Program-made: the position numbers and the translations under genes
Origin: Hyaloraphidium curvatum SAG 235-1
Lineage: Eukaryota > Fungi > Monoblepharomycota
Assembly: GCA_025558095.1 (NCBI GenBank)
Contig: JAIVFI010000024.1
Span: 1-64,000, forward strand
Length of the DNA: 64,000 nt
Direction of reading: 5' to 3'
The notes under the pieces: model-generated
What the model saw: only the letters and a program-made list of their open reading frames with translations
What the model was told of the DNA's origin: nothing
Databases searched by the model: none
In this document: positions 1 through 64,000 of the stretch, piece after piece
How positions within the stretch are numbered: the stretch's first letter is position 1
Layout: each line of letters starts with the position of its first letter

Positions 1-1081
1 TCCAGACACCGCCGAGGGCTACGCCGCGGGCCAGTCTGAGATCGAGATGGGCAACGCGATCAAGCAGCTCGGGTGGAAGCGCGAGGACGTCGTGGTGTCG
101 ACCAAGATCTTCTTCGGCACGCGGCGCGGGCCCAACGCGACCGGGCTGAGCAGGAAGCACCTCGTCGAGGGGACCAAGGCCAGCCTGGAGAGGATGGGGC
201 TTGACTACGTCGACATGGGTGCGTTCCTGGGCGGGCGGTGAGCGTGTTTGCCGGCGCTGACGGCCTTCCCCGCCTCGCCGCCGATTCGCCCTCCCCGCGG
301 AACAGTCTTTGCGCACCGCCCCGACGACATGGTCCCCATGGAAGAGACCGTCCGCGCCTTTAACCACATCCTCGACCGCGGCTGGGCCTTCTACTGGGGC
401 TGCAGCGAGTGGTCCGCCGCGCAGATCGTCGAGGCGCACAAGGTCGCCAAGGAGCTGGGGATGGTCGGGCCGGCGATGGAGCAGCCGCAGTACAACATGT
501 TCGTGCGGGAGCGGTTCGAGGTGGAGTACAAGCCGCTGTACGAGAACTACGGGCTGGGTGAGTTGAACGCCGGCGGGGGACGGTGGAGTCGGCTCACCGC
601 GCGCACGTCGGACAGGTACGACGATCTGGTCGCCGCTCGCGAGCGGCATCCTTTCGGGCAAGTACCGCCTCGACTCCCCGCCGCCCGAGGGCTCGCGGCT
701 GGCCATGAACGACATGCAGATGCAGGGCATCGCGAAGTGCGTGCTCGATCTGGGGCGGGCCGGCTCGTTTACTGATCATCGTGTGTTCCTCCGCGTAGAC
801 GAACGTTCGAGACGGACGAGGGCCGCTCCCGCCTCGCCAAGGTCGACCTCCTCCGCCCCGTCGCCTCCGCGCTGGGCTGCTCCATGTCCCAGCTCGCGCT
901 GGCGTGGTGCGCCAAGAACCCGCGCGTGAGCACGGTCATCACGGGCGCCAGCCGGCGCGAGCAGGTGGTGGAGAACTTCGAGGCCATGCAGGTGCTGCCC
1001 AAGCTGACGGACAGGGTGATGGAGGAGATCGAGGGTATCCTGGGGAACAAGCCGGCGGGGCCCATGCGCCTCCGACTTTGA
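1..1081 (+). CDS. Aldo/keto reductase, Kv-beta (KCNAB)-like; 5' end lies outside the window, multi-exon
   Basis: Motifs [56 protein letters not shown] and [12 protein letters not shown], joined across short GT-AG introns; TGA at 1079-1081. Confidence 0.9.
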
Positions 1082-1221
1082 GTGGCGACGAGAGCTCTAG
1101 AGCACCTAGAAGAGGGAGAGAGGAGCGATATCTCGGTAGATTGGATTCGCTCCAGATCGCGTAGCGGAACGGAGAATCCGGCCCTGCAATCCCTTGGGCC
1201 CCTCTCCACACCCATTGCCGG

Positions 1222-2380
1222 GATGCAGCCGGCCTCCCGGGCCTCCACGCGCGCCTCTGCGCGGCTGACTGCGGCGGCTGCGCCGATGACGTCGCCCGCT
1301 GCCCGCCCTGCGCGCGCCGGGGCCAAGCGGGGCGCGCCCAGGGCCGCCGAAGCGGAGAGCGAGGTCGCGGGCGATGCCGCCGCGGAACCGAGCTCGCTGC
1401 CATCGCCGCCCATCACGCCGCGGCCGAAAAGGGCGAAGAAGGCCGTCTCAGCAGGGAGCGGGGCGGGAGGGGAGCTCAACGCGGCTGCAGCGGCCCCGGC
1501 CTCGCCGGTGTCCCCCACGCCGGCCGCCCCTCTTGCTGCCTCCTCCCTGCCCGCCGACCACCCGCACGCCTCGCACCCCGCCATCGCCCATTTGTGCCGC
1601 GCCGACCCCAAGCTGGGAAACTTCATCTCCACCGTGCGGGACCGCTGCTCGCTGCTGGACGGGCCCGGGCACGAGGACACCTTCCGCGCGCTGGCCACCT
1701 CGATCATATACCAGCAGCTGGCGGGGGCCGCCGCGTTGGCCATCCTCAGGAGGTACGTCGACTGCTGGACCGCCGTTGATAGTCACTCACCCCCCCCCCC
1801 ATCTAGATTCGTCTCGGTGTTCTACCCCGACCTCGCCGACCCCTCTCATCCCTGGTCGCGCTCCGACACCCCCTTCCCCACCCCCGCGCAGGTGCTCCAG
1901 CAGACCCCCGAGACGCTGCGCGCCCGCGCGGGGCTGTCGCAGTCCAAGGCCAACTTCATCCACGGGCTCGCGGGGGTGTACGACAGGGGCGAGCTGAGCG
2001 ACGCGATGCTGCGGGCGATGAAGACGGAGGAGGAGGTCAAAGGGGCGCTGCTGCCGATCAAGGGCATCGGGCCGTGGACCGTTCACATGTGGGTTCGCGT
2101 GGGCGGGGGGCCGTCGTGCGCGCGCGATCTGACCTCCCTCCCCCACCGCGCGGACAGGTTCGCCATGTTCCACCTCCAGCTCCCCGACATCCTCCCCGTC
2201 GGCGACCTCGCCATCCGCAAGGCCTTCGCGTCGCACTTTGGCCTCCCCAAGAAATCGGGCAAGAAGGACCCGCTCCCCGCCGCGGAGGAGATGCTCGCCC
2301 TCGCGAAAGCGTGGGAGCCGTACAGGAGCGTGGCGAGCTGGTACATGTGGAGGATGACGGACACGGCGCTGATGAGTTGA
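1222..2380 (+). CDS. DNA-3-methyladenine glycosylase (HhH-GPD, Mag1/AlkA-like) with low-complexity N-terminus
   Basis: FRALATSIIYQQLAG, GLSQSKA, HhH motif LLPIKGIGPWT, DILPVGDLAIR, WEPYRSVASWYMW; two in-frame introns at ~1753-1806 and ~2090-2158. Confidence 0.88.
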
Positions 2381-2987
2381 GGGGGCTCGGACGTGGCGCT
2401 GATGGGCCGATGGAATTGGGCGGCGGACGGGGGCAGATGGGTCGGGATCCTGCCGATACCCTGCGCACTGGTGGGCGAGCGTTGTTGGGCGGAGCAGCGA
2501 GCAAGACAATTTTTTTGATCTTCCTGCGGCTCCACGGCGCGGCGCCGATCGCGACGTCCGGTCCCGAGGAGGTCACATCTACGGGCTAAGGGGTTCGACG
2601 CTCGTCAACAACGCGCCCGGCTCGCGTTGAGCTCAGCACGGTACCTCGGCGCGCTCTTACCGTGCCGGACTGCCTCATTGAGTCTTCGGCTGGCCATCGT
2701 GCCCGAGGACGGAGGAGATGAGGACGGCGGTGCTGCATTCGGCGGGGACGGACACGAGGTCGCGCCACGCCGGGAAGCGGCGCGATCCGTAAGTTGCCCA
2801 AAAGGGAAAATCTCGCTCTATTCCCGACACGGACCGGGCCCGGGCAGGGTGACGCCTCCGCCGTGCGTTCGCGGAGATTCTCGCCGTCGAAACCTCGTCC
2901 TCGGGCAATCCGCGCCTTCCCCCGCGAATCCGCTCCTCGGGTCATTTGGACGCGTTTTCTACGCGACGCGGACGCGCCTCCACCGCG

Positions 2988-3803
2988 ATGGGCGCCGCGG
3001 AATCGTACATCTCGGCCGCGATGTTCCCCCGCCCTCCTCCCTCCTATTCCACGCGCAGTGCCCCGTCGTGGCTCCGCACGGCGCGTACGCCTTCGGGGCG
3101 CGCCGTCGCCGTCGCCGTGTTCCGCCCCCGCCGGCCCCGGCATCCCGCGGCCGCGGTGCTCTACTCGCACGGCAACGGCGAGGACCTCGGGCTGTGCGCG
3201 CCGGTGCTGGCGTCGCTGGCCGACGCCTCGGGCTGCATCGTCGTGGGCTACGACTACGCCGGCTACGGCACTTCGGAGGGGACGCCGTCCGAGGCCGCGG
3301 TCAAGGAGGACGTGGTGGCGGCGGTCGGCTACCTCTCGGACGAGCTCGGCGTCCCCCGATCCCGGACAGTGCTGCACGGCCGCTCACTGGGCTCCGGCCC
3401 GACCTGCTTCCTCGCCGCCCTGGCCGCCAAGGACGGCCGCCCGTTCGCCGGTGTGGTCCTCGAGAGTCCCTTCTGCTCGGCGTTCAGGGTGGTGCTCCCG
3501 GACTCCCTCATCGGGTGGCCGGTGCCGGGCGACAGGTTCGCCAACCTGGAGCTGCTGAAAAGGAAGGGCGGGTTCGGGTGCCCCGTGTGGGTGGTGCACG
3601 GCGAGGCGGACGGGGTGATCTCGGCCGCGCACGGGCGAACGCTGGCGGCGGCGATCCCGCCGGGACAGGCACCGGTGCCGCACCTTTTCGTGCCGGGGGC
3701 GGGGCACAACGACGTGGATCTGCTGCTGGCGCGGACGGGGCGGACGCTGGAGGCGCACGAGGCGGGGTTCCTCGACGCGTGCCTCGACGCGGCCACGAGG
3801 TAG
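2988..3803 (+). CDS. ABHD17-like alpha/beta hydrolase
   Basis: LYSHGNGEDLG, GYDYAGYG.SEG.PSE, nucleophile elbow GRSLG, VHGEADGVI, GAGHND; single exon; MG start. Confidence 0.88.
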   Translation: MGAAESYISAAMFPRPPPSYSTRSAPSWLRTARTPSGRAVAVAVFRPRRPRHPAAAVLYSHGNGEDLGLCAPVLASLADASGCIVVGYDYAGYGTSEGTPSEAAVKEDVVAAVGYLSDELGVPRSRTVLHGRSLGSGPTCFLAALAAKDGRPFAGVVLESPFCSAFRVVLPDSLIGWPVPGDRFANLELLKRKGGFGCPVWVVHGEADGVISAAHGRTLAAAIPPGQAPVPHLFVPGAGHNDVDLLLARTGRTLEAHEAGFLDACLDAATR

Positions 3804-3854
3804 CCAACACGTCAATGAGACTGCCCTCCATTTCCGTCTCGCCACGGCTTCCCG

Positions 3855-5368
3855 TCACACGGTCGCGATCCCCTGAGCCGGCGACCCGACCGCCCCCGGC
3901 AGCCGTAGCGGCGGCGCCGTGAGCAGGAACGCCGTCCGCCCGACCTTGGCGAGGTAATCTGCCAGTTCCGAGAGGTACCACAGCTCGCCTGTCCGCGGCG
4001 AAGGGGTGAGCGGGATCAACAGCCGGGTCCCGCGCCGGATGCCCACCGAGGTAGACGCCCAGCTTGAACAGGCAGTGCTCGTGGATCCCCAGCGCGGCGC
4101 ACGGGATTGAGCGGTCCTTGGGCGGGTTGCTCATCGACTCGACCGCGACCTGTCCCTGTGTCAGCGGCACGTCTCCACCCCACCGCCGCCGGACGACCCA
4201 CGTTGTCGGCGATCAGCGCCACCGCGCCGCTCTCGGTGATCCAGTCGAGCAGGTGCTGGTCGCGCCCGTCCAGCGCGCAGCCGGTGCCGTTCCACATCTC
4301 CTTGGTGACCTTGCCGTTGGCCTCCATGAGCATGCGGCCGAAGCCCGTGTGGAACAGCACTGTGGGTGCATGCACATCCCCAGATTGGTAAGTCGGAAAC
4401 CGACCACCACGCCCGGACAGCGCCCACCGAAGTCGCCCTTCTTCACGACCACCCCGTCCTTGTCCATCACCGCCTTGACCTCCTTCCACCCCACCGTCCT
4501 TTTCCCCCGCCCATAGTGCCGCTCCAGGTCGATCATCACCGCGCGGCCCTGCACCGGGTGCTCCGCCAGGTTCTGCACGCCAAGCGCCCTGGCCCCGACG
4601 TGCGCGCCGTCGTGCGAGAGCACGGTGCCTGAAAAGTCGGGCGCGTAGGTGGCGGGGCCGACGATGTGCTCCCCGGCCTTGTACCCGTTGTCTGTTCCCC
4701 CGGGACCGGCCCATCAGCATCATGCTCGGTCTGCCGCCGGCGAGCGACCCACAGTAGCACACCACCGGCTTCCCCTCCCCGTCGAGGTCAAACAGCCCCC
4801 CGACGTGCGCAAGCGAGTCCCACTGGCTCGAGTACTGCAGCGTCAGGTCCACCCTGTCGTCGCACACGAAATCCGTGTACTTGGCCGACATGGGCTGGTT
4901 GAAGGTCGGCTTGGCGGGGTCGCCGGTGGGGGCCAGCACCGGCGGCCCGCGGCCCATGACGAACATCGGGCCCGGGAGGTTGAGGGGAAGGGAGAGGCAG
5001 AAGGTGCGGTAGTCCTTGACCTCGTCGATGCCCTGCTTGACCTTTTCGGGTGTCACGAGGTTGAGCCGGCCGCGCTGGTCTGGACGCCGGGGGTAAGCGA
5101 GTGCCTCCCACGCGTCCGCCGCGCCGGCAGCCCACCGTCGGGCCCGAAATCGCCCCACGTCGATCCCTTGGGCCGAAACTTGTACCGCGACGTGCGGGTG
5201 GGCGCCTCCTCGGGCGCCAGGTTGGCGGAGAGCCGCACGTGCTGGCCGTGGACGTGGGCCGACTGCCGGGGCCGGGGCGCTGATGAGTAAGATGTGTGCG
5301 CCCGGCGGCGGTAAGCAGACACGTACGATGGCCGAGGCGCGCTCGTCGGCCTTCTTTGCCGCCGACAT
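3855..5368 (-). CDS. Cyclase family (kynurenine formamidase-like) metal-dependent hydrolase, multi-exon
   Basis: STWGDFGPD/DQRGRLNL, LTLQYSSQWDSLAH, QGRAVMIDL, LFHTGF, LIADN, HEHCLFKLG, LWYLSELA, FLLTAPPLRLPGAVGSP. Confidence 0.85.
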
Positions 5369-6530
5369 CGCGGGGGAGGCGCGTGGCAAGTTGTGTTTGG
5401 GAGACGCTCCGGGTGCCGTAGCCCGATTCGTGCCTACACAGGAGCAGTACCGCTTGGATCCGGTGCGCGGACCTGAAGCGACGAAAGTGTATCTGTATCG
5501 TGAGATACTCCGATGTTCGGCCCCGTGAGCCATGTCCTTGAGCGGGTGACGCCCTCGAGGTCACCAGCAGGCTCGCTGGGCCACGAAGACAGGAAGCCAC
5601 GCTTCAGCGGCCGAGCGATCTTGTTCCAGAAATACGCACATCGGAAACCCGTTAAATTGGATGCCGGCCGGCGCCGCACTTCCGCCTTCGGAGGGCGGGA
5701 CAACTCAAAGATCCGCAAGGGTCCGTCAACCTCGCTAGTAGATGGGCGAGAGAGAACGAGATCCGCGAACACCGGCGGCGGCCGGGCTACGAGCAGACCG
5801 TGAAGAGGAACGCACCTGGGGGTTCACGGCGTCGGGCCAGCCGTTGAAGTTGCCGGGAGCCGCCATGGTCGCAGGTCGTGCGTGCCGGTCGGAATCGGTG
5901 CAGGAGAGGCCGAGGACGTCAGCAAAGTTCGGAGAAGGGCCAGATCTGCCCGGCCGCCGCCAGGGATCGTGCTCTGTTCGTTGAAACCCTCATCGATCTG
6001 GTGCACGGACATTGGGGGGCAAATCGGAATCGGAACGCTGACGTCACCCATCTTTCAAACCGTCTCCCCGACTCCCCACGCCGCACGCCCCAAAGCGCTC
6101 GGCAATGATGGCACTCTCCGCAGCCGATTTTGTCCGCGGCATCAGATGGCGTGCATCCTAGAGGTCGGGCCGGGCCGGTGCGGAGCGGTGATCTCGTCCA
6201 GGCCGGTGGCGTTCCTCCGCGGCCACGAACGCCGCCTCGTCCAACGGCCCCCACGGCATGATCTATTCAGGCCATGTGGAGGAGTGTCTAAATGTTCCGG
6301 AGCTCCTCTGGCGACCTGGACGCGGGAGGTCACGTTATTGGTGCCACCAACTTGTTTTGGGAAGCCTCTCGCTGATTCCTGCCAGCCCTTCTACCCATCA
6401 AGGTGTGCCCATTTCCTGCGGGTTCTATCTCTCTTCTACGTCTCGTCTAGGTCTAAGCTAAATGCATCAGCACCGCATCTTTGCGGCGGAAATAGGTAGT
6501 AACAAAGTCCGTAAGCCCGCCGACCCCAGC

Positions 6531-7532
6531 TCAGTCTGACGCCGCGGGCCTCTCGTACCTGTAGCGCCTGTACCTCACGCCCCCCGGCGCCGTTCCCATC
6601 CCCACGTCCTCCATCCCCGCCAGCACCATCCTCCCCTTGGCAACCAGGCCCGCCATGTTCTTCTCGAACGCCGCCACGTGCGCGGAAAACTGCGGGCGCA
6701 GCGGGACGACTGCGTGGAACGCCGGCGCCGGCCCCGCGGGCGGGTGGTGCGCGAGGAACAGATCCGCGGCGCGGGGAACCAGCGCGGCGTGCGGGGCGGC
6801 AAAGACGCAGTCGGCCGCGAGCACGGCGGTGAAGGAGCGCGGGGGGGCGGGGGAGGCGAGCGGGTCGCGCCAGTCCAGCTTGTCCACCGCGATGCGACCC
6901 CGTACTTCCAGGGGAACGTTCGCATCCGCCGCCCGATGCAGGTTGGCAAGCACGGCGGGGTGGTGATCCGTCAGCAGCACCGACGCCGCGTTCCCGGCGA
7001 GCAGCGCGGCAAGCCCGGCCAGCCCCGTACCCGAGCCTAGCTCCAGCACCACCCGCCCCGAAACGTCGATGACGGCCCGCTCGATCAGGCGCGCCATGAG
7101 CACGGCGGACTCCCAGGTCGCCCCGCCCGTGTCCGTGTCCGCGAAGGCGTCGCCGGACGGGTGCTCGGCGAGTGCCACGTCCACCCCGCCGCCGAGTTGG
7201 AAGTGCCGTTCGGCGGGCGTGCATGTTGTGGGCTGGGAAAGCCGGGCGAGCAGCGCCGCGGCCCTGTCCGCCAGGCCGTCCCCGACGCCCGCCCCGGGCC
7301 CGCCGTCCCCGAACCCCTCCCAGCCCTCCGCGAGGGCATCAAGCATCCGCACCAGCCACCCCGCCGCCTTGCCTTCCCATCCGCGGTGCCCCGCGACCCC
7401 CAGTCCGGGTTCCTGCAGCCCGCCGACCGCCCGCTCCAGCGCGCCGAGCACCCTCCCCGCCTGCGGGCCCGGGGCGGGGCGGGTGCGCAGCAGGACCCCC
7501 GCAATATCTTCTTCGTCGTCAGGAGCGTCCAT
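6531..7532 (-). CDS. Family-16 SAM-dependent (protein-lysine) methyltransferase, Efm2/METTL21-like
   Basis: TGGATWESA, VLELGSGTGLAG, LTDHHP, KLDW, LAADCVF. Confidence 0.85.
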   Translation of the reverse strand: MDAPDDEEDIAGVLLRTRPAPGPQAGRVLGALERAVGGLQEPGLGVAGHRGWEGKAAGWLVRMLDALAEGWEGFGDGGPGAGVGDGLADRAAALLARLSQPTTCTPAERHFQLGGGVDVALAEHPSGDAFADTDTGGATWESAVLMARLIERAVIDVSGRVVLELGSGTGLAGLAALLAGNAASVLLTDHHPAVLANLHRAADANVPLEVRGRIAVDKLDWRDPLASPAPPRSFTAVLAADCVFAAPHAALVPRAADLFLAHHPPAGPAPAFHAVVPLRPQFSAHVAAFEKNMAGLVAKGRMVLAGMEDVGMGTAPGGVRYRRYRYERPAASD

Positions 7533-7823
7533 GGCATGCAGGGGGTTGCGGCAGGGTGTCCGGTGAAAGAGGGAGGGGGCGAAGAACCGGGGGACCGGGA
7601 CGCTTGTTGTTTTGTTGCACCGGCCGGTCGGCACGTGCCAATCCGGCGGACCGGCCGGCGGCGCAGTCGCCCGGAATGTGGATGGTGACTGGCATTCGCA
7701 ATGGCAAGGAGATGGAGTGTCCTCGGATGACCTAAATCCGCACAATCCCGTGAAAGCCGTCTTGCAATTGAGTGGTCTACATGGCAGGCGAGCGTCTGCT
7801 TCAACCGACCCCGTGTTGGAGGA

Positions 7824-8819
7824 TCACGACTTTCCGGCGCCGGCCGCCCCGCCCGCCAGCGCCTCGTCGCACACGACGACCAGCTTCCCCTTGGTCCTCC
7901 TGCTCTTCAACCTGGCGAACGCCTCGGCCACCTCGCCCTCGGCCGCCAGCCGGTACGTGCCCTCCACCGCCGCCTTGAGCCTCCCCTCGGCCGCGTACTT
8001 CCCCACCTCCTCCACGTCCTTGCCCACGTGCTGCGTCAGGATCAGGCTGTACCCCGCGCGCTCGCCGACAAAGGGCAGGAACCGCCGCGCCCAGTCTCTG
8101 GCGAAGCCGTTGATGGCCACCCAGCGGCCGCCCTTCTTCAGGGCGGGCGACAGGAACGAGTAGTCCGCGTCCTCGGGGGAGGTGACGGTGTCATAGACGG
8201 CGTCGAACTTGGGGGCGGCGGCGAGGGCGTCGAGCGCGGCCTTGTCGGCGTAGTCCACCACCGTGTCGGCCCCGAGCGACCCGACGAACGCCGCGGAAGC
8301 CGCCGAGCAGATGCCCGTCACGGTGGCGCCCATGACCTTTGCCAGCTGCACGCCGGTCGAGCCGCACCCGCCCGAGGCGCCGATGACGAGCACCTGCGAG
8401 CCCTCCTTGACGCCGGCGGTCCGCAGCGCCTGCAGCGACGTCACGGCGGCCGTCGGCAGCGCGGCCGCCTCGACGTGGCCCAGTTTCTCGGGCTTCCTGG
8501 CCACCTCGGTCTCGTTCGCCACCAGGTACTCTGCCAGCGTCCCCGACGCGAACCCGAACACCGCGTCGCCGACCTTCCACTCCCCCGCGTACCCCTCAGG
8601 CACCCTCTCCACGACGCCCGAGAAATCCAGCCCCGCGATGCTGCCCTTGCGGAACCACCCGACCAGCGGCATCGACGCCAGCTTGTAGTCGACCGGGTTG
8701 ATGCCCGCCGCCGCAACGCGCACCAGCAGACGGCCCGCCGGCGGGGGCGACGGCGGGTCGGGCGCCGAGGACACGGAGATGCCGGAGGGCGGGGCGCCGG
8801 TGACAACCGCGGCGCGCAT
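7824..8819 (-). CDS. MDR-family NADPH:quinone oxidoreductase-like protein (RTN4IP1/Zeta-crystallin group)
   Basis: AAGINPVDYK, GLDFSGVV, GTLAEY, AAALPTAAVT, VIGASGGCG, RRTKGKLVV; single exon. Confidence 0.9.
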   Translation of the reverse strand: MRAAVVTGAPPSGISVSSAPDPPSPPPAGRLLVRVAAAGINPVDYKLASMPLVGWFRKGSIAGLDFSGVVERVPEGYAGEWKVGDAVFGFASGTLAEYLVANETEVARKPEKLGHVEAAALPTAAVTSLQALRTAGVKEGSQVLVIGASGGCGSTGVQLAKVMGATVTGICSAASAAFVGSLGADTVVDYADKAALDALAAAPKFDAVYDTVTSPEDADYSFLSPALKKGGRWVAINGFARDWARRFLPFVGERAGYSLILTQHVGKDVEEVGKYAAEGRLKAAVEGTYRLAAEGEVAEAFARLKSRRTKGKLVVVCDEALAGGAAGAGKS

Positions 8820-9186
8820 CGTTGTTTTTCGCGGGGGTAGGTGGACGTTGTTTCGGAGCGGGTTTGCGGGTTTTCGCGGGGGGCGGTGCAGATCGATCGG
8901 CGGCCGCGCTGCCCTCGGCGCATGTGAAGACGCGCGTGGCAGTCGGCAACCTGCTTCGAAGACATATTCGAAAGCAGCCCGGCCTCTTTATTCACTTATC
9001 GCGCTGCCATTGGAAGGGAGCAGGGAGAAGCTCCACAGAACCAAAAGAATCTCTTTTCCGTGTTCTGTCCCTACTCATCCGCAATCCTACCCATCTAGAT
9101 GATTCCCCTATCGATGCATCAGCGAAAGACCTTCGGGCTCCGCATCCTGGCGTCTCCCGATCCCGCTTTCCCTCCACCTCGCGCGC

Positions 9187-11156
9187 TCAGATGAGCCGCC
9201 TGGCTCCCGAGCACCTGCGCGCATCCGATCAGCGATCGCCTTCCACGGAGCCCGACGGCAACCCACCCTCCCACGGTGCAATCTCCCGTGGCGTAGGCAA
9301 CCGACATGTGCACGGCGATGTAGTACGTCCCCGAAGCGCACGTCGGCAGCGCCACGGGGCCGACGATGCCCGTCGAGGCGCCCGAAGGGCAGTACGAGGC
9401 GCTGCCGGGCCACTGACCGAACGCGTAGACGGACTGGGTGCGGGCATCGGGCTGTCGCGGGGGGCACGAGCAGCTGGGGCGGTGCGAGTATGCTGACCAG
9501 CGGATCGACGCACCAGCGAGCTTCCGCACCACACGTTCAGGTGCGCGTCCTTGACCACCACCCCGCCGGCCGTCGAAAAGCTGAACGACACACCCGATCC
9601 GGACCACTGCACGGAGAACGAGCCGACATTGGTTCCGCAGCTCCCGCGGCGGGCGATCGAGGTCCCCGAGCCGGGGGTGCACGCCGGGTTCGAGGGGCCG
9701 TTGGAGAAGGCGGACCCGCCGGCGACTAGGATGCCGATGCCGAGGTCGGTGCCCGGTGCGACGGGTCTGCGGGCGATCGGATCGCGGGTGAGCGAGGCGG
9801 ACGGCGGCAGCGTGGGGCGGAACGTTACCCGAGGAAGAGGCCCCAGCGGGTGCCCTGCCAGCTCGTGAACGCGGTGCTGGGGAGGTACCCGAACGCGGTG
9901 TCGGAACCGCAAGTCGGTGAAGGGGTGGGCGTCGTGGACGTGCTGGGTGTGCTGCACGACGGCTCGACTGGCGCGCGGGTCAGCGAAGCAGGGCCAGGGG
10001 ATGCGCGGTAAGAAGACCCACTGGTGGTCGTCGAGTAGCTGATGGAGCGGATGGTCTCCTGGCAACCGATGCTGGTGGTCTTGGTGGCGATGCAGGACTG
10101 CGTGACGAGGAAGCCGAGGTACTGCGGAGGGGGAGGCGTCGATCAGTCCCAGCCGATGCGGGAGGAGAAGCCCCCGATGCAGACCGTGGGGAACTCGTAA
10201 GGCAGGCCGTCAAGGTGTCCCGTCGAGTCGCTAATGCCGTCGCTGCGGCGAAGAAAGGGGAGATCAGCCCTGCATGCATCGCGGGCGTGCCGCCGCCAAC
10301 CCACAATCCGAAGTGCTCGCCCACGCCGAACACGCAGGCGGCCCCGCCGACCGGGCTCCCAGTCTCGGCCGGAGCGCTGGTTGTGCCGGCCGTGGCCGAC
10401 GCGAACGAGCTGTCGGTCCCCGTTGTCGGATCGGCGACCTGCGACGAGACGGTGATCAGCTTTGGCTTTGCACTCTGTTCCAGGGAGGCGCACGCACCGG
10501 GGTTCCGGAGCAAGGGGTCGGCGTGGTGGTCACCGTAACGACATAGACGCTCGTGGTAACCGTGGTCGTCGCGACGGTGATCCCCTGCGTCGCGCACGAA
10601 GGGGGCGCAACGCTTCCCCAGGAAGCCTGCCCGCGATCGATCGTCAGCCGCAGCCCGGACCCAGGACAAGCATGCCGACCGCACCGTGCACGAGTACTGC
10701 CCGGGGGGCACGAAGCCGGGCAGCGTGGTGGCGCCGCAGTAGATGTGCGACGTGGTGATGGTGGCCGAGGGGTTGGAGAGCGAGGTGCTGACGATGGCGA
10801 TGGAGCCCTGCAGGTCAGCGAAGAGGTGAGCGGCTGTTCCTCGGCGCCGAGAAGGAAGCGCCCACAGTGGAGTCGACGGTGACGCAGGCGGTTCCGACGG
10901 GGGTGTGGTTCTCTCCGCTGGTGCGACGGAGGCGGTCAGCCGCGGGCGGCGGTGGGGCCGCGGGGGAACGCACACATAGATGGTCTCGCACGAGGGCGAG
11001 TTGCCTGCAGGGGCGGTGAGCTTCCGCGGAGGGGAGTCGGCGGAGGAGCGGCGCACCGTAGCTCGTCGTGCCGTCGGCGACGGTGCTGTCGCAGGCGGGC
11101 AGTGCAAGCGCGGAGCCGGCGAGGGCGAGGAGCGCGAGGGCGGCAAAGAGCTTCAT
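9187..11156 (-). CDS. Secreted Cys/Thr-rich protein with two related uncharacterised domains, multi-exon
   Basis: Signal peptide MKLFAALALLALAGSALA; domain 1 ..SHIYCG..PPGQY; Thr/Pro linker; domain 2 CGSDTAFGY..KDAHLNVWCG..GQWP..YYIAVH; last exon ..GCSGARRLI*. Confidence 0.65.
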
Positions 11157-11869
11157 GGCGAAGTGTCGAGGCCTGTGAGTCGTGCGCAGTAATTGGATCG
11201 TGTGTTCCTTTATCGCCTTTCGGGTCGGGGCTGGGGAGCGACAATGAATCTTCGGTGACTGCATCGGTCGTTCGTGCGACGGGTCGGGTCCCACGACCAC
11301 CGGCCGGCAGACCTCGCCGGCACCGCATCCCGGCACGGTGGGCGCGCCCGACTCTGAAGTGGGCCGCGGGAGGTGATGCCTGCATCTCTGCCCCTCGCGA
11401 TGCGCCCGCTTTGCGGGAAGCCCCGCCGGCCGGGAAAACGGAACCCCCATGCCCCGACCGCCGTCCGACCGATGAATCAACGAACCCCGCCCACACAGAT
11501 CGCCGGCCTTCCGACGCATGTGAGAAGCGACAGAGAGGCAACTCGTTGTTCCCGGGCACACGTCAACGGCCAGGCGCACGGCCGAGCGAAAGTGCCGTTG
11601 TCGCTCCTCCCGAAACCGGAAAGCCCGTCCGGCCAAGCACGTGAATTGAAAGCAAAGCCCACCTCACGACTCCACGCGCACGATCTCGACGGAGCGGAAG
11701 GGAGCGGCCGCCTTTTCGGAGGTCCGCGGGTCCCTAAACGAGCCTTGCGCGCAGGCACTTCACGGGGCCAGGAGGCCTTGCGCGCAGGGTGTCGCGTAGG
11801 AGTTGCGCCAACTCCCGAATGCGAGGCACGGCGTCGCGCCCGGTAATGCCGTTCGTCTCTCGGTGATTT

Positions 11870-12009
11870 CCAGGGCGCGCGAGCTCCCAGGCTTGCCGGC
11901 AGGCGAGGCCGAGGGCGAGCAGCGTCCGGCGGCGGCCGCAGACCGCGAGCACGTCCATGAGAAGGAGGACAAGCTCGTTGGGGAATTGTTTGTTCTGCTT
12001 CGCGTCCAT
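11870..12009 (-). pseudogene. N-terminal fragment of an F-box-like gene
   Basis: MDAKQNKQFPNELVLLLMDVLAVCGRRRTLLALGLACRQAWEL resembles LPPELLAAVAWRLAARGWRRTLLDLCCCSR at 56.6 kb; no credible body follows. Confidence 0.5.
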
Positions 12010-12082
12010 GTCAACTGAGGGCGTCCGACTCGTTGGTTGATTGATGACGTGTGCGCTCCGATACTGACAACGAACGTACAGG

Positions 12083-12262
12083 GCCTCACTGCAGGCCTTC
12101 CTCCGCGACCGCACTGCGGCGTTCAAGGTGCCCGCATACATCCGAATGCAGCTGGAGCTGATGTTCGCGACGGCGAGCGGGAAGCAGCTCAAGCGCCAGC
12201 TGCGGGAGGAGGTGGCGCGGAACGGGGATCGGAAGGCAAAGGCGAAGCTATCGGAAGATCAA
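12083..12262 (+). repeat. Duplicated 3' tail of the acyl-CoA ligase gene at 21479 (copy A)
   Basis: Encodes ASLQAFLRDRTAAFKVPAYIRMQLELMFATASGKQLKRQLREEVAR..RKAKAKL, a near-identical inverted copy of 21479-21660. Confidence 0.9.
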
Positions 12263-12304
12263 ATTGATGCATCAGATTTCAAGAAGGTACAAGCGATGGA
12301 TACG

Positions 12305-13219
12305 CTAGACCGAGTCCCGGAGCCGCTCGATGGCCGCATTGGACAGGCCGAGCTTCTCGCCCAGCGCCGCCAGCTTCTCGCGCCGCAGGTCCGCGGGGGC
12401 TAGGGGAGGGTAGCCGGCCACGATGTTCGGGCGCTTGTAAAAGCGCAGGTAATGGTCCAGCTCCTCGTCGTCCAAGGCGACGATATCTTCGAAAAGTTCC
12501 AGAGGTGGCAGGCCCTCCTGAGGGGGGGCACGGATCACTTAAAACACAGTCATCGGCAAAAGCGGGGAACCCACGTCCGTCGGCCGCTTGCCATCGGCGT
12601 TTGCGATTTCCTTGAGCAAGCGGGTTGCCGTCCCCGCCCTGTCGTGGCTGTTCATCTCGTACGCGAACATGCCGCCCAGGGTGCGCACCGAGTCGGTGAC
12701 CGTGGTCATGAGCGCTTCCAGATTCGTGAACCGAGACATGACTGTGCTCTCCAAGCCCGTGAAGTGGGCTGAGGCGTGGCCGGAGGAGGTGTCGACCCGG
12801 GCCGCCAGGGACTCGAGCTGCCCTCCGAGGTCTTGCCCGACCTGCTCAATCCTTCGCACGGAGGGAGGCACTGCACGACCTCGAGTCAGGTTGCTGCGGG
12901 CCTTTCACAGCCCGGCGGAGAGGACCCACCGAATCCCTGGCCTTGCGCGACCTCCTGCTCGTGGACGTTGAGCGTGGCCATGACGAGGCCAAGCTCTTCG
13001 TGCTGCTCCGTGCCCGTTGCCACTGAGCAAAAGAATCATTTCGGCCACGGCGCCATGTGTTCGAATGGGGCCCGACGCACTGTTGGCCGCGACGGCCTTC
13101 GCCACGTGTTCCGCCTCGGCTCCAAGCTCGGCGGCCGTGGCGGGGTCCGAGACGGCTGCGGGACGCGGCAATTGTTCGGGTCCGTACCGCGGGAGTCGGC
13201 GGAAGTTGGCCGTAAGCAT
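12305..13219 (-). CDS. Mug135/DUF1773-like protein, paralog A (4 exons)
   Basis: MLTANFRRLPR..DPATAAELGAEAEH / EQHEELGL / coiled-coil-like exon ending IANADGKRPTD / LPPLELFEDIVALDDEELDHYLRFY..REKLAALGEKLGL..RLRDSV*; intron positions shared with paralogs. Confidence 0.7.
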
Positions 13220-13401
13220 TTCGGGGCGAGAAAAGACGCAAAGGACGGGGATCGTGATGGGGATGTTTGTTGGCTGCGGCCGCTGAGGTGGCGGTAAAGA
13301 AAAAAACCCAGACTGTGCACGTCGGAAATGCGCTTACGACTGCAACGGCGGCGCGCCCTCCGATCAAACCAACATTCCGTGCCGCGGACGACATCCATCA
13401 T

Positions 13402-13463
13402 CGATGCGTCAGCCCGCGTCCTTCCCTACCGGGATTCACCGTCCTCTGTCCGAGAAGCCACCT
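13402..13463. repeat. Conserved ~60 bp non-coding motif, copy 1
   Basis: CGATGCGTCAGCCCGCGTCCTTCCCTACCGGGATTCACC..GAGAAGCCAC, ~185 bp upstream of paralog A ATG. Confidence 0.75.
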
Positions 13464-13657
13464 GATGGGGCTCGCGAGCGCTGCCCGGCCCGAGCACGTG
13501 AACAGATGGATGCTCTCTTCTATGGTCAATGCATCATAGGAATGGCCCCTTGGATGCCCGCGGTCCTTGCCGGTGCGGGACCGGCCCCGAACTCCGCTCG
13601 CGCCCGCGGCTTTTCCCCGCCCGGCCCCGTCCATCTGGTCCGGTGCCCACAGCCGCA

Positions 13658-14759
13658 TCACGCATCCCCGTCCCCATGTTCGTCCCTCCCCGCTCCGTCT
13701 CCGTCGCGATCGGCTTCCCCGCGCTCTCCGGCTTGTGCAGGGGCTTCTGCATCCGCCGCGTCACCGCTCCCGCCCTCCCCGCGGTCGCCGTCCTTGACCT
13801 CCTCATAGCGCTCGGCCCTCGGAGGCATCCTTCCCGGCAGCTCCCTCATCCCGTCGGTCAGCTCGGCGATCCGCTGGCGCTCGGCTTCCTCGTCCGTCGG
13901 CACGGGCGCCCAGGAAGACCAGGGGTTCTCGTAACTCGGCACTTCGGGCTTCGGAACCGGCCTTCCGAGATTGGCGGCCGCCGGCTCGATGCTCCCCATT
14001 GACAACCCCATCCCCTGCGCCCCGCTCCCCCCGGCCGGCTTCCGCACCGGTCCCCCGAGATCGGCTGCCGCCGGCCCGATCCTCCCCGCCGCTCGCGTCC
14101 CGATCCCCTCCCCGCGCTGCAAGGCGAGGCGGTGCTGCTCCAACGCCCACTTAGGGGGTTTGGGCCTCGCGGGGTCGAACCCGGGCGGCGGGGGCGGCCT
14201 CCGGCGCCGGGGATCTCTAGGGGGCTATGCGTTCCCGCAGGGGAGCGTTCCCCCGGGCGGCGACGTCGTTGTTGGCGGGCCCGTGCATGCGGGCGAGCGG
14301 GTGGGGCTTGGGCTTGCGGTGGAGGCGTTCGGGGTGCGGGTTGGGTGCGTTTCCCGCGGCGGGGTCGTCGAACTCGAACGGGGCGGGGGAAAAGGGCGCG
14401 GGGCCGTTGCGCGGGGCGATCGGCGGCGTGTCCGTGGCGGGGTTGAAGGGGCGGCGGGGCGGGCGCGCGAGGTGCGGCTTCGGGGCGTTGCCGTTTCCGA
14501 GGGGGAAGTCCGGCCGCTGCGCGAGGAGGGCCGCGAACTGAGACGCGGGGCGGGCGCGGGCGGGGGCGTCGGTTTCGGCGGCGCGGGTTTGCTCGGGCGC
14601 GGTAGGCGGGGCGGCGGCGGGCGCGGGCGCCGGCGGGGCGGGCGGCGCGGGCTGGGCGGAGGGCGCCAGCGTGCCTGCGGCCGAGGGCGTGTCGCCGAGA
14701 CGCAGGTCCGGCAGGAACTCCCTGTTGGTCTTCTCCGGCGAGGCGCGGGGCGTATCCAT
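13658..14759 (-). CDS. Pro-rich hypothetical protein with an apparent 1-nt frameshift at ~14220
   Basis: ORF MDTPRASPEK..ERIAP* continues in a shifted frame as PRDPRRRR..WALEQHRL..; internal repeat IGPAAADLGGPVRKP / IEPAAANLGRPVPKP. Confidence 0.45.
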
Positions 14760-14834
14760 CTTCGCGCGCGGTCGTGGGTGGGTTGGTGGGAAAGTCGTGG
14801 CCCGATCCGATCTCGATGACTCGACGGCACTGCC

Positions 14835-14985
14835 GGCCTTCCTCCGCGACCTCCCGCTTACATCCACCCGCAGCTGAGGTCCGGGGTCACGGTCTTGGAC
14901 GTGCAGCCGCTCACTGCAGCTGCGGGAGGAGGTGGCACGGGATCGAGAGGGAGGAGAGGCGAGGGCGAAGCTATGGATGCATCAA
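14835..14985 (+). repeat. Degenerate acyl-CoA ligase 3' tail (copy B)
   Basis: ggccttcctccgcgacc..cccgcttacatcc..cgcagctg..cagctgcgggaggaggtggc..ggcgaagcta matches the ligase tail. Confidence 0.75.
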
Positions 14986-15846
14986 TTTGAAAGAAGGTTG
15001 CGTACAAGCACTAGCGCCTTCCACTCGACCGAGTCGCGCAGCCGCTGGATCACTGCGTCGGACAGGCCGAGGACGTCGCCAAGCGCCTCAAGCTTGTCGC
15101 GCATCACGTCCTCCGGCGAGACAGGGGCACCGGTCGGGTTCGGCGGGTGGTACTGGCCGCCGAGGTAAAAGTGAAGATAACGGTCGAGTTCTTGGCGGGT
15201 GAGGTTGGTGATGTCGGTGACCAGATGAAGCGCACGAAGCCCGACCTAGGCGGAAAAGCAAGTCAGGCCGACGACGGCATCCCCGCACGGAGCCCGCGCT
15301 CACGTTGGTCGGAAGCCGGCCCATGCGGTCGGGGACAATGCGAAACGGTCTCGTGAGGGTTCCGCGGGCATAGTTGTTGGAGATCTTGCGGCCCTGCTCG
15401 GCCAGCTCGGCGCGGAGGGGTGCCAGCTGTGCTTGCAGCTTCTCGTCCACGACCTCGCCGAAGCGCTCCGTAAGCCTTGCCATAAAAGGGAGCTCTGGTG
15501 GGCTTAGAATGAGTCCGCTTCTGAGCCACCCGCGGCGGACGAGGTCCACCTTGGCCGCGGGATTCGACGTCCTCCAACACATGCAGGCCGACAGTCTCCA
15601 CGCCGAGACCCAAAGCCTCGACAGCTGTGTCCCTGCCGAGCGCTCCTATGGAGACAGAAACGGAATCAGAGGCGGTGTCTGACGTCCAGAAAGGTGCGCA
15701 AACGCACGGTTGAGGTCCATGGCCTTGGACAGGTGGTCGGCTTCCCTCCCGACGTCGGCGGTCGTTGCGGGGTCCGACGAAGCGGGCGGCCGAGGCAACA
15801 CGGACGGCGCCAAGTGAGGGATTTCGCGAGGGGTTGCGCTCAGCAT
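14982..15846 (-). CDS. Mug135/DUF1773-like protein, paralog B (4 exons)
   Basis: MLSATPREIPH..DPATTADVGREADH / .. / LQAQLAPLRAELAEQGRKISN..IVPDRMGRLPTN / LHLVTDITNLTRQELDRYLHFY..RDKLEALGDVLGLSDAVIQRLRDSV followed by the extension EWKALVLVRNLLSN*. Confidence 0.7.
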
Positions 15847-16029
15847 TTCAGGGCAGGAAAAAGACGAAAGGGACGGGGGATGTGATGGGAGTGATTTTGG
15901 GCTGCGGTCAGGTGGCGACGGTGAAAGCGCAAAACGGCCACGTGTGCGCGAGCGCGATGCGATTCCGACTGCAGTGTCGGCCTCACCTCCGATCTCAACC
16001 AACACTCACTACAGCTGATGATCCGTCGT

Positions 16030-16090
16030 CAATCCGGCTGCCCGCGTCCTTCTTGACTCGGGGTTCGCCGGCGTTCGGAGAAGCCACCTC
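16030..16090. repeat. Conserved ~60 bp non-coding motif, copy 2
   Basis: ATCCGGCTGCCCGCGTCCTTCTTGACTCGGGGTTCGCC..GGAGAAGCCAC, ~185 bp upstream of paralog B ATG. Confidence 0.7.
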
Positions 16091-16287
16091 GGCTGCCCGG
16101 CCGAGCTCACGCAAAGACGCTCTTCTCCGGCTGAGTGAGGGGCGTGGCGGACGGGCCCTGCACCGGGATCGGGCGGCGGCGAAAAAGGAAGGCCGAAAGG
16201 CGATCTTTGTTTGAACAGCTGCAAGTGAACACGATCTCGACATCCCAAAGCGCCCACCTCGCCGGTCCAGCGCCCGCCAACGCGCCT

Positions 16288-17218
16288 TCAAAGCAACCAC
16301 GGGTCCCCCGTCGCCCTCACGGTAACGTCCCTGATCGACACCCCCCACGGCTGGTCGATGGCCGACATGATGGCGTCGGCGATGTACTCGGGCGCCAGCC
16401 CGAAGTACCGCGGGTCGTCGGGATCGTCCAGCCCCTCGCCCAGCGGCTTGCCCTCGGCCCTCGCCTGGGCAAACGCCGCGTACTCGGGCAGTTTGTACCC
16501 CAGGATCCCCACCACGGCGTCCATGTTGACCACCGCGGAGCCCAGGTTGGTCCCGGGGACGCCGGTGGGGCGGACGATGGTGGTCTTGATCTTGCCCTGG
16601 GCCTCGATGCGGAGCGTGTCGGTCAGGAAGTTGACGGCGGATTTGGTGGCGGAGTAGACGGCCGAGCCCGCGACGGGGTAGTTGCTGGAAGGCGGGGGGA
16701 ACCAGGTGGGACGATGGCGGACGACGGTGAGAGGACGACCGGAGGCCGAGCCGCAAAAGAGCCCACCCGTAGATGCTTGAGAGGTTGATGATGTGCCCCC
16801 GCCCCTGCTTGATCATCTGGTCGTACACGGCCACCATGCCGTGGAGCACCCCTTTGAAGTTGATGTCGATGCAGCGCGACCACGCGTCCATGGCCTTCTC
16901 GTGGTCGGCAAAGAACGCCAGCGGCATCGTCCCCGCGTTGTTGACCATCACGTCCACCGCGCCGTACTTTTCCACCGCCGCGGCGACCGCGGACTTGAAC
17001 TCGGCGAGGTTGGTCACGTCGACCTTCTTCGCGAGGATGTCGCCGCCGGCCGCGGTGACGGCGTCGGCGGTGGCCTTGAGCCATTCCTCGTTGACGTCCA
17101 TCGCGAGGACTTTGGCGCCCCGGGCGGCGGCCTTGACGGAGACGAGCTTTCCAAATCCGGAGCCTGCCCCCGTAATCGCGATGACCTTGCCTTTGACGTG
17201 GTCGGGCGCGGAAGACAT
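16288..17218 (-). CDS. Classical short-chain dehydrogenase/reductase (bacterial YdfG-like type), one intron
   Basis: TGAGSGFG, NNAG, SSIYG|NYPVAGSAVYSATK (YxxxK); intron ~16687-16767. Confidence 0.9.
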
Positions 17219-17682
17219 CGCGTGAAGAGGAAATAGAAGAAGGACGCGAAGACAGACGCGATTGAGGGGCACGGAGTGGCCGGACGGTGGTTTGGGAGAC
17301 GGGAGACGGACGCTGGTGGCCAAGCGCGGGTCCAGTCAAGCCGTGCCCCAAGCTCAAACCCAAGCTGGGCCTTGCCGAAGCGCTGGATGATTGTGTGCGG
17401 AAGATGAACATGTCGGGATTTCATCGTGTTGTGCGTCGTGGGACGGGATTCGTCCCTGATCGCACATGCAGTCGCCCGAAGGCCGTCCGGTTCTAGTTCC
17501 GCCCGTTGCGGCACGAATCGCGGGCATCATCTCGTCCATGTAAAGCAAACAGAGCGAAGTGAAGCTGATTTGTATTACATGGCTCGTGGGGTGTGATCCA
17601 TCCGAACAGCGGGTGATGTGAGATCGCTCTCGATGAATCGACTCACCCATCACCGCCTCTTCTCGCCCGCAACTCGCCAACC

Positions 17683-18552
17683 ATGACGACCGACGAATTC
17701 GCGTCCCTTTCCCGGGCCGCGCTCGCCGAACCCCCTCCGACCCCGCGCCCCGCGGAGCCGGCCGGGGGAGCGCCCAAGGCGGACAACGCCGGCGCCGCGC
17801 CCCCGTCGGAAGCCCCCCGCTCGCCCGCCGAAGCTCCGTCGCCGTCGGCAGCCGCAAGGGTCGGAAGCGCTCCCATCAAGGCCGGGGACGGCGGCGGCGG
17901 CGGAGGGGACGGCCGAGCGAGCCCGCTCGGGACCGCCACGTCGGCGCCGCAGCTCGTCGCTCGCACCGTGCCGGGAGCCAACAAGGAAGTCCTCAAGTCG
18001 GGAGGGAACGAGGAATCGAAGGCCGTGAAGGCGCTGTTCTGGATCTTCGGGTGGGCATTATTGGCGGCGTCTCCTTGCTATGACGATGCCGACGCCACCG
18101 ATCCCCCAGGACGCTCGGGATGCTCGTCGTCATGGGACAGGTTTCCGGGAGGTTCGGGTACCAGTTCGTCGCCACTTTCCGCAGGAAGGTGGGCCGGGGA
18201 TCGCCTCTGGGCCGGGGCAGGGGCGCTGACCCAGCCGCTCCGCTCCAGCTGTGGGGGGGCGGGTTCGAGATCGCTTTCGGCATCCACAAGAAGGTACGAC
18301 GTCGCACGAGCAGCGCGTTCGGAAGGTGGCCGCTGATCGACCGCCCAACTACCCCGGCCCGGCAAGACGCCCCCCGGCGCGCTCGCGTCCCTCCTCTACT
18401 CGATCCACTCCTCCCTCCCGCCGCCGGAGATGGTGTGGGACCTCCTGCTTTTCCCGCTCATGGGCTTGATCGCGGTGATGGTGTTCGGTGGCGCGGTGTT
18501 TTTCTGCGTGTCTGTCTACGACGAGTGCGCGGCGCGCGGGCGGCGCAAGTGA
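17683..18552 (+). CDS. Hypothetical membrane protein, multi-exon
   Basis: Low-complexity N-terminus; hydrophobic segments ALFWIFGTLGMLVVMG and LLLFPLMGLIAVMVFGGAVFFCVSVY; ends ARGRRK*. Confidence 0.55.
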
Positions 18553-18685
18553 GGGGTGCGGCGGGAGCGGAATGGAGCGGGACAAAGGCGGTGGCAAAAG
18601 TGTGGTGTAAATCGGCACAAGGACGTCACGCGTTGCGTTGTTCGCGGTGCGGTGCCGTCTTTTCCCGACTCCGGGAGGGCGAGGG

Positions 18686-18748
18686 GGCTTCTCCTGACCG
18701 GCGGCTGGCGAATCCCGGTTGGGAAGGACGCAGGCTGCCGCATCGAAG
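18686..18748. repeat. Conserved ~60 bp non-coding motif, copy 3 (inverted)
   Basis: Reverse complement reads CGATGCGGCAGCCTGCGTCCTTCCCAACCGGGATTCGCC..GGAGAAGCCCC. Confidence 0.75.
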
Positions 18749-18769
18749 GCGGAATGTACGCAGCCCGGC

Positions 18770-19573
18770 GGCTCGGCGGCCGAGATCGGAGCCGACGCCA
18801 CACACGTGGTCAAGCAAGGCCGTCTCCCGCCAACAGTACGTCAGACCCTTTCCGACGTCGGACATGGTTGCCGAATGATTCTTCGGCTTAGTGGCCGCGA
18901 GCACGGAACAGCACGAAGAGCTCGGCCTCACCATGGAAACGCTCCACGTGAACTCTGCGGAGGCCGCGGAAGGCTGGGGACACGGTGGGCCGTCCCCGCT
19001 TCGGACAGCCCGCGGTGCGGCTGACCGGGCTCTACACAGTGCCTGCTTCTGCGCGGAGGATCCTGGAGATGCTGGAGAACATCTCGGCGCGGCTCGGAAC
19101 CGGCGAGACCGACATCGCCGGCCACGCCATCGATATCTCCTCGCAGATCAGGGAACTGCACGACAGCGTCGAGGTGCTCAACGGCATTGCATCGTCCAAC
19201 TCTGCACGGCTCGCTTTCTTGATGTACAAGTGCGCCGACGGCACATCGCTCAGCCCCCTCCATATCGTCGACAACGACTTTGGGAGGCTTCCCATACAAG
19301 TGGGACACCGGCACGGGCTAGCTGTGCTTCGAATGACCGGCGCCCCTCGCAGGACAACCTACGCCCCCTCTTCCTTCTTCAAGACATCGTCGGTCTCGAT
19401 GACGGGGAACTGGACGACTACCTGCGGTTCTACTTGGGGCAGAGGCAGCCTCCCAACCTCGCCGATGCCGTTGCCCTCCCCCCGCGGACCTGCGTCGCGA
19501 GAAGCTGGCCGCGCTCGGATCCGCCATCGGCCCCTCCGATGCTCTGATCCAGCGGCTCCGGGACTCGGTCTAG
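18770..19573 (+). pseudogene. Mug135/DUF1773-like paralog C, 5'-truncated and frameshifted
   Basis: AAEIGADATH / EQHEELGL / ..IVDNDFGRLPIQ / DIVGLDDGELDDYLRFY; a 1-nt deletion in the C-run at ~19480 shifts off ADLRREKLAALG..RLRDSV*; the start of exon 1 is missing and exon 1 has indels. Confidence 0.7.
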
Positions 19574-19605
19574 CCTATCCCATCGCTTGTACCTTTTGAA
19601 ATCTG

Positions 19606-19770
19606 ATGCATCGATTTGATCTCCTTACAGCTTCGCCTTCAGCTTCCGATCCCGCTCCTCCCTCTCCCACGCCACGTCCTCGCGCAGCTGCCGCTTGAGC
19701 TGCTTCTCGCTCGCCGTCGCGACCACCGGCTCGAGCTGCGTGCGGATGCACGAAAGGGCACCTCGAAGCC
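19606..19770 (-). repeat. Acyl-CoA ligase 3' tail (copy C), a direct repeat of 21462-21620
   Basis: Encodes IRTQLEPVVATASEKQLKRQLREDVA..DRKLKAKL*, plus shared 3' flank gcatcgat. Confidence 0.9.
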
Positions 19771-19867
19771 CGCGAGCCGCTTTGCGTGGGATGGTGCGGA
19801 AACCCGGAAGGGTTTCTAATCGCTCCCACGTCGCTGGCCTCCCGAAACACCGTTGCTCGGATGCTAA

Positions 19868-21264
19868 CTAGCTCTGGATGACTACCCATTCCTGCAGCAC
19901 GATCAACGACCGAGGCTGCGGAAACTAACCTCGACGAATCCGACCAAGAATTCTCCCGGATCACGGCAAGGCATGGTGCGCCTCACCACCTCGCGAACCC
20001 CCACGCACATCCCGGGACGCCTCAGCCCGACCAGGAGTTCAGCTGGCCGGATCGATCGCCTCAGCCAGATCCATGTCCACCGAGTCGCCCGGTTCGGGAA
20101 AAGCAGAGCAGCGCGCCATTTTGCCGGCGATCGAGGCTAGGCAGTCTTGGAACATCGCGTCAGAGAGAGGGAGGCGCAAGCGACGCCCCCCGAGACAAAC
20201 CCCCCGGTTCGACGTGGAAAGGTCGCATCGAGGTCCACAACTCGATGGTAAGGCATCCGACTGCCCAAATGTCGACGGCAGGCCCAGCTCTACCGAGGCT
20301 GAGGAGCAGTTCGGGGGGAAAGTAGCTCAAGGTCCAGAGCGGCTGCCCAGCGCGTTGACGAACTGAAGCAGGGAGGGCTCCGTGCGACCCACGTCGTTCA
20401 TCATCAGTGTCGAGACGAAGCTCGGCGGCGCAAGTGCCCTGTCCAGATCGCTAATCTTGAACCGATTGGGGGCGACTTCGAGAAGCGTGCTGCGGCGGCT
20501 GCCGCGGTGAGCCCATAGCCCCTTTTGGCGCCCGATCAGGTATGAACCCACAAGGGCGAGATACGACCATGCAAAATGGAGTTCTGGTGGAGATAATCGA
20601 GACCCACCAACAGCTGCACGAGGATGATCTGGTGTTGGGAAAGCACGGTGAGAGAGGCGCTCCCCGGCTGCAACGTCCGGTTCTCACCCTGATCGTCTCC
20701 GCAGACACCAGCTCTCCGCTCCGAATCCGATCCGCTAGGCTTCGTTCAAAAGGCTCAAACACGGCGAGCAGGTCCGCCCCCTCCACGAGCAAAATGTCGG
20801 GCCGGGGCACGTTGTCCGGGAAGAGGTACGCGAGGACAGTGAACATCAATGGCAGATCTCCAGACGCGTTCGACACGTCGGTGCATTTCTTCGGGTGGCG
20901 GGCGTAGGCCCGACCGCAACTGTGGGCGGGACCCCTCAGTCATAGCGAGAGAGCGCGGGCGCCACGGAGAACTCGCTGGAGAAAAACAGGATGGCTCCTG
21001 CAGGCAGAGCAAAAGGAACGCGACTTGGCGGTACTGCTCGAAGTCCCTCTCCGCTCCGTGGATCCCAACGCCCCTGATCAACTTGACGGCCTGCATCGCG
21101 CCGGACGCCTTGCTCCCGACCCTCTTCAGCGTCGGGTGCTCCGGTCCAGAGCACGGCTCGTACAGCGTGTTTACGATTCCGACGGCAGTCGTAGCAGCAG
21201 CTCTTTGAGCGGGAGGCAGTTGGGCGATCGAGGGACCCGCGGCGATGGATGCGGCGTCGGCCAT
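19868..21264 (-). CDS. Divergent protein kinase or pseudokinase, multi-exon (3' end uncertain)
   Basis: AVKLIR, QLLVGLDYLHQNSILHG, FKISDLD (DFG position), TLSYFPPELL, DIWAVGC; no canonical HRD/DFG or Gly-rich loop. Confidence 0.6.
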
Positions 21265-21478
21265 TTCGTGACCGCGGCAGAGGTGCGATTCGCAGGTTGC
21301 ACTGGCCGCAGTACTGTGAGGCGCGTCGTGCCGGCCCCGTCGGGAAGAATGTGGACCAGGTCGGATGACGCGTCCGTTTCTCACATTTCCACGCGATCAT
21401 CTTCCCTCGAAGACTTGAACAAGATAATTCGGCAGGCAAAGACAAATGATTGGAGTATTGGGGCATCGATCAGACCTT

Positions 21479-23898
21479 CTACAGCTTCGCCTTCGCTTTC
21501 CGATCTCTCTCCTCCCTCTCCCTCGCCACCTCCTCCCGCAGCTGCCGCTTGAGCTGCTTCCCGCTCGCCGTTGCGACCACCGGCTCCAGCTGCGTGCGGA
21601 TGTACGCGGGCACCTTGAACGCCGCGATGCGGTCGCGGAGGAAGGCCTGCAGGGAGGCCTCGGTCTCGCCCGAACCTGGCTTGAGCCGGACGACGGCCGC
21701 GGGTTCTTCCTGCAGGCGAGGGTGAGGGATGCCAAAGACGCAGGCCTCGACTACGTCGCTGGAACAGGAATCGGTAAAGGTAGTGCGGGACGGGATCGGC
21801 GCGATCGCCTCACGGGTGCTTGTACAGGGCGTTCTCGATTTCAAGGCTGAAGATGTTCTCGCCGCCGCGCTGCGAAAGGCAAAATGAGATCCACACACCG
21901 AAAAAGAGGCAAGGAGTGGCCATACGATGATCATGTCCTTGGAGCGATCGAGGAGGAAGAGGAAGCCGTTTTCGTTGACCCTGCCGACGTCTCCCGTCTT
22001 GTACCACCCGTTGACGAAGCTCTGCCGCCGAAAAGCATGAGAAGTTAAGAGCATGACGCCATTCACAGGCCACCCAACCTCGCGCGTCGCCTTCTCGTTC
22101 CCGACGTACTCCAGCGCCACCCCCGGCCCGCGGATCCAGATCTCCCCGACCTCCCCCACCGCCAGCTCCTTGTCCCCGCTCGCGTCCGTGATCCGGATCT
22201 GCGTGTTGGGCAGCGGGCTCCCCACCGACGCCGGGTGCATCGCCAGCTCCGGCCCCGAGTTGCTCGCCACGCCCGATGCCTCGGTCGCACCGTAGATGTT
22301 GGTCATGTCCACCGCGGGCCCGAGGACGCGGTCGATCTTTGTGCGGAGCTCGGGCGGGACGGCGGCGCCGCCGGAGGAGATGCTGGCGAGGCGGGAGAGC
22401 GCGCCGGATCGCTTGGCTTCGTCCCAGTCGGCGTCGGGCTGTTCGAAGAGCTCGATGGCCTGCGTCGGAACCCTGCGAACAGGAACCCGGGTGAGCTCCC
22501 GTCGTGGAGCTCCACGTCGGCCAACAACCCACAGGTTCATGTTGGTCAGCCTCTGCTCCGGCAGCACCCTCTTCAGCATGAACTGGGCGCTCCACCGGAA
22601 CATCAGGGTGACCGTCGCACCCGACAGGGTCGCCCCAAACAGCGTGAGGATCCCGGAGAGGTGGAACAGCGGCACCGGCACCACGAACTGCGGCCTGGCG
22701 TCGCGCGCCGTCCGGGTGATGTAGAGCGGGCCGGCCGAAGGCTCGGGGAGGGCGAGCTCCTTCCACGCGCGCCGCTTCTCGTCAAGGGTCCAAATTCGAC
22801 CGTCGCCCTTGACCATGCCGCGCTGGATGAGGAGGGAGCGGGCGGCGCGGTTCTTGCCGATCAGGGCGTTGGTGGTCCATGCGCGGTGGGTCTGCGGGAC
22901 AGGAAGTGAGCTCCCGAAGTCAACGCGCTCCAGGAATGTGGAACGGACCTGCATGACGGCCTTGGGAAGGCCGGTGGTGCCGCTGGAAAAGAGGATCTGC
23001 GCTCCGTCGTCTGGCACGATGTTCGCCGGCGGCCACGAGGCATTGGCGGCGGCCGCGGGGAACTTGCTCGGCAGCGCCTCGTACGGGGTCGGGGCGGGCG
23101 TCAGGGAGGGGAGGCGGGAGGAGATGGTGGTCGCGACGGCGCCGGCGGGGAAGGTGGGGAGGAAGATGACTTCGCGGACGGGCCCGCCGTTCTGATGTTG
23201 GGAAGCGATGAGCGTGTGCCCAAAATCTGGCGGCAGACGGTGGTCCCACCTTGGAAAGCAGTGATCCCGGCCGGAACCCCTCGTCCACCTTTGGCCGGAC
23301 CCCGTTGTCGAACAGCCAGAACTCGAGCCTCTCCAATCGCTCCTCGTCCGCAAACAGCACCTCCACGGAGGCCAGCTCCACGCAGTACCGCAGCTCGTTA
23401 CCGACCAGGAACGCGTTCAAGAGAACAGGAATGGCTGGGCGTTTCGAGACGGTCAGGAGGGGCCCTGCTGGAATGGGAGACAGGCCCACCTCCGAGCATG
23501 TGGCACGCCCACCAGACCAGCACCCATTCCAGGGAGTTGCGGGCCGCAATGCCGACGCGCGTCCCCTTCCGAACGCCGTAGCCGTCGTACATCGCGTTGG
23601 CGAGGAACCGGATCGTACTGTTTGCCTCGACGTAGGTGACGGACCTCCGCGGCGCCCCGGCATGGTCGGAAGCCGACACGTTCCCGAAGAACACGAGATA
23701 CTCGCGGTCGTTGTCGGCGTTGGCGAACGCGTCGGCCACCGAGAACCAGATCTCGCGGTAGGAGCTCGGCGCGTTCTTGTAGACGTTGTTCCTGCGCGTC
23801 CCTCCAAAGGTAGGCACGTCCTCGAGGATCTCGAACGGCGAGCCCTCGGCAAAATTCAGCACATCGTGCGCCTCGCCGATTGCCGATTTAGGCGCCAT
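21479..23898 (-). CDS. Acyl-CoA synthetase (AMP-binding), peroxisomal PTS1 -AKL
   Basis: FSSGTTGLPK, VPLFH, YGATE, WYKTGDVG, DRSKDMII, GGENI, AFKVP, TASGK; C-terminal AKL. Confidence 0.92.
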
Positions 23899-24205
23899 CG
23901 TGGTCCTTCCTCGTGCTGCGCTCCGAGCCCGGAACCACTTCGGGCCGCTCGTCCGTCTCAGAAGGGGCCCGGTCGTCGCCGCTTCGGAATCCGGCTGATT
24001 GTGCCTCAATCTTGATGGATTCCTGTGCTCTTTAGCATCGCATCATAGCCTTTTGTTGGATATCTGTTCCTGAGTTCGCCATCGCCGTAGTCACGCGTCA
24101 CGGCGCAAGGGACCAGCGTCAGGGTGCGCCGTCGAGACTCGCGTTCTTCTCGATACGCATCGCGGCGAGGGACGGCCGCCACCGGGCCGTTCGGATCGAC
24201 GGACA

Positions 24206-26321
24206 ATGTCTGCGGCACAGCAGAGCCTCCACGCGGCCGCAAAGTCCGGCATGGCATCGACCGTCGCTGCTCTCCTGCGCGACGCCACCGTGGATCCGAA
24301 CGCGCTGGACAAAGGAGGATTCTCGGCCCTCCATTCTTCTTGCTTCGAGAACCATCTGGAATGCGTGCTGGAACTGGTCGCGGATCAACGCGTGGACGTC
24401 AACCGCAAGGGAAAGGGCGGCTACTCGGCGCTCCACTTCGCGGCGCGCGAAGGACACCTTCCCATCGTCGAGACGCTGCTTTCTCTGCCTCCAGAAAGGC
24501 TCGATGCGGATTTAAAGACCGATTTCGGATTGACTCCGCTCATGTTGGCTGCCCGCGAAGGACGGCGGGACGTCGTCCGGGCCTTCATCGGCCTCCGGCG
24601 CGGTCGGATTGATCCCGAGCAACGCGTTCCGGACACGGGCTACACCGCCTTCCACTTCGCTTGCGATCTGGGCCTCGGTAACGAAAAGACAAAGGAGGCT
24701 CAGAAGGCCAAGGAGTCGGGGCAGGTGGCTTCCAGCGAGCTCGACTTCCGGGCACGGAAGAACCAGGTCGTCCAGCTTCTCGCCGACTCCCTTCCGGAAA
24801 CTGCCCGCAATGCCCGCAACTCCAGAGGAGAGACCCCCTTCCTCCGCGCTTCCGCCTCGGGCTTCATCGAGGGCACACGCTCCCTGATCGAGTCCCGCAG
24901 GGTCGACCTGACCGCCGTCGACTTCGATGGCGCCAACGGATTCGCGGCGGCCTGCGGTGCCGGGCACGTGGACCTCGTGGTCGACCATCTGTTGACATTG
25001 GCAGTCAGCCTCCCCCCCGGGTTCGCGAACGGGCGCGACCGGCAAGGTCGCACGGGCCTCGCGCGGGCGGTGATCAAGGGGCGGCACGATCTCGTCAGGG
25101 AGCTCCTTCTCCTGGAGGAGACGGACCCGAACCTGGCCGACAACGACGGCAACACCCCCTTCCACCATGCCTGCAGGGGCGGCCAAATGGAGATGATCAA
25201 GCTGTTCTTGGACCGCTTCGGGCGATTCGACCACGCTGCCCACAACGCGCACGGTCAGCAGGCGCCGGACCTTGTTCTTGATCCGGCGGATCAGGAAACC
25301 GTCAGGCGCGCACTCCGCTACGCCGAAGACAACCATGCATCCAAGAAGCTCCCGGCTGCCGAGTTCGTAATCTCCAAAGATGCCAAGGTGCTTGGCACGG
25401 GAGGCTTTGGCGAGGTCGTTGTGGGGACCTTTCGAGGCCCACAGGCGGCAATCAAGAGGTCGAAGCAGAAACCGTTCCCTGCGGAGAAGTTCGCCGAGTT
25501 CCTGAGGGAGGTCATGATCTGGAATTCCGTCGGGGACCATGCAAACGGTGGGTTCTCCAATGCGAGACGGAGTGCCAAGTTGCCGCAATCAACCTTTCCT
25601 ACCCCCCAGTGCTGCCCCTGTTCGGCTACTGCGACGACCCTCCCATGATCGCCTGTCCCCTTGCTGCTGCCGACCTCCTGAACTACCTCTGGAAGCGACG
25701 AGAGCAGCCCGACTATTGGAAGCTCGCCGGTGGCCTGCTTCGCGATGTCGCTGCCGGGCTGGCGCACTGCCACGGTCGCTCCATCATCCACGCGGACCTC
25801 AAGCCCACGAACGTGCTGGTTTTCGAGGACAATCACGGCAAGGTGGTTGCTAAGATCGCCGACTTTGGCGGATCCCGGCTTCGCTTTGGGCACTCGGTGT
25901 CTGGGAAGAGCGTCATCCCGGTCGGAACCGTGCCGTTCCAGCCGCCCGAGGCCTTCTACATGGCCCCGGAGCTACGGGCATCGGCGGATCGGCGCCGAAC
26001 GATTCGAGCCCGAAAACCTGGCGACATATATGCCTTCGCGATGGTGTGCTACCAGGCTGCGACGAGGGGGTATGAACCATTCTATCAGGTTCCTGAGGCC
26101 GAGGTTGGTTCTCCCATGCGCTGGTCGATCCCGGACCTCTCCTCACTGCGCTTCAGATCAAGCTCAAGGTCGGAGAGCTCGACCAACGCCCGGAGCCTCC
26201 GTCAGATATGCCGAAGAAGCTGGCGGAGCTGATGAAGGAGTGCTGGAATCGGGACCCCGACAAGAGGCCCTCGATGGACAAGGTGGTCGAGAGAATGGAT
26301 GCCATCTTGGCAGAACTGTGA
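24206..26321 (+). CDS. Ankyrin-repeat protein with C-terminal TKL-like protein kinase
   Basis: Multiple ankyrin repeats (GYSALHFAAREGH, GLTPLMLAAREG, GNTPFHHAC); GTGGFGEV, AAIK, HADLKPTN, DFG, YMAPE, ECWNRDPDKRPSM. Confidence 0.88.
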
Positions 26322-26576
26322 TGCATGTCGTTGCTTTTGTCGAATGGAGTCGAAAGGAAGGCGGAACGGACTCGTGGACTCCTCGCCACAGCCGCTGGCC
26401 GGGGCCGGCATTTCGGGCTGCCAAATCACCCGACGCTCCGGTCCCCAGCGACCTACCTGCCCACAGAGCCCGGACGGCGTGACGCCGTTCGACTTTGCGG
26501 ACGTCTTTCCATCACCGAGCTCCTTGAGCCGGGCCCCTATCTCCTTTCCCGCTCCTCTCCCGACGAGCTCGGCAAC

Positions 26577-28895
26577 ATGGCCGCGGACGCGCCCCCTCAG
26601 CCCGTCATGACCATCGAGGAGTTCAACAAGACCATTACCGCGCCCGGGTCGCCCTTTGAGACCGAGGAGAAGACGATTCGCGGGCTCAAGGTGGGGCATT
26701 TGACGGCGTGTGGACGTCTCCCAAGCTCACGCTCCCGTGCCGCGACCGCCGCCTTCATTCCACTTCTGTGTCCCCCTTCCGCTACCTGCTGGACAGCAAA
26801 CTGTCTGGAAGAACGCGCTCAGGAACATCCCCGCGCTGTTCAAGGCCTCCAAGGCCTTTGCGGACAGGGACTACCTCACGTACACGGACCCCTTCACCAA
26901 GAAGACGACCGCGTACACGTACGGCCAGGCCCACCGGACCGTGGCGCTGCTGGCCAAGGCGTTCGAGCGCTGGGGGGTCAAGGCCGGCGACAAGGTGATT
27001 CGCGGGCCCCAAACCCCGGCGAGCGACAGCTGACCTCCCTTCCATTGATCCAGGTCTCGATCTGCTCGCGCAACAACTGCGAATGGGTCATCTTCTGGTG
27101 GGCCTCGGTCTGCTCGGGCTGCGTCACCTGCCCCATCAACTCGTGGCTGCTCGGCCCCGAGATGTCGTACTGCATCACCCTGGCCGACACCTCGGTCCTC
27201 GTGGTGGACGAGGAGCGCATGGAGCGGCTGGTGCCCGAGTTGCCCAAGCTCAAGGAGGCGGGGCTCAAGAAGGTGGTGCTGGTCAGGAGCGAGGGCGGGT
27301 CGGCCAAGTTCCGCGGGCTGGGGGTGGACGTGCTGACGATGGAGGAGCTGCTGGCGCCGCTGGAGAAGGAGTTTGGCGGCAAGGAGGTCGAGCTGCCCGA
27401 CGTCGACCCGGAGCCGGAGGAGGATGCTACCATTCTCTTCACTTCGTGGGTGATGCCGGCGAGGAGATGGGGAGGCATCCGTTCATTTCGGTGCCCTCAC
27501 GGCCACCCACAGCGGCACCACCGGATTCCCCAAGGGCGCGCTCGGCACGCACCGCGGCTACTGCACCAACCTCATCAACGTCACCATGGCCACCATCCGC
27601 GCCTTCTTCCGCCGCGGCGAGGCGCTCCCCGAGCCGGACCCCAAGGCGCCGCAAAGCGTGTTCCTGCTCGGCGTGCCGCTGTTCCACGTCACGGGCTGCT
27701 TCTCGATCATCGGGCCCGTCACGCAAAACGGTGGCAAACTCGTGATCATGGTGGGTTCTCCGTCGCAGCCCCCAGCCCGTGCTCACGCCCCTCCAAGTAC
27801 AAATGGGACGCGGGCGAGGCTCTCCGCCTCATCCACGCCAACCGCGTCACCGGCCTGTCGTCGGTCCCCGCGCAGGCGATCCAGCTGCTCGAACACCCCG
27901 ACTTTGAGAAGTACGACACGTCGTCGGTGCTCTCCTGGGGCGTCGGCGGCGCGGCGACGCCGGCCGAGATCGTGGGCAAGGTCAAGCAGAGGCTGCCGCA
28001 GGTGCCGCTCGGGAACGGATACGGCGCGGTCGGTTTCCCGAACGGACACCCTGGGACTTGCCAGCTCACTTCCGTGTGGCAGACCGAGACCTCGTCCGTC
28101 GCCTGCTCCAACGGCGCCGAGGACTACCGCCGCAAGCCCACCTCCGTGGGCGTCGTCCCCCCCGTCAACAAGGCCAAGATCGTCGACCCCGAGACCCTGC
28201 AGGAGCTCCCCCGCGAATCGATCGGCGAGATCTGGCTGTACGGCCCCAACGTGATCAAGGCGTACTACAAGGACCCGAAAAAGACGGAGGAGACGTTCCC
28301 GGGAGGGTGGTACAGGACGGGGGACGTGGGTAGGATGGACGACGAGGGGTTCATCTACGTCATGGACCGCATCAAGGAGGTGCGGCTGTCGTCGAAGGGG
28401 CTTGAAGCACTCGCTGACGTTCTCGGCTCTCCAGGTCATCATCCGCGGGGGCGAGAACGTGGGTCGACTTTCCGCGCTCCTTTCGCGGGCCTTGCTCACC
28501 CCGGTTTCCGATTGCAGATCTACACCGCGACCGTCGAAAACGCCATCCTCGCGCACCCCGGCGTCCTCGACTGCGCCGTGCTACCCATTCCCCACCGCGT
28601 CCTGGGCGAGGAGGTGGCGGCGGTGGTCCAGGCCAAGCCCGGGTGGGAGACCAAGCTGACGGACGAGGACGTGATCCGGCACGCGCGGACGCGGCTTGGG
28701 GCGTTCCAGGTGCCCGTGTACGTGGAGGTGTGGACGACGGAGCTGCCCAAGAATGGTGGGTGGTGCGAACGGCGGGCTTCAGCCGGGGAACTGATGGCAT
28801 GTTGGGCAGCGAACGGCAAGACGCTCAAGCGTGAGATGAAGGATGCCGTGGCCAAGAACGCGGAGCAGCGGCGCGGGGCGTCGGCCAAGCTCTGA
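26577..28895 (+). CDS. Acyl-CoA synthetase (AMP-binding) paralog, peroxisomal PTS1 -AKL
   Basis: LFTS|GTTGFPKG, VPLFHVTG, GNGYG|TETS, WYRTGDVG, IIRGGEN, NGKTLK; C-terminal AKL. Confidence 0.92.
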   Translation: MAADAPPQPVMTIEEFNKTITAPGSPFETEEKTIRGLKVGHLTACGRLPSSRSRAATAAFIPLLCPPSATCWTANCLEERAQEHPRAVQGLQGLCGQGLPHVHGPLHQEDDRVHVRPGPPDRGAAGQGVRALGGQGRRQGDSRAPNPGERQLTSLPLIQVSICSRNNCEWVIFWWASVCSGCVTCPINSWLLGPEMSYCITLADTSVLVVDEERMERLVPELPKLKEAGLKKVVLVRSEGGSAKFRGLGVDVLTMEELLAPLEKEFGGKEVELPDVDPEPEEDATILFTSWVMPARRWGGIRSFRCPHGHPQRHHRIPQGRARHAPRLLHQPHQRHHGHHPRLLPPRRGAPRAGPQGAAKRVPARRAAVPRHGLLLDHRARHAKRWQTRDHGGFSVAAPSPCSRPSKYKWDAGEALRLIHANRVTGLSSVPAQAIQLLEHPDFEKYDTSSVLSWGVGGAATPAEIVGKVKQRLPQVPLGNGYGAVGFPNGHPGTCQLTSVWQTETSSVACSNGAEDYRRKPTSVGVVPPVNKAKIVDPETLQELPRESIGEIWLYGPNVIKAYYKDPKKTEETFPGGWYRTGDVGRMDDEGFIYVMDRIKEVRLSSKGLEALADVLGSPGHHPRGRERGSTFRAPFAGLAHPGFRLQIYTATVENAILAHPGVLDCAVLPIPHRVLGEEVAAVVQAKPGWETKLTDEDVIRHARTRLGAFQVPVYVEVWTTELPKNGGWCERRASAGELMACWAANGKTLKREMKDAVAKNAEQRRGASAKL

Positions 28896-29261
28896 GCGGG
28901 CTGTATTGAATACAGGAGACGCAGATAGATCACGCTTTTGTCCCCTTTTGTCCCTTTGGGATCAGTCATCCCCCTGCGGAGCGGGGCGGGAGGGACTTGC
29001 ACCGCCAAATTGGGTCCGCCCTCAGCGACGAACCCCGACTCGGTAGCGCCGCAGCGCCGGGCCATCGCGCCGATTCCGGCGGCGGATCGCTTTCCGGTGC
29101 ATCGGAGCTCTGCGCGCATCGCTCGGCGGAAGACGAACCCCGCTGAGGAAGCGGCGGTCCGCGGGACCGATTGGACCCCGCTTCGACGCGCCCCGCACAT
29201 GCGAATCGCGGCCGGCTCCGCGTGGATCTGATTTTGTTGCGATCGGATGACATTTGCCGCG

Positions 29262-30266
29262 ATGCCCGCGCGGCGCCGACATACGCTGCTCGCGGCGCTC
29301 GCCTCGGTGCTGCTGATTCCTCTGCTGACGCCGGCGGCCGGCGCCTTCCCCCCCGCCAACAAAACCGTCCTGGCGGTGTCGTCGCTCGTCGAGGACCCCA
29401 CGCTGGACTACGTGAGCTCCGCGTCGGCCACGCTGGATCCCACGCTGGACGCCGCGGCGCCGACAATCTCCGCGGACTTGTCCGCAATCGATCAAGGCGG
29501 TTTGCCGCCGCTGCCGGACGCCATGGCGGGGGTTGCGGTGCAGCTGATGACCGCAAAGCGTGCCTCGGCCTCGCAGTCCCGCAGCATCGCGCCGACGGAG
29601 ACTTTGGAGCCCGATCCGGAGGAGGAGCCGCTCACGTCGACGTCGAGGTCTACGGCCCGCAAGACGACCCGCCGGAAAAGGACGAGGACCACCACGACCA
29701 CCGAGGATCCCGAGACAACCCGCAGGAAGGTGCCCCGGACCACGGCTCGAGCCGTCGCGCCCCCGAGCCCGCCCCCGCCCCCGCCCCCGCCTCCCAGCCC
29801 GCCCGTGACCCCCTCGGGTTCCTACCCCTTCTCCGGCCGTGCCACCTGGTACAATCCGTGGTAGTTAGCCGATGCGCCATGTGGCAGCGAAGTTCCCGCT
29901 CACGATGGTCCAGCGACCCGCGCCAGAACCACGGCTTCACCTGCCTCGGCACCTGCGACAACCACCTGGACGACGGCTCCAACGTGGTGGCCATCAACGT
30001 GCAGCAGTACCAGAGCTGGATGTGCGAAAAGGCGTGCGTCGAGGTGCTGGACGTGGAAAAGGGGATCGCGAAGCGGTTCAGGGTCGCCGACTCGTGCGCC
30101 GCGTGCGGGTACGGCGGGATCGACTTCACCCCGGCGTCGCTGGCGCAGTTCGGGCGGACCACCGTTGGCTGGGAGGACGCGGAGTTCCCGGTGCGTTGGC
30201 ATCGCGCGCTACTTTCGGGGCGCTGCTGACTACCCCTCCGCCCAGATTCGTTGGAAGTGGTGCTGA
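29262..30266 (+). CDS. Secreted RlpA/expansin-like double-psi beta-barrel protein with Thr/Pro linker
   Basis: Signal-like TLLAALASVLLIPLLTPAAGA; poly-Pro linker; FSGRATWY, VVAIN, VADSCAAC..GIDFT; last exon IRWKWC*. Confidence 0.78.
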
Positions 30267-30407
30267 CTGCAATGAACCTCGCTACGCAAACCTTCTCCGA
30301 CTTCCCCCTTCCAATAATTGTTCTGAATCCGGCATACATACTCCGTCCAACCATGCATAACTCATGCACACAAAACGGCAACCGCATCCCGCGGCCAGCA
30401 GGCCCGA

Positions 30408-33400
30408 TCAGTCGTGCGCCTCCTTCCCGACGTGCGAATGGGAATAGTAGTTCATGAACGCCGGGTCGTTGGCGAGCTCAACGATCGTGCGCCGCAGCTT
30501 GTTGGCGTCGATCGGCTTAGGGATGAACCTGCCGAGGGCAAAGTCAGCCGCCGCGCGTGCGGCAGGCAGTGCGTAGAAGGGGCGCACCTGTCCATCCCGT
30601 TGGCGATGCAGATTTCCTCGTCCCCCTTCATCGCGTTGGCGGTCAGCGCGACGATGGGGATCCTGCGCTCCGCGTAGGGGCGCTTCTTGCCCCGCGGGGA
30701 CATGACCGAGGCCGCGAAGAGGTTGACCTCGTACTCGCGGATGAGCCGGGTGGCGCCGTGGCCGTCGAGCTCGGGCATTTGGACTGCGGGTGGCGGGGCG
30801 GGAGGGTGAGATTGGCCATGACGGCGGCAATGCGGACGACGCACCGTCCATGAGGATGAGGTCGAACAGGTCCACGTGCACCTCCCTCTCCTCCCCGTCC
30901 TCGGAAAAGTGCGACCCCGGCGAGAAGCCCGACAGGTTGGACCCCGCCCGGTCCATCAAGCCGAACTCGCCCGACACGATCCTGTCCACCGTTAGGTTGC
31001 CCGAGAACTTCCCGCCGGGGCCGAAGACGGCGGCGCCGCTCGAGAGGGAATCGGAGCCGCCCTGGTCGAAGAGGGGGACGCCCATGCTGCGGAGGTAGGC
31101 GTCCACGGCCAGGCGGCCGTTCTCGACCGACACCACGCGGTGTCCGACCTGCAAGCACGGGTCAGAAAGGGCACGATCGGGGCAAATCCACGTGCACCGG
31201 GCCACCTTTTGGAGGATCCGCTCGATCAGCCTCTGGTTGACCGGGTTGTCCTCGGCGAGCAGGATCCGCAGCGACCTGTTCTGATCCGCGCTCGGGCCGC
31301 TCGGCACCGCCAGCTCCTGCTTGCCCGCCGCCGCCGCGGGCTTGGCCTGCCGCGGCGACGGCGGCGCCGCCTCCGGTCCCGGATCGGGCGCCGTCACCGC
31401 GATCTTGGGCTTCGCGGCCTCCACCTCGTGCCTCCGCGGCGCCGGTGGCATCAGCGTCCTCTCGATCCCGTCCGACCGCTGCCTCTCCAGCGACCCGTCC
31501 GAGGCCTTCCTGGCCGGCGCCGCCGCCGGCTCGAAGAACCCGCCCGCCGCCGACACCGCCCTTTCCGCGCTCTCGAACCCCTCCCCCGTGCCCCCCGGCG
31601 TGCCGGGCGTGGCCAGCGGCACCAGCACCACCGTGAACACGAACCGGGACCCGCTCCCCTCCTCGCTCGCCACCTCGAGCCTCCCCCCCATCCGCGAGAC
31701 CAGGTCCTTGCATATCGACAGGCCCAGCCCCGTGCCCCCAAACACGCGGGCCATGCTCCCGTCGGCCTGCTGGAAGGGCTCGAAGATGATGCCGAGCTTG
31801 TCGGCGGGGATGCCGATGCCCGTGTCCTCGACGACGAAGCGCACGTCCGTCGGCCGCGTGGAGGGCTCGGGCAGGTCCACGGTGACGGTGATGCGGCCCT
31901 TCTTGGTGAACTTGACCGCGTTGCCGGCCAGGTTGACGATGATCTGCCTGAGCCGGGTGGAGTCGCCGAGCACGCGGTCGTGGATCTCGTCCGAGACGGC
32001 GACCGAGAGCTTGATGTCCTTTTCCCGCGCCTTGGCCACGAACGGGGTCAGCGCGTCCTTGAGCAGCCGCCGGATCGAAAAGGGGTGCGTCTGCAGGTCC
32101 ATCTTGCCTGCCTCGATCCGCGAGATGTCGAGCAGATCGTCGATGATGCGCAGCAGCGAGTTTGCGCTCTCGTGCGCCGCGCCCACCAGCTCGCGGTGCT
32201 CCGGATCCAGCGGCGGGTCCGCGGCCTCGAGCACGAGCCCCGTCATCCCCAGGATCCCCGTCATGGGCGTGCGGATCTCGTGGGACATGTTGGCGAGGAA
32301 CTGGGTCTTGACCCTGTTTGCCTCGACGGCCTGCTCGCGCGCCTCGACGAGCTGCGTCACGTCGATGCACGAGCCCGCCATCCGCATGGGGTTGCCGAAC
32401 TCGTCGCGGCTGACCTGCCCGCGCACCTGGAACCAGCGGTGCTTGCCCGTGGGGTTGGTCAGCATGCGGACCTCGAGGTCGAAGGGCGAGTTGCGGCGGA
32501 GGTGCTCCGCGAGGGCAAAGTCCCAGCGGGGGCGGTCCGAGGGGTGCACGCGCGAGTGCAGGAGCTCGGCCATGGTGCCGCGGAACTCGGTGTGGTGGCC
32601 CTCGAGGAGGGAGCCGAGTTCGGGGGAGAAGAAGACGGTGGCGCGCTCCAGCAGCGGCAGCGGGGCCGGCTGGGCCAGCACGTCCGCGGTCTCGAACTGC
32701 AGGAACCACAGGCCGATGCGGGCGGCGCGCGCGGCGAACTCGAGGCGCTCCTCGGCGATCTTGCGCTGCGCCTGGGCGAGGTTGTTGGCGGCGGTGATGC
32801 GCGCCGAGGTGATGAGGTTGCCGCAGGTGGCGAGGAAGGGGGCGAGGAAGTTGACGATGTCGGCGGTGTAGCCGTCGACTTTGTTGGCCACGCCGAGCAT
32901 GCCGACCATGGTGCGGCCCGAGAAGAAGGGCAGGCCGAGGAAGCGGTTCAGCGGCGGGTGGCCGGGGGGAAGGCCGCCGCGGCGCGGGTCCGAGTACGGG
33001 TCGTTGGAGATGACGGCCTTGCCGGTGGTCATGACGCGGCCGAAGATGGTGTTGAGGTTGCGGAACTCGAGGCCGACGCCGGGGCCGCCGGTCGACATGG
33101 AGCGGTAGAAGTTGCGGGTGCCGTCGTCCCACGAGATGTCGGTGATGGCGTAGGTGCGCAGGTACGGCACGTCCGGCGCGGACTCGTCATACAGGACTGG
33201 AGGGAGGTGGCAGTGGAGACGGATCACGTCCCAGGGCGGCGGGAGGGGACGGGGTGGAAGGATCGCGCGGAAGTGAGCAAATTGGGCCAACAGAGGCGGC
33301 ATATCCGCTGCCACGTACCCTCGCCAATGAAGCCGTACTCGCTCTCGGTGATCATGAGCAGCACCTGTATAAATTGCTCGAAGTTATAGGCGGTTCGCCC

Positions 33401-33761
33401 AGAAAGGACCGGGCAGGCCGTGACGGCCACCCACCCTCAGCAGCTCGGCAAACAGCTCGCCCAGGTCCACGCCGGTCTCCATGACGTGCCTGCTCTGCGC
33501 CCGCGTGATGGCCTCGACGAGGATGCGGTAGTGCGAGACGTCCAGCGGCGTTTTGCGCACCGAGCGCGGGCGCGCCACGTGGCCGCCCTCGCCGTCCTCG
33601 ACGGCGCCGTCGGCGTTCCATATCTCGGCGTCGCCGTCGGCGGGGGCTTCGTCGGGCGGCGGCTCGCCGCCCGCGGGGAAGCGCGGCGCGGCGATGTGCA
33701 CGCCCGTCAGCACCGCCTCGCGCTGCTCCGCCTCGACGGCGTCCTGCAGCCGCAGCCACAT
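30408..33761 (-). CDS. Hybrid sensor histidine kinase (GAF-PAS-HisKA-HATPase-REC); start uncertain
   Basis: [20 protein letters not shown]; PAS VHPSD..WFQVRG; H-box [13 protein letters not shown]; [10 protein letters not shown]; DTGIG; GGTGLGL; [32 protein letters not shown]. Confidence 0.93.
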
Positions 33762-34709
33762 CGCCTGCCGCCCGATGCCCGGCCTGCGGTCTAACCCCCC
33801 TAAAGGGCGGGAGCAAAACGGGGACACCGGTCGGCGCGGTCTGGACGTGCGGCCCCTGGGCCGATCGCGGGGACCGAAAAACACCCTACCAGCCGCCCAT
33901 GGGATGGGGCAAAATGCCGCCCGGGCGAGGGCCGTCGTTCGCACGCTCGCCCTGTGCCGGCTATCGACGTCTGCCGGTTGGGTTGCATGTCTTCTGCGGG
34001 CAGGGCGCACTCGGTGGTTGTCAAACCACCCTGATCCCGCGGCGAGGTGCTTGGCATCTACTCAGCACACGGCGGAAACTCGCAGAACTGATGTCCCCCG
34101 GTGATTTCCGGAGCAGGATTCGGGGCTTGCTTTGTTCACCGTCCCCACGACGGCCTGGCCGGGGACCCTTGCGCCCTTGCGCTGGCGGTGGCCATGAGTT
34201 GGGGGAGCGCCAGTGCCAGACCGGGACGGTAAGGAAGCCAGACGAGCAACATGTTTGATACTTTGGGAATCGAGGGTCTTGTCTTGGTGCACCAGCATCA
34301 CATCAGCAGATTGGGTGCTATCAAGGCGGGTCCGGTCGAAGTGCAGCTTCCCGTGATGGCCCTCCCGAAAAGACGGCCGTTAAAGCCATAGAGCCTCGAT
34401 GGCAGGCAATGAATGTCCCTGCTCATCTTCTCTCGTGGTTCGCCGCGGCTCGTTTGTGATGCGCCTTGTTTCCGGTTTTCCGCAGCCCGTCCCCCGGCAC
34501 GACGCCGGCAGCGCCATCCCGGCAGGGGAGCGTTCGAATCCGCCCGGAGACCCTACAACGGACGATTTTCCATCTGATCCAGGGAGAGCGGGCCTTTCCC
34601 GGCGCCGTCCGCGGGCGCAGCGAAGGGAGTTGCCACCGCGGGTCGCCGTGATGCCGGCCCGACGCCGGCCCGCTTTGTCTCGCCCACACGGCCCGCCTCC
34701 CGGCCCCCC

Positions 34710-37148
34710 ATGGTCTCTGCCGCCGCGGCGCTCACCCCGACGCGCACCGCTGCGAAGTTCCTCGCCCCGCTGTTCGCCGCCGCCGCGCCCGCCGCCCCCG
34801 CCGCCGCCCGCACGTGCGTTCCGCCGCGCGCCCGATTTCCGCGGTCCGCGCACTCATCCGCCGCGCCCCGCGCAGCATGGCCACCGCCGCCGCCGAGAAG
34901 ACGTTCCAGAACCAGTCCAAGCTGCCGCACCTCCCCGTGCCCTCCATCGAGGAGACGCGCGCAAAGTTCCTCAAGTCGTGCATCCCCATCGCACGCTCGC
35001 AGGGCGAGTGGGACGCGCTCAAGGCAAAGTGGGACGACTTCGTCGAGGGCAAGGAGGCCGGGAAGCCGTCGGCAAAGGAGCTGCAGGACAGGCTGCTCAA
35101 GTTTGCCAAGGAGGAGGAGGTGGGTCTCCTGCCGCCACCCCCGAAGCCCCTCACCGACCCCAATTTCACAGGCCGCCACGGGCAACTGGCTCGACAGGCT
35201 GTGGCTGCGCAAGGCGTATCTCGAGTACCGCGACTCGGTGGTCATCAACGTCTCGTACTGGATGGCCTTCGACAACAGCCCGCTGCAGCCCGCCGCGCTG
35301 CTCGCCAACCCGCCCGCCGCGGGCACCTTCTCCGAGTGGCAGCTGAAGCGCGCCGCCAACCTGACCCGCGCGCTGCTGGTGTACAAGGGGATGATTGACC
35401 GGTGGGTCCCGACCGCGGTCGCCACCGCCTCCGGGCCCCTGATCCCGGGTCTTCCAGCGAGGAGATCGCCCCCGAGTACGGCAACAAGGCCACCAAGACG
35501 CAGCCCATGTGCATGCACCAGTTCAAGCTCCTCTTTGGCGGGCAGCGCTTCCCCGCGCCCGTCTGCGACACCATCGCCACCCCCTTCCCCGCCGCCGCGC
35601 GGCACATCGCCGTCATGGCCCGCGACCAGATCTACGCCGTCGAGGTGGTCGGCGCCGACGGCACCCCCGCCGCGGCCAAGGAGATCGAGGCGCAGCTGGC
35701 GGCCGTGGTGGCCGACGTGCAGAAGGGCGCGTCGGAGCCGCCCGTGGGGATCCTGTCGACGGTGCACAGGGACCGCTACGTGCCGTACTACAACAACCTG
35801 CTGAAGGCGGCGCCGGGGAACAAGGAGTCGATGAAGGTGCTGGAGGACGCGCTGTTCCTCGTCGCCCTCGGTGGGTCGCCCCGCCGTCGCCCCCTCCGGC
35901 TCGAAGCTGATCAACCCCTTGCCGGGCAGACGACTACTCGACCAACAACACCATGGACGAGTACCACCTCCAGTGGATGTGCAACCACCGCCAGAACTGC
36001 GCCAACCGCTTCGTCGACAAGGAGCTCCAGATCATCGTGGCCAACAACGGCCGCGCCGGCGTCATGGGCGAGCACTCGCCCGCCGACGCCGCGGTGCCCA
36101 ACATGATGTTCGACTGGGCGCTCAAGAACGAGGCCGACGCCGCAGTGCTGGGGGGGAAGCAGGTTTCCCTGGCGGCGCCCAAGAAGTTGAAGTTCGTGGC
36201 GGACGGGCAGGTGTCGGCCGACATCGCGGCGGCGCAGAGGGAGACCAAGGAGTGGGTGGGGAAGCTGGACTCGGTGGTGGCCGAGTACAACACGTACGGC
36301 GCCGGATGGGTCAAGAAGAACGGTGGGTCGCTCGATCGGCCGGATCGGCTGCGGAAGCTTGATACAGACGTTGGTGGCGATGTCCCACAGCCAAGATCTC
36401 GCCCGACGCCTACGCCCAGATGTGCCTCCAGCTCACCTTTGCCCGCCTGTACAAGTGGCCCACGGCCACGTACGAGACGGCGTCGACCCGCCAGCAGCTC
36501 CTCGGCCGCACCGAGACCACGCGCACGTGCTCGGTCGACTCGGAGAAGTGGGCGCGGAGCTTCGACAGCAACACCATCTCTGTGGGTTGCCCGCGGCCGG
36601 GGCGCGACGTCCGCCCGTCCTGACGCCCTTCATTTGACAGGACGGCGAGAAGCTCAAGCGCCTCCGCGCCGCCGCCACCGCGCACATCGCCTACGCCCGC
36701 GAGGCCGCGCAGGGCAAGGGCGTCGACCGCCACAGCATGGCGCTCAAGTCGATGCTCAAGCCCGGGGAGGCCGCGCCGGCGCTGTTCGGGGACGAGCTGT
36801 ACCAGCGTTCGTTCCACCACCGCATCTCGACGTCGAACCTGTCCGTGTCGGCAAAGACGCTGTGCGGGTTCGGGCCGACCGCCGAGGACGGCTACGGTGC
36901 GCGCTCCCCTTGCATGGCTATGATCACCCCGCTGATCCGCCGCCCGCGGTACAGGCTCCAACTACAACGTCCAGGAGGAGTGGATGAAGTTCTCCATCTC
37001 CTCGCGCAAGGACGTCCCCGACGTCGACTCGAACAAGTTCCGCGCCACGCTGATCAAGGTCTTCGACGACGTCCGCGCCTCGGTGGAGAAGGGCATGAAG
37101 GAGCTTGGCGAGAACGTGGTGGCGGCGGGGGCCAAGGCCAAGCTCTGA
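34710..37148 (+). CDS. Carnitine O-acetyltransferase with N-terminal presequence and PTS1 -AKL
   Basis: LPHLPVPSIEET, NWL..WL..AYL, PMCMHQF, NRFVDK, GEHSPADA, TYETASTR..GRTET, GKGVDRH, ISTS, GFGP..DGYG. Confidence 0.92.
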
Positions 37149-37377
37149 GCGTGCGGGCCGGACGGACTAGTTTGGGGAGGGCCGGCGATATAGACCGTCG
37201 GGCCGGGGGGATAGAAAAGAGTTGGAAGGGGGACAAGTTTTGTAGCTGAGTCTGCGCAAAAGAGGATCGGACAGCAGAAAGTTCCCGCGGAGTAAGTCCG
37301 AGGTCTCTAATGATCCGGGGCCGGGAACACCTCGCGTCGCGGTAGAACCATAAAGAGAAAGCAGCCGTCGGCGGCAT

Positions 37378-38959
37378 CTACATCTTGATGACGGCGCGGG
37401 CGACGCCGCCGGCCTTGAGCATGTCGAAGCCTTCGTTGATCTCCTCGAGGGTGATGGTCTTGGAGATGAGCTCGTCGAGCTTCAGGCGGCCTGGCAACCC
37501 ATGTCAGACCCGGAATAGCGCTCCGCGGTCGTCGAACCCACCCTGCTTGTAGAGCGACAACATCCTGGTCATGTCGACCTCGTAGCGGGCGCCGCCGTAG
37601 ATGGTGCCCTTGACGGTCTTTTCCATGAGCGCGAGCGAGAAGGGGTTCACGCTGGCCATCTGCTGGATGGGCGCGATGCCGACCTCGACGGCGGTGCCGC
37701 CGGGGCGGATCATGGCGATGATCTGCTCAAAGACCTTGGAGTTGCCGATGGCGTCGAAGGCGTACTCGACGCCGCCGGGGCAGATCTTCATCACCTCGGC
37801 GACGACGTCGACGCCGTTGCCGTTGACCACGTGGGTGGCGCCGAACTCCTTGGCAAAGTCGAGCTTGCTGTCGAGCAGGTCGATGGCGATGATGGTGCTC
37901 GCGTTGACGAGGCGGGCGCCCTGCACGACGTTGAGGCCCACGCCGCCGCAGCCGACCACGGCGACGGTGGAGCCCATCTCGACCTTGCCGGCGTTGATGG
38001 CCGCGCAGACGCCCGTGGTCACGGCGCAGCCGACAATGGCGCAGCGGTCCAGGCCGATGCTCTTGTCGTGAACCGGCACGACCTGGTCCTCCGAGACCAC
38101 GACGTACTCGGAGTAGAGGCCGAGGGCCGACATGGCGGGCAGGGGGGTGCCGTCGGGGAGGCGGGCGCGAACCTTGCCGGTGCGGCCGGCCTGGCAGAGG
38201 TTGGGCCTGCCGACCTGGCACCTACATTGGATGGGGAGGATGTGTCAACGGCAATCAAAAGTGTCGCTTTCACATAACCGACATGTTGCACTTGCCGCAG
38301 TTGTCGTTGAAAAGGAAGATGACGTCTATGGAATCGCGGAGCAAGAGCATTTTGTCAGGTCCCCGTTGGGAATGACGGCAGCGCGCCACCCACGGTCGCC
38401 CTCCTTGACGCGGTCGCAGCCGCGGCCGGGCTTGACGACGACGCCGGCACCCTCGTGACCAAGGAGCTGAATTGCACGGGGCCATTGGTCAGGATCTCCG
38501 GGGAACGCCGGGCACGGCGGGACTTGCCATGGGCACGGAGCTGAGGGCGCCCTGCCAGTCACCCTTGATCATGTGCAGGTCCTGCCGGCGACCGGAATCC
38601 AATCAATACCGTCCAGCATGAACGGAACGCGGCCCAAAACCCACCGAGTGGCACACACCGGCGGTGTGGACGCGGACGAGCACCTCCCCGACATCGGGCT
38701 CCTGCCACTCGACCTGCGCACCCGGGAATCAGCTCCTCCCCCGCGGCCCGCCTCCAACCCGCGGCAGAGCGCACCTCGCGGATGACGAGGGGCTTGTTGT
38801 ACCTGTCGGGCGCGCGCGCGCGGGGGGGAGACGTCGGCGGTTCGGGGGGCACGGCGGGGCGGCACGGGTCAGCGCGAATCGCGGCCGGCAGCGCGCGGGG
38901 ACGCGGTACTCTTCAAGAACCGCCGCCTTGCACTTGATCGGGAACGCGGGAGAAGCCAT
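37378..38959 (-). CDS. Zinc-dependent alcohol dehydrogenase, many small exons
   Basis: KAAVL, GVCHSD, LGHEGAG, CGKCNM..C..G.PNLC, GCAVTTG, VGCGGVGL, INEGF. Confidence 0.9.
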
Positions 38960-39879
38960 CGCGAGGTCTGGGGGCGGGATTCGGGGCGGGGGACGTTTTC
39001 TGTAGCGCGAGTTCAGCCGACCCGAGTTACCCCGGGCTCGCTAACTCGCGGCAAGGCTGGGGCAAGAGGCAAGGTCAAAATGCCGAAATAAAGCACAGTT
39101 TCCGGACCTGAGAACGCAGTACAGCACGATTGCCATTTGGCGGTCCTCTTGTTTGGCGTTCCAACGCTCGCGCGAACGAGTCACCCGGCGCCAAGAGATC
39201 GGTGCGATCGGTCCCAGGTCACCGTTGAAACGTCCCCCATAATCGTAGGCCTCCAAGAAACTGAACACTGATCCGGATGCCGTGGCCTTCACGGACTTCG
39301 GCGGGCCTTTGGCTGGGGCGCGAAACGACCGCCGGAGGCGCCTTCGCGGGCCGCGTCCCGGCCGGACACGTCGCAGATTCTTGGACGTCCCCGGCATCTC
39401 CTCCGTTCGGCGAATCCCGCCGCGGCGCCGACTGGCAGGTGGCAATGGGACAAGCAGCCCGAGATTACAGAGGACGCGCATCGCCGCAGGATCCGAGCCG
39501 CCGCCGTGCCGTTCGAGTCGCGCTTGATCAATCGCGGTGGCCGAGGGCAGAGGGGACGCTGCCGGATCGGATTTCGATCGGATGTCGGTCCCGATGCGCC
39601 GGATGCGGTGCCCGACGGGCGGCTGCGCACTTGGCGGCTCGGGAGCCTGGATTCAGGGGTCGAGGAGCGAACGGCCGCTGCGGCCGTGGGTGCATATTAC
39701 CGCGGCCAAAACGCCCTGAGAAGGCGATCGAGTGATCCGGAAGCACGACCTGCATTCATGGGCGGATGCCGCGGATGTCCGCGGGCGGCCGACCAGGGAC
39801 CGCGGGGGGACGCTGTGTGGGGATCCCTTCAATTGTCCCTCTTCAGGAGCCGCAGCCGACCTCACGGCCGCCAACGACA

Positions 39880-42238
39880 ATGAACCTTGCCTCGACGCTG
39901 CCGCTGCCGTCGCCCGCGCTGTGGGCCGCGGCGTTCGGCCCCGCGCCGCCCGCGCCGCCGCCGGCCGACGACGACGCGGCGCTGCTGCCGTCCGCCCCGC
40001 CCGCGTTCCTCGCGGCCTTCTTCTCGGCGATCCACGCGGGCACCGTGCCGATCGGCGAGGACACCGCGCGCGAGATGCGCTTCGCCCCGCCGGCGCACGC
40101 CGACACGCGGTGGGCGGCGTTCTGGGGCTCCGCGGCGCTGGCAGCGGCAATGGACTGGGGCGGCGCCGCAACGCTGCTGGCGCGCCACGGCGACCCCAAC
40201 GACCGCTCGTACTCCTCCGTCTTTGGCCTCGGTGAGGTCGTCGTGCGGCTGGAGCGGAGAGTGCAGGGCCTGCTGGCCGCAGAGCTCGACCGCTTCTGGT
40301 CCGAATCCGACGGCGCGCCCCCGGGCGCCCTGCTCACCATGGAGAACCTGGCCCTGGTGTGGGCCATCAACACGGTCGCCGCCCACACAAACTACCAGCT
40401 GTCGCGCGACGCCGCCACCCGCGGCCTGGTGCAGCAGGCCCTCGACCTGCTCCGCGCAACCGGCGTCCCGCAGCACCGCGACCCCGCCTCCGAGCCCGGC
40501 TGGGGCCTCGACGACCTGCACATCACCGGCTGCTGGATCGCCGCGCACTGGGCCGCCGCCTCGCTCGACTACTACCTGGCCTTTGTCACCGGCCTCCCTC
40601 CCATCGTCGACACCCCGCACGAGCTCCCGCACGTACCCACCAACGTCCCCGCACTCTGGCTCGGCATGCTTCCCCCGCCCTCGCGGCGCCCCGCCAACGG
40701 CCCGATCCCGCCCCAGTTCCTCCGCCCCGAGCTGTACGGCATCGACGCGCGGGAATACCTCGGCTGGATCTGCCCCCGGCTCGACCCGCCCGTCGGGCCG
40801 CGCACGAGGGACACGGTGCTCGCGGCCCGCGTGCGCACGCTCAAGCTGCTCGGGCCGGCGTACGTGACCCACATTGCCATGTATGCCGCGGCAAAGATCG
40901 CCGAGTTCAGGGGCTGGCTCGCGCACGCGGCGGGGCTGTCGGTGGCCGAGGTGCTGCTGGCCGGCGAGGTCGTCGCGCGGCTGGGGATCCTCGAGGCCGT
41001 GGACCCGGAGGACGCCGCGGCGTGCCTGCCGGGGCTGGATGCAGCCCACGTTGGGCGGCTGTTTCGCAACCCGCTGCTGGGCGAAGCCGTGCGCAGGCGC
41101 GAGCACCTCGAGGCGGCCGTGTCGGCCATCCGCGACGCCATGCCGCCCGAGGTGACGGCGGCGGAGGAGTCGGGCGATTACGCGCAGGTGTGCTCCGCGC
41201 TGCCCCTTTACAACGACGCCCAGCGGGTCGCCCTCCTCAAGTGAGTTGCGGCGGGTTCCTACTACCTCGATCAGAGTCGCTGACCACTCCCCCCGTTCCA
41301 GCTTCCTGATCCACCTGCGGCAGCTCAGCCTCTCCCTCCTCAGCCCCGAACCCCTCGAGGACCGCGGCGCCCTCCTCAACCCCGCCTCCCCCCCCGGCGA
41401 CGACGCCTCGGCCGCCTGCCTCGCGTGGTCCCGCCTCCCCCCCTTCCGCCGCGTGCTGCACCACGCCCGCTCCGTCTCCCGCACCTGCGCCCTGCTCGCG
41501 CGGCACGCCCCGCACCTCGCCAACTCCATCTTCGCCCCCGGTGCATGCCGCGCCGCCATCGCCGCCGCCTACGTGCACCTCGCCGCCCTCCGCGGCACGG
41601 ACCCCTCCCTCCGCCCCGCCGCCGCGCGCGACCTCGCGGCGTGCACGTCGCTGCTCGAGGCGTCGGGGCTGGACCACGCCCAGCCCGCGCGGATCCTGCT
41701 GCGGCGCCTGGCCGAGGGCGAGGACGTGCGCCCCACGCGGGCGGACGCGAGGGCCCTGCGGGTCGCAGGGGCCGCGTGCACACACCTGCCGCGGGGGGAG
41801 CGGATGGCCCGGGGCGGGTGCTGGGGGTGCGTGGTGGAGGGGGGGGAGGGGGACGGGGAGGAGGATCCGATGCTGGAGATACCGGCGGTCCGGAGGGGGA
41901 GCTCGGGGCTGCTGGGCAGGGGCGGGTCGGGGCAGCTGGAGCGCGGGGGGTCGGGGATGCTGCCGGTTTTGGATCCGGGGGAGATGCTGCCCAGGGCCCA
42001 GTCGTGGTCGCTCCCGCGGGGGAGGGACCCGGGACCGCCGACGGTGCGGGCCCGGAGCCGGCTGCGGTCGCGGTCGGTGCGGTTCGCGGAGGAGGTGGCT
42101 GTTTTCGAGACGCATTCCCGCGACTCGTACCCGGGGCGGTCCATGCACGCGCCCGAGGGGGCGGACGGCGAGCACGGGGCGGATGCGGGGGTGCCGATGG
42201 CGCAGAGAGGGATCGTGCATCGGGTCGGGACGTTGTGA
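39880..42238 (+). CDS. Hypothetical helical protein, possibly related to fungal TF middle-homology regions; intron ~41241-41301
   Basis: Long ORF with coding-like GC3 bias, continued after a GT-AG intron; no confident motif. Confidence 0.5.
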
Positions 42239-42554
42239 TGGACGGATTGGGCGGACTGGATTGGCGTTTGGCTGGGCTTGCTCGGTCGGACGTGCGTGCG
42301 CGCTCGCTGGGGGATTCACTTGGGAGGCCGTCGGTTGGTTGCCGAATCGTACTGCTGCTTGTGATCTGCAATTTGCTCTCAACATCTACGTATGCATGCC
42401 CGCCTTTTCCTTGGAGCCGAGTGCGCGCCTTGGCCGTTCCAAGGCTTTCGGAGCCGGCCGCCGGCACAGCCGCATCGCGACCGCACACTCACCCCCCCGG
42501 CCCCGGCGCTCCTGCCTCTTCTCCCTACTTAAATACCCCTCTACCCGCCTCACA

Positions 42555-43476
42555 ATGTCCGCGCTGTGGTGCGCCCCGAGTCCCGGCCGCCCATTCTCCC
42601 CGCTGACCGCCCCGCAGGGCCAACTACCTCGTCCTCCTCGACGCGCACCCGCTCCGCACAAAGGCGCTCACGGCGGCCGCCATCGCCGCCACGGGCGACG
42701 TGTGCGCGCAGATCATCGAGCACAGGCGGAAGGCGAGGGCGACGGCGAGGGCGGGCGCGTGGCACTGGGACAGGCGGCGGACGGCGCGGCTCGGGTGCGT
42801 GGCGACGGGAAGGATGGCTCCCAACGTGGTCTCATTCTTGCCCTTCTGATCGCGCACAGATTCTACGGTCTGGCTGTCGGTGGCCCCATAACACACCTCT
42901 GGTGGGCCTTCTCGGACTCCTCGCTTCCTTGACTCCTCTTCGCCTTGTCCTTGCTCACCCCCGACCCGACAGGTACCTCGTCCTCGAAGCCATCTACGGC
43001 GCCTCGGCCACCCTCCGCTCCTCGCTGGCCAAGATGGCCACGGACCAGATCGTCGCTGCGCCGGCCTTCACCGCGGCCTTCTTCGCCGTCAACGCCGGGC
43101 TGGAGGGCAAGGGGACCAGGGAGATCGGGGAGAGGGTGAGGAGGGATCTTTGGGGGACGTTGAAGGTTCGTTTTACGATGGTGGACCGTGTCCGTCTGTT
43201 TGGACGCTCACAGGGAACACTTGGCAACGCGCACAGGCAAACTGGGCGCTCTGGCCCGCAGCACTCACCCTGAACTTCCTCTTCGTCCCGCAACCCCTCC
43301 GCGTGCTGTACGTCAACGCTTTGGGCCTCGTGTGGGGCTCGTACCTCTCGATGGTGCAGAACCGGCCGGACGCCTCGGCTGCGGAGGGAGGGATCGCGCT
43401 GGAGGACGTCAAGGTATGGATTGATGCGGAGCCGGATGAGGGGGGAGGGGAGGCTGATGCGGTGGTTAAGCTGTGA
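42555..43476 (+). CDS. Mpv17/PMP22 (Sym1-like) membrane protein
   Basis: YL..L..HPLRTKALT, GDVCAQ, WDRRRTAR, GGPITHLW, DQIVAAP, NWALWP..NF.FVP..LRVLYVN..W..YLS. Confidence 0.9.
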
Positions 43477-43837
43477 CAGGGCGGTTGTGGGTGGACGCGG
43501 CGCTGGACGTGCCGGGGTGGAGACGATAGATCTTGGCGGCCGCGCGCCGCCGTTGCTGCCTCCCTCTCTGATTCATCTGAATTTCGAACAACAAAGACAT
43601 CGGATTGATGCTCGAACAATCAATTGTCCCGTTGAGGTCCTGTGGAAGGTGTTACAGAAGGTTATGCGGACGAAGCAGTGGCCTAGGGTGACGACGACCG
43701 AGTCGACCGACGCGTCATCGCTCAATCCCATCTCCAGCTCATCTCGGCGACCAGTCCTCGACCACACCGGCAACCGCCACCTCCGCCGCAGTGCAACGCG
43801 CCTCCACGCTTGCCCGCACCGTCGCGCCCGCACCAAG

Positions 43838-44817
43838 ATGCCGCTCCGCGTTGCGACATGGAACGTCTCGTCGGGGGAAGCCTTCCTCAGGGTCGACCCG
43901 ACGGTGCTCCTCGCCAGGTTCGAGAGGAAGCTCGGCGACCCAATCGACGTGCTGGCTCTGCAGGAGCTCCGCGCCAAGGAGGAGTGGAAGCGGGAGATGC
44001 TCGCGGGGGCGCTGCCGGGCTACCGATTCTACGCCTCCTATCCCAAGGAGGGCAAGCACGGGCATTTCGGCGCGGGCGTGGGGATCTACCTGCGGGAGGA
44101 GCACACGCAGGGTGCCCGACTGCCGGAGCTCGACTGGGACGTCGAGGGGAGGGTCGCGGCGGTCGATCTGCCCGGCCTGGTGACCCTGATGAGCGTCTAC
44201 TCCGTGAACGGCACGCTGGACAGCAAGTGGATTGACCCGTCGACTGGGCAGGTGAAGAAGGTGGGCTGGGCCTGCCTTTTTGCCTCCATTACTCGGGCCT
44301 GATTCTGCATCGGCAGGACCAGTTGGGTTTCGAGATGACCCGCCACGACGCCCGCAAGGACTTCGACGAGAAGCTCCTCTCCATGCTCCGCGCGATCCAG
44401 GCCGAGGGCCGCCAGATCATCCTGCTGGGGGACATGAACGTCCAGCGCGCGGGCTCCCCTGGCCACGACAACAACGGCTGCCGCGATCGTTTCGAGCGCA
44501 TGATTAAGCAGATCGGGCTCGCGGACGCGTACCTCGATCGGGGCAAGCAAGGTGACGGCATCAGTTACTACAGCGATCGGGTGCCCTTCGGGTGGGTGCC
44601 CCCCGGAATGCGGCAGCCTTTTGCGGCTGACGTCGCCCGGCCGAGCAGGGGCAAGAAACCGAAAAGCTCGCGGGTGGACTATGTGCTGCATTCCGAGGGC
44701 ATCGGAGCTGAGCGAGCGGGTGTGTTTGTGTTTGACGGCGTCGGGGGGATCAGGGACTTCGTGCCGGGGAGGTGGGTGCACGCGCCGGTCTGGGCGGTGC
44801 TCGAGGCGGACGTTTAA
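43838..44817 (+). CDS. Endonuclease/exonuclease/phosphatase (ExoIII/AP endonuclease-like) protein, one intron
   Basis: VATWNV, LALQE, EGRV, SVYSVNG, LLGDMN, DAY, RVDYVL, HAPVW. Confidence 0.8.
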
Positions 44818-44953
44818 TCGCGAAAGGGTTCGTGGACTAGCTGCTGCAGGAAAACTCGGGGGATCGGGATGTTCGCCGGGTTGGCTTTTGCAATGAACGA
44901 ATGGAGACCCGCCCTTCACCATCCGTCCGTATTATGGCAGCCCGCCGCGGCGC

Positions 44954-46477
44954 TCACCCCGGGCAAACGCTCTCGGGCGTGACGCGGATCCCCACGCCCC
45001 TCAGGATGCCAAACAGCCCGATCCCCAGCGTGAACAGCGTGACGGCGACCGTCCGCACGACCCCGAAATCGATCACGAACCCCAGCAGCCTCGCCCTCGC
45101 GTTCCCGGGCTCGATGCAGCCCGACAGCACGGCGTCGTGCCAGGCCAGGCACCGGTCCATCTCGGTGCCGCCCCCGCCGGCGTGCGAAAAGCGAAGGCCC
45201 ATCTGGCGGACCTCGGACCGCGCGTCGTTGTACAGCGCGGTGATGGCCGAGACCTGCGCGTTGGCCTCCGAGAGGTTGATGAGCTCGATCAGGGAGAAGC
45301 CCACGCTGGTGGCGAGCATGGCGAACTGCCACGCCGCGATGCAGCCGGCGGCGGCGTTGAGCACAAAGGAGACGATCAGCGCGACGACCTGCCCCGCCAT
45401 GATGTTCCTGCTGATCCGGAGGTACAGCCATCGGGTCGACCATGCCGCGACGAGGTTGTGGTGCAGGGCGAGCCACGCGTGGTCCGGTGCGGGCGGATGA
45501 CCAGAAGGGAGAGCGCGCCGGAGTGCTCCGAGGACCCGCGAAAGAGCGAGGAAGACGGCGCGTCGGTGCAGCCGGGTGTTCAATCGGATGGTTGGGATAA
45601 CGTTGATGGTCCAGCAACGGGTAAAGTGCGTGATGAAGTTGCGGACAATGTATTACAGGACGGTGATGGGAAACACGGCAGCCCAACCAGAGCTCCAGAA
45701 GGGGTCGGCATAAGTGATTGCGGGGTACAGAGGTAGAAGAGGAGGGCAAGCAAGTTCATCGCCATGAAGAAGGCTGCGTCCAGTGCCTTGGCGGAGGCGA
45801 TGGCGTGTCCGAGATCACTGGTGCACGACGGGCGCGGGCACGGGCACAGATCGTCGCCGTCCACGTGCTGGAACAGGCCGCTGACTGTGTTGCTGCCAGC
45901 ATCCCCGCCGGTCACGGCGTCCTCGACGTTGCCCGGCTGTTTCTGCCCGCGGAGCTGCTGGAGGCGGATCCACATGGCCATGGACGCGTTGGAGGCCGCA
46001 ACCGCCGCAGGTCCGCTGAAGTTGGCGAAGAAGAAGGCAGCAACGGCGTTGGCGTGCCAGATGGCGATCGAGACGACGCCGAGCGTGACGTGGCCCGCCG
46101 GAAATCCTCCCTTGGCGGCAAAGAACGCGATAGACACCAGCAGTGGCACCAGGAGCAGCGTGGCGGCCAGGTGCCTCTGGACCAGCCGCGGGTGGAACGA
46201 CCCGCCGACGGACGCCATGGCGGCCTCCCAATACAGCGCCCGCGGGCCCACTCGCGCCACCTCCGCGAGCACCACATTCGGCGTCAGCGGGTCGTTGCGC
46301 CGCAGGGTCGTGGCGGGGTCCGGCTCGGCCGGCGCGTCGGCCAGCGAAAGTGTCGCGGGCGGTGCTTCGGAGGGGAAGAGGACGAGCCATTCGCGCGCAG
46401 AAAAGAGCGGGGGCGGCGGGAGCGGCTCAGGGGCATTGTGCGCTCTGTCGGCGTCTGCGTCGGACGCGCCGCCCATC
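44954..46477 (-). pseudogene. Multi-TM protein (gustatory-receptor/DUF3537-like C-terminus), disrupted
   Basis: TM helices, CPCPRPSC, C-terminal RLLGFVIDFGVVRTVAVTLFTLGIGLFGILRG; frameshift near 45730 and in-frame TAA at 45653-45655. Confidence 0.6.
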
Positions 46478-46700
46478 GATGTCGAGGCCCGGAGGTTCCA
46501 ACGCTCCACGGGGGAGACAGAGATGTTTGGACCGACCGCTCGGAAGCCGGGAAGCCCACGAAGAGATTGTTCAAGACCGCCCTAGCTCACGTCGAACGAT
46601 CAGAATCGCCTTGAAATTGGAACGTCATCCACACGAAGATCCCATTCCCGGTCGCCTGCGCGGGCCGGACGAGTTCCAGCTGATGGTCCTCTGCAGTGAT

Positions 46701-47557
46701 CTACATCCTCGCAGGCCTCCACTCTTCCGCCAGCCCCAGCTTGACCAGGTCGTAGTCCGCCGTGCACACGATCGCGGTATCGTACAGCGCCTGATCGTGC
46801 CATTAGCCGCGGTGCCGTCCAAGCATGAACGCCTCGCACGCACCGGCAACCTGCACTCTTCGTTCACCGCCTGGTACGCCGGATCCCCCGCCATATCGAC
46901 CCAATGCCACAGGCTCGGAAACTGCGCGATCCCCACCGCGTCCCACCCCCTCTCCTTGCCCACCACCTCCCCCGAGAGCTTGGCGCGGCCGCCGTGCCGC
47001 CCGCCCGCGGTCGCGGTGCGCCGGCCGTACTCCGCGTACAGCTCGCGGGCGGGGGGCGGGTTGAAAGACAGGAGATTGAGCTGCGAGACGGGAAGGGAGG
47101 GCGGGAGGGAGCGGGCGAGGGCGAGGAGGGGGTCGGACGGTTTGAGGTCGCGCGAGTCGGGGGGGAGGAGGGAGGGGTCGGCGGGGGGGGAGTATGGGAG
47201 CACGCGGGGGAAGGATGAGTGGACGGTTTGAATCCGTGCGTTCCATTTGGGGTAGACGTCGAGGGTGGGTTTCGGCATCGCGAGCGGGAGGGGGTAGCTG
47301 TCAAGGAGCAGCGACGCCGCGTCCGGCGGGATTCCGGCGCCGAGGAAGATCACCGCAGCGTGCCATTCCGTTCTCGTGATCCGTGACGCGTCGATTTTGG
47401 TGCACGGCACGGCGGTGCCGAGCACCCGAGCGGCCCAGACGACGCGTCTCCCGGCGCCGGCGAGGGCGCGCAGGAAAGCGATGCAGGACTCCTCCGAGCC
47501 GCCGGCTTTAAAGCGGGCGAGCAGGAGCTCCGCACCCTCGCTAGAAGGAGCGGCCAT
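46701..47557 (-). CDS. DUF1330-like (dimeric alpha/beta barrel) protein, one intron
   Basis: LNLLSF, YAEYG, GG.AKLSG, WDAVGIAQFPS..DM..DPAYQ, RLP|ALYDT. Confidence 0.6.
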
Positions 47558-47654
47558 ATAAAATCGTTTGCTGGCTACGGAGGTCGGGCGGTGGCGGCCC
47601 CGCGTGCGGATCCCGCGAAATCCCTCACGGCCCGAGGGTCCCTCACTCGCCGCC

Positions 47655-49484
47655 ATGACGACGACGCCTCCGTCCGCGCCGTCGTCGCTGCCGCCGTCGC
47701 CCGACCGCGCTCCGCGGCGCGGCACCCTCGAGGCGCTGTTCGGGTGGGCGCGCGGGGCGCCCAAGAAGGACGACGGCGCGAACCCGTTCGTCGACGCGGC
47801 GCTGCGATCCAAGGGCGGCGACAGCAGGGTCGCAGATGCTGGAACCCCTTCGGCAGTCGTCGGGAGCCCGCCAAAAACGCCGGGATCGCCGGGATCGCCG
47901 GATTCAGCGGGGATTGGGGCGGCCCTGAGGGTCACCGAGCTCGTCGGCAAGCTGCGGTTCGCCGCCAAAATGGGTGCCGCGGAGGACAGGCGGGCGAGCG
48001 CGAGCTCGACGGGTTCGAACTCGCCGGCGGACTCGCCTCCGTTGCCTGCGCCACCGAACTTCGACCGCACGGGCTCGAGGAGTGAGTCGCCGGCCGACGC
48101 CCATGGGGCGGACGCTTCCGCTCTTCTTGGGGACCCGGAGCTCTGGAAAACCCTGCCGAAGCCGCCGCCGCCGACGCTGCCGCGGCAGGCGGGTCAATTC
48201 GATGCCATTGGCATCTTCATCGACGCCGGGACTCCCGAAAGGACGCCGCCGTCGTCCGACGCCAGCTCGGCCAACCCGTCGCAGGCCTCGTCGCCAGCGT
48301 TTTCCAACCCCCCCACGCTGCCGCGAAAGGACAGCCTGAGCGCAACGGCGGGGAGATCGTCGCCGGATGACTCTGCGGTAACGCCTGCACACATCGGCGA
48401 GCCCGCCCTGCCTCCGATCCTGCCGCGCAAGGACTCGATGTCGCACCTCTTGGGCACGCTTTCGCAGGTCTCGATCAGCGGCCTGGACCCGTCGGCCCCT
48501 TTGCCGCCTCTGGAATCTCTCCCCCGGCCCCGCTCGCCGCTCCGCGTCGACACCGGCCGCGCGCAGCAGGACAGTCAAAAGACCCTGGACGCCGCGGCTG
48601 TCCTGCGCGAGAAAGGCGACACCACGGCGCTGCGCGAGAAATCCGTCTCCAACGGGTCGATCTCCTCGATATCCTCGGCCTCGTCGGCCGCCTCGCGGAA
48701 GCCGCCGACGGTCTCGCCGCCTGTCCGCTCGCCGCCCTCGAGGTCGGCCTCGGCTTCCCCCCGCCCCGGCTTCTCCCCCCCCATGATGCCCGCCAGCATG
48801 CCCCTCTCCAAGCTCCCGCACCTCGTCGAACGCTCGATGGGCACCCCTTCCTCGCCCAACCCTTCGGGCTCGCCCATCCGTCCCCCCGTACGCCGCTACC
48901 AGACCACTGACCGGCATCCCGAGCACCTCTTCACCGACCCCGGCCCCTCCTCCGCCGCATCCACCCCGCGGGATGCTCTCTCGGACGAGGAGCAGGACCT
49001 CCTGGAGCGCCGCTTCGTCGCCCGAAACTACGCGGACCTCCCACCCTCCCAGCCCTCGGAGCCAACGGCGGGAGCGCACCAGCGGCACGGCTCCCTCGGC
49101 CGCGGGGCGCGCTCCTCTTCCTTCGCTTCGCTGCATCCCCCTTCCTCGGCGCTGTCCCCCCCGCACCCGCTCAACCGCAGCGTCTCGGTCGGCGGCCCCC
49201 CGCGGCCGGGCCACCGCAAGGCTCTCTCCGCGAGCAACGTCGCCTTCGACTCCCGCCCCGCCGAGGACGACGGCCTCCTGCACGGGCGCGGGGACGGGGA
49301 GCGCACGGACGGGACGGTGCGGAGGAGGGCGGCGCGGAGGAGCGTCTCGGCGCAGCCCGAGGGCAAGGAGGAGGGGGCAGAGGGGGGGATCAACATGCTG
49401 CTGAGGAGCCCGGGGGCGGATGATCTGCTGGGGGCATACTACGGGGAGCTGGACGATCCCAACACGGACGACGAGGAGATGTAG
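47655..49484 (+). CDS. Ser/Pro-rich disordered hypothetical protein
   Basis: ~610 aa single ORF with repeated PPTLPR(K/Q) motifs; head-to-head with the previous gene (~100 bp gap). Confidence 0.6.
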   Translation: MTTTPPSAPSSLPPSPDRAPRRGTLEALFGWARGAPKKDDGANPFVDAALRSKGGDSRVADAGTPSAVVGSPPKTPGSPGSPDSAGIGAALRVTELVGKLRFAAKMGAAEDRRASASSTGSNSPADSPPLPAPPNFDRTGSRSESPADAHGADASALLGDPELWKTLPKPPPPTLPRQAGQFDAIGIFIDAGTPERTPPSSDASSANPSQASSPAFSNPPTLPRKDSLSATAGRSSPDDSAVTPAHIGEPALPPILPRKDSMSHLLGTLSQVSISGLDPSAPLPPLESLPRPRSPLRVDTGRAQQDSQKTLDAAAVLREKGDTTALREKSVSNGSISSISSASSAASRKPPTVSPPVRSPPSRSASASPRPGFSPPMMPASMPLSKLPHLVERSMGTPSSPNPSGSPIRPPVRRYQTTDRHPEHLFTDPGPSSAASTPRDALSDEEQDLLERRFVARNYADLPPSQPSEPTAGAHQRHGSLGRGARSSSFASLHPPSSALSPPHPLNRSVSVGGPPRPGHRKALSASNVAFDSRPAEDDGLLHGRGDGERTDGTVRRRAARRSVSAQPEGKEEGAEGGINMLLRSPGADDLLGAYYGELDDPNTDDEEM

Positions 49485-49836
49485 GGATGGAAGCGGCTCG
49501 GTGGAAAGGGGCGGGGTGCGGTTGATGTGGATGAGGCGGCGGGTGGGCTCGGTGGTGGACAGGTGTACTGATCTGGATGAAAGAAGCTCGACTCGCGGCT
49601 TATTTGCTGCTGATCCCGCGCCGGCGGCACATGTCTGGCCACCGGAGTTTCGGCAAGCCCTGACTCACAGCCGCTCCGCGCTTACCAAGCTCGCTTCCAA
49701 GCAACAACCCGCGCCCGCCGTCCCCGAAAACCACCACCTCTCACAATCAAACCAAGTCGCCGCGCTGGCGACCCTTCTGAAGCACCTCCCACGCCTTCCG
49801 GCCCTTCACTCCCTCTCCCTCTCCGCGCGTCCCGCG

Positions 49837-51843
49837 ATGGCGTCCGCCGAACAGCGCGCGCCGCTCACCATCGTCGCCGTCGGTGGCGTGGCCGGTGGCT
49901 CCACGGCCGCCACGAAAGCCCGCCGCGAGAACGAAGATGCGAGAATCATAGTCCTTGAGAAGGGACCTCACATATCGTTTTCCAACTGTGGACTGCCGTT
50001 CTACCTCGGTGGAAAGGTTAGGATCGTCCGGAAGCTCCCTGACACCGTCCTCTGATCTTCTACGATAGGTCGGCTCGAGGGACAAGCTGTTCCTGACTAA
50101 CCCAGCCAAGATGCACAATCGCTATGGGATCGAAGCGTGCCCTAATCACGAGGTGGTCAGCATCGACCGCAAGGCCAAGGTCGTCACCGTCAAAACTGCC
50201 GAGGGCATCGAGACGGTCGAGTACGACAAGTTGATCCTGTCACAGGGCGCCGACGCTATCGTGAGCCGCGCTTTTCCCTCCTTCTGGATTCCTTTTCTGA
50301 CCTCGGCCACCGGATCACAGATCTCCGGCAACCTCCCCGGCGTCCACGCGTCCAACGTCATGCCGCTCAAGACGGTCCCCGACGCCGACCACGCCATGGC
50401 GCTGATCCACAAGCTGCTGCCCAAGGGCGGCGCCGCCGTGAAACGGCCCGAGGACAGGCCGCACGCGGTGATCGTGGGGTGCGGCTACATCGGGCTCGAG
50501 GTGGCCGCCGAGTTCCTCGAGATCGGGATGCAGGTCACCTGCGTCGACCTCGTGCCTCAGGTGGGGTGAACCAGCTCCGATTGGCGACCATGCTCACTTC
50601 TCTGCCCCGCGCGACAGGTCCTCCCCACGTTCGACCCGGACATGGCGCAGTACGTCGAGCGCCAGCTCCGCGCAAAGGGCGTCGACGTGGTCCTCGGCGA
50701 CGGCGTCAAGTCCTTCGTCACCGAGACCCACGAGGTCGACGGGCAGCAGGTCGAGGTGGCCACGGCGATCGAGCTGACCAGCGGCCGCAAGATCGAGTGC
50801 GACATCGCGATCCTCTCCATCGGGGTCAAGCCCGACACGAGCCTCGCACGAGCGGCGGGGCTGGAGATCGGGCCCACGGGCGGGGTGGTGATCAACGAGT
50901 TCTGCCAAACCGTGACGGACCCCGACGTGTACTGCACGGGCGACATGGCCGAGATCACGCACCTCCTGACGGGCAAGAAGGTCCGCATCGCGCTGGCCGG
51001 GCCGGCCAACAAGATGGGCAGGGTGGCGGGGGCCAACGCCGCGGCGGAGAAGCCGTACCTGAGGTTCCCGGGCGCGCTGGGCACCTCCATCATCGGCGTG
51101 CTGGGAGTGACGGCGGCCATGACCGGGCTGTCGGAGAAGCAGTGCGCCAAGGAGGGGATCGATTACGGGGTCGCGATCGCCCACGCCAACAACCACACGG
51201 GCGTCTACCCGGGGGCGAAGCAGATGCACATGAAGGTGCTGTTCGAGGAGAAGTCGGGCAGGCTTCTGGGCGCGCAGGCGGTGGGCGAGGCCGGCGTCGA
51301 CAAGCGGTTGGTGGCATCCTTCCCGCCCGGAAACGTCAACCTGCTGACCGCGTTCGTCGCAGAATCGACATAATCGCGACCGCGCTGTACGCGAAGCTCG
51401 CCATCCACGACCTCGAGGACCTGGACCTCGCCTACGCCCCGCAGTACGGCGCCGCCAAGGACCCCGTCAACATCCTCGGCTGGGTGGCCAGCAACGTCCG
51501 CACGGGCTACCTCCGCGCGTCGACCTATCCCGAGATGGTCGAGACTGTGCGCGCCGCCGGCCCCGGTGCGACGCAGTTCATTGACGTTCGCGATGCGGAC
51601 GAGGTGGAACGGGATGGGGTGCCCAAGGTGCCCGACCCGCAGGCGAAATGGGTTCACATCCCCGTGGACACGCTGCGGCACAAGCTGGCGGAGCTGGACC
51701 CCAAAAAGCCGGCGTACCTGCTTTGCCATTCGGGCCTGCGGTCGTACCTCGGCTGCCGCATCCTGATGCAGCACGGGTTCGACGCGATCAACATCCAGGG
51801 GGGGATGCTGCAGGTGCCCGTCGACGACAGGTCGAAGCTCTGA
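49837..51843 (+). CDS. CoA-disulfide/persulfide reductase-rhodanese fusion (CoADR-RHD/Npsr-like), PTS1 -SKL
   Basis: GGVAGG, SFSNCGLP (redox Cys), VGCGYIGLE, YCTGD, ALAGPANKMG, GVDKRID, LAYAPQY..AKDPVN; rhodanese DVR..HIP..CHSGLRSY..GG; C-terminal SKL. Confidence 0.9.
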
Positions 51844-52167
51844 TTCCCGATATCTAGACTGTACAGCCCGGCAAACATAGATCACGCCCTGAAAATGGTC
51901 ACATTGTCGATGATGGCTACCGTCTAATCAAACGGCACGAACTTTCCCGCCGTCAGCTTGCTACAACAATAACAGAGGAATGCTTTGGAAGCCCTGCGGG
52001 CGGAGTTGAAGATGGCGCAAGGGCAAACCAGGGTGCGGTCGTTTCGCCGCTCAGGCGAAACCCGCGCAGGATCTCCGCATAAATGCCGCGGGCCAGTCAT
52101 GGCGCCGGCAGAGAACACTCTACGAAATCCGATCTGTGCCTGAAGCAGCTTCCCGTGCTCCGGCACA

Positions 52168-55100
52168 ATGAGCGACCCCACTGCCCCCGTCTCCCAGGCG
52201 TCGCCCGCCGTTGAGACGCACGTTGCCGTTCCCGACGCCCCCGCGGCCGCCGCCACGGCGGTGCTCACCCTCGACGGGCTCACCTGCGCGGCGTGCGTCA
52301 ACGCCATCGAGGAGGCGCTGTGCGCGCTGCCCGGCGTGCGCTCCGCCGCGGTCACGCTGCTGCCCGGCCAGCGCGCGACCGTCACCTACGACACCGCCGA
52401 GGTCGGCACGGACAAATTAAGGGAGGCCGTTGAGGATGTTGGATACGAGGTCCTGCGGGTCGAGGACGCCGGGGACGGCTCGTCTGGCCTGTCAACGATG
52501 AGGCTCGAAGTCTCCCTCGGCGACGGGACATCGGACCCCGGCATCGCGGCCCAGGCGGTCGCCGACGCCCTTGCCAGGCTGCCTGGCGTGCACTCGGCTT
52601 CCGTCGAGGTCGGTCCTGGCAAGCACGGGAAGGCGAAGCGCCGCGGACCGGCCGTGGTCAGGATCCAGCACGAGGCCGCCCTCGTCGGCGTGCGCTCCCT
52701 CATCCGGGCCGCCGAGGCCGCCGTGCCCAAGCTCCGTGCCAGCCTCGCATCCTCACCCAAAACCCAGTCGAACCGCCACGAGCTCTGGGCCCTGATCGCG
52801 GCCGGCGCCATCGCGGCAACCACCTTCGTCGTCGCCATGCTAGGAATGATGATCCTGCCCCCGAGCAACCCCTTTCGCGCGGCACTCGAGACCATGGTCG
52901 GCGGCGTGCAGGTCGGGGTCATAATCACCTGGGCGCTAGCGACCGTCATGGAGTTTGGCATCGGCTGGAGGTTCTGGCACGGGGCGTGGAACTCGCTCGT
53001 CCATGCACACACCGCAAACGTGGGTCGACCTGGGCCATTTGTTTTCCGTCATTGCTGACTCTTTGGCCACCGCAGATGGACGTCCTCATCGTGCTCGGCA
53101 CCGCCGCGGCCTACTTCTTCTCCGTATACGCCGCCGCGCAGGGCATCGTCGTGTACTACGACGCCCAGGCCGCCGCCGCCGCCGCGCCGCCGCCCAACAT
53201 GCACGACCATGGCGTGAGCACGACGCCGCAGACACCAGAGCCGACGATGTACAGCCACGACTCGTTCTTCGAGGCCAGCACCTTCATCATCTTCTTTGTC
53301 CTGCTGGGAAAGTACCTTCAGCACGTGGCTACAGGTGGGCTACTTCCTCTCCGTCTCGGTGCATGCAGTTCCTGATCACTTCGCTCTTCGTTTGCAGACA
53401 GAACCTCGGAAGCCATCACCAAGCTCCTCTCTCTACAACCTGCCACCGCTCTCCTCACCTCTCGCGACCCCTCCCAGCCCGACACCGAGCTTTCGGCCTC
53501 CCTCCTCGAGGTTGGTGATCTCCTCAAGATCCTCCCCGGCGCCTCCATCCCCGCCGACGGCGTCGTCGTCCGCGGCACCACCCACGTCGACGAGGGCATG
53601 CTCACCGGCGAACCCGTTCCCGCCGCCAAGGGACCCGGGGACAGGGTGTACGGCGGCACCGTCAACACCGGCGGCCTGGTGGTCGTCTCCGCCACCCGCG
53701 TCGGCGGGGACACGGCGGCGGCGCGGATCGCGGACATGATCGCGCAGGCGCAGTCTTCCCGCGCCGGGATCCAGGGCACCGTGGACGCCGTGGCGAGGTG
53801 GTTCGTCCCCACCGTCGTCGCCGTCGCCGCGATCACCTTCCTCGTCTGGATGCTGGTCCCCCTGGCCCCCGGCCAGCCGCGGACCAAGCTCGCGTTCGAG
53901 TTCGCCATCTCGGTGCTGGTCATCGCGTGCCCGTGCGGTCTCGGACTGGCGGTGCCGACGGCGGTGATGGTCGGCACGGGGGTCGCGGCGCGGCTGGGGA
54001 TCCTCGTGGGCGGGGGCGGGTCGGCGCTCGAAGCCGCGCACAAGGCCGAGGCTTTCGCGTTCGACAAGACGGGGACGCTGACGGTCGGCAGGCCCGAGGT
54101 GGTGGATGCCGAGGTGGTTCTCCCCGAGTCGGGACCGCTGGCGGGGACTCTGATCGAGTGCGATGCGTGGAAGCTGGCGGGGGAGGTGGAAGCGTCGAGC
54201 ACGCACCCGCTGGCGCGCGCGGTGGCCGAGGCGGCGGCGGAGCACCTGACTTCCCCGCACTGCACCTCGCTGGACAACGTGAGCGAAGCCTCCGATTCGA
54301 CGGTCAACGCCGAGGCGCCCTCGACGACTCCGGGGAGGACGATAGGATCGGGTTTGGTTCTCGGCGGGCGGTACGCTGTCGGGGAGGTCAGCGAGATCCC
54401 TGGGCGCGGCCTCTTGGCGCTGCTCCGGCTCCGCCCTGACAAGTCATCATGCGACCTACCGGAGCGGCTCACCTGCTTTGCCGGCAACGAGGCCTGGATG
54501 CTCGACAACGGCATCCCCTTCCCCCCCGCGATCGCCTCCCGCGCCTCCGCCTGGCGCGCCGACGCCCGCACCACCGTCTTCCTCGGCATCGCCGGCCACC
54601 CCGCCCTCGCCGCCTTTGCCGTCGCCGACCGCATCCGCCCCGACGCCCGCGCGCTCGTGGACCACCTCCGCTCGCACGGCAAGGAGGTCGCCATGCTCAC
54701 GGGTGACCACGCGGCCACCGCGGCATCGGTCGCCGCCGCGCTCGGGATCCCTGCGGACAAAGCAATCAGCGGCCTCCGGCCCGAGGACAAGGTGTCGGTC
54801 GTGGACGGATTGCAGGCGGGGCCCGACGGGGCGAAGAGGGTGGTGGCGTTCGTCGGGGACGGGATCAACGACGCCGTTGCGCTGGCCAGGGCCAACGTGT
54901 CGATCGCCATGGGCACGGGGTCGGACGTCGCGGTGTCTTCGGCGTCGGTGGTGCTCATGCAGCCCTCGCTGTGGGGCGTCGCGGTGCTGGTGGACCTTTC
55001 CGGGGCGGTGTTTCGCCGCATCTGGATCAACCTCTTCTGGGCGTTCGCGTACAATGTCGTGGGGATACCGATCGCGGCGGGGGCGCTGTACCCGTTGGGG

Positions 55101-55223
55101 GTGAGGCTGCAGCCGTGGATGGCGGGCGTGGCGATGGCGGCGAGCAGCGTGAGCGTCGTGGCGAGCAGCCTGCTGCTCAAGCTCTACAGGGCGCCCAAAT
55201 TGCCTGTAGCGCCGCAGCTTTAG
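52168..55223 (+). CDS. P1B-type copper-transporting ATPase
   Basis: HMA GLTCAAC, NMDVL, TGEP, ACPCGLG, DKTGTLT, HPLA, TGD, GDGINDA, YN, MAASS. Confidence 0.93.
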
Positions 55224-55291
55224 CACGGTTCTGTAGCGTTTCGTAGAGGGTTGATTCACCTGAAAGATGGATCGCCACCCAAAACATGCAC

Positions 55292-55395
55292 GGGGGCTTC
55301 TCGGTGGCCGGCGGTGAATCCCGGTCGGAAAGGACGCACGCAGCCGCATCGAAGACGAACATAGTCGGCGGTACGGATTTTCTGTTCGTTCCCGC
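55292..55395. repeat. Solo copy (copy 4) of the conserved motif plus ~40 bp of cassette upstream sequence
   Basis: Reverse complement reads CGATGCGGCTGCGTGCGTCCTTTCCGACCGGGATTCACC..GAGAAGCCCC; the flank gtcggcggtacgga resembles gtccgcggcacgga upstream of paralog A. Confidence 0.7.
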
Positions 55396-55507
55396 TTGCC
55401 GCGGAGACCACCATCTGTTGCACGCGCATGGGGTTGGGGGACGAAGGCAAGCTGAAGCCCAGGGCTGGCGGCCAATGGTTCGATTGACGAATGTGCCCGC
55501 CTCCCGC

Positions 55508-56674
55508 TCACGGCCACCCGTCCTCCCCGAACCCCACCCTCTCCCCTTCTTCGGGTCCCACGTCGCACCACACCACGTTCCCCACGCTCCTCCACGACGC
55601 CATCTCCTCCGCCGCGCCCTCCCACGCCGCCCGCTCCGCCCGCACCACGATCCTCCCCACCCGCTCGGCGATCTCGGGCACGTACCGCATCACCTCCCTC
55701 CCCAGCGCCGGCCTCGGGCGGTGGAGCACCATTTCCCCCAGCCCGCGCGGCGGGTCCCACAGCGGCGGCACGTCCGTGTCGGGGCCGTCGAGCTCCACGC
55801 GCCGCAGGCCGGGCTGCGCGCGGCGGAAGCGAAGCCATTCCGAGACCTCCATCGAGGTCCACGCGACGGACCACATGCGGGGGTCCGGCACCCACGAGTA
55901 GATGCGCACGCTCTCGAGGGCGAGGGAGGGGAGCTCGGCGAGGTAGGAGAGGCGGTCCACGGGCCAGCAGAGGTGCCGGAGCTTGGGGACCAGGGCGGGG
56001 GGGAGCTCGCGGGCGGGCAGGCGGCACCAGAGGTAGACGTCGCGCAGGTGCGACAGGTGGGCGAGGGCGCGCAGGGGGACCCGCTCCGGGGCGCGCCGCA
56101 CCGCGACGGAGAAGTCCAGGCGCGCCACGGAGGGCGGCAGGTCGGCCAGCCGGGAAACATAGGACCCCGCGGCCGGCGAGTTTGGGTGCGCGGGGGCGGC
56201 GGCCGCCATGAGCGCGGCGGCGGCGGCGTCGGCGAGGATGCTGACGCGCTCGAGCCGCGGGGCGCCGGCGTGCCGCGCGAGCTGCCACGCGATCGCGTCC
56301 TCGCCGGCCGCAAAGTGCAGCCGCAGCGACAGCAGCCCGGGGAGACACCGCCGCAGCACGTCGGCGCGCGGCCGCGCCCACTCGGCGTCCGCGCCCGGCG
56401 GCCGCCAGATGGCGAGGTGCCGCACGTGCCGGAACTTGTCCGCCCGCAGCGCATCGCGGCTAAAGTCCAGGACGGACGCGTCCGGCGCGCCGCCGAGGTC
56501 GACCGCGAAAAGCAGCGCAGGCAGCCCGCTGCCGTACGACACCCGCGAGCAGCAGCACAGGTCGAGCAGCGTGCGCCGCCAGCCCCGCGCCGCGAGCCGC
56601 CACGCCACGGCCGCGAGCAGCTCCGGCGGCAAAACGGGTTCGCAGGGCGGTTCGGAGGGCTCGGAGGCCTCCAT
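55508..56674 (-). CDS. F-box-like/LRR-like protein, single exon
   Basis: LPPELL..RRTLLDL N-terminus followed by degenerate Leu-rich repeats (VRHLAI, LPGLLSLRL, LSHLRDV, PKLRHL). Confidence 0.65.
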   Translation of the reverse strand: MEASEPSEPPCEPVLPPELLAAVAWRLAARGWRRTLLDLCCCSRVSYGSGLPALLFAVDLGGAPDASVLDFSRDALRADKFRHVRHLAIWRPPGADAEWARPRADVLRRCLPGLLSLRLHFAAGEDAIAWQLARHAGAPRLERVSILADAAAAALMAAAAPAHPNSPAAGSYVSRLADLPPSVARLDFSVAVRRAPERVPLRALAHLSHLRDVYLWCRLPARELPPALVPKLRHLCWPVDRLSYLAELPSLALESVRIYSWVPDPRMWSVAWTSMEVSEWLRFRRAQPGLRRVELDGPDTDVPPLWDPPRGLGEMVLHRPRPALGREVMRYVPEIAERVGRIVVRAERAAWEGAAEEMASWRSVGNVVWCDVGPEEGERVGFGEDGWP

Positions 56675-56787
56675 CGGGGCGATGCGCGGGACTATAAATA
56701 AGCGGTTCTTCTCAGAAGTCTCGCGAACCCCCTGAAGCAGGCCGGCTCCCCCTGATCGCTCAATAATCGCATTGACGATCGATGCAT

Positions 56788-57125
56788 CTACTTGGAAATG
56801 TACTCCTCCAGCTTGAAATCCTTGATGTACAGGACCATCTCGCCCCCCGACCCCACGACCGCGAACGCCTGCCCCCTGACGTCCTCGTCCTCGATGCACC
56901 GCACGAACAAGTCCACCAGCTTGTCCATGGGCACCCAGCCGCCCAGGTTCTCGTACCACGGCTTGAAGACGGGGTGCTGCTGGACCTGCTCGGGGGAGGT
57001 GCACTGGAACGGCGGCCCGTCATTGGCGGCACGGCAGATGGGCAGACAAGGCCCCCATTCCGGTCAAGATGCTCGTGTACGTCAGCCCGGGAAGCACCGC
57101 GCCGAACCGGATCTTGGATGGCCGA
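56788..57125 (-). pseudogene. Orphan 3' fragment of an SDR-like gene
   Basis: KIRFGAVLPGLTYTSIL then, after an intron, ..GWVPMDKLVDLFVRCIEDEDVRGQAFAV..*; there is no room for a Rossmann N-terminus before the next gene. Confidence 0.5.
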
Positions 57126-57393
57126 GTGCGTGGCGGCGCTGGTGGGGCCGCTGCCGACGAAACTGTAAGCCACCTTCGGCGTGGGCAGATGCGAGGCACA
57201 TCGACTTTAGGGGGTTAAGGCATGGACTGGCGACGAATCACATTAACGAGGAGCCAGCTGGTTCCGTAGATCTCTGGACCCTACGGGTGCCGGCGCCGAA
57301 GGGCAGGATAGGCCAAAAAGTTAGCTTTACGAGTGAACACAAAAGCACGTTCTAGCAACGCGCACTTCTAGCTAAGCAACCGCTGTGATCTCA

Positions 57394-60278
57394 TCAAGTG
57401 CAGAGGCAGGCGCTCCCGGAGAAACTGCACGGCGAAGCCTGGGCATTGTCGCATGCGCAGATTGCCGAGTTGGGTGGAAGACACACGGCTGACAACTCGG
57501 AATGAGGATCAGGGAGCGTGCGGTGTCCGCAGTCACCCACTTGCAAAAGCAGCCGCGCCGGATGCAGTGAAGTTGGCAGGCAAAACGTAGTCGGGTCCAT
57601 TGCCGGCCGGGGCAGCTGGCGCCAGGGATGCGATTAAGGACGCCGCGGTCGATCGCACAAGACAGCCCACCGCCGAGCCCGCTTGCGCCCCTGAATGCGG
57701 CGCCGATGCTGCCGGGCGCCATCAAGACGTTGGTAAAGTTGTGGAGCGCCTGGGTGTTGTCGATGTTCCCCCGGACAAGGTTCCAGGGCGAGAGCTTGCC
57801 TATCTCGATGCGGAGCCGGTCGCCGAAGCCCCTGAAAAGGGTCGATCCGCCCGCGACAACAATCTTCATGGTCATAGCTCCCGCCCTATAGACCTGGGGG
57901 GTAGCCGCCACGGCCGCCGCGGCGATGTTCGCCAACCCGGGTCCGCCTATGCCGATGATCCGGGGCCTGAAGATCGCCTCGGGGACCGTCCACCTTAGAT
58001 CGCCTGGCACGGTGACGTTGGTTCCGTTGGCGAGCCTGAATCGGGCGGACGGCGTCCTGCCCCTGGATGCCGCGGCGTCGGGGACGGAAGCAAAGAACAC
58101 GTTGCGGGCCTGCTTGAGTTCGGCGGCCTGGGCGGCGGTGATGCGGAGCTGGCGGGCGATGTAGGAGTCCAGGTCGGAGGCGACGAGCGTGGTGGTCCTG
58201 ATCGCTGCCAAGTAAGTGAAGATGTTGCCATTCTGCTTGAAGACGGGGACCGCGCTCGCGGTCTGTCCAAAATCCAGGGAGAGGGCCTGGGTCCCGTCCG
58301 AGACTGCACATCCGAGCCGATGATGAGCCAATAGCAGGTGACGGAAGACGAACAAAGACGCACCCGACCCCGTGATGAACGGCTCCACGAGCGCAGGCTG
58401 GCCGATCCACAGCGCCGCGGGTGAGAACTCGGTCATGACCCTGGTCGAAAAGGCCATGCGCACCGCCATGGTGTTGAGCGGCGAGACCAGGAAGATCAGT
58501 TTGTTCGCGACCTGGGCCGTGTTGCGGACGCCGAGGAGGCCGAGAGCGTACTTGATCACGAGGACTAGGCCAGGCCTCCACGATGCGAGGAATCAGCGGC
58601 GCCGCGAGATCGCGCATCCCTTCTCCACCCACGTGTCCGACAGAATGCCGTTGACGATCGGATTTTTGGTGGGCCTGCCGGAGTCGACCGCCGGCCGGCC
58701 CACCAGGATCGTCCCGTTGGCGAGCGTCACGTAGACGTTGGGGAAGCTGAGCTGCGGCATACCGTCTCCGGCGTAGCCAGCTCGCACGGTGGTCGATCCG
58801 AGATCCAGCACGAGCACCTTGGACGCGTCGAGGGCCTGCTTGACGAGGGCAACCTCGGGCTTGAATGGGGTCGTGACGCTCGGCTGGCCGCTGCGGATCT
58901 TCTGGGTCTTGGAGTCCGGCTTGCTCGACAGGCAAGCCTTGGCCTGGACGGGCGGCGTTGGCAGGATGAACGGATGAACGCCGCACTGTTCCGCTCACCA
59001 GTGTAGGTCTGGTCACCGCAGCGACACCGTGCTCGCCAACGGCAACGCACTGGCAGCATATGTCCGAAATGCTCTTCTCGCACGGCGTCGAGCACTCCAC
59101 GGCGTTGAAGATGCCCGTGATGGTGGTCGCACTCACCGAATCTGCACGCGACCCCGCGGGTCAGTCGCTGCTGGATCCGCAAGACTGCCTCGCGATGTCA
59201 CCTTTGGTCCAGCCCGTCGGCGACGGCCCCTTCCACCTATAGATGACGTTGCCATAAGCGTCGCTGTCGAGGCCGAGAGCAATGCAGTCGGTTGTTGTTG
59301 GGCAGTTGATGTTAAGAAGATCCGAGACCCCGAAAAAGACGGACGGCGGCACCACGCCGAAGGTCCTGCGGGATTTGCTGTAGTAATAGATGCGAGCGAC
59401 TGTGCTGTCGTCCGCGGCGCTCTCGGTTCGGAAAATGAACGTGGTGTCTCCCACAACCTGCACGACCTTGAAAGGATCCAACGTAGCGTTCGGAAAGGGA
59501 ACCGGCGTCCATTTGGTGCCGTTGAATGCCATAACGGTGGAGAGGTCCCCTACGGCCATGCAATCGGTCCGGGAGGAGCAGGTGACGTCGATCATGGCAG
59601 GGACGGAAGCTTGAGAGAGAATCCATGTTCCATTCCTTCTCACGAAGATCAGGCCTGAGAATGACAGCCATGTCAGAGTAGCTAGGGTGCGTGTAGCGGC
59701 GCCGCACCTCCAGTTTGGCGAGTCTCGTCGGCAAGCGCGGCGTCGGCGCCGACCGCCACGCAGAAGCTGGCGTCCACACATTCGATGTACGAAAAAGTGA
59801 ACGTCTTTGGCACCGCAAGCGCCCGCTTGATAGACCATCCCGTGGCTTGCCACGTCGAAACGGGCTGACCCGCCCCAGCGGCAATGCACTGACCCCCGGC
59901 CGGGCAGCTCTGCCACGAGATCAGTGCCCCGTCCGCGGAACAAGGCGTGACTCTCACGATGCTCGATACATTGTAGTCCGTGTCGAGCTGCAGTGAGAAG
60001 GTGCCGTTGCGCGTCGCGCCAGCTGCCCTGCTCGCGCCCGAGAACCCGTAGACATTCCCCAGGAGGCCCGCGGCGAGGAACAGTTTGGTCGACGGGTTGA
60101 AGGAAACGTCCACCTGCGGCACGTGAGATCCGCGCGGAACGGGGTATGCGGAAGACCCCACCAGGTTGTCGACACTCGGCACGCCGGCGACGGCGATGTT
60201 CGTCCACTTCACCGCGTCCGCGACCGCGGCGAGAGCGGCGAGCAAAACGTACCCGAGAGGGGCGAAGCGCGTCGCCAT
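57394..60278 (-). CDS. Signal peptide + Cys-rich beta-propeller-like repeats + divergent actin-fold domain + Cys-rich tail
   Basis: Exons 60278-60162, 60113-59708, 59654-59202, 59141-59017 and 58943- join in phase via GT-AG introns; actin motifs VLVLDLGSTTVRAGYAG..P, PLN, LDFG..AVPV, VPEAIFRP, VVAGGSTLFRGFGDRL..EI; terminal exon VCLPPNSAICACDNAQASPCSFSGSACLCT*. Confidence 0.78.
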
Positions 60279-60857
60279 CTTTCCGACTTCAACGCGGCGA
60301 CCTGCGGGTTCCGGCGACGACCTCGACGTCCCCCCCGTCCAGAGCGTCCTGATCGAAAGTGCCCAGACCTCATAGCATCGCCGGCAATCGGCACCGAAGT
60401 GGCTCCGCACCGGTTCCCGAGACCGGGGCCTGGCTCAAGGCGCACGCAGATTTGAGGATAAGAAGTAGGCACGGCACCTTTCTTTCTGCTCATCCGAGCT
60501 TGTAATGCGTTGAGGATGTGTGTGCGGGTGGCCGAAGCGTGCGGACGCGGTAACACCCACCAGCCATTGAAGGGCCGAGAACATTTGCATCGCCGCGCGT
60601 TGCACTCCCTTGTCACTCCCTGGCAACAGCAGTGCCAACACGCCCTCGGAACTGGAACAGATTCCGCTTTCGGGCTCAAGGGATTCTCAGGGGTTGATCT
60701 CAAGCAATCTTGGATCCGTCCCTGAACCCAAGGGCCGACAAGGTCCCTAGCGTGCACCACCAGCCCGAGGCCGGAGCAACAGCATCGCCTTTTCCGCTCG
60801 ACCCCAGTTCGCTATCGCTCGTTCTACCTCACTCCGTCGACGCTGCAACATCGGTTT

Positions 60858-62622
60858 ATGGCGGGGCCAAGCGTCTGGAGTGTCGTCGTTCGAGTGTTGG
60901 CGGCCGCCGTCGCGGCCCTTGCGGTTCTGGGGAACGCGGCGGCGCAGGACACGGGGGACGAATTGCCTCTTGTCATTGATCTTGGCAGCAGCACCACCAA
61001 AGCTGGGTTCGCCGGAGACGATGCGCCGCGCGCTGTGTTCCCCACGCTGGTGGGGTGGCCGCGGGTTCGGGTGAGTGCTGCGTGCACGACCGCACGCCAT
61101 CTAGTAATGCGAGTCCGTCGTGCCCATATCCGAAGGGCGTCATGGTCGATATGGGCACAAAGAATGCTTATGTTGGAGACGAGGCCGTGGCGAGACGTGG
61201 CATCTTGGCCCTCAAGTACCCGATCCAGTACGGCATCGTCACTAGTTGGGAGGACATGAACAAAATCTTTGTGCGTGCGCGTTGAGCCGGCTCACCGACT
61301 GGGAGTTCTGACGTGTTTTCTGACGTGTTCCAGCACCATGTCTTTTACAACGCGCTGCGGGAGGCACCAGAAGAGCACCCAGTGCTGATAAGTGAGTGAT
61401 GCGTGACCGCAGGCGCCTGCCTGAGCTCAAGCAGATATTGCCCCGACCGTGACAGCTGAGCCCCCTCTCAACCCCAGCGCAAACCGGGAACGAATCACGC
61501 AGATGATGTTCGAAACCTTCGGAGTGCCCGGTAAGTCGTTCGGGGCCAAGCATATTTCGAGGATTAATCTCACGCCCCGGTATCGGCGTCGTAGCCTTCT
61601 ACCTCGTGAAGGAGCCTGTCCTCTCTCTGTACGCGTCTGGAAGGACGACCGGTACGCCAGGAAGGTCCCATTCGTGTCATCCTTGCTGATTTTGCATGCG
61701 CCATTCTAGGTCTCGTCCTCGTGTCAGGCGACCAAGTGACGCATGCGGTTCCAGTGCACAAGGGCTCCGTTGTGTCTCCTGCCATCATGCAGCTCAAGCT
61801 CGCTGGTTCGGACATTACCGCCTACCTGGTCCAGATGCTCACGGACCGCGGGTACGAGTTCACGTCAGGCTCGAAAGGATACGTGAAGGACATCAAGGAA
61901 ACACTGGGCTACGTCGCATTCGGTGCGTTGGACCGCCGTTGATCTCTCGGTCCGATCTCTGATGGTCTTTCAACAAGACGTTGCACGCGAGATGGCGGCC
62001 TCGGGCATCGACAGGGAATACGAACTCCCGGACGGCACGGTGATCACAGTCGGCAACGAGCGATTCCGGGCGCCGGAGGTAAGCTCAGCGGCGGGCACTA
62101 GCCCGTACGGCCCAGGATTGCCTTTATGATCCGCGCCGAACGAATGTCCTGGCCATACCAGATACTGTTCAACCCCGCCCTCGCAGGCAAAGAAGGCATG
62201 GGAATTTCGCAGCTAATCTACACCAGCATCCAGAAGTGCGACGAAAGCATCCGCAAGGACCTCTACGAGAACGTTGTCCTGGCTGGCGGCTCTACGAGTG
62301 GGATCAACCTGCAGCGCACTCGCTTTGAGAGCTGACACGCTCATTGCCAGTGTTTCCCGGCTTGGTCGAGCGTTTGCAGAAGGAGATCAGGGCACTGGTG
62401 ACCCCGAACACTAGGGTCACGATCATCGCCCCCCCCGATCGCGCTTACAACACTTGGATAGGTGATGGTCACGACCGTACTCACCCACAATTCGGCTCTC
62501 TGATCTGTTCTGTTGTAGGTGGTTCCAGCCTCGCGACGCTCTATACGTTTCGCGATATGATGATAACGAAGCCGGAGTACGAAGCATCGGGGCCGAAGGT
62601 CGTGCACACGAAGTGCTTCTAG
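60858..62622 (+). CDS. Actin paralog with N-terminal signal-peptide-like extension (10 exons)
   Basis: Exons 60858-61070, 61136-61270, 61334-61391, 61456-61530, 61595-61651, 61710-61922, 61978-62078, 62162-62297, 62351-62461, 62519-62622; [57 protein letters not shown], ends HTKCF*. Confidence 0.92.
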
Positions 62623-62990
62623 GAACCTTAAGATCATAATTGGCGACTTGGTGAAGCAGAGGTGAAGCGGAGTAGTCAATTTCGGTGGGAAAGTGTCAAG
62701 ATGAAGCAAACTGGCGGTTTTTCCGTCTGCTGCCGCGCTGCTGCAGACCCCGGAACAAAGCGCCCGCGCCCGGCGCGGCGAACCGCGCAAAATGCAGCCC
62801 GCCTCGGCCCGCCTGCTGCCACTTGGCGCCCTAGTGCGTCTGCGGCTGGGTGTGTTCGCCGTGTGGGCGCCGAACGCGCGGGGCGTCGAGCTCCGGAAGG
62901 CGTGCGTCAACCAGGGACGAGCAGCGACTGCACGCAAACTCCGTCGCGCAGCTCAGCCGCAAGCACGCGTGGCGCCTCTCGGCCTGCGCG

Positions 62991-64000
62991 ATGACGGCGG
63001 ATGCCGGCGGGCCGTACTCGTGCGAGCGCGGGGCGGTGCTGCGGTTGGATGCGTCGCGGTCGAGGGGGGACATCGGGGCGTACGAGTGGGGCTTCGAGGC
63101 GGCGCCGCCCGAGCGGCCGCCGGGGCCGTACGATCCCGAGATGGACCCGCCGCGGGCGGACGCGAAGAAGACGGCGTCGAGCGCGGGGGGTGCGTCGGTC
63201 GTCGTCTGCATGGATGTGATGGTGCGGGTCACCGTGACCTCCAAGTCTGGGGACGCCAAGCGGTCGTCGGAGCCGGTGCGGATCGCGTGCATCCCCCGCA
63301 CCGTCAAGCCCGCGGACGTCTCCAAAACGGACGAGATCAAAAAGGCCAACCTCCCCCTGTTCCCTGGGCAGTTCGATTTGGGCCGCAACGTCTGCGCCCT
63401 GGACGACGGCCCCGTCGGGAAGGACGAGGCGCAGCACTACTACCACCGCCCGCCCGGCTTGCAATCGTGGCTCGATGTCGGGTACCGCGTGCAGCAGGTC
63501 GACGATTCCGTAGGGGGGCCGGGGCCCTTCCACGGGTTCTGGCTCGTCTGGCTGCCGCATACGCTCCCGATCTGCCGGCAGCGCGCCGTCAACAGGAAGC
63601 TGTACCCCAAGGACCCCGAGGGCGTGTACCAGCACAACGAGCAGAGGAAGCAGCCGCGGCCGCCGCCCAAGAAGGGCTCGGACGCGCCGCATCCGTACGT
63701 GTGCGGCATGGGCAGGTTCGCGGCGAGCGTCGCGGCGCACGAGGGCAAGCACACGGAGCTGATCCTGGAATCCGCACGCCGGGAATTCGCCCGCGTCGAG
63801 CAGCGCCGAGGACCGGTGGACCCCGCGGGGCGGATCGAGGGGCTCTGCTTCGCGGACCGCGCGAAGCTGGTGACGGGGGCCGACGTCGAGATCCTTTACT
63901 CGGACGAGGAGGTTGGCAAGGCCACCTCGGGGAAGGAGGCCGAGGAGCGGATCCACGAGATGCTGGTCGCCGACGGGTTCGACGACTACGCAATCGTCTA
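62991..64000 (+). CDS. PKD-like domain + HExxH-containing hypothetical protein; runs off the window end
   Basis: Open frame absent from the ORF track (no stop in the window): MTADAGGPY..VLRLDASRS..YEW.F; later GPFHGFW, VAAHEGKH, DPAGRIE. Confidence 0.65.
   Translation, partial: MTADAGGPYSCERGAVLRLDASRSRGDIGAYEWGFEAAPPERPPGPYDPEMDPPRADAKKTASSAGGASVVVCMDVMVRVTVTSKSGDAKRSSEPVRIACIPRTVKPADVSKTDEIKKANLPLFPGQFDLGRNVCALDDGPVGKDEAQHYYHRPPGLQSWLDVGYRVQQVDDSVGGPGPFHGFWLVWLPHTLPICRQRAVNRKLYPKDPEGVYQHNEQRKQPRPPPKKGSDAPHPYVCGMGRFAASVAAHEGKHTELILESARREFARVEQRRGPVDPAGRIEGLCFADRAKLVTGADVEILYSDEEVGKATSGKEAEERIHEMLVADGFDDYAIV

Follow-up and report, generated by a model that had tools for sequence, protein, structure and literature searches.

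Members of the actin family are considered to be confined to the cytosol or nucleus and to need a chaperonin to fold, and no actin is known to act along the secretory route or extracellularly. In the Dictyostelium actinome, signal peptides and membrane helices are reported to be absent from every member (PMC2441452). The best-known protein with the ASKHA (actin-superfamily) fold in the secretory route is BiP, the Hsp70 of the ER lumen. As to architecture, Dictyostelium filactin resembles the protein described here in being a larger multi-domain protein whose C-terminal part is an actin-family domain (PMC2441452).

Here we describe a gene of the monoblepharidomycete fungus Hyaloraphidium curvatum in which a complete actin fold lies behind a predicted signal peptide, has lost all of its cysteines, has gained conserved predicted glycosylation sites, and is flanked by modules inferred to be disulfide-rich. 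In the literature we searched, we found nothing on Hyaloraphidium actins or on actin-family proteins with signal peptides. A first-pass annotation, made without database searches, had called the fusion novel. This holds only in part: GenBank already contains a fused model (KAI9015364.1), but the architecture is not described in the literature searched.

RESULTS

A single expressed gene encodes the fusion

The window, which is the whole 64,000-nucleotide stretch of DNA that was analyzed, consists of GC-rich eukaryotic DNA from contig 24 of a 31.9-Mb, 55-contig genome. The gene model was built from the contigs of one public RNA run, the joints of which were mapped onto the window. Since these contigs skip short GT..AG segments, they derive from spliced RNA. 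They define a minus-strand gene of 10 coding exons that encodes 798 amino acids, beginning with the ATG at 60278 and ending with the TGA at 57396-57394; the coding sequence is 2397 nt (798 codons), and the ten exons are in frame without stops. There are ten introns in total, nine in the coding region and one in the 5′ UTR, and every one is GT..AG. The features are listed below, with exon borders taken from RNA joints.

60858-62622, plus strand: near-canonical actin gene (P0256) with a hydrophobic leader, head to head with the fusion gene
60499..60560, minus strand: 5′ UTR intron, 62 nt, GT..AG, with its joint in an RNA contig
60213..60278, minus strand: start codon and predicted signal peptide, 22 residues (sequence, hydropathy)
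58999..60212, minus strand: propeller region, seven blades (RNA joints, frames, AlphaFold2 model of a paralog, Foldseek)
60162-60278, minus strand: exon E1
60114-60161, minus strand: intron E1/E2, 48 nt, in-frame
59958-60113, minus strand: exon E2
59910-59957, minus strand: intron E2/E3, 48 nt, in-frame
59708-59909, minus strand: exon E3
59655-59707, minus strand: intron E3/E4, 53 nt
59202-59654, minus strand: exon E4
59142-59201, minus strand: intron E4/E5, 60 nt
58999-59141, minus strand: exon E5
58944..58998, minus strand: intron at the junction of propeller and linker/actin, 55 nt, phase 0, GT..AG
58943 to 58633, minus strand: exon E6, running from the linker into the actin domain
58821..58943, minus strand: linker, ~41 residues (E6 translation; low pLDDT in the model)
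57541..58820, minus strand: actin-fold domain (Pfam Actin, PDB match to Arp1, AlphaFold2, Foldseek, residue mapping)
58576-58632, minus strand: intron E6/E7, 57 nt
58364-58575, minus strand: exon E7
58304-58363, minus strand: intron E7/E8, 60 nt
57671-58303, minus strand: exon E8
57616-57670, minus strand: intron E8/E9, 55 nt
57541-57615, minus strand: exon E9
57489..57540, minus strand: last intron, 52 nt (RNA joint, ends checked)
57394..57488, minus strand: six-cysteine tail and TGA stop (57394-57396), from translation

Two RNA contigs cover the gene. One, of 1468 nt, contains 108 nt of E5, the exon with the last Cys repeat, crosses the E5/E6 junction, and continues to the 3′ end. The other, of 2488 nt, contains the first 55 nt of E5 and extends upstream through all of the N-terminal exons and the 5′ UTR into the divergent actin gene, which places the transcript start upstream of 60561. 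The two overlap by just 19 nt, within E5, and no single contig contains the whole mRNA. No in-frame ATG was found between the propeller and the actin phosphate-1 loop, and 5′ of the start at 60278 there is no in-frame ATG before a stop is reached. The 5′ UTR does contain upstream ATGs, one of which begins an out-of-frame uORF that overlaps the main start. The fusion is one expressed gene.

The deposited protein of this gene, KAI9015364.1 ("actin-domain-containing protein", 830 amino acids; P0151), corresponds to the RNA-based exon set with both 48-nt introns retained. Since retention adds an odd cysteine, and since the equivalent introns of the paralog on contig 8 (49 and 57 nt) must be spliced, the spliced 798-amino-acid form is likely to be the real product.

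These results bear on several proposals of the first-pass annotation. A phase-0 intron joining the repeats in frame to the actin domain was correctly proposed, and RNA confirms the joint with 108 nt on the repeat side, but the intron spans 58998-58944 (55 nt) and not 59016-58944 (73 nt). The proposed first exon was only partly right, as two in-frame 48-nt introns (60161-60114 and 59957-59910) had been missed. The statement that the ORF track splits the gene was correct.

As a separate observation, the list of ORFs made with the bacterial code fragments the minus strand from 60278 to 57394. When the resulting pieces were searched with Pfam, Actin was detected in two of them and nothing in the N-terminal pieces.

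The N-terminal module is a seven-bladed propeller of bacterial affinity

Five C-x(5-8)-C-x-A-[AVL]-G motifs precede the actin domain, two in E3, two in E4, and one in E5. The repeats are of a widespread family: a phmmer search with exon E4 against 1.84 billion representatives gave 2400 matches at E ≤ 1e-3, of which 176 reached E ≤ 1e-10. Apart from self matches, the strongest (E 3e-31 downward) have 5–16 matched repeats apiece; all of the named top matches are bacterial (Gemmatimonadota, Actinomycetota, and Candidatus Magnetoglobus), as are all of the nearest clusters in the ESM Atlas. These bacterial relatives join the repeat to extracellular modules, namely Ig-like (Big_1), dockerin, and FN3. 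The propeller had no significant match among PDB sequences, Pfam found nothing significant in the propeller, linker, or tail, and PF14870 (PSII_BNR) did not match residues 24–360 of P0001, the deposited protein of the contig-8 paralog, at E ≤ 10. The sequence relatives found for the propeller are bacterial only, and we conclude that its affinity is bacterial. Within this genome, the domain is confined to three fusion genes.

Whole-protein searches and folds were run on public protein models and not on the joined exons of the window. Seven-repeat windows from 51 bacterial proteins align in register with P0001 residues 24–360, and AlphaFold2, given that alignment, returned an all-beta model of the P0001 propeller with 29 strands (pLDDT 83.1, pTM 0.84). 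In Foldseek the top matches of this model are seven-bladed propellers (Ycf48 and WD40; TM 0.62–0.74). The model thus meets our test for a closed seven-blade propeller (29 strands, pTM 0.84, top matches seven-bladed), and the sequence meets that for a Cys-pair repeat, which comprises C-x(5-8)-C-x-A-x-G with a Trp motif, a period of ~40–55, and significant profile similarity. The Cys pair is present in five of the seven blades and has been lost from the other two. The final repeat, which is partial, contains 5 cysteines; the repeat register predicts that it pairs with the N-terminal Trp strand and so closes the ring.

The actin domain keeps its fold and has lost catalytic residues

The linker that follows is rich in Ser, Thr, Pro, and Lys and contains one Cys, the 14th of the N-terminal module. 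Beyond it, Pfam Actin scores 86.4 bits on P0001 (curated cut-off 27) and 35.9 and 47.5 bits on single exons of the window. Among PDB sequences, the best match of the actin part is Arp1 (E 1.3e-20), followed by actins. For folding, the alignment consisted of 74 full-length actins; actin exon fragments from the genome, which were misaligned, were not used for folding and served only as a profile to fetch these full-length sequences. In the AlphaFold2 model, pLDDT is mostly 75–95 in the core, and the linker and tail are of low confidence. Foldseek against actin structures gave target-normalized TM scores of 0.81–0.85 over ~385 columns. By model and Foldseek, the domain therefore passes as a complete four-subdomain actin fold. 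Its D-loop is 9 residues shorter than that of Arp1 or actin, a 13-residue insert precedes the last sheet strand, and the C-terminal segment is retained at normal length in diverged form.

Residues were mapped with the contig-43 fragments shown on one row of the alignment display; the exons of that paralog were otherwise not joined. The nucleotide-site residues Asp11, Gly13, Ser14, Asp154, and Gly156 and the GGST loop are kept (motifs DxGS and GGST(L/M)F). In all three paralogs, substitutions or deletions affect the equivalents of Gln137, Asp157, Gly158, His161, Lys213/Glu214, and Lys336, and the domain does not meet the expectation for the actin family of an intact nucleotide site with its catalytic residues. 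Arp1 leads the next PDB match by only ~12 bits, and the ATP site is not kept. With identity of ~21–27% and a branch of ~10 changes per site, no orthology can be assigned; the tree included no clear Arp set, and the careful search was unfinished. Word-based homolog searches with the actin part returned solely the two H. curvatum proteins and no orthologue elsewhere, but these searches were limited by word and length, and absence is unproven.

The protein ends in a tail with the cysteine spacing C-x7-C-x-C-x7-C-x6-C-x-C, which was found only in the three paralogs.

Paralogs are expressed and under purifying selection

The paralog on contig 8 is deposited as a hypothetical protein of 798 amino acids (P0001). 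It has the same ten exons, is 87–89% identical to the window protein, and has first and second introns of 49 and 57 nt. A third copy, on contig 43 (L010), matches E4–E10 at 38–61% identity, including the six-Cys tail; here a single open frame runs from the last Cys repeat through a linker rich in Thr and Lys to the phosphate-1 loop of the actin part. Its signal peptide and blades 1–3 were not located and are either missing or too diverged for detection. With that reservation for the N-terminal blades of contig 43, the architecture is common to all three paralogs. Since the loose ends of other RNA contigs match the spliced E5/E6 junction of contig 8 and the linker of contig 43, all three copies are transcribed.

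An exon-by-exon codon comparison of the contig-24 and contig-8 copies gave an overall omega of 0.18 (dN 0.077, dS 0.44). Taken separately, the propeller and the actin part each have an omega of 0.19 and the tail one of 0.05, which shows purifying selection on all three modules. The introns of the two copies are 58–89% identical, similarity stops at the start and stop codons, and the neighboring actins are far more diverged. We considered whether the contig-8 copy could be an allele, which is ruled out by 84% nucleotide identity, diverged flanks, and differing intron lengths. The two are old duplicates under purifying selection, neither alleles nor pseudogenes.

Several features predict a secretory location

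The leader of 22 residues has the textbook form of a signal peptide, with an Arg in the n-region, an 11-residue stretch with a mean Kyte-Doolittle value of 2.5, and an A-x-A motif ahead of the predicted cleavage site; a corresponding leader is present in the contig-8 copy. The signal peptide was judged by inspection and hydropathy only, without a dedicated predictor. By hydropathy, no further segment resembling a membrane span was found past the leader; the best 19-residue stretch (1.68, usual cut-off ~1.6) falls within a helix of the modeled actin core. The C-terminus, ...CLCT, carries no ER-retention signal. A GPI anchor was also considered and rejected, as the C-terminus is not hydrophobic. 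As far as sequence inspection goes, the protein thus fits a secreted or luminal glycoprotein, with a signal peptide, no extra span, and no ER-retention signal, and it does not fit the actin-family pattern of a cytosolic or nuclear protein without signal peptide.

The actin core contains no cysteine, whereas each of 97 actins has at least 1 and their median is 5, and the spliced protein has even numbers on either side of it, 14 in the propeller and linker and 6 in the tail. Sequons number 10–11 as against 5.3 expected from shuffles (P 0.01–0.03), and the actin part carries 5, where the median in actins is 1. Three of these sites are conserved in the contig-43 copy, which is roughly 50% identical; they lie in the shortened D-loop, in the segment that replaces ELPDG, and in the 13-residue insert. 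If glycosylation, which is inferred from sequence, does occur, a D-loop carrying a glycan could not make the canonical filament contact. The leader, the Cys pattern, and the sequons are independent and mutually consistent pointers to a secretory location, but all three are predictions.

The first-pass annotation had anticipated much of this. Five Cys repeats before the actin domain were reported and are present, although the domain has seven blades; the suggested likeness to actinobacterial propeller repeats held, since HMMER matches, cluster names, and the Atlas give bacterial relatives that include Actinomycetota, and Foldseek of the N-terminal region, which had been proposed as a check, retrieved seven-bladed propellers. 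The actin-domain sequons, the shortened D-loop, and the Cys-rich mini-domain after the actin part (six cysteines before the stop at 57394-57396) were also borne out. A luminal or extracellular location is supported by leader, Cys pattern, and sequon enrichment and remains a prediction.

DISCUSSION

The reading that we favor, with a probability of roughly 0.68, is that this gene encodes a single propeller-actin protein of the secretory route, the actin module of which does not hydrolyze nucleotide. Location, disulfides, glycosylation, and function are inferred. The protein consists, in order, of a predicted cleavable signal peptide, a seven-bladed propeller, a flexible Ser/Thr/Pro/Lys linker, a strongly diverged but complete actin fold, and a putative 30-residue six-cysteine knot. 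The propeller is of the bacterial Cys-pair repeat type, with its ring predicted to be closed by N- and C-terminal strands. In this reading the protein would enter the ER and follow the secretory route, becoming disulfide-bonded and N-glycosylated, and the actin fold may act as a structural or binding module and not as a filament-forming ATPase. The propeller may be the ligand-binding head; targets compatible with propellers of this kind include wall polymers, matrix polymers, and peptides, although we have no binding data. As to origin, it is likely that this early-diverging fungus acquired an extracellular propeller from bacteria and joined it to a cytoskeletal gene of its own.

Several observations do not sit easily with this reading. 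The folding of eukaryotic actin requires the cytosolic chaperonin CCT, and no CCT-type chaperonin is known in the ER; this dependence argues against a luminal actin. The head-to-head neighbor actin, although it has a leader, lacks sequons and retains 2 cysteines. Upstream ATGs are present in the 5′ UTR, with one uORF opened across the main start, the mRNA is not spanned by any one RNA contig, and the N-terminal blades of the contig-43 copy were not found.

Could the protein instead be cytosolic, or have its bulk on the cytosolic face, with the leader serving as a membrane anchor or going unused and the cysteines binding metal or remaining reduced? Known members of the actin family lack signal peptides, the upstream ATGs may alter the choice of start, and the normal need for CCT would be satisfied. 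However, the charges around the leader, with Arg before the hydrophobic core and Asp after it, fit an N-in, C-out orientation; no downstream in-frame ATG could yield a complete propeller; the bacterial family of Cys-pair propellers is extracellular; and neither the total loss of Cys from the actin core nor the enrichment of sequons is explained in the cytosol. We therefore regard this possibility as unlikely. Still less can be said for the erroneous joining of two genes, one encoding a secreted propeller and the other an independent Arp, or for a decaying pseudogene. The split of the locus by the bacterial-code ORF track and the lack of a single RNA contig for the whole mRNA could be cited in favor, but RNA contigs cross the junction in two paralogs, the junction in contig 43 lies in one open frame, an actin-only product would have no ATG, and the ten exons are in frame with dN/dS of 0.18. 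Two separate transcripts, named in the first-pass annotation as the result that would refute the fusion, are excluded because RNA crosses the junction, the contig-43 frame is open, and no ATG lies between the modules; the alternative as a whole is all but eliminated.

A different possibility is that the protein belongs to a polymerizing extracellular or luminal actin system in which the altered actin caps, nucleates, or co-polymerizes with the neighbor actin and the propeller anchors the assembly to wall or membrane. Both genes have hydrophobic leaders, they are divergent and are linked by a single RNA contig extending across the spacer, an equivalent gene pair is present on contig 8, and both share derived changes in phosphate-1 (DLGS with Ser/Thr, not DNGSG). 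Against this, the short D-loop with its conserved sequon would block the canonical longitudinal contact, catalytic residues have been lost from the actin domain of the fusion, the contig-43 paralog has no actin neighbor within 8 kb, and the neighbor actin lacks sequons; there are no interaction data. Moreover, the gene pairs on contigs 24 and 8 are not independent, because both stem from one duplication. This alternative is improbable, and the same holds for the bolder version, in which pseudo-actins anchored by their propellers form, together with a signal-peptide actin, an extracytoplasmic actin system in the lumen, wall, or medium, the bacterial propeller having been horizontally acquired. 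If that version were true, it would mark the first case of the eukaryotic actin family being put to use outside the cytoplasm, by way of a bacterial propeller and a duplicated actin. For the favored reading of a single secretory-route protein, confirmation of the location would mean that the actin fold can be reused outside the cytosol, and nature would then offer a case of an actin domain folding independently of CCT.

Comparison with known systems

The closest relatives of the N-terminal module are the bacterial Cys-pair propellers (VSC-x-S-x3-C-x-AVG ... W-N-G-x2-W), an example of which is MFN9215282.1 of a Gemmatimonadota MAG. Motif, period, and seven repeats in register are shared (HMMER E 3e-31 to 1e-11). 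The bacterial proteins differ in having 7–14 or more regular repeats and Ig-like, dockerin, or FN3 modules; some match Pfam DUF6087, DUF2510, or PSII_BNR, whereas the fungal copy has lost the Cys pair in two blades and matches no Pfam model significantly. None of the ten top bacterial propeller matches that were scanned contains an actin domain. In structure, the best match is Ycf48/HCF136, the photosystem II assembly factor, which also has seven blades (TM 0.65–0.74, E 5e-12). However, with 14–16% identity and no match to PF14870, this is a likeness of fold and not of family or function.

BiP/Hsp70 belongs to a different family and is an active ATPase with an ER-retention signal, which the fungal protein, ending in ...CLCT, does not have. 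Filactin differs in that its actin domain is near-conventional, its extension does not form a propeller, and both a signal peptide and a Cys tail are absent (PMC2441452). With conventional actin and Arp1 (PF00022), the fungal domain shares the full four-subdomain fold and PDB matches of E 1.3e-20 (Arp1) and 1e-17 to 1e-12 (actins). Unlike them, it is Cys-free, is only ~21–27% identical, has lost catalytic residues, has a D-loop shorter by 9 residues and a 13-residue insert with a sequon, and is placed behind a signal peptide and a propeller.

Neighbouring actin genes and paralogs

The fusion gene has a near-canonical actin as its head-to-head neighbour, and its paralogs lie on contigs 8 (L009, with a neighbouring actin) and 43 (L010).

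Actin genes and third paralog
60858-62622, plus strand: near-canonical actin, 400 aa in public model P0256
L009 (G000:C8:299000-307000), ~2526-3107, minus strand: contig-8 neighbour actin (public model P0261, 365 aa)
L010 (G000:C43:56500-64500), 3687-5944, plus strand: third fusion paralog

P0256 scores 410 bits against Pfam Actin and begins with a hydrophobic leader of 30 residues. Its phosphate-2 loop is altered, with LVSGDQV replacing LDSGDGV; it contains two Cys and no sequons, and its introns are backed by GT..AG joints in an RNA contig. On contig 8, the P0261 start falls within the phosphate-1 loop, and the genomic frame 5′ of it encodes an Arg-rich, Ala/Leu-rich leader ahead of the actin start. 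Only ~150 nt separate the ATG of this actin from that of the contig-8 fusion paralog.

The contig-43 paralog has fewer introns, with none at the E4/E5 (within the propeller) or E5/E6 (propeller to linker/actin) positions. No deposited protein was found for it, neither a signal peptide nor blades 1-3 could be located, and there is no actin gene within 8 kb.

Transcript structure of the fusion gene

A single RNA contig runs unbroken across 60279-61069, linking the 5′UTR of the minus-strand fusion gene, its intron at 60499-60560 included, with the actin gene on the plus strand; the divergent fusion and actin transcripts therefore overlap or abut. Upstream ATGs occur in this 5′UTR at ~60378 and ~60373, the latter starting a uORF that lies in a different reading frame and overlaps the main start.

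At the other end, the RNA contig stops at 57383, ~10 nt past the stop codon, and continues as Illumina adapter sequence, with depth falling to ~1 below 57387. Either the 3′UTR is therefore very short or the contig has been cut.

The public model of the fusion gene, KAI9015364.1 (830 aa), retains two in-frame 48-nt introns (60114-60161 and 59910-59957), both of which the RNA contigs splice out. The spliced product is 798 aa, the same length as the contig-8 paralog.

Follow-up and report, generated by a model that had tools for sequence, protein, structure and literature searches.

To our knowledge, actin is regarded as strictly cytosolic or nuclear, depends on the cytosolic chaperonin CCT, and folds only on cytosolic CCT/prefoldin. 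The known obligate pairs of actin-fold proteins, Arp2/3, actin-Arp4, and Arp7-Arp9, are likewise cytosolic or nuclear, and they are leaderless. In the wider actin-like ATPase superfamily, Hsp70 BiP/Kar2, Lhs1, and the GDA1/CD39 NTPDases are lumenal or extracellular. These proteins illustrate that this ATPase fold is compatible with a signal peptide and with a function in the lumen or in the extracellular space; however, they come from families of the superfamily other than actin proper and do not need CCT. Literature searches yielded no description of an actin bearing a signal peptide.

Here, we describe a locus of the freshwater fungus Hyaloraphidium curvatum in which two genes, transcribed head to head, each encode an actin fold and an N-terminal leader. 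The locus lies in a 64,000-nucleotide stretch of DNA (contig C24), which was analyzed as a whole and is called the window below. The plus-strand gene (leader-actin) encodes an actin preceded by a leader, and the minus-strand gene (fusion) encodes a multi-domain protein (Table 1). As in actin-Arp or Arp-Arp heterodimers, two different actin-fold proteins are probably produced together, one near actin and the other strongly diverged; unlike in those heterodimers, both partners carry leaders. This gene pair is a real, unusual, and undescribed module, and the novelty claimed in an earlier, sequence-only reading of the stretch agrees with the literature searches, which brought up no described equivalent. 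Both start codons, at 60278 (minus strand) and 60858 (plus strand), are where that reading put them, with the spacer of 579 bp that it gave, and the two leaders that it quoted are present.

Table 1. Features of the leader-actin/fusion locus, in positions of the window.
Feature	Position	Strand	Remarks
Fusion gene	57394-60278	-	10 coding exons, 798 aa
Fusion stop codon	57394-57396	-	
C-terminal tail, residues 743-798	57397-57615	-	Six Cys at end
Divergent actin-fold domain, residues about 395-742	57671-58832	-	Pfam Actin, AF2, Foldseek
Cys-repeat N-terminal domain and linker, residues 23-375	58890-60212	-	
Fusion leader, 22 codons	60213-60278	-	Predicted cleavage after Ala-Asp-Ala
Fusion CDS introns	57489-57540, 57616-57670, 58304-58363, 58576-58632, 58944-58998, 59142-59201, 59655-59707, 59910-59957, 60114-60161	-	RNA joints
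Shared 5' region	60279-60857		One RNA contig covers all, with splice joints of both strands
Upstream ATGs of fusion gene	60378 and 60373	-	In spliced 5'UTR
5'UTR intron of fusion gene	60499-60560	-	RNA joint 60498/60561
Leader-actin gene	60858-62622	+	10 exons, product 400 aa
Leader of leader-actin, 29 codons	60858-60944	+	Predicted cleavage after Ala-Ala-Ala, before Gln-Asp
Leader-actin exons 1-5	60858-61070, 61136-61270, 61334-61391, 61456-61530, 61595-61651	+	
Leader-actin exons 6-10	61710-61922, 61978-62078, 62162-62297, 62351-62461, 62519-62622	+	
Leader-actin stop codon	62620-62622	+	

Both genes are expressed. In RNA contigs of run X1, canonical joints were found for 10 minus-strand introns and for the 5 listed plus-strand introns, all of them assembled in the spliced form. 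In the same contigs, the leader regions of both genes are unspliced, and none of the listed joints leads into a leader. A single RNA contig spans the two genes. Hence, the spacer, which the sequence-only reading had treated as a shared intergenic region, is not silent DNA. Its transcription gives rise to 5'UTRs that touch or overlap each other and include a minus-strand intron, as seen in contigs, a type of data that does not reveal where transcripts start, from which strand they come, or whether there are rare isoforms.

The frame of the fusion gene is open from end to end, and all nine of its CDS introns are backed by RNA joints. Its public model (P0151, 830 aa) has two introns of 48 nt left in. 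The product is made up of the leader, an all-beta Cys-repeat domain of about 350 aa, a divergent actin fold, and a six-Cys tail. The description of the locus as two actin-family genes stands insofar as Pfam Actin matches are found in both. The minus gene, however, is a multi-domain fusion rather than an actin behind a leader, and about 370 aa of Cys-rich, non-actin sequence separate its leader from its actin fold. Moreover, the actin folds of the plus and minus genes are only 28% identical, so that "paralogs", the term used in that reading, does not hold in the sense of close paralogs.

The N-terminal domain of the fusion protein contains 14 Cys, arranged as four C-x5-C pairs plus six further residues, and five N-x-S/T sequons. 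It had no match in a Pfam search, and sequence searches with it returned no relatives. In an AF2 model it is all-beta, with a pLDDT of only 39. A match to bacterial beta-propeller clusters in the Atlas (score 0.86) is to be taken as a lead only. The actin-fold domain, which has no Cys and four sequons, matches Pfam Actin with E-values of 4e-9 and 1e-12 (35.9 and 47.5 bits; the curated cut-off of PF00022 is 27 bits). Its AF2 model (pLDDT 85.8, pTM 0.84) finds eukaryotic actins as the best Foldseek matches, at TM scores of 0.85-0.88 by target and 21% identity. Structural modeling thus confirmed the predicted four-subdomain actin fold in a domain very divergent in sequence. At the nucleotide site, D11, G13, S14, Q137, D154, and G156 are kept and D157, G158, and H161 are lost. 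The tail is disordered in the AF2 model and has no KDEL/HDEL motif, hydrophobic GPI-type end, or transmembrane segment. In the whole protein, none of the 20 Cys falls within the actin fold (14 belong to the N-terminal domain and 6 to the tail), and 10 sequons are observed, vs. 5.4 expected. This Cys placement and the excess of sequons suggest a composition of the secretory type.

In the leader-actin gene, five introns were taken from RNA joints, and the other four were placed at GT..AG sites by which the reading frame remains open. Pfam Actin matches occur on every exon; seven stretches score 24-64 bits, four of which exceed the curated cut-off alone. The actin fold predicted for the product is safe because the protein shares 62% identity with the conventional actin of the species. 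As in conventional actin and fungal actin paralogs (PF00022), the mature part is a full-length actin of 371 residues, with the D-loop, the adenosine loop, and the C-terminal K-C-F. In contrast to conventional actin, the gene has an obligatory hydrophobic leader of 29 aa, stands head to head with a secreted-type gene, and shows changes at the nucleotide site (N12L, G15S, Q137E, D154V, and G158Q), where D11, G13, S14, D157, H161, and the G-G-S-T loop are kept. Like its paralog on C8 (see below), it keeps only two Cys, vs. five in conventional actin, the latter counted by eye. Given Q137E, D154V, and G158Q, the window leader-actin may be functionally degenerate.

Each leader carries the only ATG able to yield a complete fold, which makes both leaders obligatory. 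In the leader-actin gene, this ATG is the sole one of exon 1; upstream, its frame is closed by a stop at 60723, and plus-strand ATGs are absent between 60517 and 60857. In the fusion gene, it is the first in frame after the stop at 60435-60437, in a strong context (A at -3, G at +4). Both leaders combine a positive n-region, a hydrophobic core of 13-16 aa, and small residues at -3/-1, and by these rules both have the features of cleavable ER signal peptides. The leader-actin has a single Arg (R12), a 13-aa A/L/V core, and A-A-A before Q, with a maximal KD(8) of 2.90; the fusion protein has R4, an uncharged run of 16 aa, and A-D-A before V, with a maximal KD(8) of 2.85. The six frames of the window contain 271 ATG-ORFs that are 60 aa or longer; among them, a rule-based signal-peptide test was passed by the leader-actin and fusion genes only (2/271) at a strict threshold, picked after the data were seen, and by five at a lenient one. 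The presence of both leaders exceeds chance expectation. Leaders from two secreted carboxypeptidases of the same genome resemble them; these two controls are those of 13 marker genes that have their N-terminus in the matched exon, and both are secreted and none mitochondrial. With one or two basic residues and KD(8) values of 2.85-2.90, the window leaders do not have the features of a mitochondrial presequence, which would be Arg-rich, free of acidic residues, and an amphipathic helix lacking a long hydrophobic run.

The same head-to-head module occurs on a second contig of the genome, C8, where a 409-aa actin with a 33-aa leader faces a 798-aa fusion protein (annotated as P0001) of the same structure as the one in the window. 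The two modules have in common both genes, their orientation, their intron positions, and a leader on each gene. They differ in that the actin of C8 more closely resembles canonical actin (78% identity), its leader is Arg-rich, and the distance between the two ATGs is shorter (143 nt). The fusion genes are 86% identical, whereas the leader-actins are only 61% identical. Using spliced models joined from window coordinates, as for all alignments, counts, and trees, we obtained dS 0.43 and omega 0.18 for the whole fusion gene, with omega values of 0.48 in the leader, 0.17 in the actin fold, and 0.055 in the tail; the fusion pair is under purifying selection. For the leader-actin pair, dS is 1.43 and omega 0.24. 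Conservation of this arrangement in another old module, made up of paralogs, speaks for co-regulation of the two genes, as proposed in the sequence-only reading.

A tree of the actin family of the genome gave no resolved placement for the leader-actins, and intron positions were therefore used to place them. All nine positions are common to both leader-actins, and four are also found in an endogenous leaderless actin paralog on contig C12. Two derived changes, I/L in place of N12 and Ala in place of Ser in the L-S-G-G adenosine loop, are found in the leader-actins and in the fusion actin fold and are absent from the other seven actin/Arp sequences compared. In an exhaustive HMMER search of 1.8 billion representatives, the relatives of the fusion protein were its C8 paralog and two fragments that lie on a single 2.3-kb metagenome contig; a word-based search matched the two H. 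curvatum proteins only, and scans of metagenomes and prokaryote genomes found no fusion relatives. Neighborhood look-ups for P0001 and P0151 returned no entries. One metagenome fragment aside, nothing related turned up beyond H. curvatum, and these searches gave no ortholog from another species by which to gauge conservation of the leaders. The leader-actin product was searched exon by exon; among proteins of 90-285 aa, the high-coverage matches inspected were ordinary actins with a read-through 5'UTR.

From these data, we infer a scheme in which an old two-gene module, now in two copies, delivers both actin-fold proteins to the ER so that they act as a pair outside the cytosol, a scheme to which we give an even chance. 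The leader-actin would derive from an endogenous actin paralog in which a cleavable ER-type signal peptide took the place of the initiator region, and once this peptide is cleaved off, the protein would start like an actin, with Gln plus acidic residues. The fusion protein would be of the secreted type, with its signal peptide, disulfide-type all-beta repeats, strongly diverged actin fold, and six-Cys tail. Because they are transcribed divergently from a shared region, the two products are likely made together. Both would most likely enter the ER and then move on, since neither has a retention signal, a membrane span, or a GPI signal; for the fusion protein such entry into the secretory pathway is likely, and for the leader-actin it is plausible. 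Outside the cytosol, the repeat domain of the fusion protein could serve in attachment or targeting. A hetero-complex and a role as scaffold, decoy, or effector, as put forward in the sequence-only reading, are hypothetical. It is possible, and we propose it tentatively, that a true actin thereby resides in the secretory pathway, folds without CCT, and pairs or co-assembles with an actin-fold partner that is propeller-anchored and disulfide-stabilized, be it in the lumen, the periplasmic space, or the cell wall of this walled fungus.

The two upstream ATGs in the spliced 5'UTR of the fusion gene count against this scheme. A further difficulty concerns the actin. Because actin folding depends on cytosolic CCT/prefoldin, an actin that is 62-78% identical to the conventional one may be unable to fold in the ER lumen. 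The actin leader might then not be a working ER signal: the actin would stay cytosolic, perhaps held at a membrane by its hydrophobic helix, or be mitochondrial, and the fusion protein alone would be secreted. Consistent with this idea, sequons and additional disulfide cysteines are both missing from the leader-actins, and the start codon of the window leader-actin is in a weak context, with T at -3. The C8 actin leader, with six Arg, no acidic residue, and a weak core (KD(8) 2.11), is ambiguous; being Arg-rich and weakly hydrophobic, it could conceivably pass as a mitochondrial presequence. On the other hand, the window leader, with its one Arg, strongly hydrophobic core, and A-x-A before Gln, resembles a signal peptide and not a presequence, and this core has too few residues to span a membrane. 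According to the positive-inside rule, the acidic flank beyond the core favors translocation of the C-terminal side. In addition, the actin is paired with a gene of secretory type, and two modules whose actin copies stand at a dS of 1.4 have both retained this pairing. On balance, a leader without ER function appears rather unlikely.

It is improbable that the window leader-actin is a decaying duplicate of the C8 copy without a function of its own. The substitutions at Q137, D154, and G158 would fit such decay, as would the lower identity to conventional actin (62 vs. 78% for the C8 copy) and the longer branch (0.49 vs. 0.15). However, its 400-codon frame is open across nine introns, the gene is expressed and correctly spliced, omega against the C8 copy is low, and both the leader and the head-to-head arrangement have been retained.

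Alternatively, the leader could be an in-frame retained intron or belong to a minor isoform, the main product being an ordinary leaderless cytosolic actin. The conventional actin genes of this genome do have an intron near the start codon, a CAG right at the predicted cleavage site might act as an acceptor, and rare variants are dropped by contigs. Yet, the contigs that carry the spliced joints of both genes have the leader region unspliced, and the best hypothetical in-frame introns over the leader score 4.5 (C24) and 0.6 (C8), whereas none of 28 real introns scores below 10.6 on the same scale (median 14.5); this explanation is very improbable. Finally, an assembly or annotation artefact, which the slightly wrong public fusion model (830 vs. 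798 aa) might suggest, or foreign DNA is hardly credible for a stretch present in two independent runs with few or no differences, whose GC content and intron style agree with the genome and whose intron positions are in part those of an endogenous actin paralog.

Entry of both proteins into the ER thus remains the reading that we prefer. An expressed, conserved, and duplicated actin whose sole start codon belongs to a leader challenges the views that we hold on both the location of actin and its dependence on CCT, and the pairing with a secreted-type actin-fold fusion does so likewise. Should translocation be refuted, a hydrophobic N-terminal extension long kept on an actin would still need another explanation. 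Judging from the two leaders, H. curvatum may route actin-fold proteins into the secretory pathway, for which no actin is described. If this is true, it raises the questions of how actin folds without CCT, what role a pair of actin-fold proteins plays outside the cytosol, and how the product of a central cytoskeletal gene acquired a new address.

The 31.9-Mb genome of Hyaloraphidium curvatum SAG 235-1, a monoblepharid fungus, has a GC content of about 65% and numerous short introns. In the window, which lies on contig C24, two divergent genes start exactly where the sequence-only reading had placed their ATG codons, 579 bp apart, and both leaders that it quoted are correct. Gene structures were derived from contigs of run X1. 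The record of this run is labelled only "RNA?", and its contigs are considered RNA-derived because they contain canonical splice joints. Among the joints listed in the stretch, ten are of minus-strand and five of plus-strand type. With four more frame-keeping GT..AG introns, the plus-strand gene (leader-actin) comprises 10 exons, and its product is 400 aa long. The minus-strand gene (fusion gene) is a single open frame encoding 798 aa, and all nine of its CDS introns come from RNA joints. The public model of the fusion protein, P0151 (830 aa), keeps two in-frame 48-nt introns unspliced; both are removed in the RNA contig and in the annotation of a paralog, giving 798 aa. Alternative retention is conceivable, and the first of these introns, if kept, would add a Cys-containing segment.

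A single 2,488-nt RNA contig spans the spacer and reaches into both genes, with joints of both strand types, including that of a minus-strand 5′-UTR intron. Therefore, the spacer, previously called intergenic, is transcribed, and the 5′ ends of the two transcripts abut or overlap, even if transcript ends and strand cannot be read from such contigs. The spliced 5′-UTR of the minus gene carries two upstream ATGs, which may exert translational control. A third RNA contig, of 1,672 nt, covers the region directly downstream of the plus gene, where a PKD-like/HExxH ORF had been noticed.

Coordinates of the two-gene module and of related features (C1, C8, C32, other contigs of the genome; L001, fetched region of C8)
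Feature	Location	Strand	Remark
Leader-actin gene	60858-62622	+	stop 62620-62622
Fusion gene	60278-57394	-	stop 57394-57396
Spacer	60279-60857
48-nt introns, fusion gene	59910-59957; 60114-60161	-	in frame
5′-UTR intron, fusion gene	60499-60560	-
Upstream ATG 60378	60378-60370	-	2-codon mini-ORF
Upstream ATG 60373	60373-60209	-	out-of-frame ORF, extends beyond main start
Stretch covered by third RNA contig	62516-63100
Inter-module similarity	57393-60244; L001:5192-8059		84%
C8 leader-actin intron 2	L001:4512-4564		apparent GC donor
SRF-type MADS-box gene	L001:8320-9861	-	adjoins C8 module
Conventional actin (L002)	C1:417000-420500
Conventional actin (L005)	C32:232500-236000

The plus gene was searched exon by exon, joined spliced models being used in local scripts only, and 7/7 stretches submitted matched Pfam Actin. 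Its mature part (371 aa) shares 62% identity with the conventional actin of the genome, which is encoded twice, on C1 and on C32; over the aligned stretch these two loci specify identical protein, and they differ in their intron sets. Exon 1 contains only one ATG and the next Met lies beyond the first phosphate loop, so that a complete actin must begin with the 29-aa leader. No further plus-strand ATG occurs in the 340 nt upstream. Predicted cleavage after A-A-A would leave a Gln followed by an acidic stretch, similar to a normal actin N-terminus. Changes at the nucleotide site are N12L, G15S, Q137E, D154V, and G158Q.

The minus gene had also been taken for an actin preceded by a leader. In fact, its product has four parts: a 22-aa leader, an N-terminal domain of ~350 aa (four C-x5-C pairs, six other Cys, and five N-x-S/T sequons), an actin fold of ~350 aa without Cys, and a tail with six Cys at its end. 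Overall, it contains 20 Cys, none of them in the actin fold, and its sequons number 10 vs. 5.4 expected; it lacks a retention signal, a membrane span, and a GPI-type end. The actin fold is 24-29% identical to every other actin-family member of the genome. Its model is confident (pLDDT 85.8), and eukaryotic actin structures match it at a TM of 0.85-0.88 by target. For the N-terminal domain, the searches run gave neither a Pfam match nor a sequence relative; its model, although all-beta, is not reliable (pLDDT 39), and the Atlas resource offers only a lead to bacterial beta-propellers.

By a rule-based test, both window leaders are predicted signal peptides: their n-region is positive, their core consists of 13-16 uncharged residues, and small residues occupy -3/-1. 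Their hydrophobicity scores, KD(8), are 2.90 and 2.85, and their cores are too short for a membrane span. Similar leaders are found in two secreted-type carboxypeptidases encoded by this genome. Of 271 ATG-ORFs in the six frames of the window, only those of the leader-actin and fusion genes pass the strict rule, whose threshold was chosen after the data had been seen, and five pass the lenient rule. Literature searches turned up no report of a signal-peptide-bearing actin.

Folding is the most serious objection to a lumenal actin, since actin is known to fold only with the help of cytosolic CCT and prefoldin. No sequon occurs in the leader-actins, and they keep two Cys, vs. five in conventional actin (by-eye count), a difference that is only weakly suggestive. 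The leader of the second leader-actin, on C8, is Arg-rich and weaker than the window leaders, and could also be taken for a mitochondrial presequence. Retained introns account poorly for the leaders: every joint listed for the two genes was assembled spliced and the leaders unspliced, and in-frame hypothetical introns score far under the 28 real introns.

The head-to-head pair recurs on contig C8, with ATGs 143 nt apart. The C8 fusion gene (P0001, 798 aa) is 86% identical to that of the window. The C8 leader-actin (409 aa, including a 33-aa leader) is 61% identical to the mature window protein and 78% to conventional actin; intron 2, placed by homology only, shows an apparent GC donor (GCACGT). 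In the other ten actin-family loci fetched, no comparable leader is seen in those whose N-terminus is readable. The neighbors of the two modules differ, and therefore the wider neighborhood is not conserved; on C8, a MADS-box gene adjoins the pair.

The two leader-actins have 9/9 intron positions in common. Four of these also occur in a leaderless paralog on C12 (L007, with 69% identity to the leader-actin on C8) and one in conventional actin. Such sharing places the origin of the leader-actins within this lineage, from one leader-bearing ancestor. The leader-actin pair shows a dS of 1.43 (omega 0.24), vs. 0.43 (omega 0.18) for the fusion genes, whose introns are 73% identical. Thus, the head-to-head arrangement has long been maintained, in two modules, the fusion genes being younger or homogenized relative to the leader-actins. 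Along the fusion gene, omega drops from 0.48 in the leader to 0.17 in the actin fold and 0.055 in the tail. DNA similarity between modules extends from the fusion stop codon to the leader and then stops. Together with the dS values, this restriction to the fusion gene points to gene conversion, or else to later copying of that gene alone. Two derived residues, absent from the other seven actin/Arp sequences compared, are common to the leader-actins and the fusion actin fold, and hint that both partners share an origin.

Outside H. curvatum, the only relatives of the fusion actin fold found were two adjacent fragments (P0002 and P0004, 51-53% identity) on one 2,314-nt contig of JGI metagenome 3300059473, probably a single gene split by an intron and called as two. 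No leader-actin was found in other organisms, in searches limited by query length. The two-gene module is real, expressed, conserved, and duplicated. The fusion protein is likely targeted to the secretory pathway, and such targeting is plausible for the leader-actin.

Follow-up and report, generated by a model that had tools for sequence, protein, structure and literature searches.

A transcribed, leader-bearing actin paralog of the fungus Hyaloraphidium curvatum, head-to-head with a propeller/actin-fold gene and predicted to be exported

Actin is regarded as a cytosolic and nuclear protein that depends on cytosolic CCT, which its folding normally requires, and known extracellular actin has leaked from cells or been released unconventionally. 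Conventional actins are typically more than 80% identical to each other, while actin-Arp4 and dynactin Arp11 are non-polymerising actin/Arp modules. Divergent second actins such as Chlamydomonas NAP1 and the apicomplexan and ciliate paralogs are duplicated, fast-evolving and cytosolic, and none has been reported with an export signal (PMC12050087). In mosquitoes and mammalian plasma, extracellular actin is ordinary cytoplasmic actin that leaves the cell without a signal peptide (PMC4450071, PMC13763760), and eukaryote-type actins, BARP and ActM, have been described in bacteria (PMC6906331). The literature searched, with most subscription journals outside its scope, contained no report of signal-peptide-bearing actins.

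The early-diverging pond fungus Hyaloraphidium curvatum carries a leader-bearing actin gene at positions 60858-62622 (plus strand) of the window, i.e. the whole 64,000-nt stretch analysed, and this gene is referred to below as the window actin. It shares with conventional actin (PF00022; PDB 1d4x, 4efh) a full-length fold, an acidic mature start, a KCF end and an intron after codon 41, and differs from it by the leader, Q137E, D154V, H73Y, R177Q, mostly changed cross-strand contacts and the lack of a sequon. A 62.3% identity to the conventional actin of its own genome over 363 residues, the retention of only H161 among five ATPase residues and the 29-aa exonic leader excluded its assignment as a conventional actin, and the initial label of "near-canonical" was accordingly too strong. 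It is an actin-family member, but neither a conventional actin nor a known Arp. Like the divergent second actins, and like one divergent actin without a leader in this genome, it is duplicated and fast-evolving, and its leader sets it apart from them. A likeness to the actin-Arp4 and Arp11 modules may be proposed by analogy (an actin-fold scaffold, a weak ATPase and a partner without D-loop), although these are not orthologous to the window actin, which is predicted to be extracellular as the mosquito and plasma actins are in fact. BARP and ActM likewise represent actin in an unusual setting; unlike them, the window actin has nine spliceosomal introns, partly in common with fungal paralogs, and its placement near bacterial sequences in trees is weak.

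The window actin consists of 10 exons that splice into 1203 nt and encode 400 aa, with the stop at 62620-62622, and the intact frame that had been proposed for it from the genomic sequence was confirmed. All nine introns (61071-61135, 61271-61333, 61392-61455, 61531-61594, 61652-61709, 61923-61977, 62079-62161, 62298-62350 and 62462-62518) are of the GT..AG type, with lengths of 53-83 nt. When searched exon by exon, with single exons as queries, the PF00022 profile matched in all six stretches tested. The gene is transcribed and spliced: in a public run (X1), exons 1-6 are connected in a single contig, with GT..AG skips located exactly at the predicted coordinates of introns 1-5, and among the joints listed its piece ends also fit introns 6 and 9. 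This run consists of assembled, unstranded contigs, probably of RNA, in which the transcripts of the window actin and its neighbour are fused, so that it does not map transcription starts. As the same contig is unbroken over 60561-61069, the 29 leader codons (60858..60944) lie in exonic sequence, contiguous and in frame with the rest of exon 1 as initially described. The upstream in-frame stop lies at 60723, and after the start no further in-frame Met occurs before residue 74, within subdomain 2, in agreement with the earlier observation that no Met separates the leader from the actin fold. A retained intron was ruled out as the source of the leader by the unbroken contig, by weak donors (3.3-3.5 for the best candidates, where 41 real introns have a median score of 7.3) and by the absence of a branch point; the CAG at the predicted cleavage site is a possible acceptor, but it is not accompanied by a branch-point motif.

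Signal-peptide features (n/h/c leader, -3/-1 residues, later helix, retention motif) were assessed by a rule-based check only, and by this check the window actin reads as a classically secreted protein. Its leader has one Arg, a 17-residue uncharged Ala/Val/Leu core (highest 11-mer hydropathy 2.8) and Ala-Ala-Ala before the predicted cut, after which the mature protein would start at Gln30 and run into an acidic stretch, as the initial annotation had noted for the mature N-terminus. The predicted mature protein is acidic (pI about 5.7) and contains neither a membrane helix nor a retention signal; exon 10 (62519..62622) encodes the KCF terminus, without HDEL/KDEL or a membrane anchor. A second leader actin of the genome, here called the C8 actin, has a leader that also ends just before Gln, and in both genes the charge is positive before the hydrophobic core and acidic after it, with small residues at -3/-1 and Gln at +1. 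Leaders are absent from all cytosolic actin-family genes of H. curvatum. Both leader actins are devoid of sequons, the sole actin sequon (N12) being lost in each, and both have lost C17, C217 and C257, three of the five actin cysteines. These losses are suggestive only as a sign of export, because the chance expectation is itself about one sequon, and leaderless divergent actins have N12L too. Taken together, the leader anatomy, the leader of the C8 paralog, the sequon loss and the secreted-type neighbour make export of the window actin quite probable, although the requirement of actin for CCT counts against a model in which the leader actins fold in the ER.

The substitutions named in the initial annotation are all real in an alignment to the genome's own conventional actin, the numbering of which is used here: N12L, G15S, H73Y, Q137E, D154V and G158Q. 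Exon 1 (60858..61070) encodes the leader and actin residues to 41, including a P1 loop with N12L, G15S and M16T, and exon 2 (61136..61270), seen in the RNA contig and aligned, encodes the D-loop and subdomain 2 with H73Y. Both the KCF terminus and the D-loop had been described as retained; the former is, whereas the latter is kept only in part (H40V, Q41R, G46D). Exons 3 (61334..61391) and 4 (61456..61530) are present in the RNA contig, as is exon 5 (61595..61651), in which the alignment places Q137E and A138P. Exon 6 (61710..61922) contains the P2 loop with D154V and G158Q, the changes E167K, Y169S, H173P, R177Q and D179K, and a 1-residue deletion near 201; a 4-residue deletion near 229-232 lies in exon 7 (61978..62078), an altered hydrophobic plug (F266L, L267A, L269K) in exon 8 (62162..62297) and K336A in exon 9 (62351..62461).

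Conservation was tested for eight residue sets, among them the pocket, catalysis, cleft and contact residues, which we took from general knowledge of actin structure. The window actin keeps 15 of 24 residues of the nucleotide pocket and 3 of 8 residues of catalysis and phosphate release (9 and 5 changed, respectively), the C8 actin 23 of 24 and 8 of 8; among Q137, D154, H161, H73 and R177 only H161 remains in the window actin. Since its pocket is conserved to the same degree as the remainder of the sequence (62% vs 61%), the pocket reads as released constraint and not as a designed new site. Nucleotide binding appears possible because D11, S14, K18, D157, K213 and E214 are retained, and the initial suggestion of a nucleotide-independent actin was thus not borne out. 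The alternative offered with it, an impaired ATPase, is plausible from the altered pocket and catalytic residues. Glu-Pro at the equivalent of Q137/A138 occurs in Hsp70 and MreB, so that Q137E and A138P alone need not abolish the chemistry, but D154V, G158Q, H73Y, R177Q and K336A jointly point to weak hydrolysis. Among the residue sets, losses in the window actin are heaviest at the cross-strand contacts (7 of 23 kept, p = 0.003, as one of eight sets tested), while the D-loop-side contacts are largely kept (11 of 14); the loss of lateral contacts suggests that the protein does not form two-stranded filaments. In actin, Gln137 is an element of the ATPase and the 266-269 plug a cross-strand element (PMC3038201). 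An ATP-poor extracellular space had been offered as the reason for the altered pocket, and this rationale is weakened by the C8 sister: with a like leader and an intact pocket, it indicates that export does not require pocket loss, and the remodelling is specific to the window copy and no consequence of export.

The C8 actin (contig C8:300236-302013, minus strand; also L031:4236-6014) has 409 aa and is 78.3% identical to conventional actin and 61.4% to the window actin. It keeps H73, Q137 and D154 and shares all nine intron positions with the window actin, its intron 2 being called GC..AG (first such call), and of the two it is the stronger candidate for an actin that is exported and polymerises. 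The genome also encodes two conventional actins with identical protein cores, and separate loci for Arp1, Arp2, Arp3, Arp4, 5-like and other Arp-like genes, all without leaders. A leaderless divergent actin on contig C12 (C12:667.9-669.6 kb, minus strand; L049) is 75% identical to conventional actin and has an altered D-loop. Four of its six introns (131-1, 222-1, 259-3 and 305-1) are at positions used by both leader actins, for which the chance is below 0.001 even if only one tenth of positions were intron-capable, and position 41-3 (after codon 41) is common to the leader actins and both conventional actins. Because of the four positions in common with the C12 actin, the leader actins point to an origin by duplication of a fungal actin gene and not by bacterial import. 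Protein trees place them weakly with long branches including bacterial actins (support 85/90), and their grouping with the C12 or conventional actin was not rejected (p-AU 0.08 and 0.27). With the introns mapped, neither a bacterial origin of the actin nor a BARP-like gene transfer was supported. Orthology to Arp1, Arp2, Arp3 or Arp4 was also rejected, as these have their own genes, no intron position of Arp1, Arp2 or Arp4 is in common with the window actin, and the phylogeny does not cluster it with Arp1.

Pairwise dN/dS between the window and C8 actins is 0.24, at a dS of about 1.3 that is near saturation, and the branch values are roughly 0.33 for the window actin vs 0.15 for the C8 actin. 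With conventional actin as the outgroup, synonymous changes are even (38 codons in the window copy vs 35 in the C8 copy), whereas amino-acid changes number 85 vs 24 (p = 0.00035). The window actin is therefore under relaxed purifying selection (about 0.3) and still constrained. A pseudogene was rejected given the intact frame and splice sites, the ratio well below 1 and the spliced transcript, and the earlier argument against decay was sustained. That the gene is a redundant duplicate in early decay, with the C8 gene doing the job, might account for a pocket conserved no better than background, for two small deletions and for a dN/dS of 0.84 in exon 9; this is nevertheless highly unlikely, as the frame and all nine splice sites have stayed intact across that synonymous divergence, the pairwise and branch ratios are low and the spliced transcript is present.

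The neighbouring gene (57394..60278, minus strand; KAI9015364.1), here the partner, has 10 coding exons with all introns seen in RNA contigs and encodes 798 aa comprising a predicted signal peptide, a Cys-rich beta-propeller, a distant actin fold without D-loop and a 6-Cys tail. It has about 20 cysteines outside the actin fold and 10 N-glycosylation sequons, some of them within the actin fold (10-11 in the partners overall). Its repeat region is modelled as a beta-propeller (pLDDT 64) with best matches to YCF48 and GH74, and resembles surface proteins of Actinomycetota; a single-sequence model of the whole protein was too poor for use (pLDDT 33). According to the gene models, the two divergent genes share an upstream region of 579 nt (60279..60857), and an RNA contig reveals a 5' UTR intron of the partner at 60499-60560. 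Both divergent transcripts occur in one contig across this region, so with the 5' UTR intron their 5' ends may overlap. The C8 actin is likewise head-to-head with a partner paralog (KAI9027814.1), with 143 nt between start codons, and the divergent pairing thus occurs twice in the genome, although head-to-head gene pairs can be coincidental or merely co-regulated. The two partners are 86% identical (dS 0.42) vs 61% for the two actins, so the window partner did not diverge in step with its actin; as the partner split is far younger than the actin split, the partners have since undergone homogenisation or re-pairing. A third partner-type gene (C43:59.7-62.4 kb, plus strand; L042), about 40-55% identical to the window partner and containing a Lys/Thr-rich linker, has no actin gene within 16 kb. 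A search of 1.84 billion proteins with one partner exon had matches in H. curvatum and otherwise on just one metagenome contig of 2.3 kb, which shows about 50% identity and is the sole relative seen outside this genome; a word search with the partner's actin-fold frame gave no match, and scans of metagenomes and viruses found no such locus. On the other side of the window actin, a long intronless frame with a PKD-like start (62991-64000) runs off the window end and is absent beside the C8 pair.

Actins with leaders were also observed elsewhere, all judged by eye. A twin-arginine leader precedes an actin on a bacterial-type contig (P0160; L051:329-1575); this actin shares about 77% identity with eukaryotic actin, and its frame is broken near 1115 in the assembly. 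Eukaryote-type actin matches were found in 7 of 401 Myxococcota genomes (L067-L073), of which six look like resident bacterial genes (41-84% identity) and one (L072), an Arp1 with introns, is fungal contamination. In one of them (L073, G141 C3:1151292-1151894) the actin has a Sec-type leader and the same Q137E/A138P as the window actin, with 4 of 24 pocket residues and 23 of 25 residues of the barbed-end contact surface kept. A 419-aa actin that has four sequons behind or within a hydrophobic-leader protein chain (P0139; L055, L056) occupies a 1.45-kb AT-rich piece capped by short repeats, which we take to be possibly a ciliate gene-sized chromosome. A fragment of a leader-bearing actin (P0207) was also recovered, and an actin-like stretch in an Acetobacteraceae MAG (L058) is degenerate and of fungal type, and probably entered the MAG as a contaminant during binning. 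The leader actins of bacteria and of the ciliate-like contig are best read as independent of the window actin, since they form no supported clade with it.

From the observed gene structure, transcription, paralogy and gene pairing, we infer a mechanism that extends to export, ER folding, binding and function. An actin paralog would have been re-routed into the secretory pathway, where the leader would be cut after Ala29 and the protein would fold in the ER; without a retention signal or anchor, it would be exported to the wall or medium along with the partner, co-expressed from the shared upstream region. The two actin folds may bind each other via actin-to-actin contacts and form a heterodimer or a short capped oligomer, much as non-polymerising actin/Arp modules do in dynactin or in chromatin remodellers, while the partner propeller may grip a wall glycan or another surface ligand. 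The window copy would be a derived paralog that perhaps holds nucleotide as a folding cofactor, hydrolyses it poorly and forms no two-stranded filament. The presence of both genes on spliced contigs of one run and the loss of cross-strand contacts with retention of the D-loop side are consistent with this mechanism. As a whole, an exported, poorly hydrolysing, non-filament actin paired with a propeller protein at the cell wall is a tentative proposal, about which we are somewhat more doubtful than confident.

Other roles would also fit parts of the evidence. Exported actins might serve as decoys that sequester actin-targeting poisons or enzymes from competitors and predators before these enter the cell, the window copy having diverged for other ligands or for resistance to modification and the partner anchoring or displaying the bait. 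The C8 sister, which keeps 30 of 33 residues of the ligand-binding cleft and nearly all of the pocket, could act in this way, the fast asymmetric change at equal synonymous divergence is typical of conflict-related genes, and exported-type actins are found in bacteria too; yet the window copy, with 19 of 33 cleft residues kept and R177 lost, would be a poor mimic, and dN/dS stays well below 1 with no sign of positive selection, so that a decoy seems unlikely. A secreted antimicrobial or microbe-binding protein may be considered by analogy to mosquito actin 5C, a protein that leaves the cell, covers bacteria and works together with a secreted partner; in insects, extracellular actin and an MD2-like protein jointly bind bacteria and kill them (PMC4450071). 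The neighbouring propeller, with its resemblance to actinomycetotal surface proteins, would be compatible with such a role, but the insect protein is an ordinary cytoplasmic actin without a signal peptide and the predicted mature window actin is acidic, and we consider this role improbable.

The leader itself may be uncut or serve something other than export: it might anchor the protein in a membrane, for which its 17-residue core is long enough, or keep it in the lumen of the ER or vacuole. The Arg-rich C8 leader might instead direct its protein to mitochondria, since it has six Arg, one of them at the second position ahead of the cut, an arrangement also seen in mitochondrial presequences. 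The small -3/-1 residues and Gln at +1 of both leaders, a charge bias that favours translocation of the C-terminus, the single Arg of the window leader and the missing retention motif speak against these fates, which are rather unlikely. A comparably low probability is given to a broader scheme, in which the C8 actin would polymerise in the wall or secretory lumen as an actin scaffold outside the plasma membrane, the window pseudo-ATPase and the propeller/actin-fold proteins would cap and anchor it, and exported actins would form an unrecognised class with repeated origins in fungi, ciliates and bacteria.

Returning to the proposed exported, non-filament actin with its propeller partner, the leader actins are small and thus directly testable for export, CCT-independent folding, nucleotide use and polymerisation. 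The C8 and window paralogs constitute a natural experiment, in which an intact and an altered pocket are combined with a like leader. If the proposal is true, a dedicated family of signal-peptide actins would demonstrate that the actin fold can be produced in the ER and put to extracellular use.
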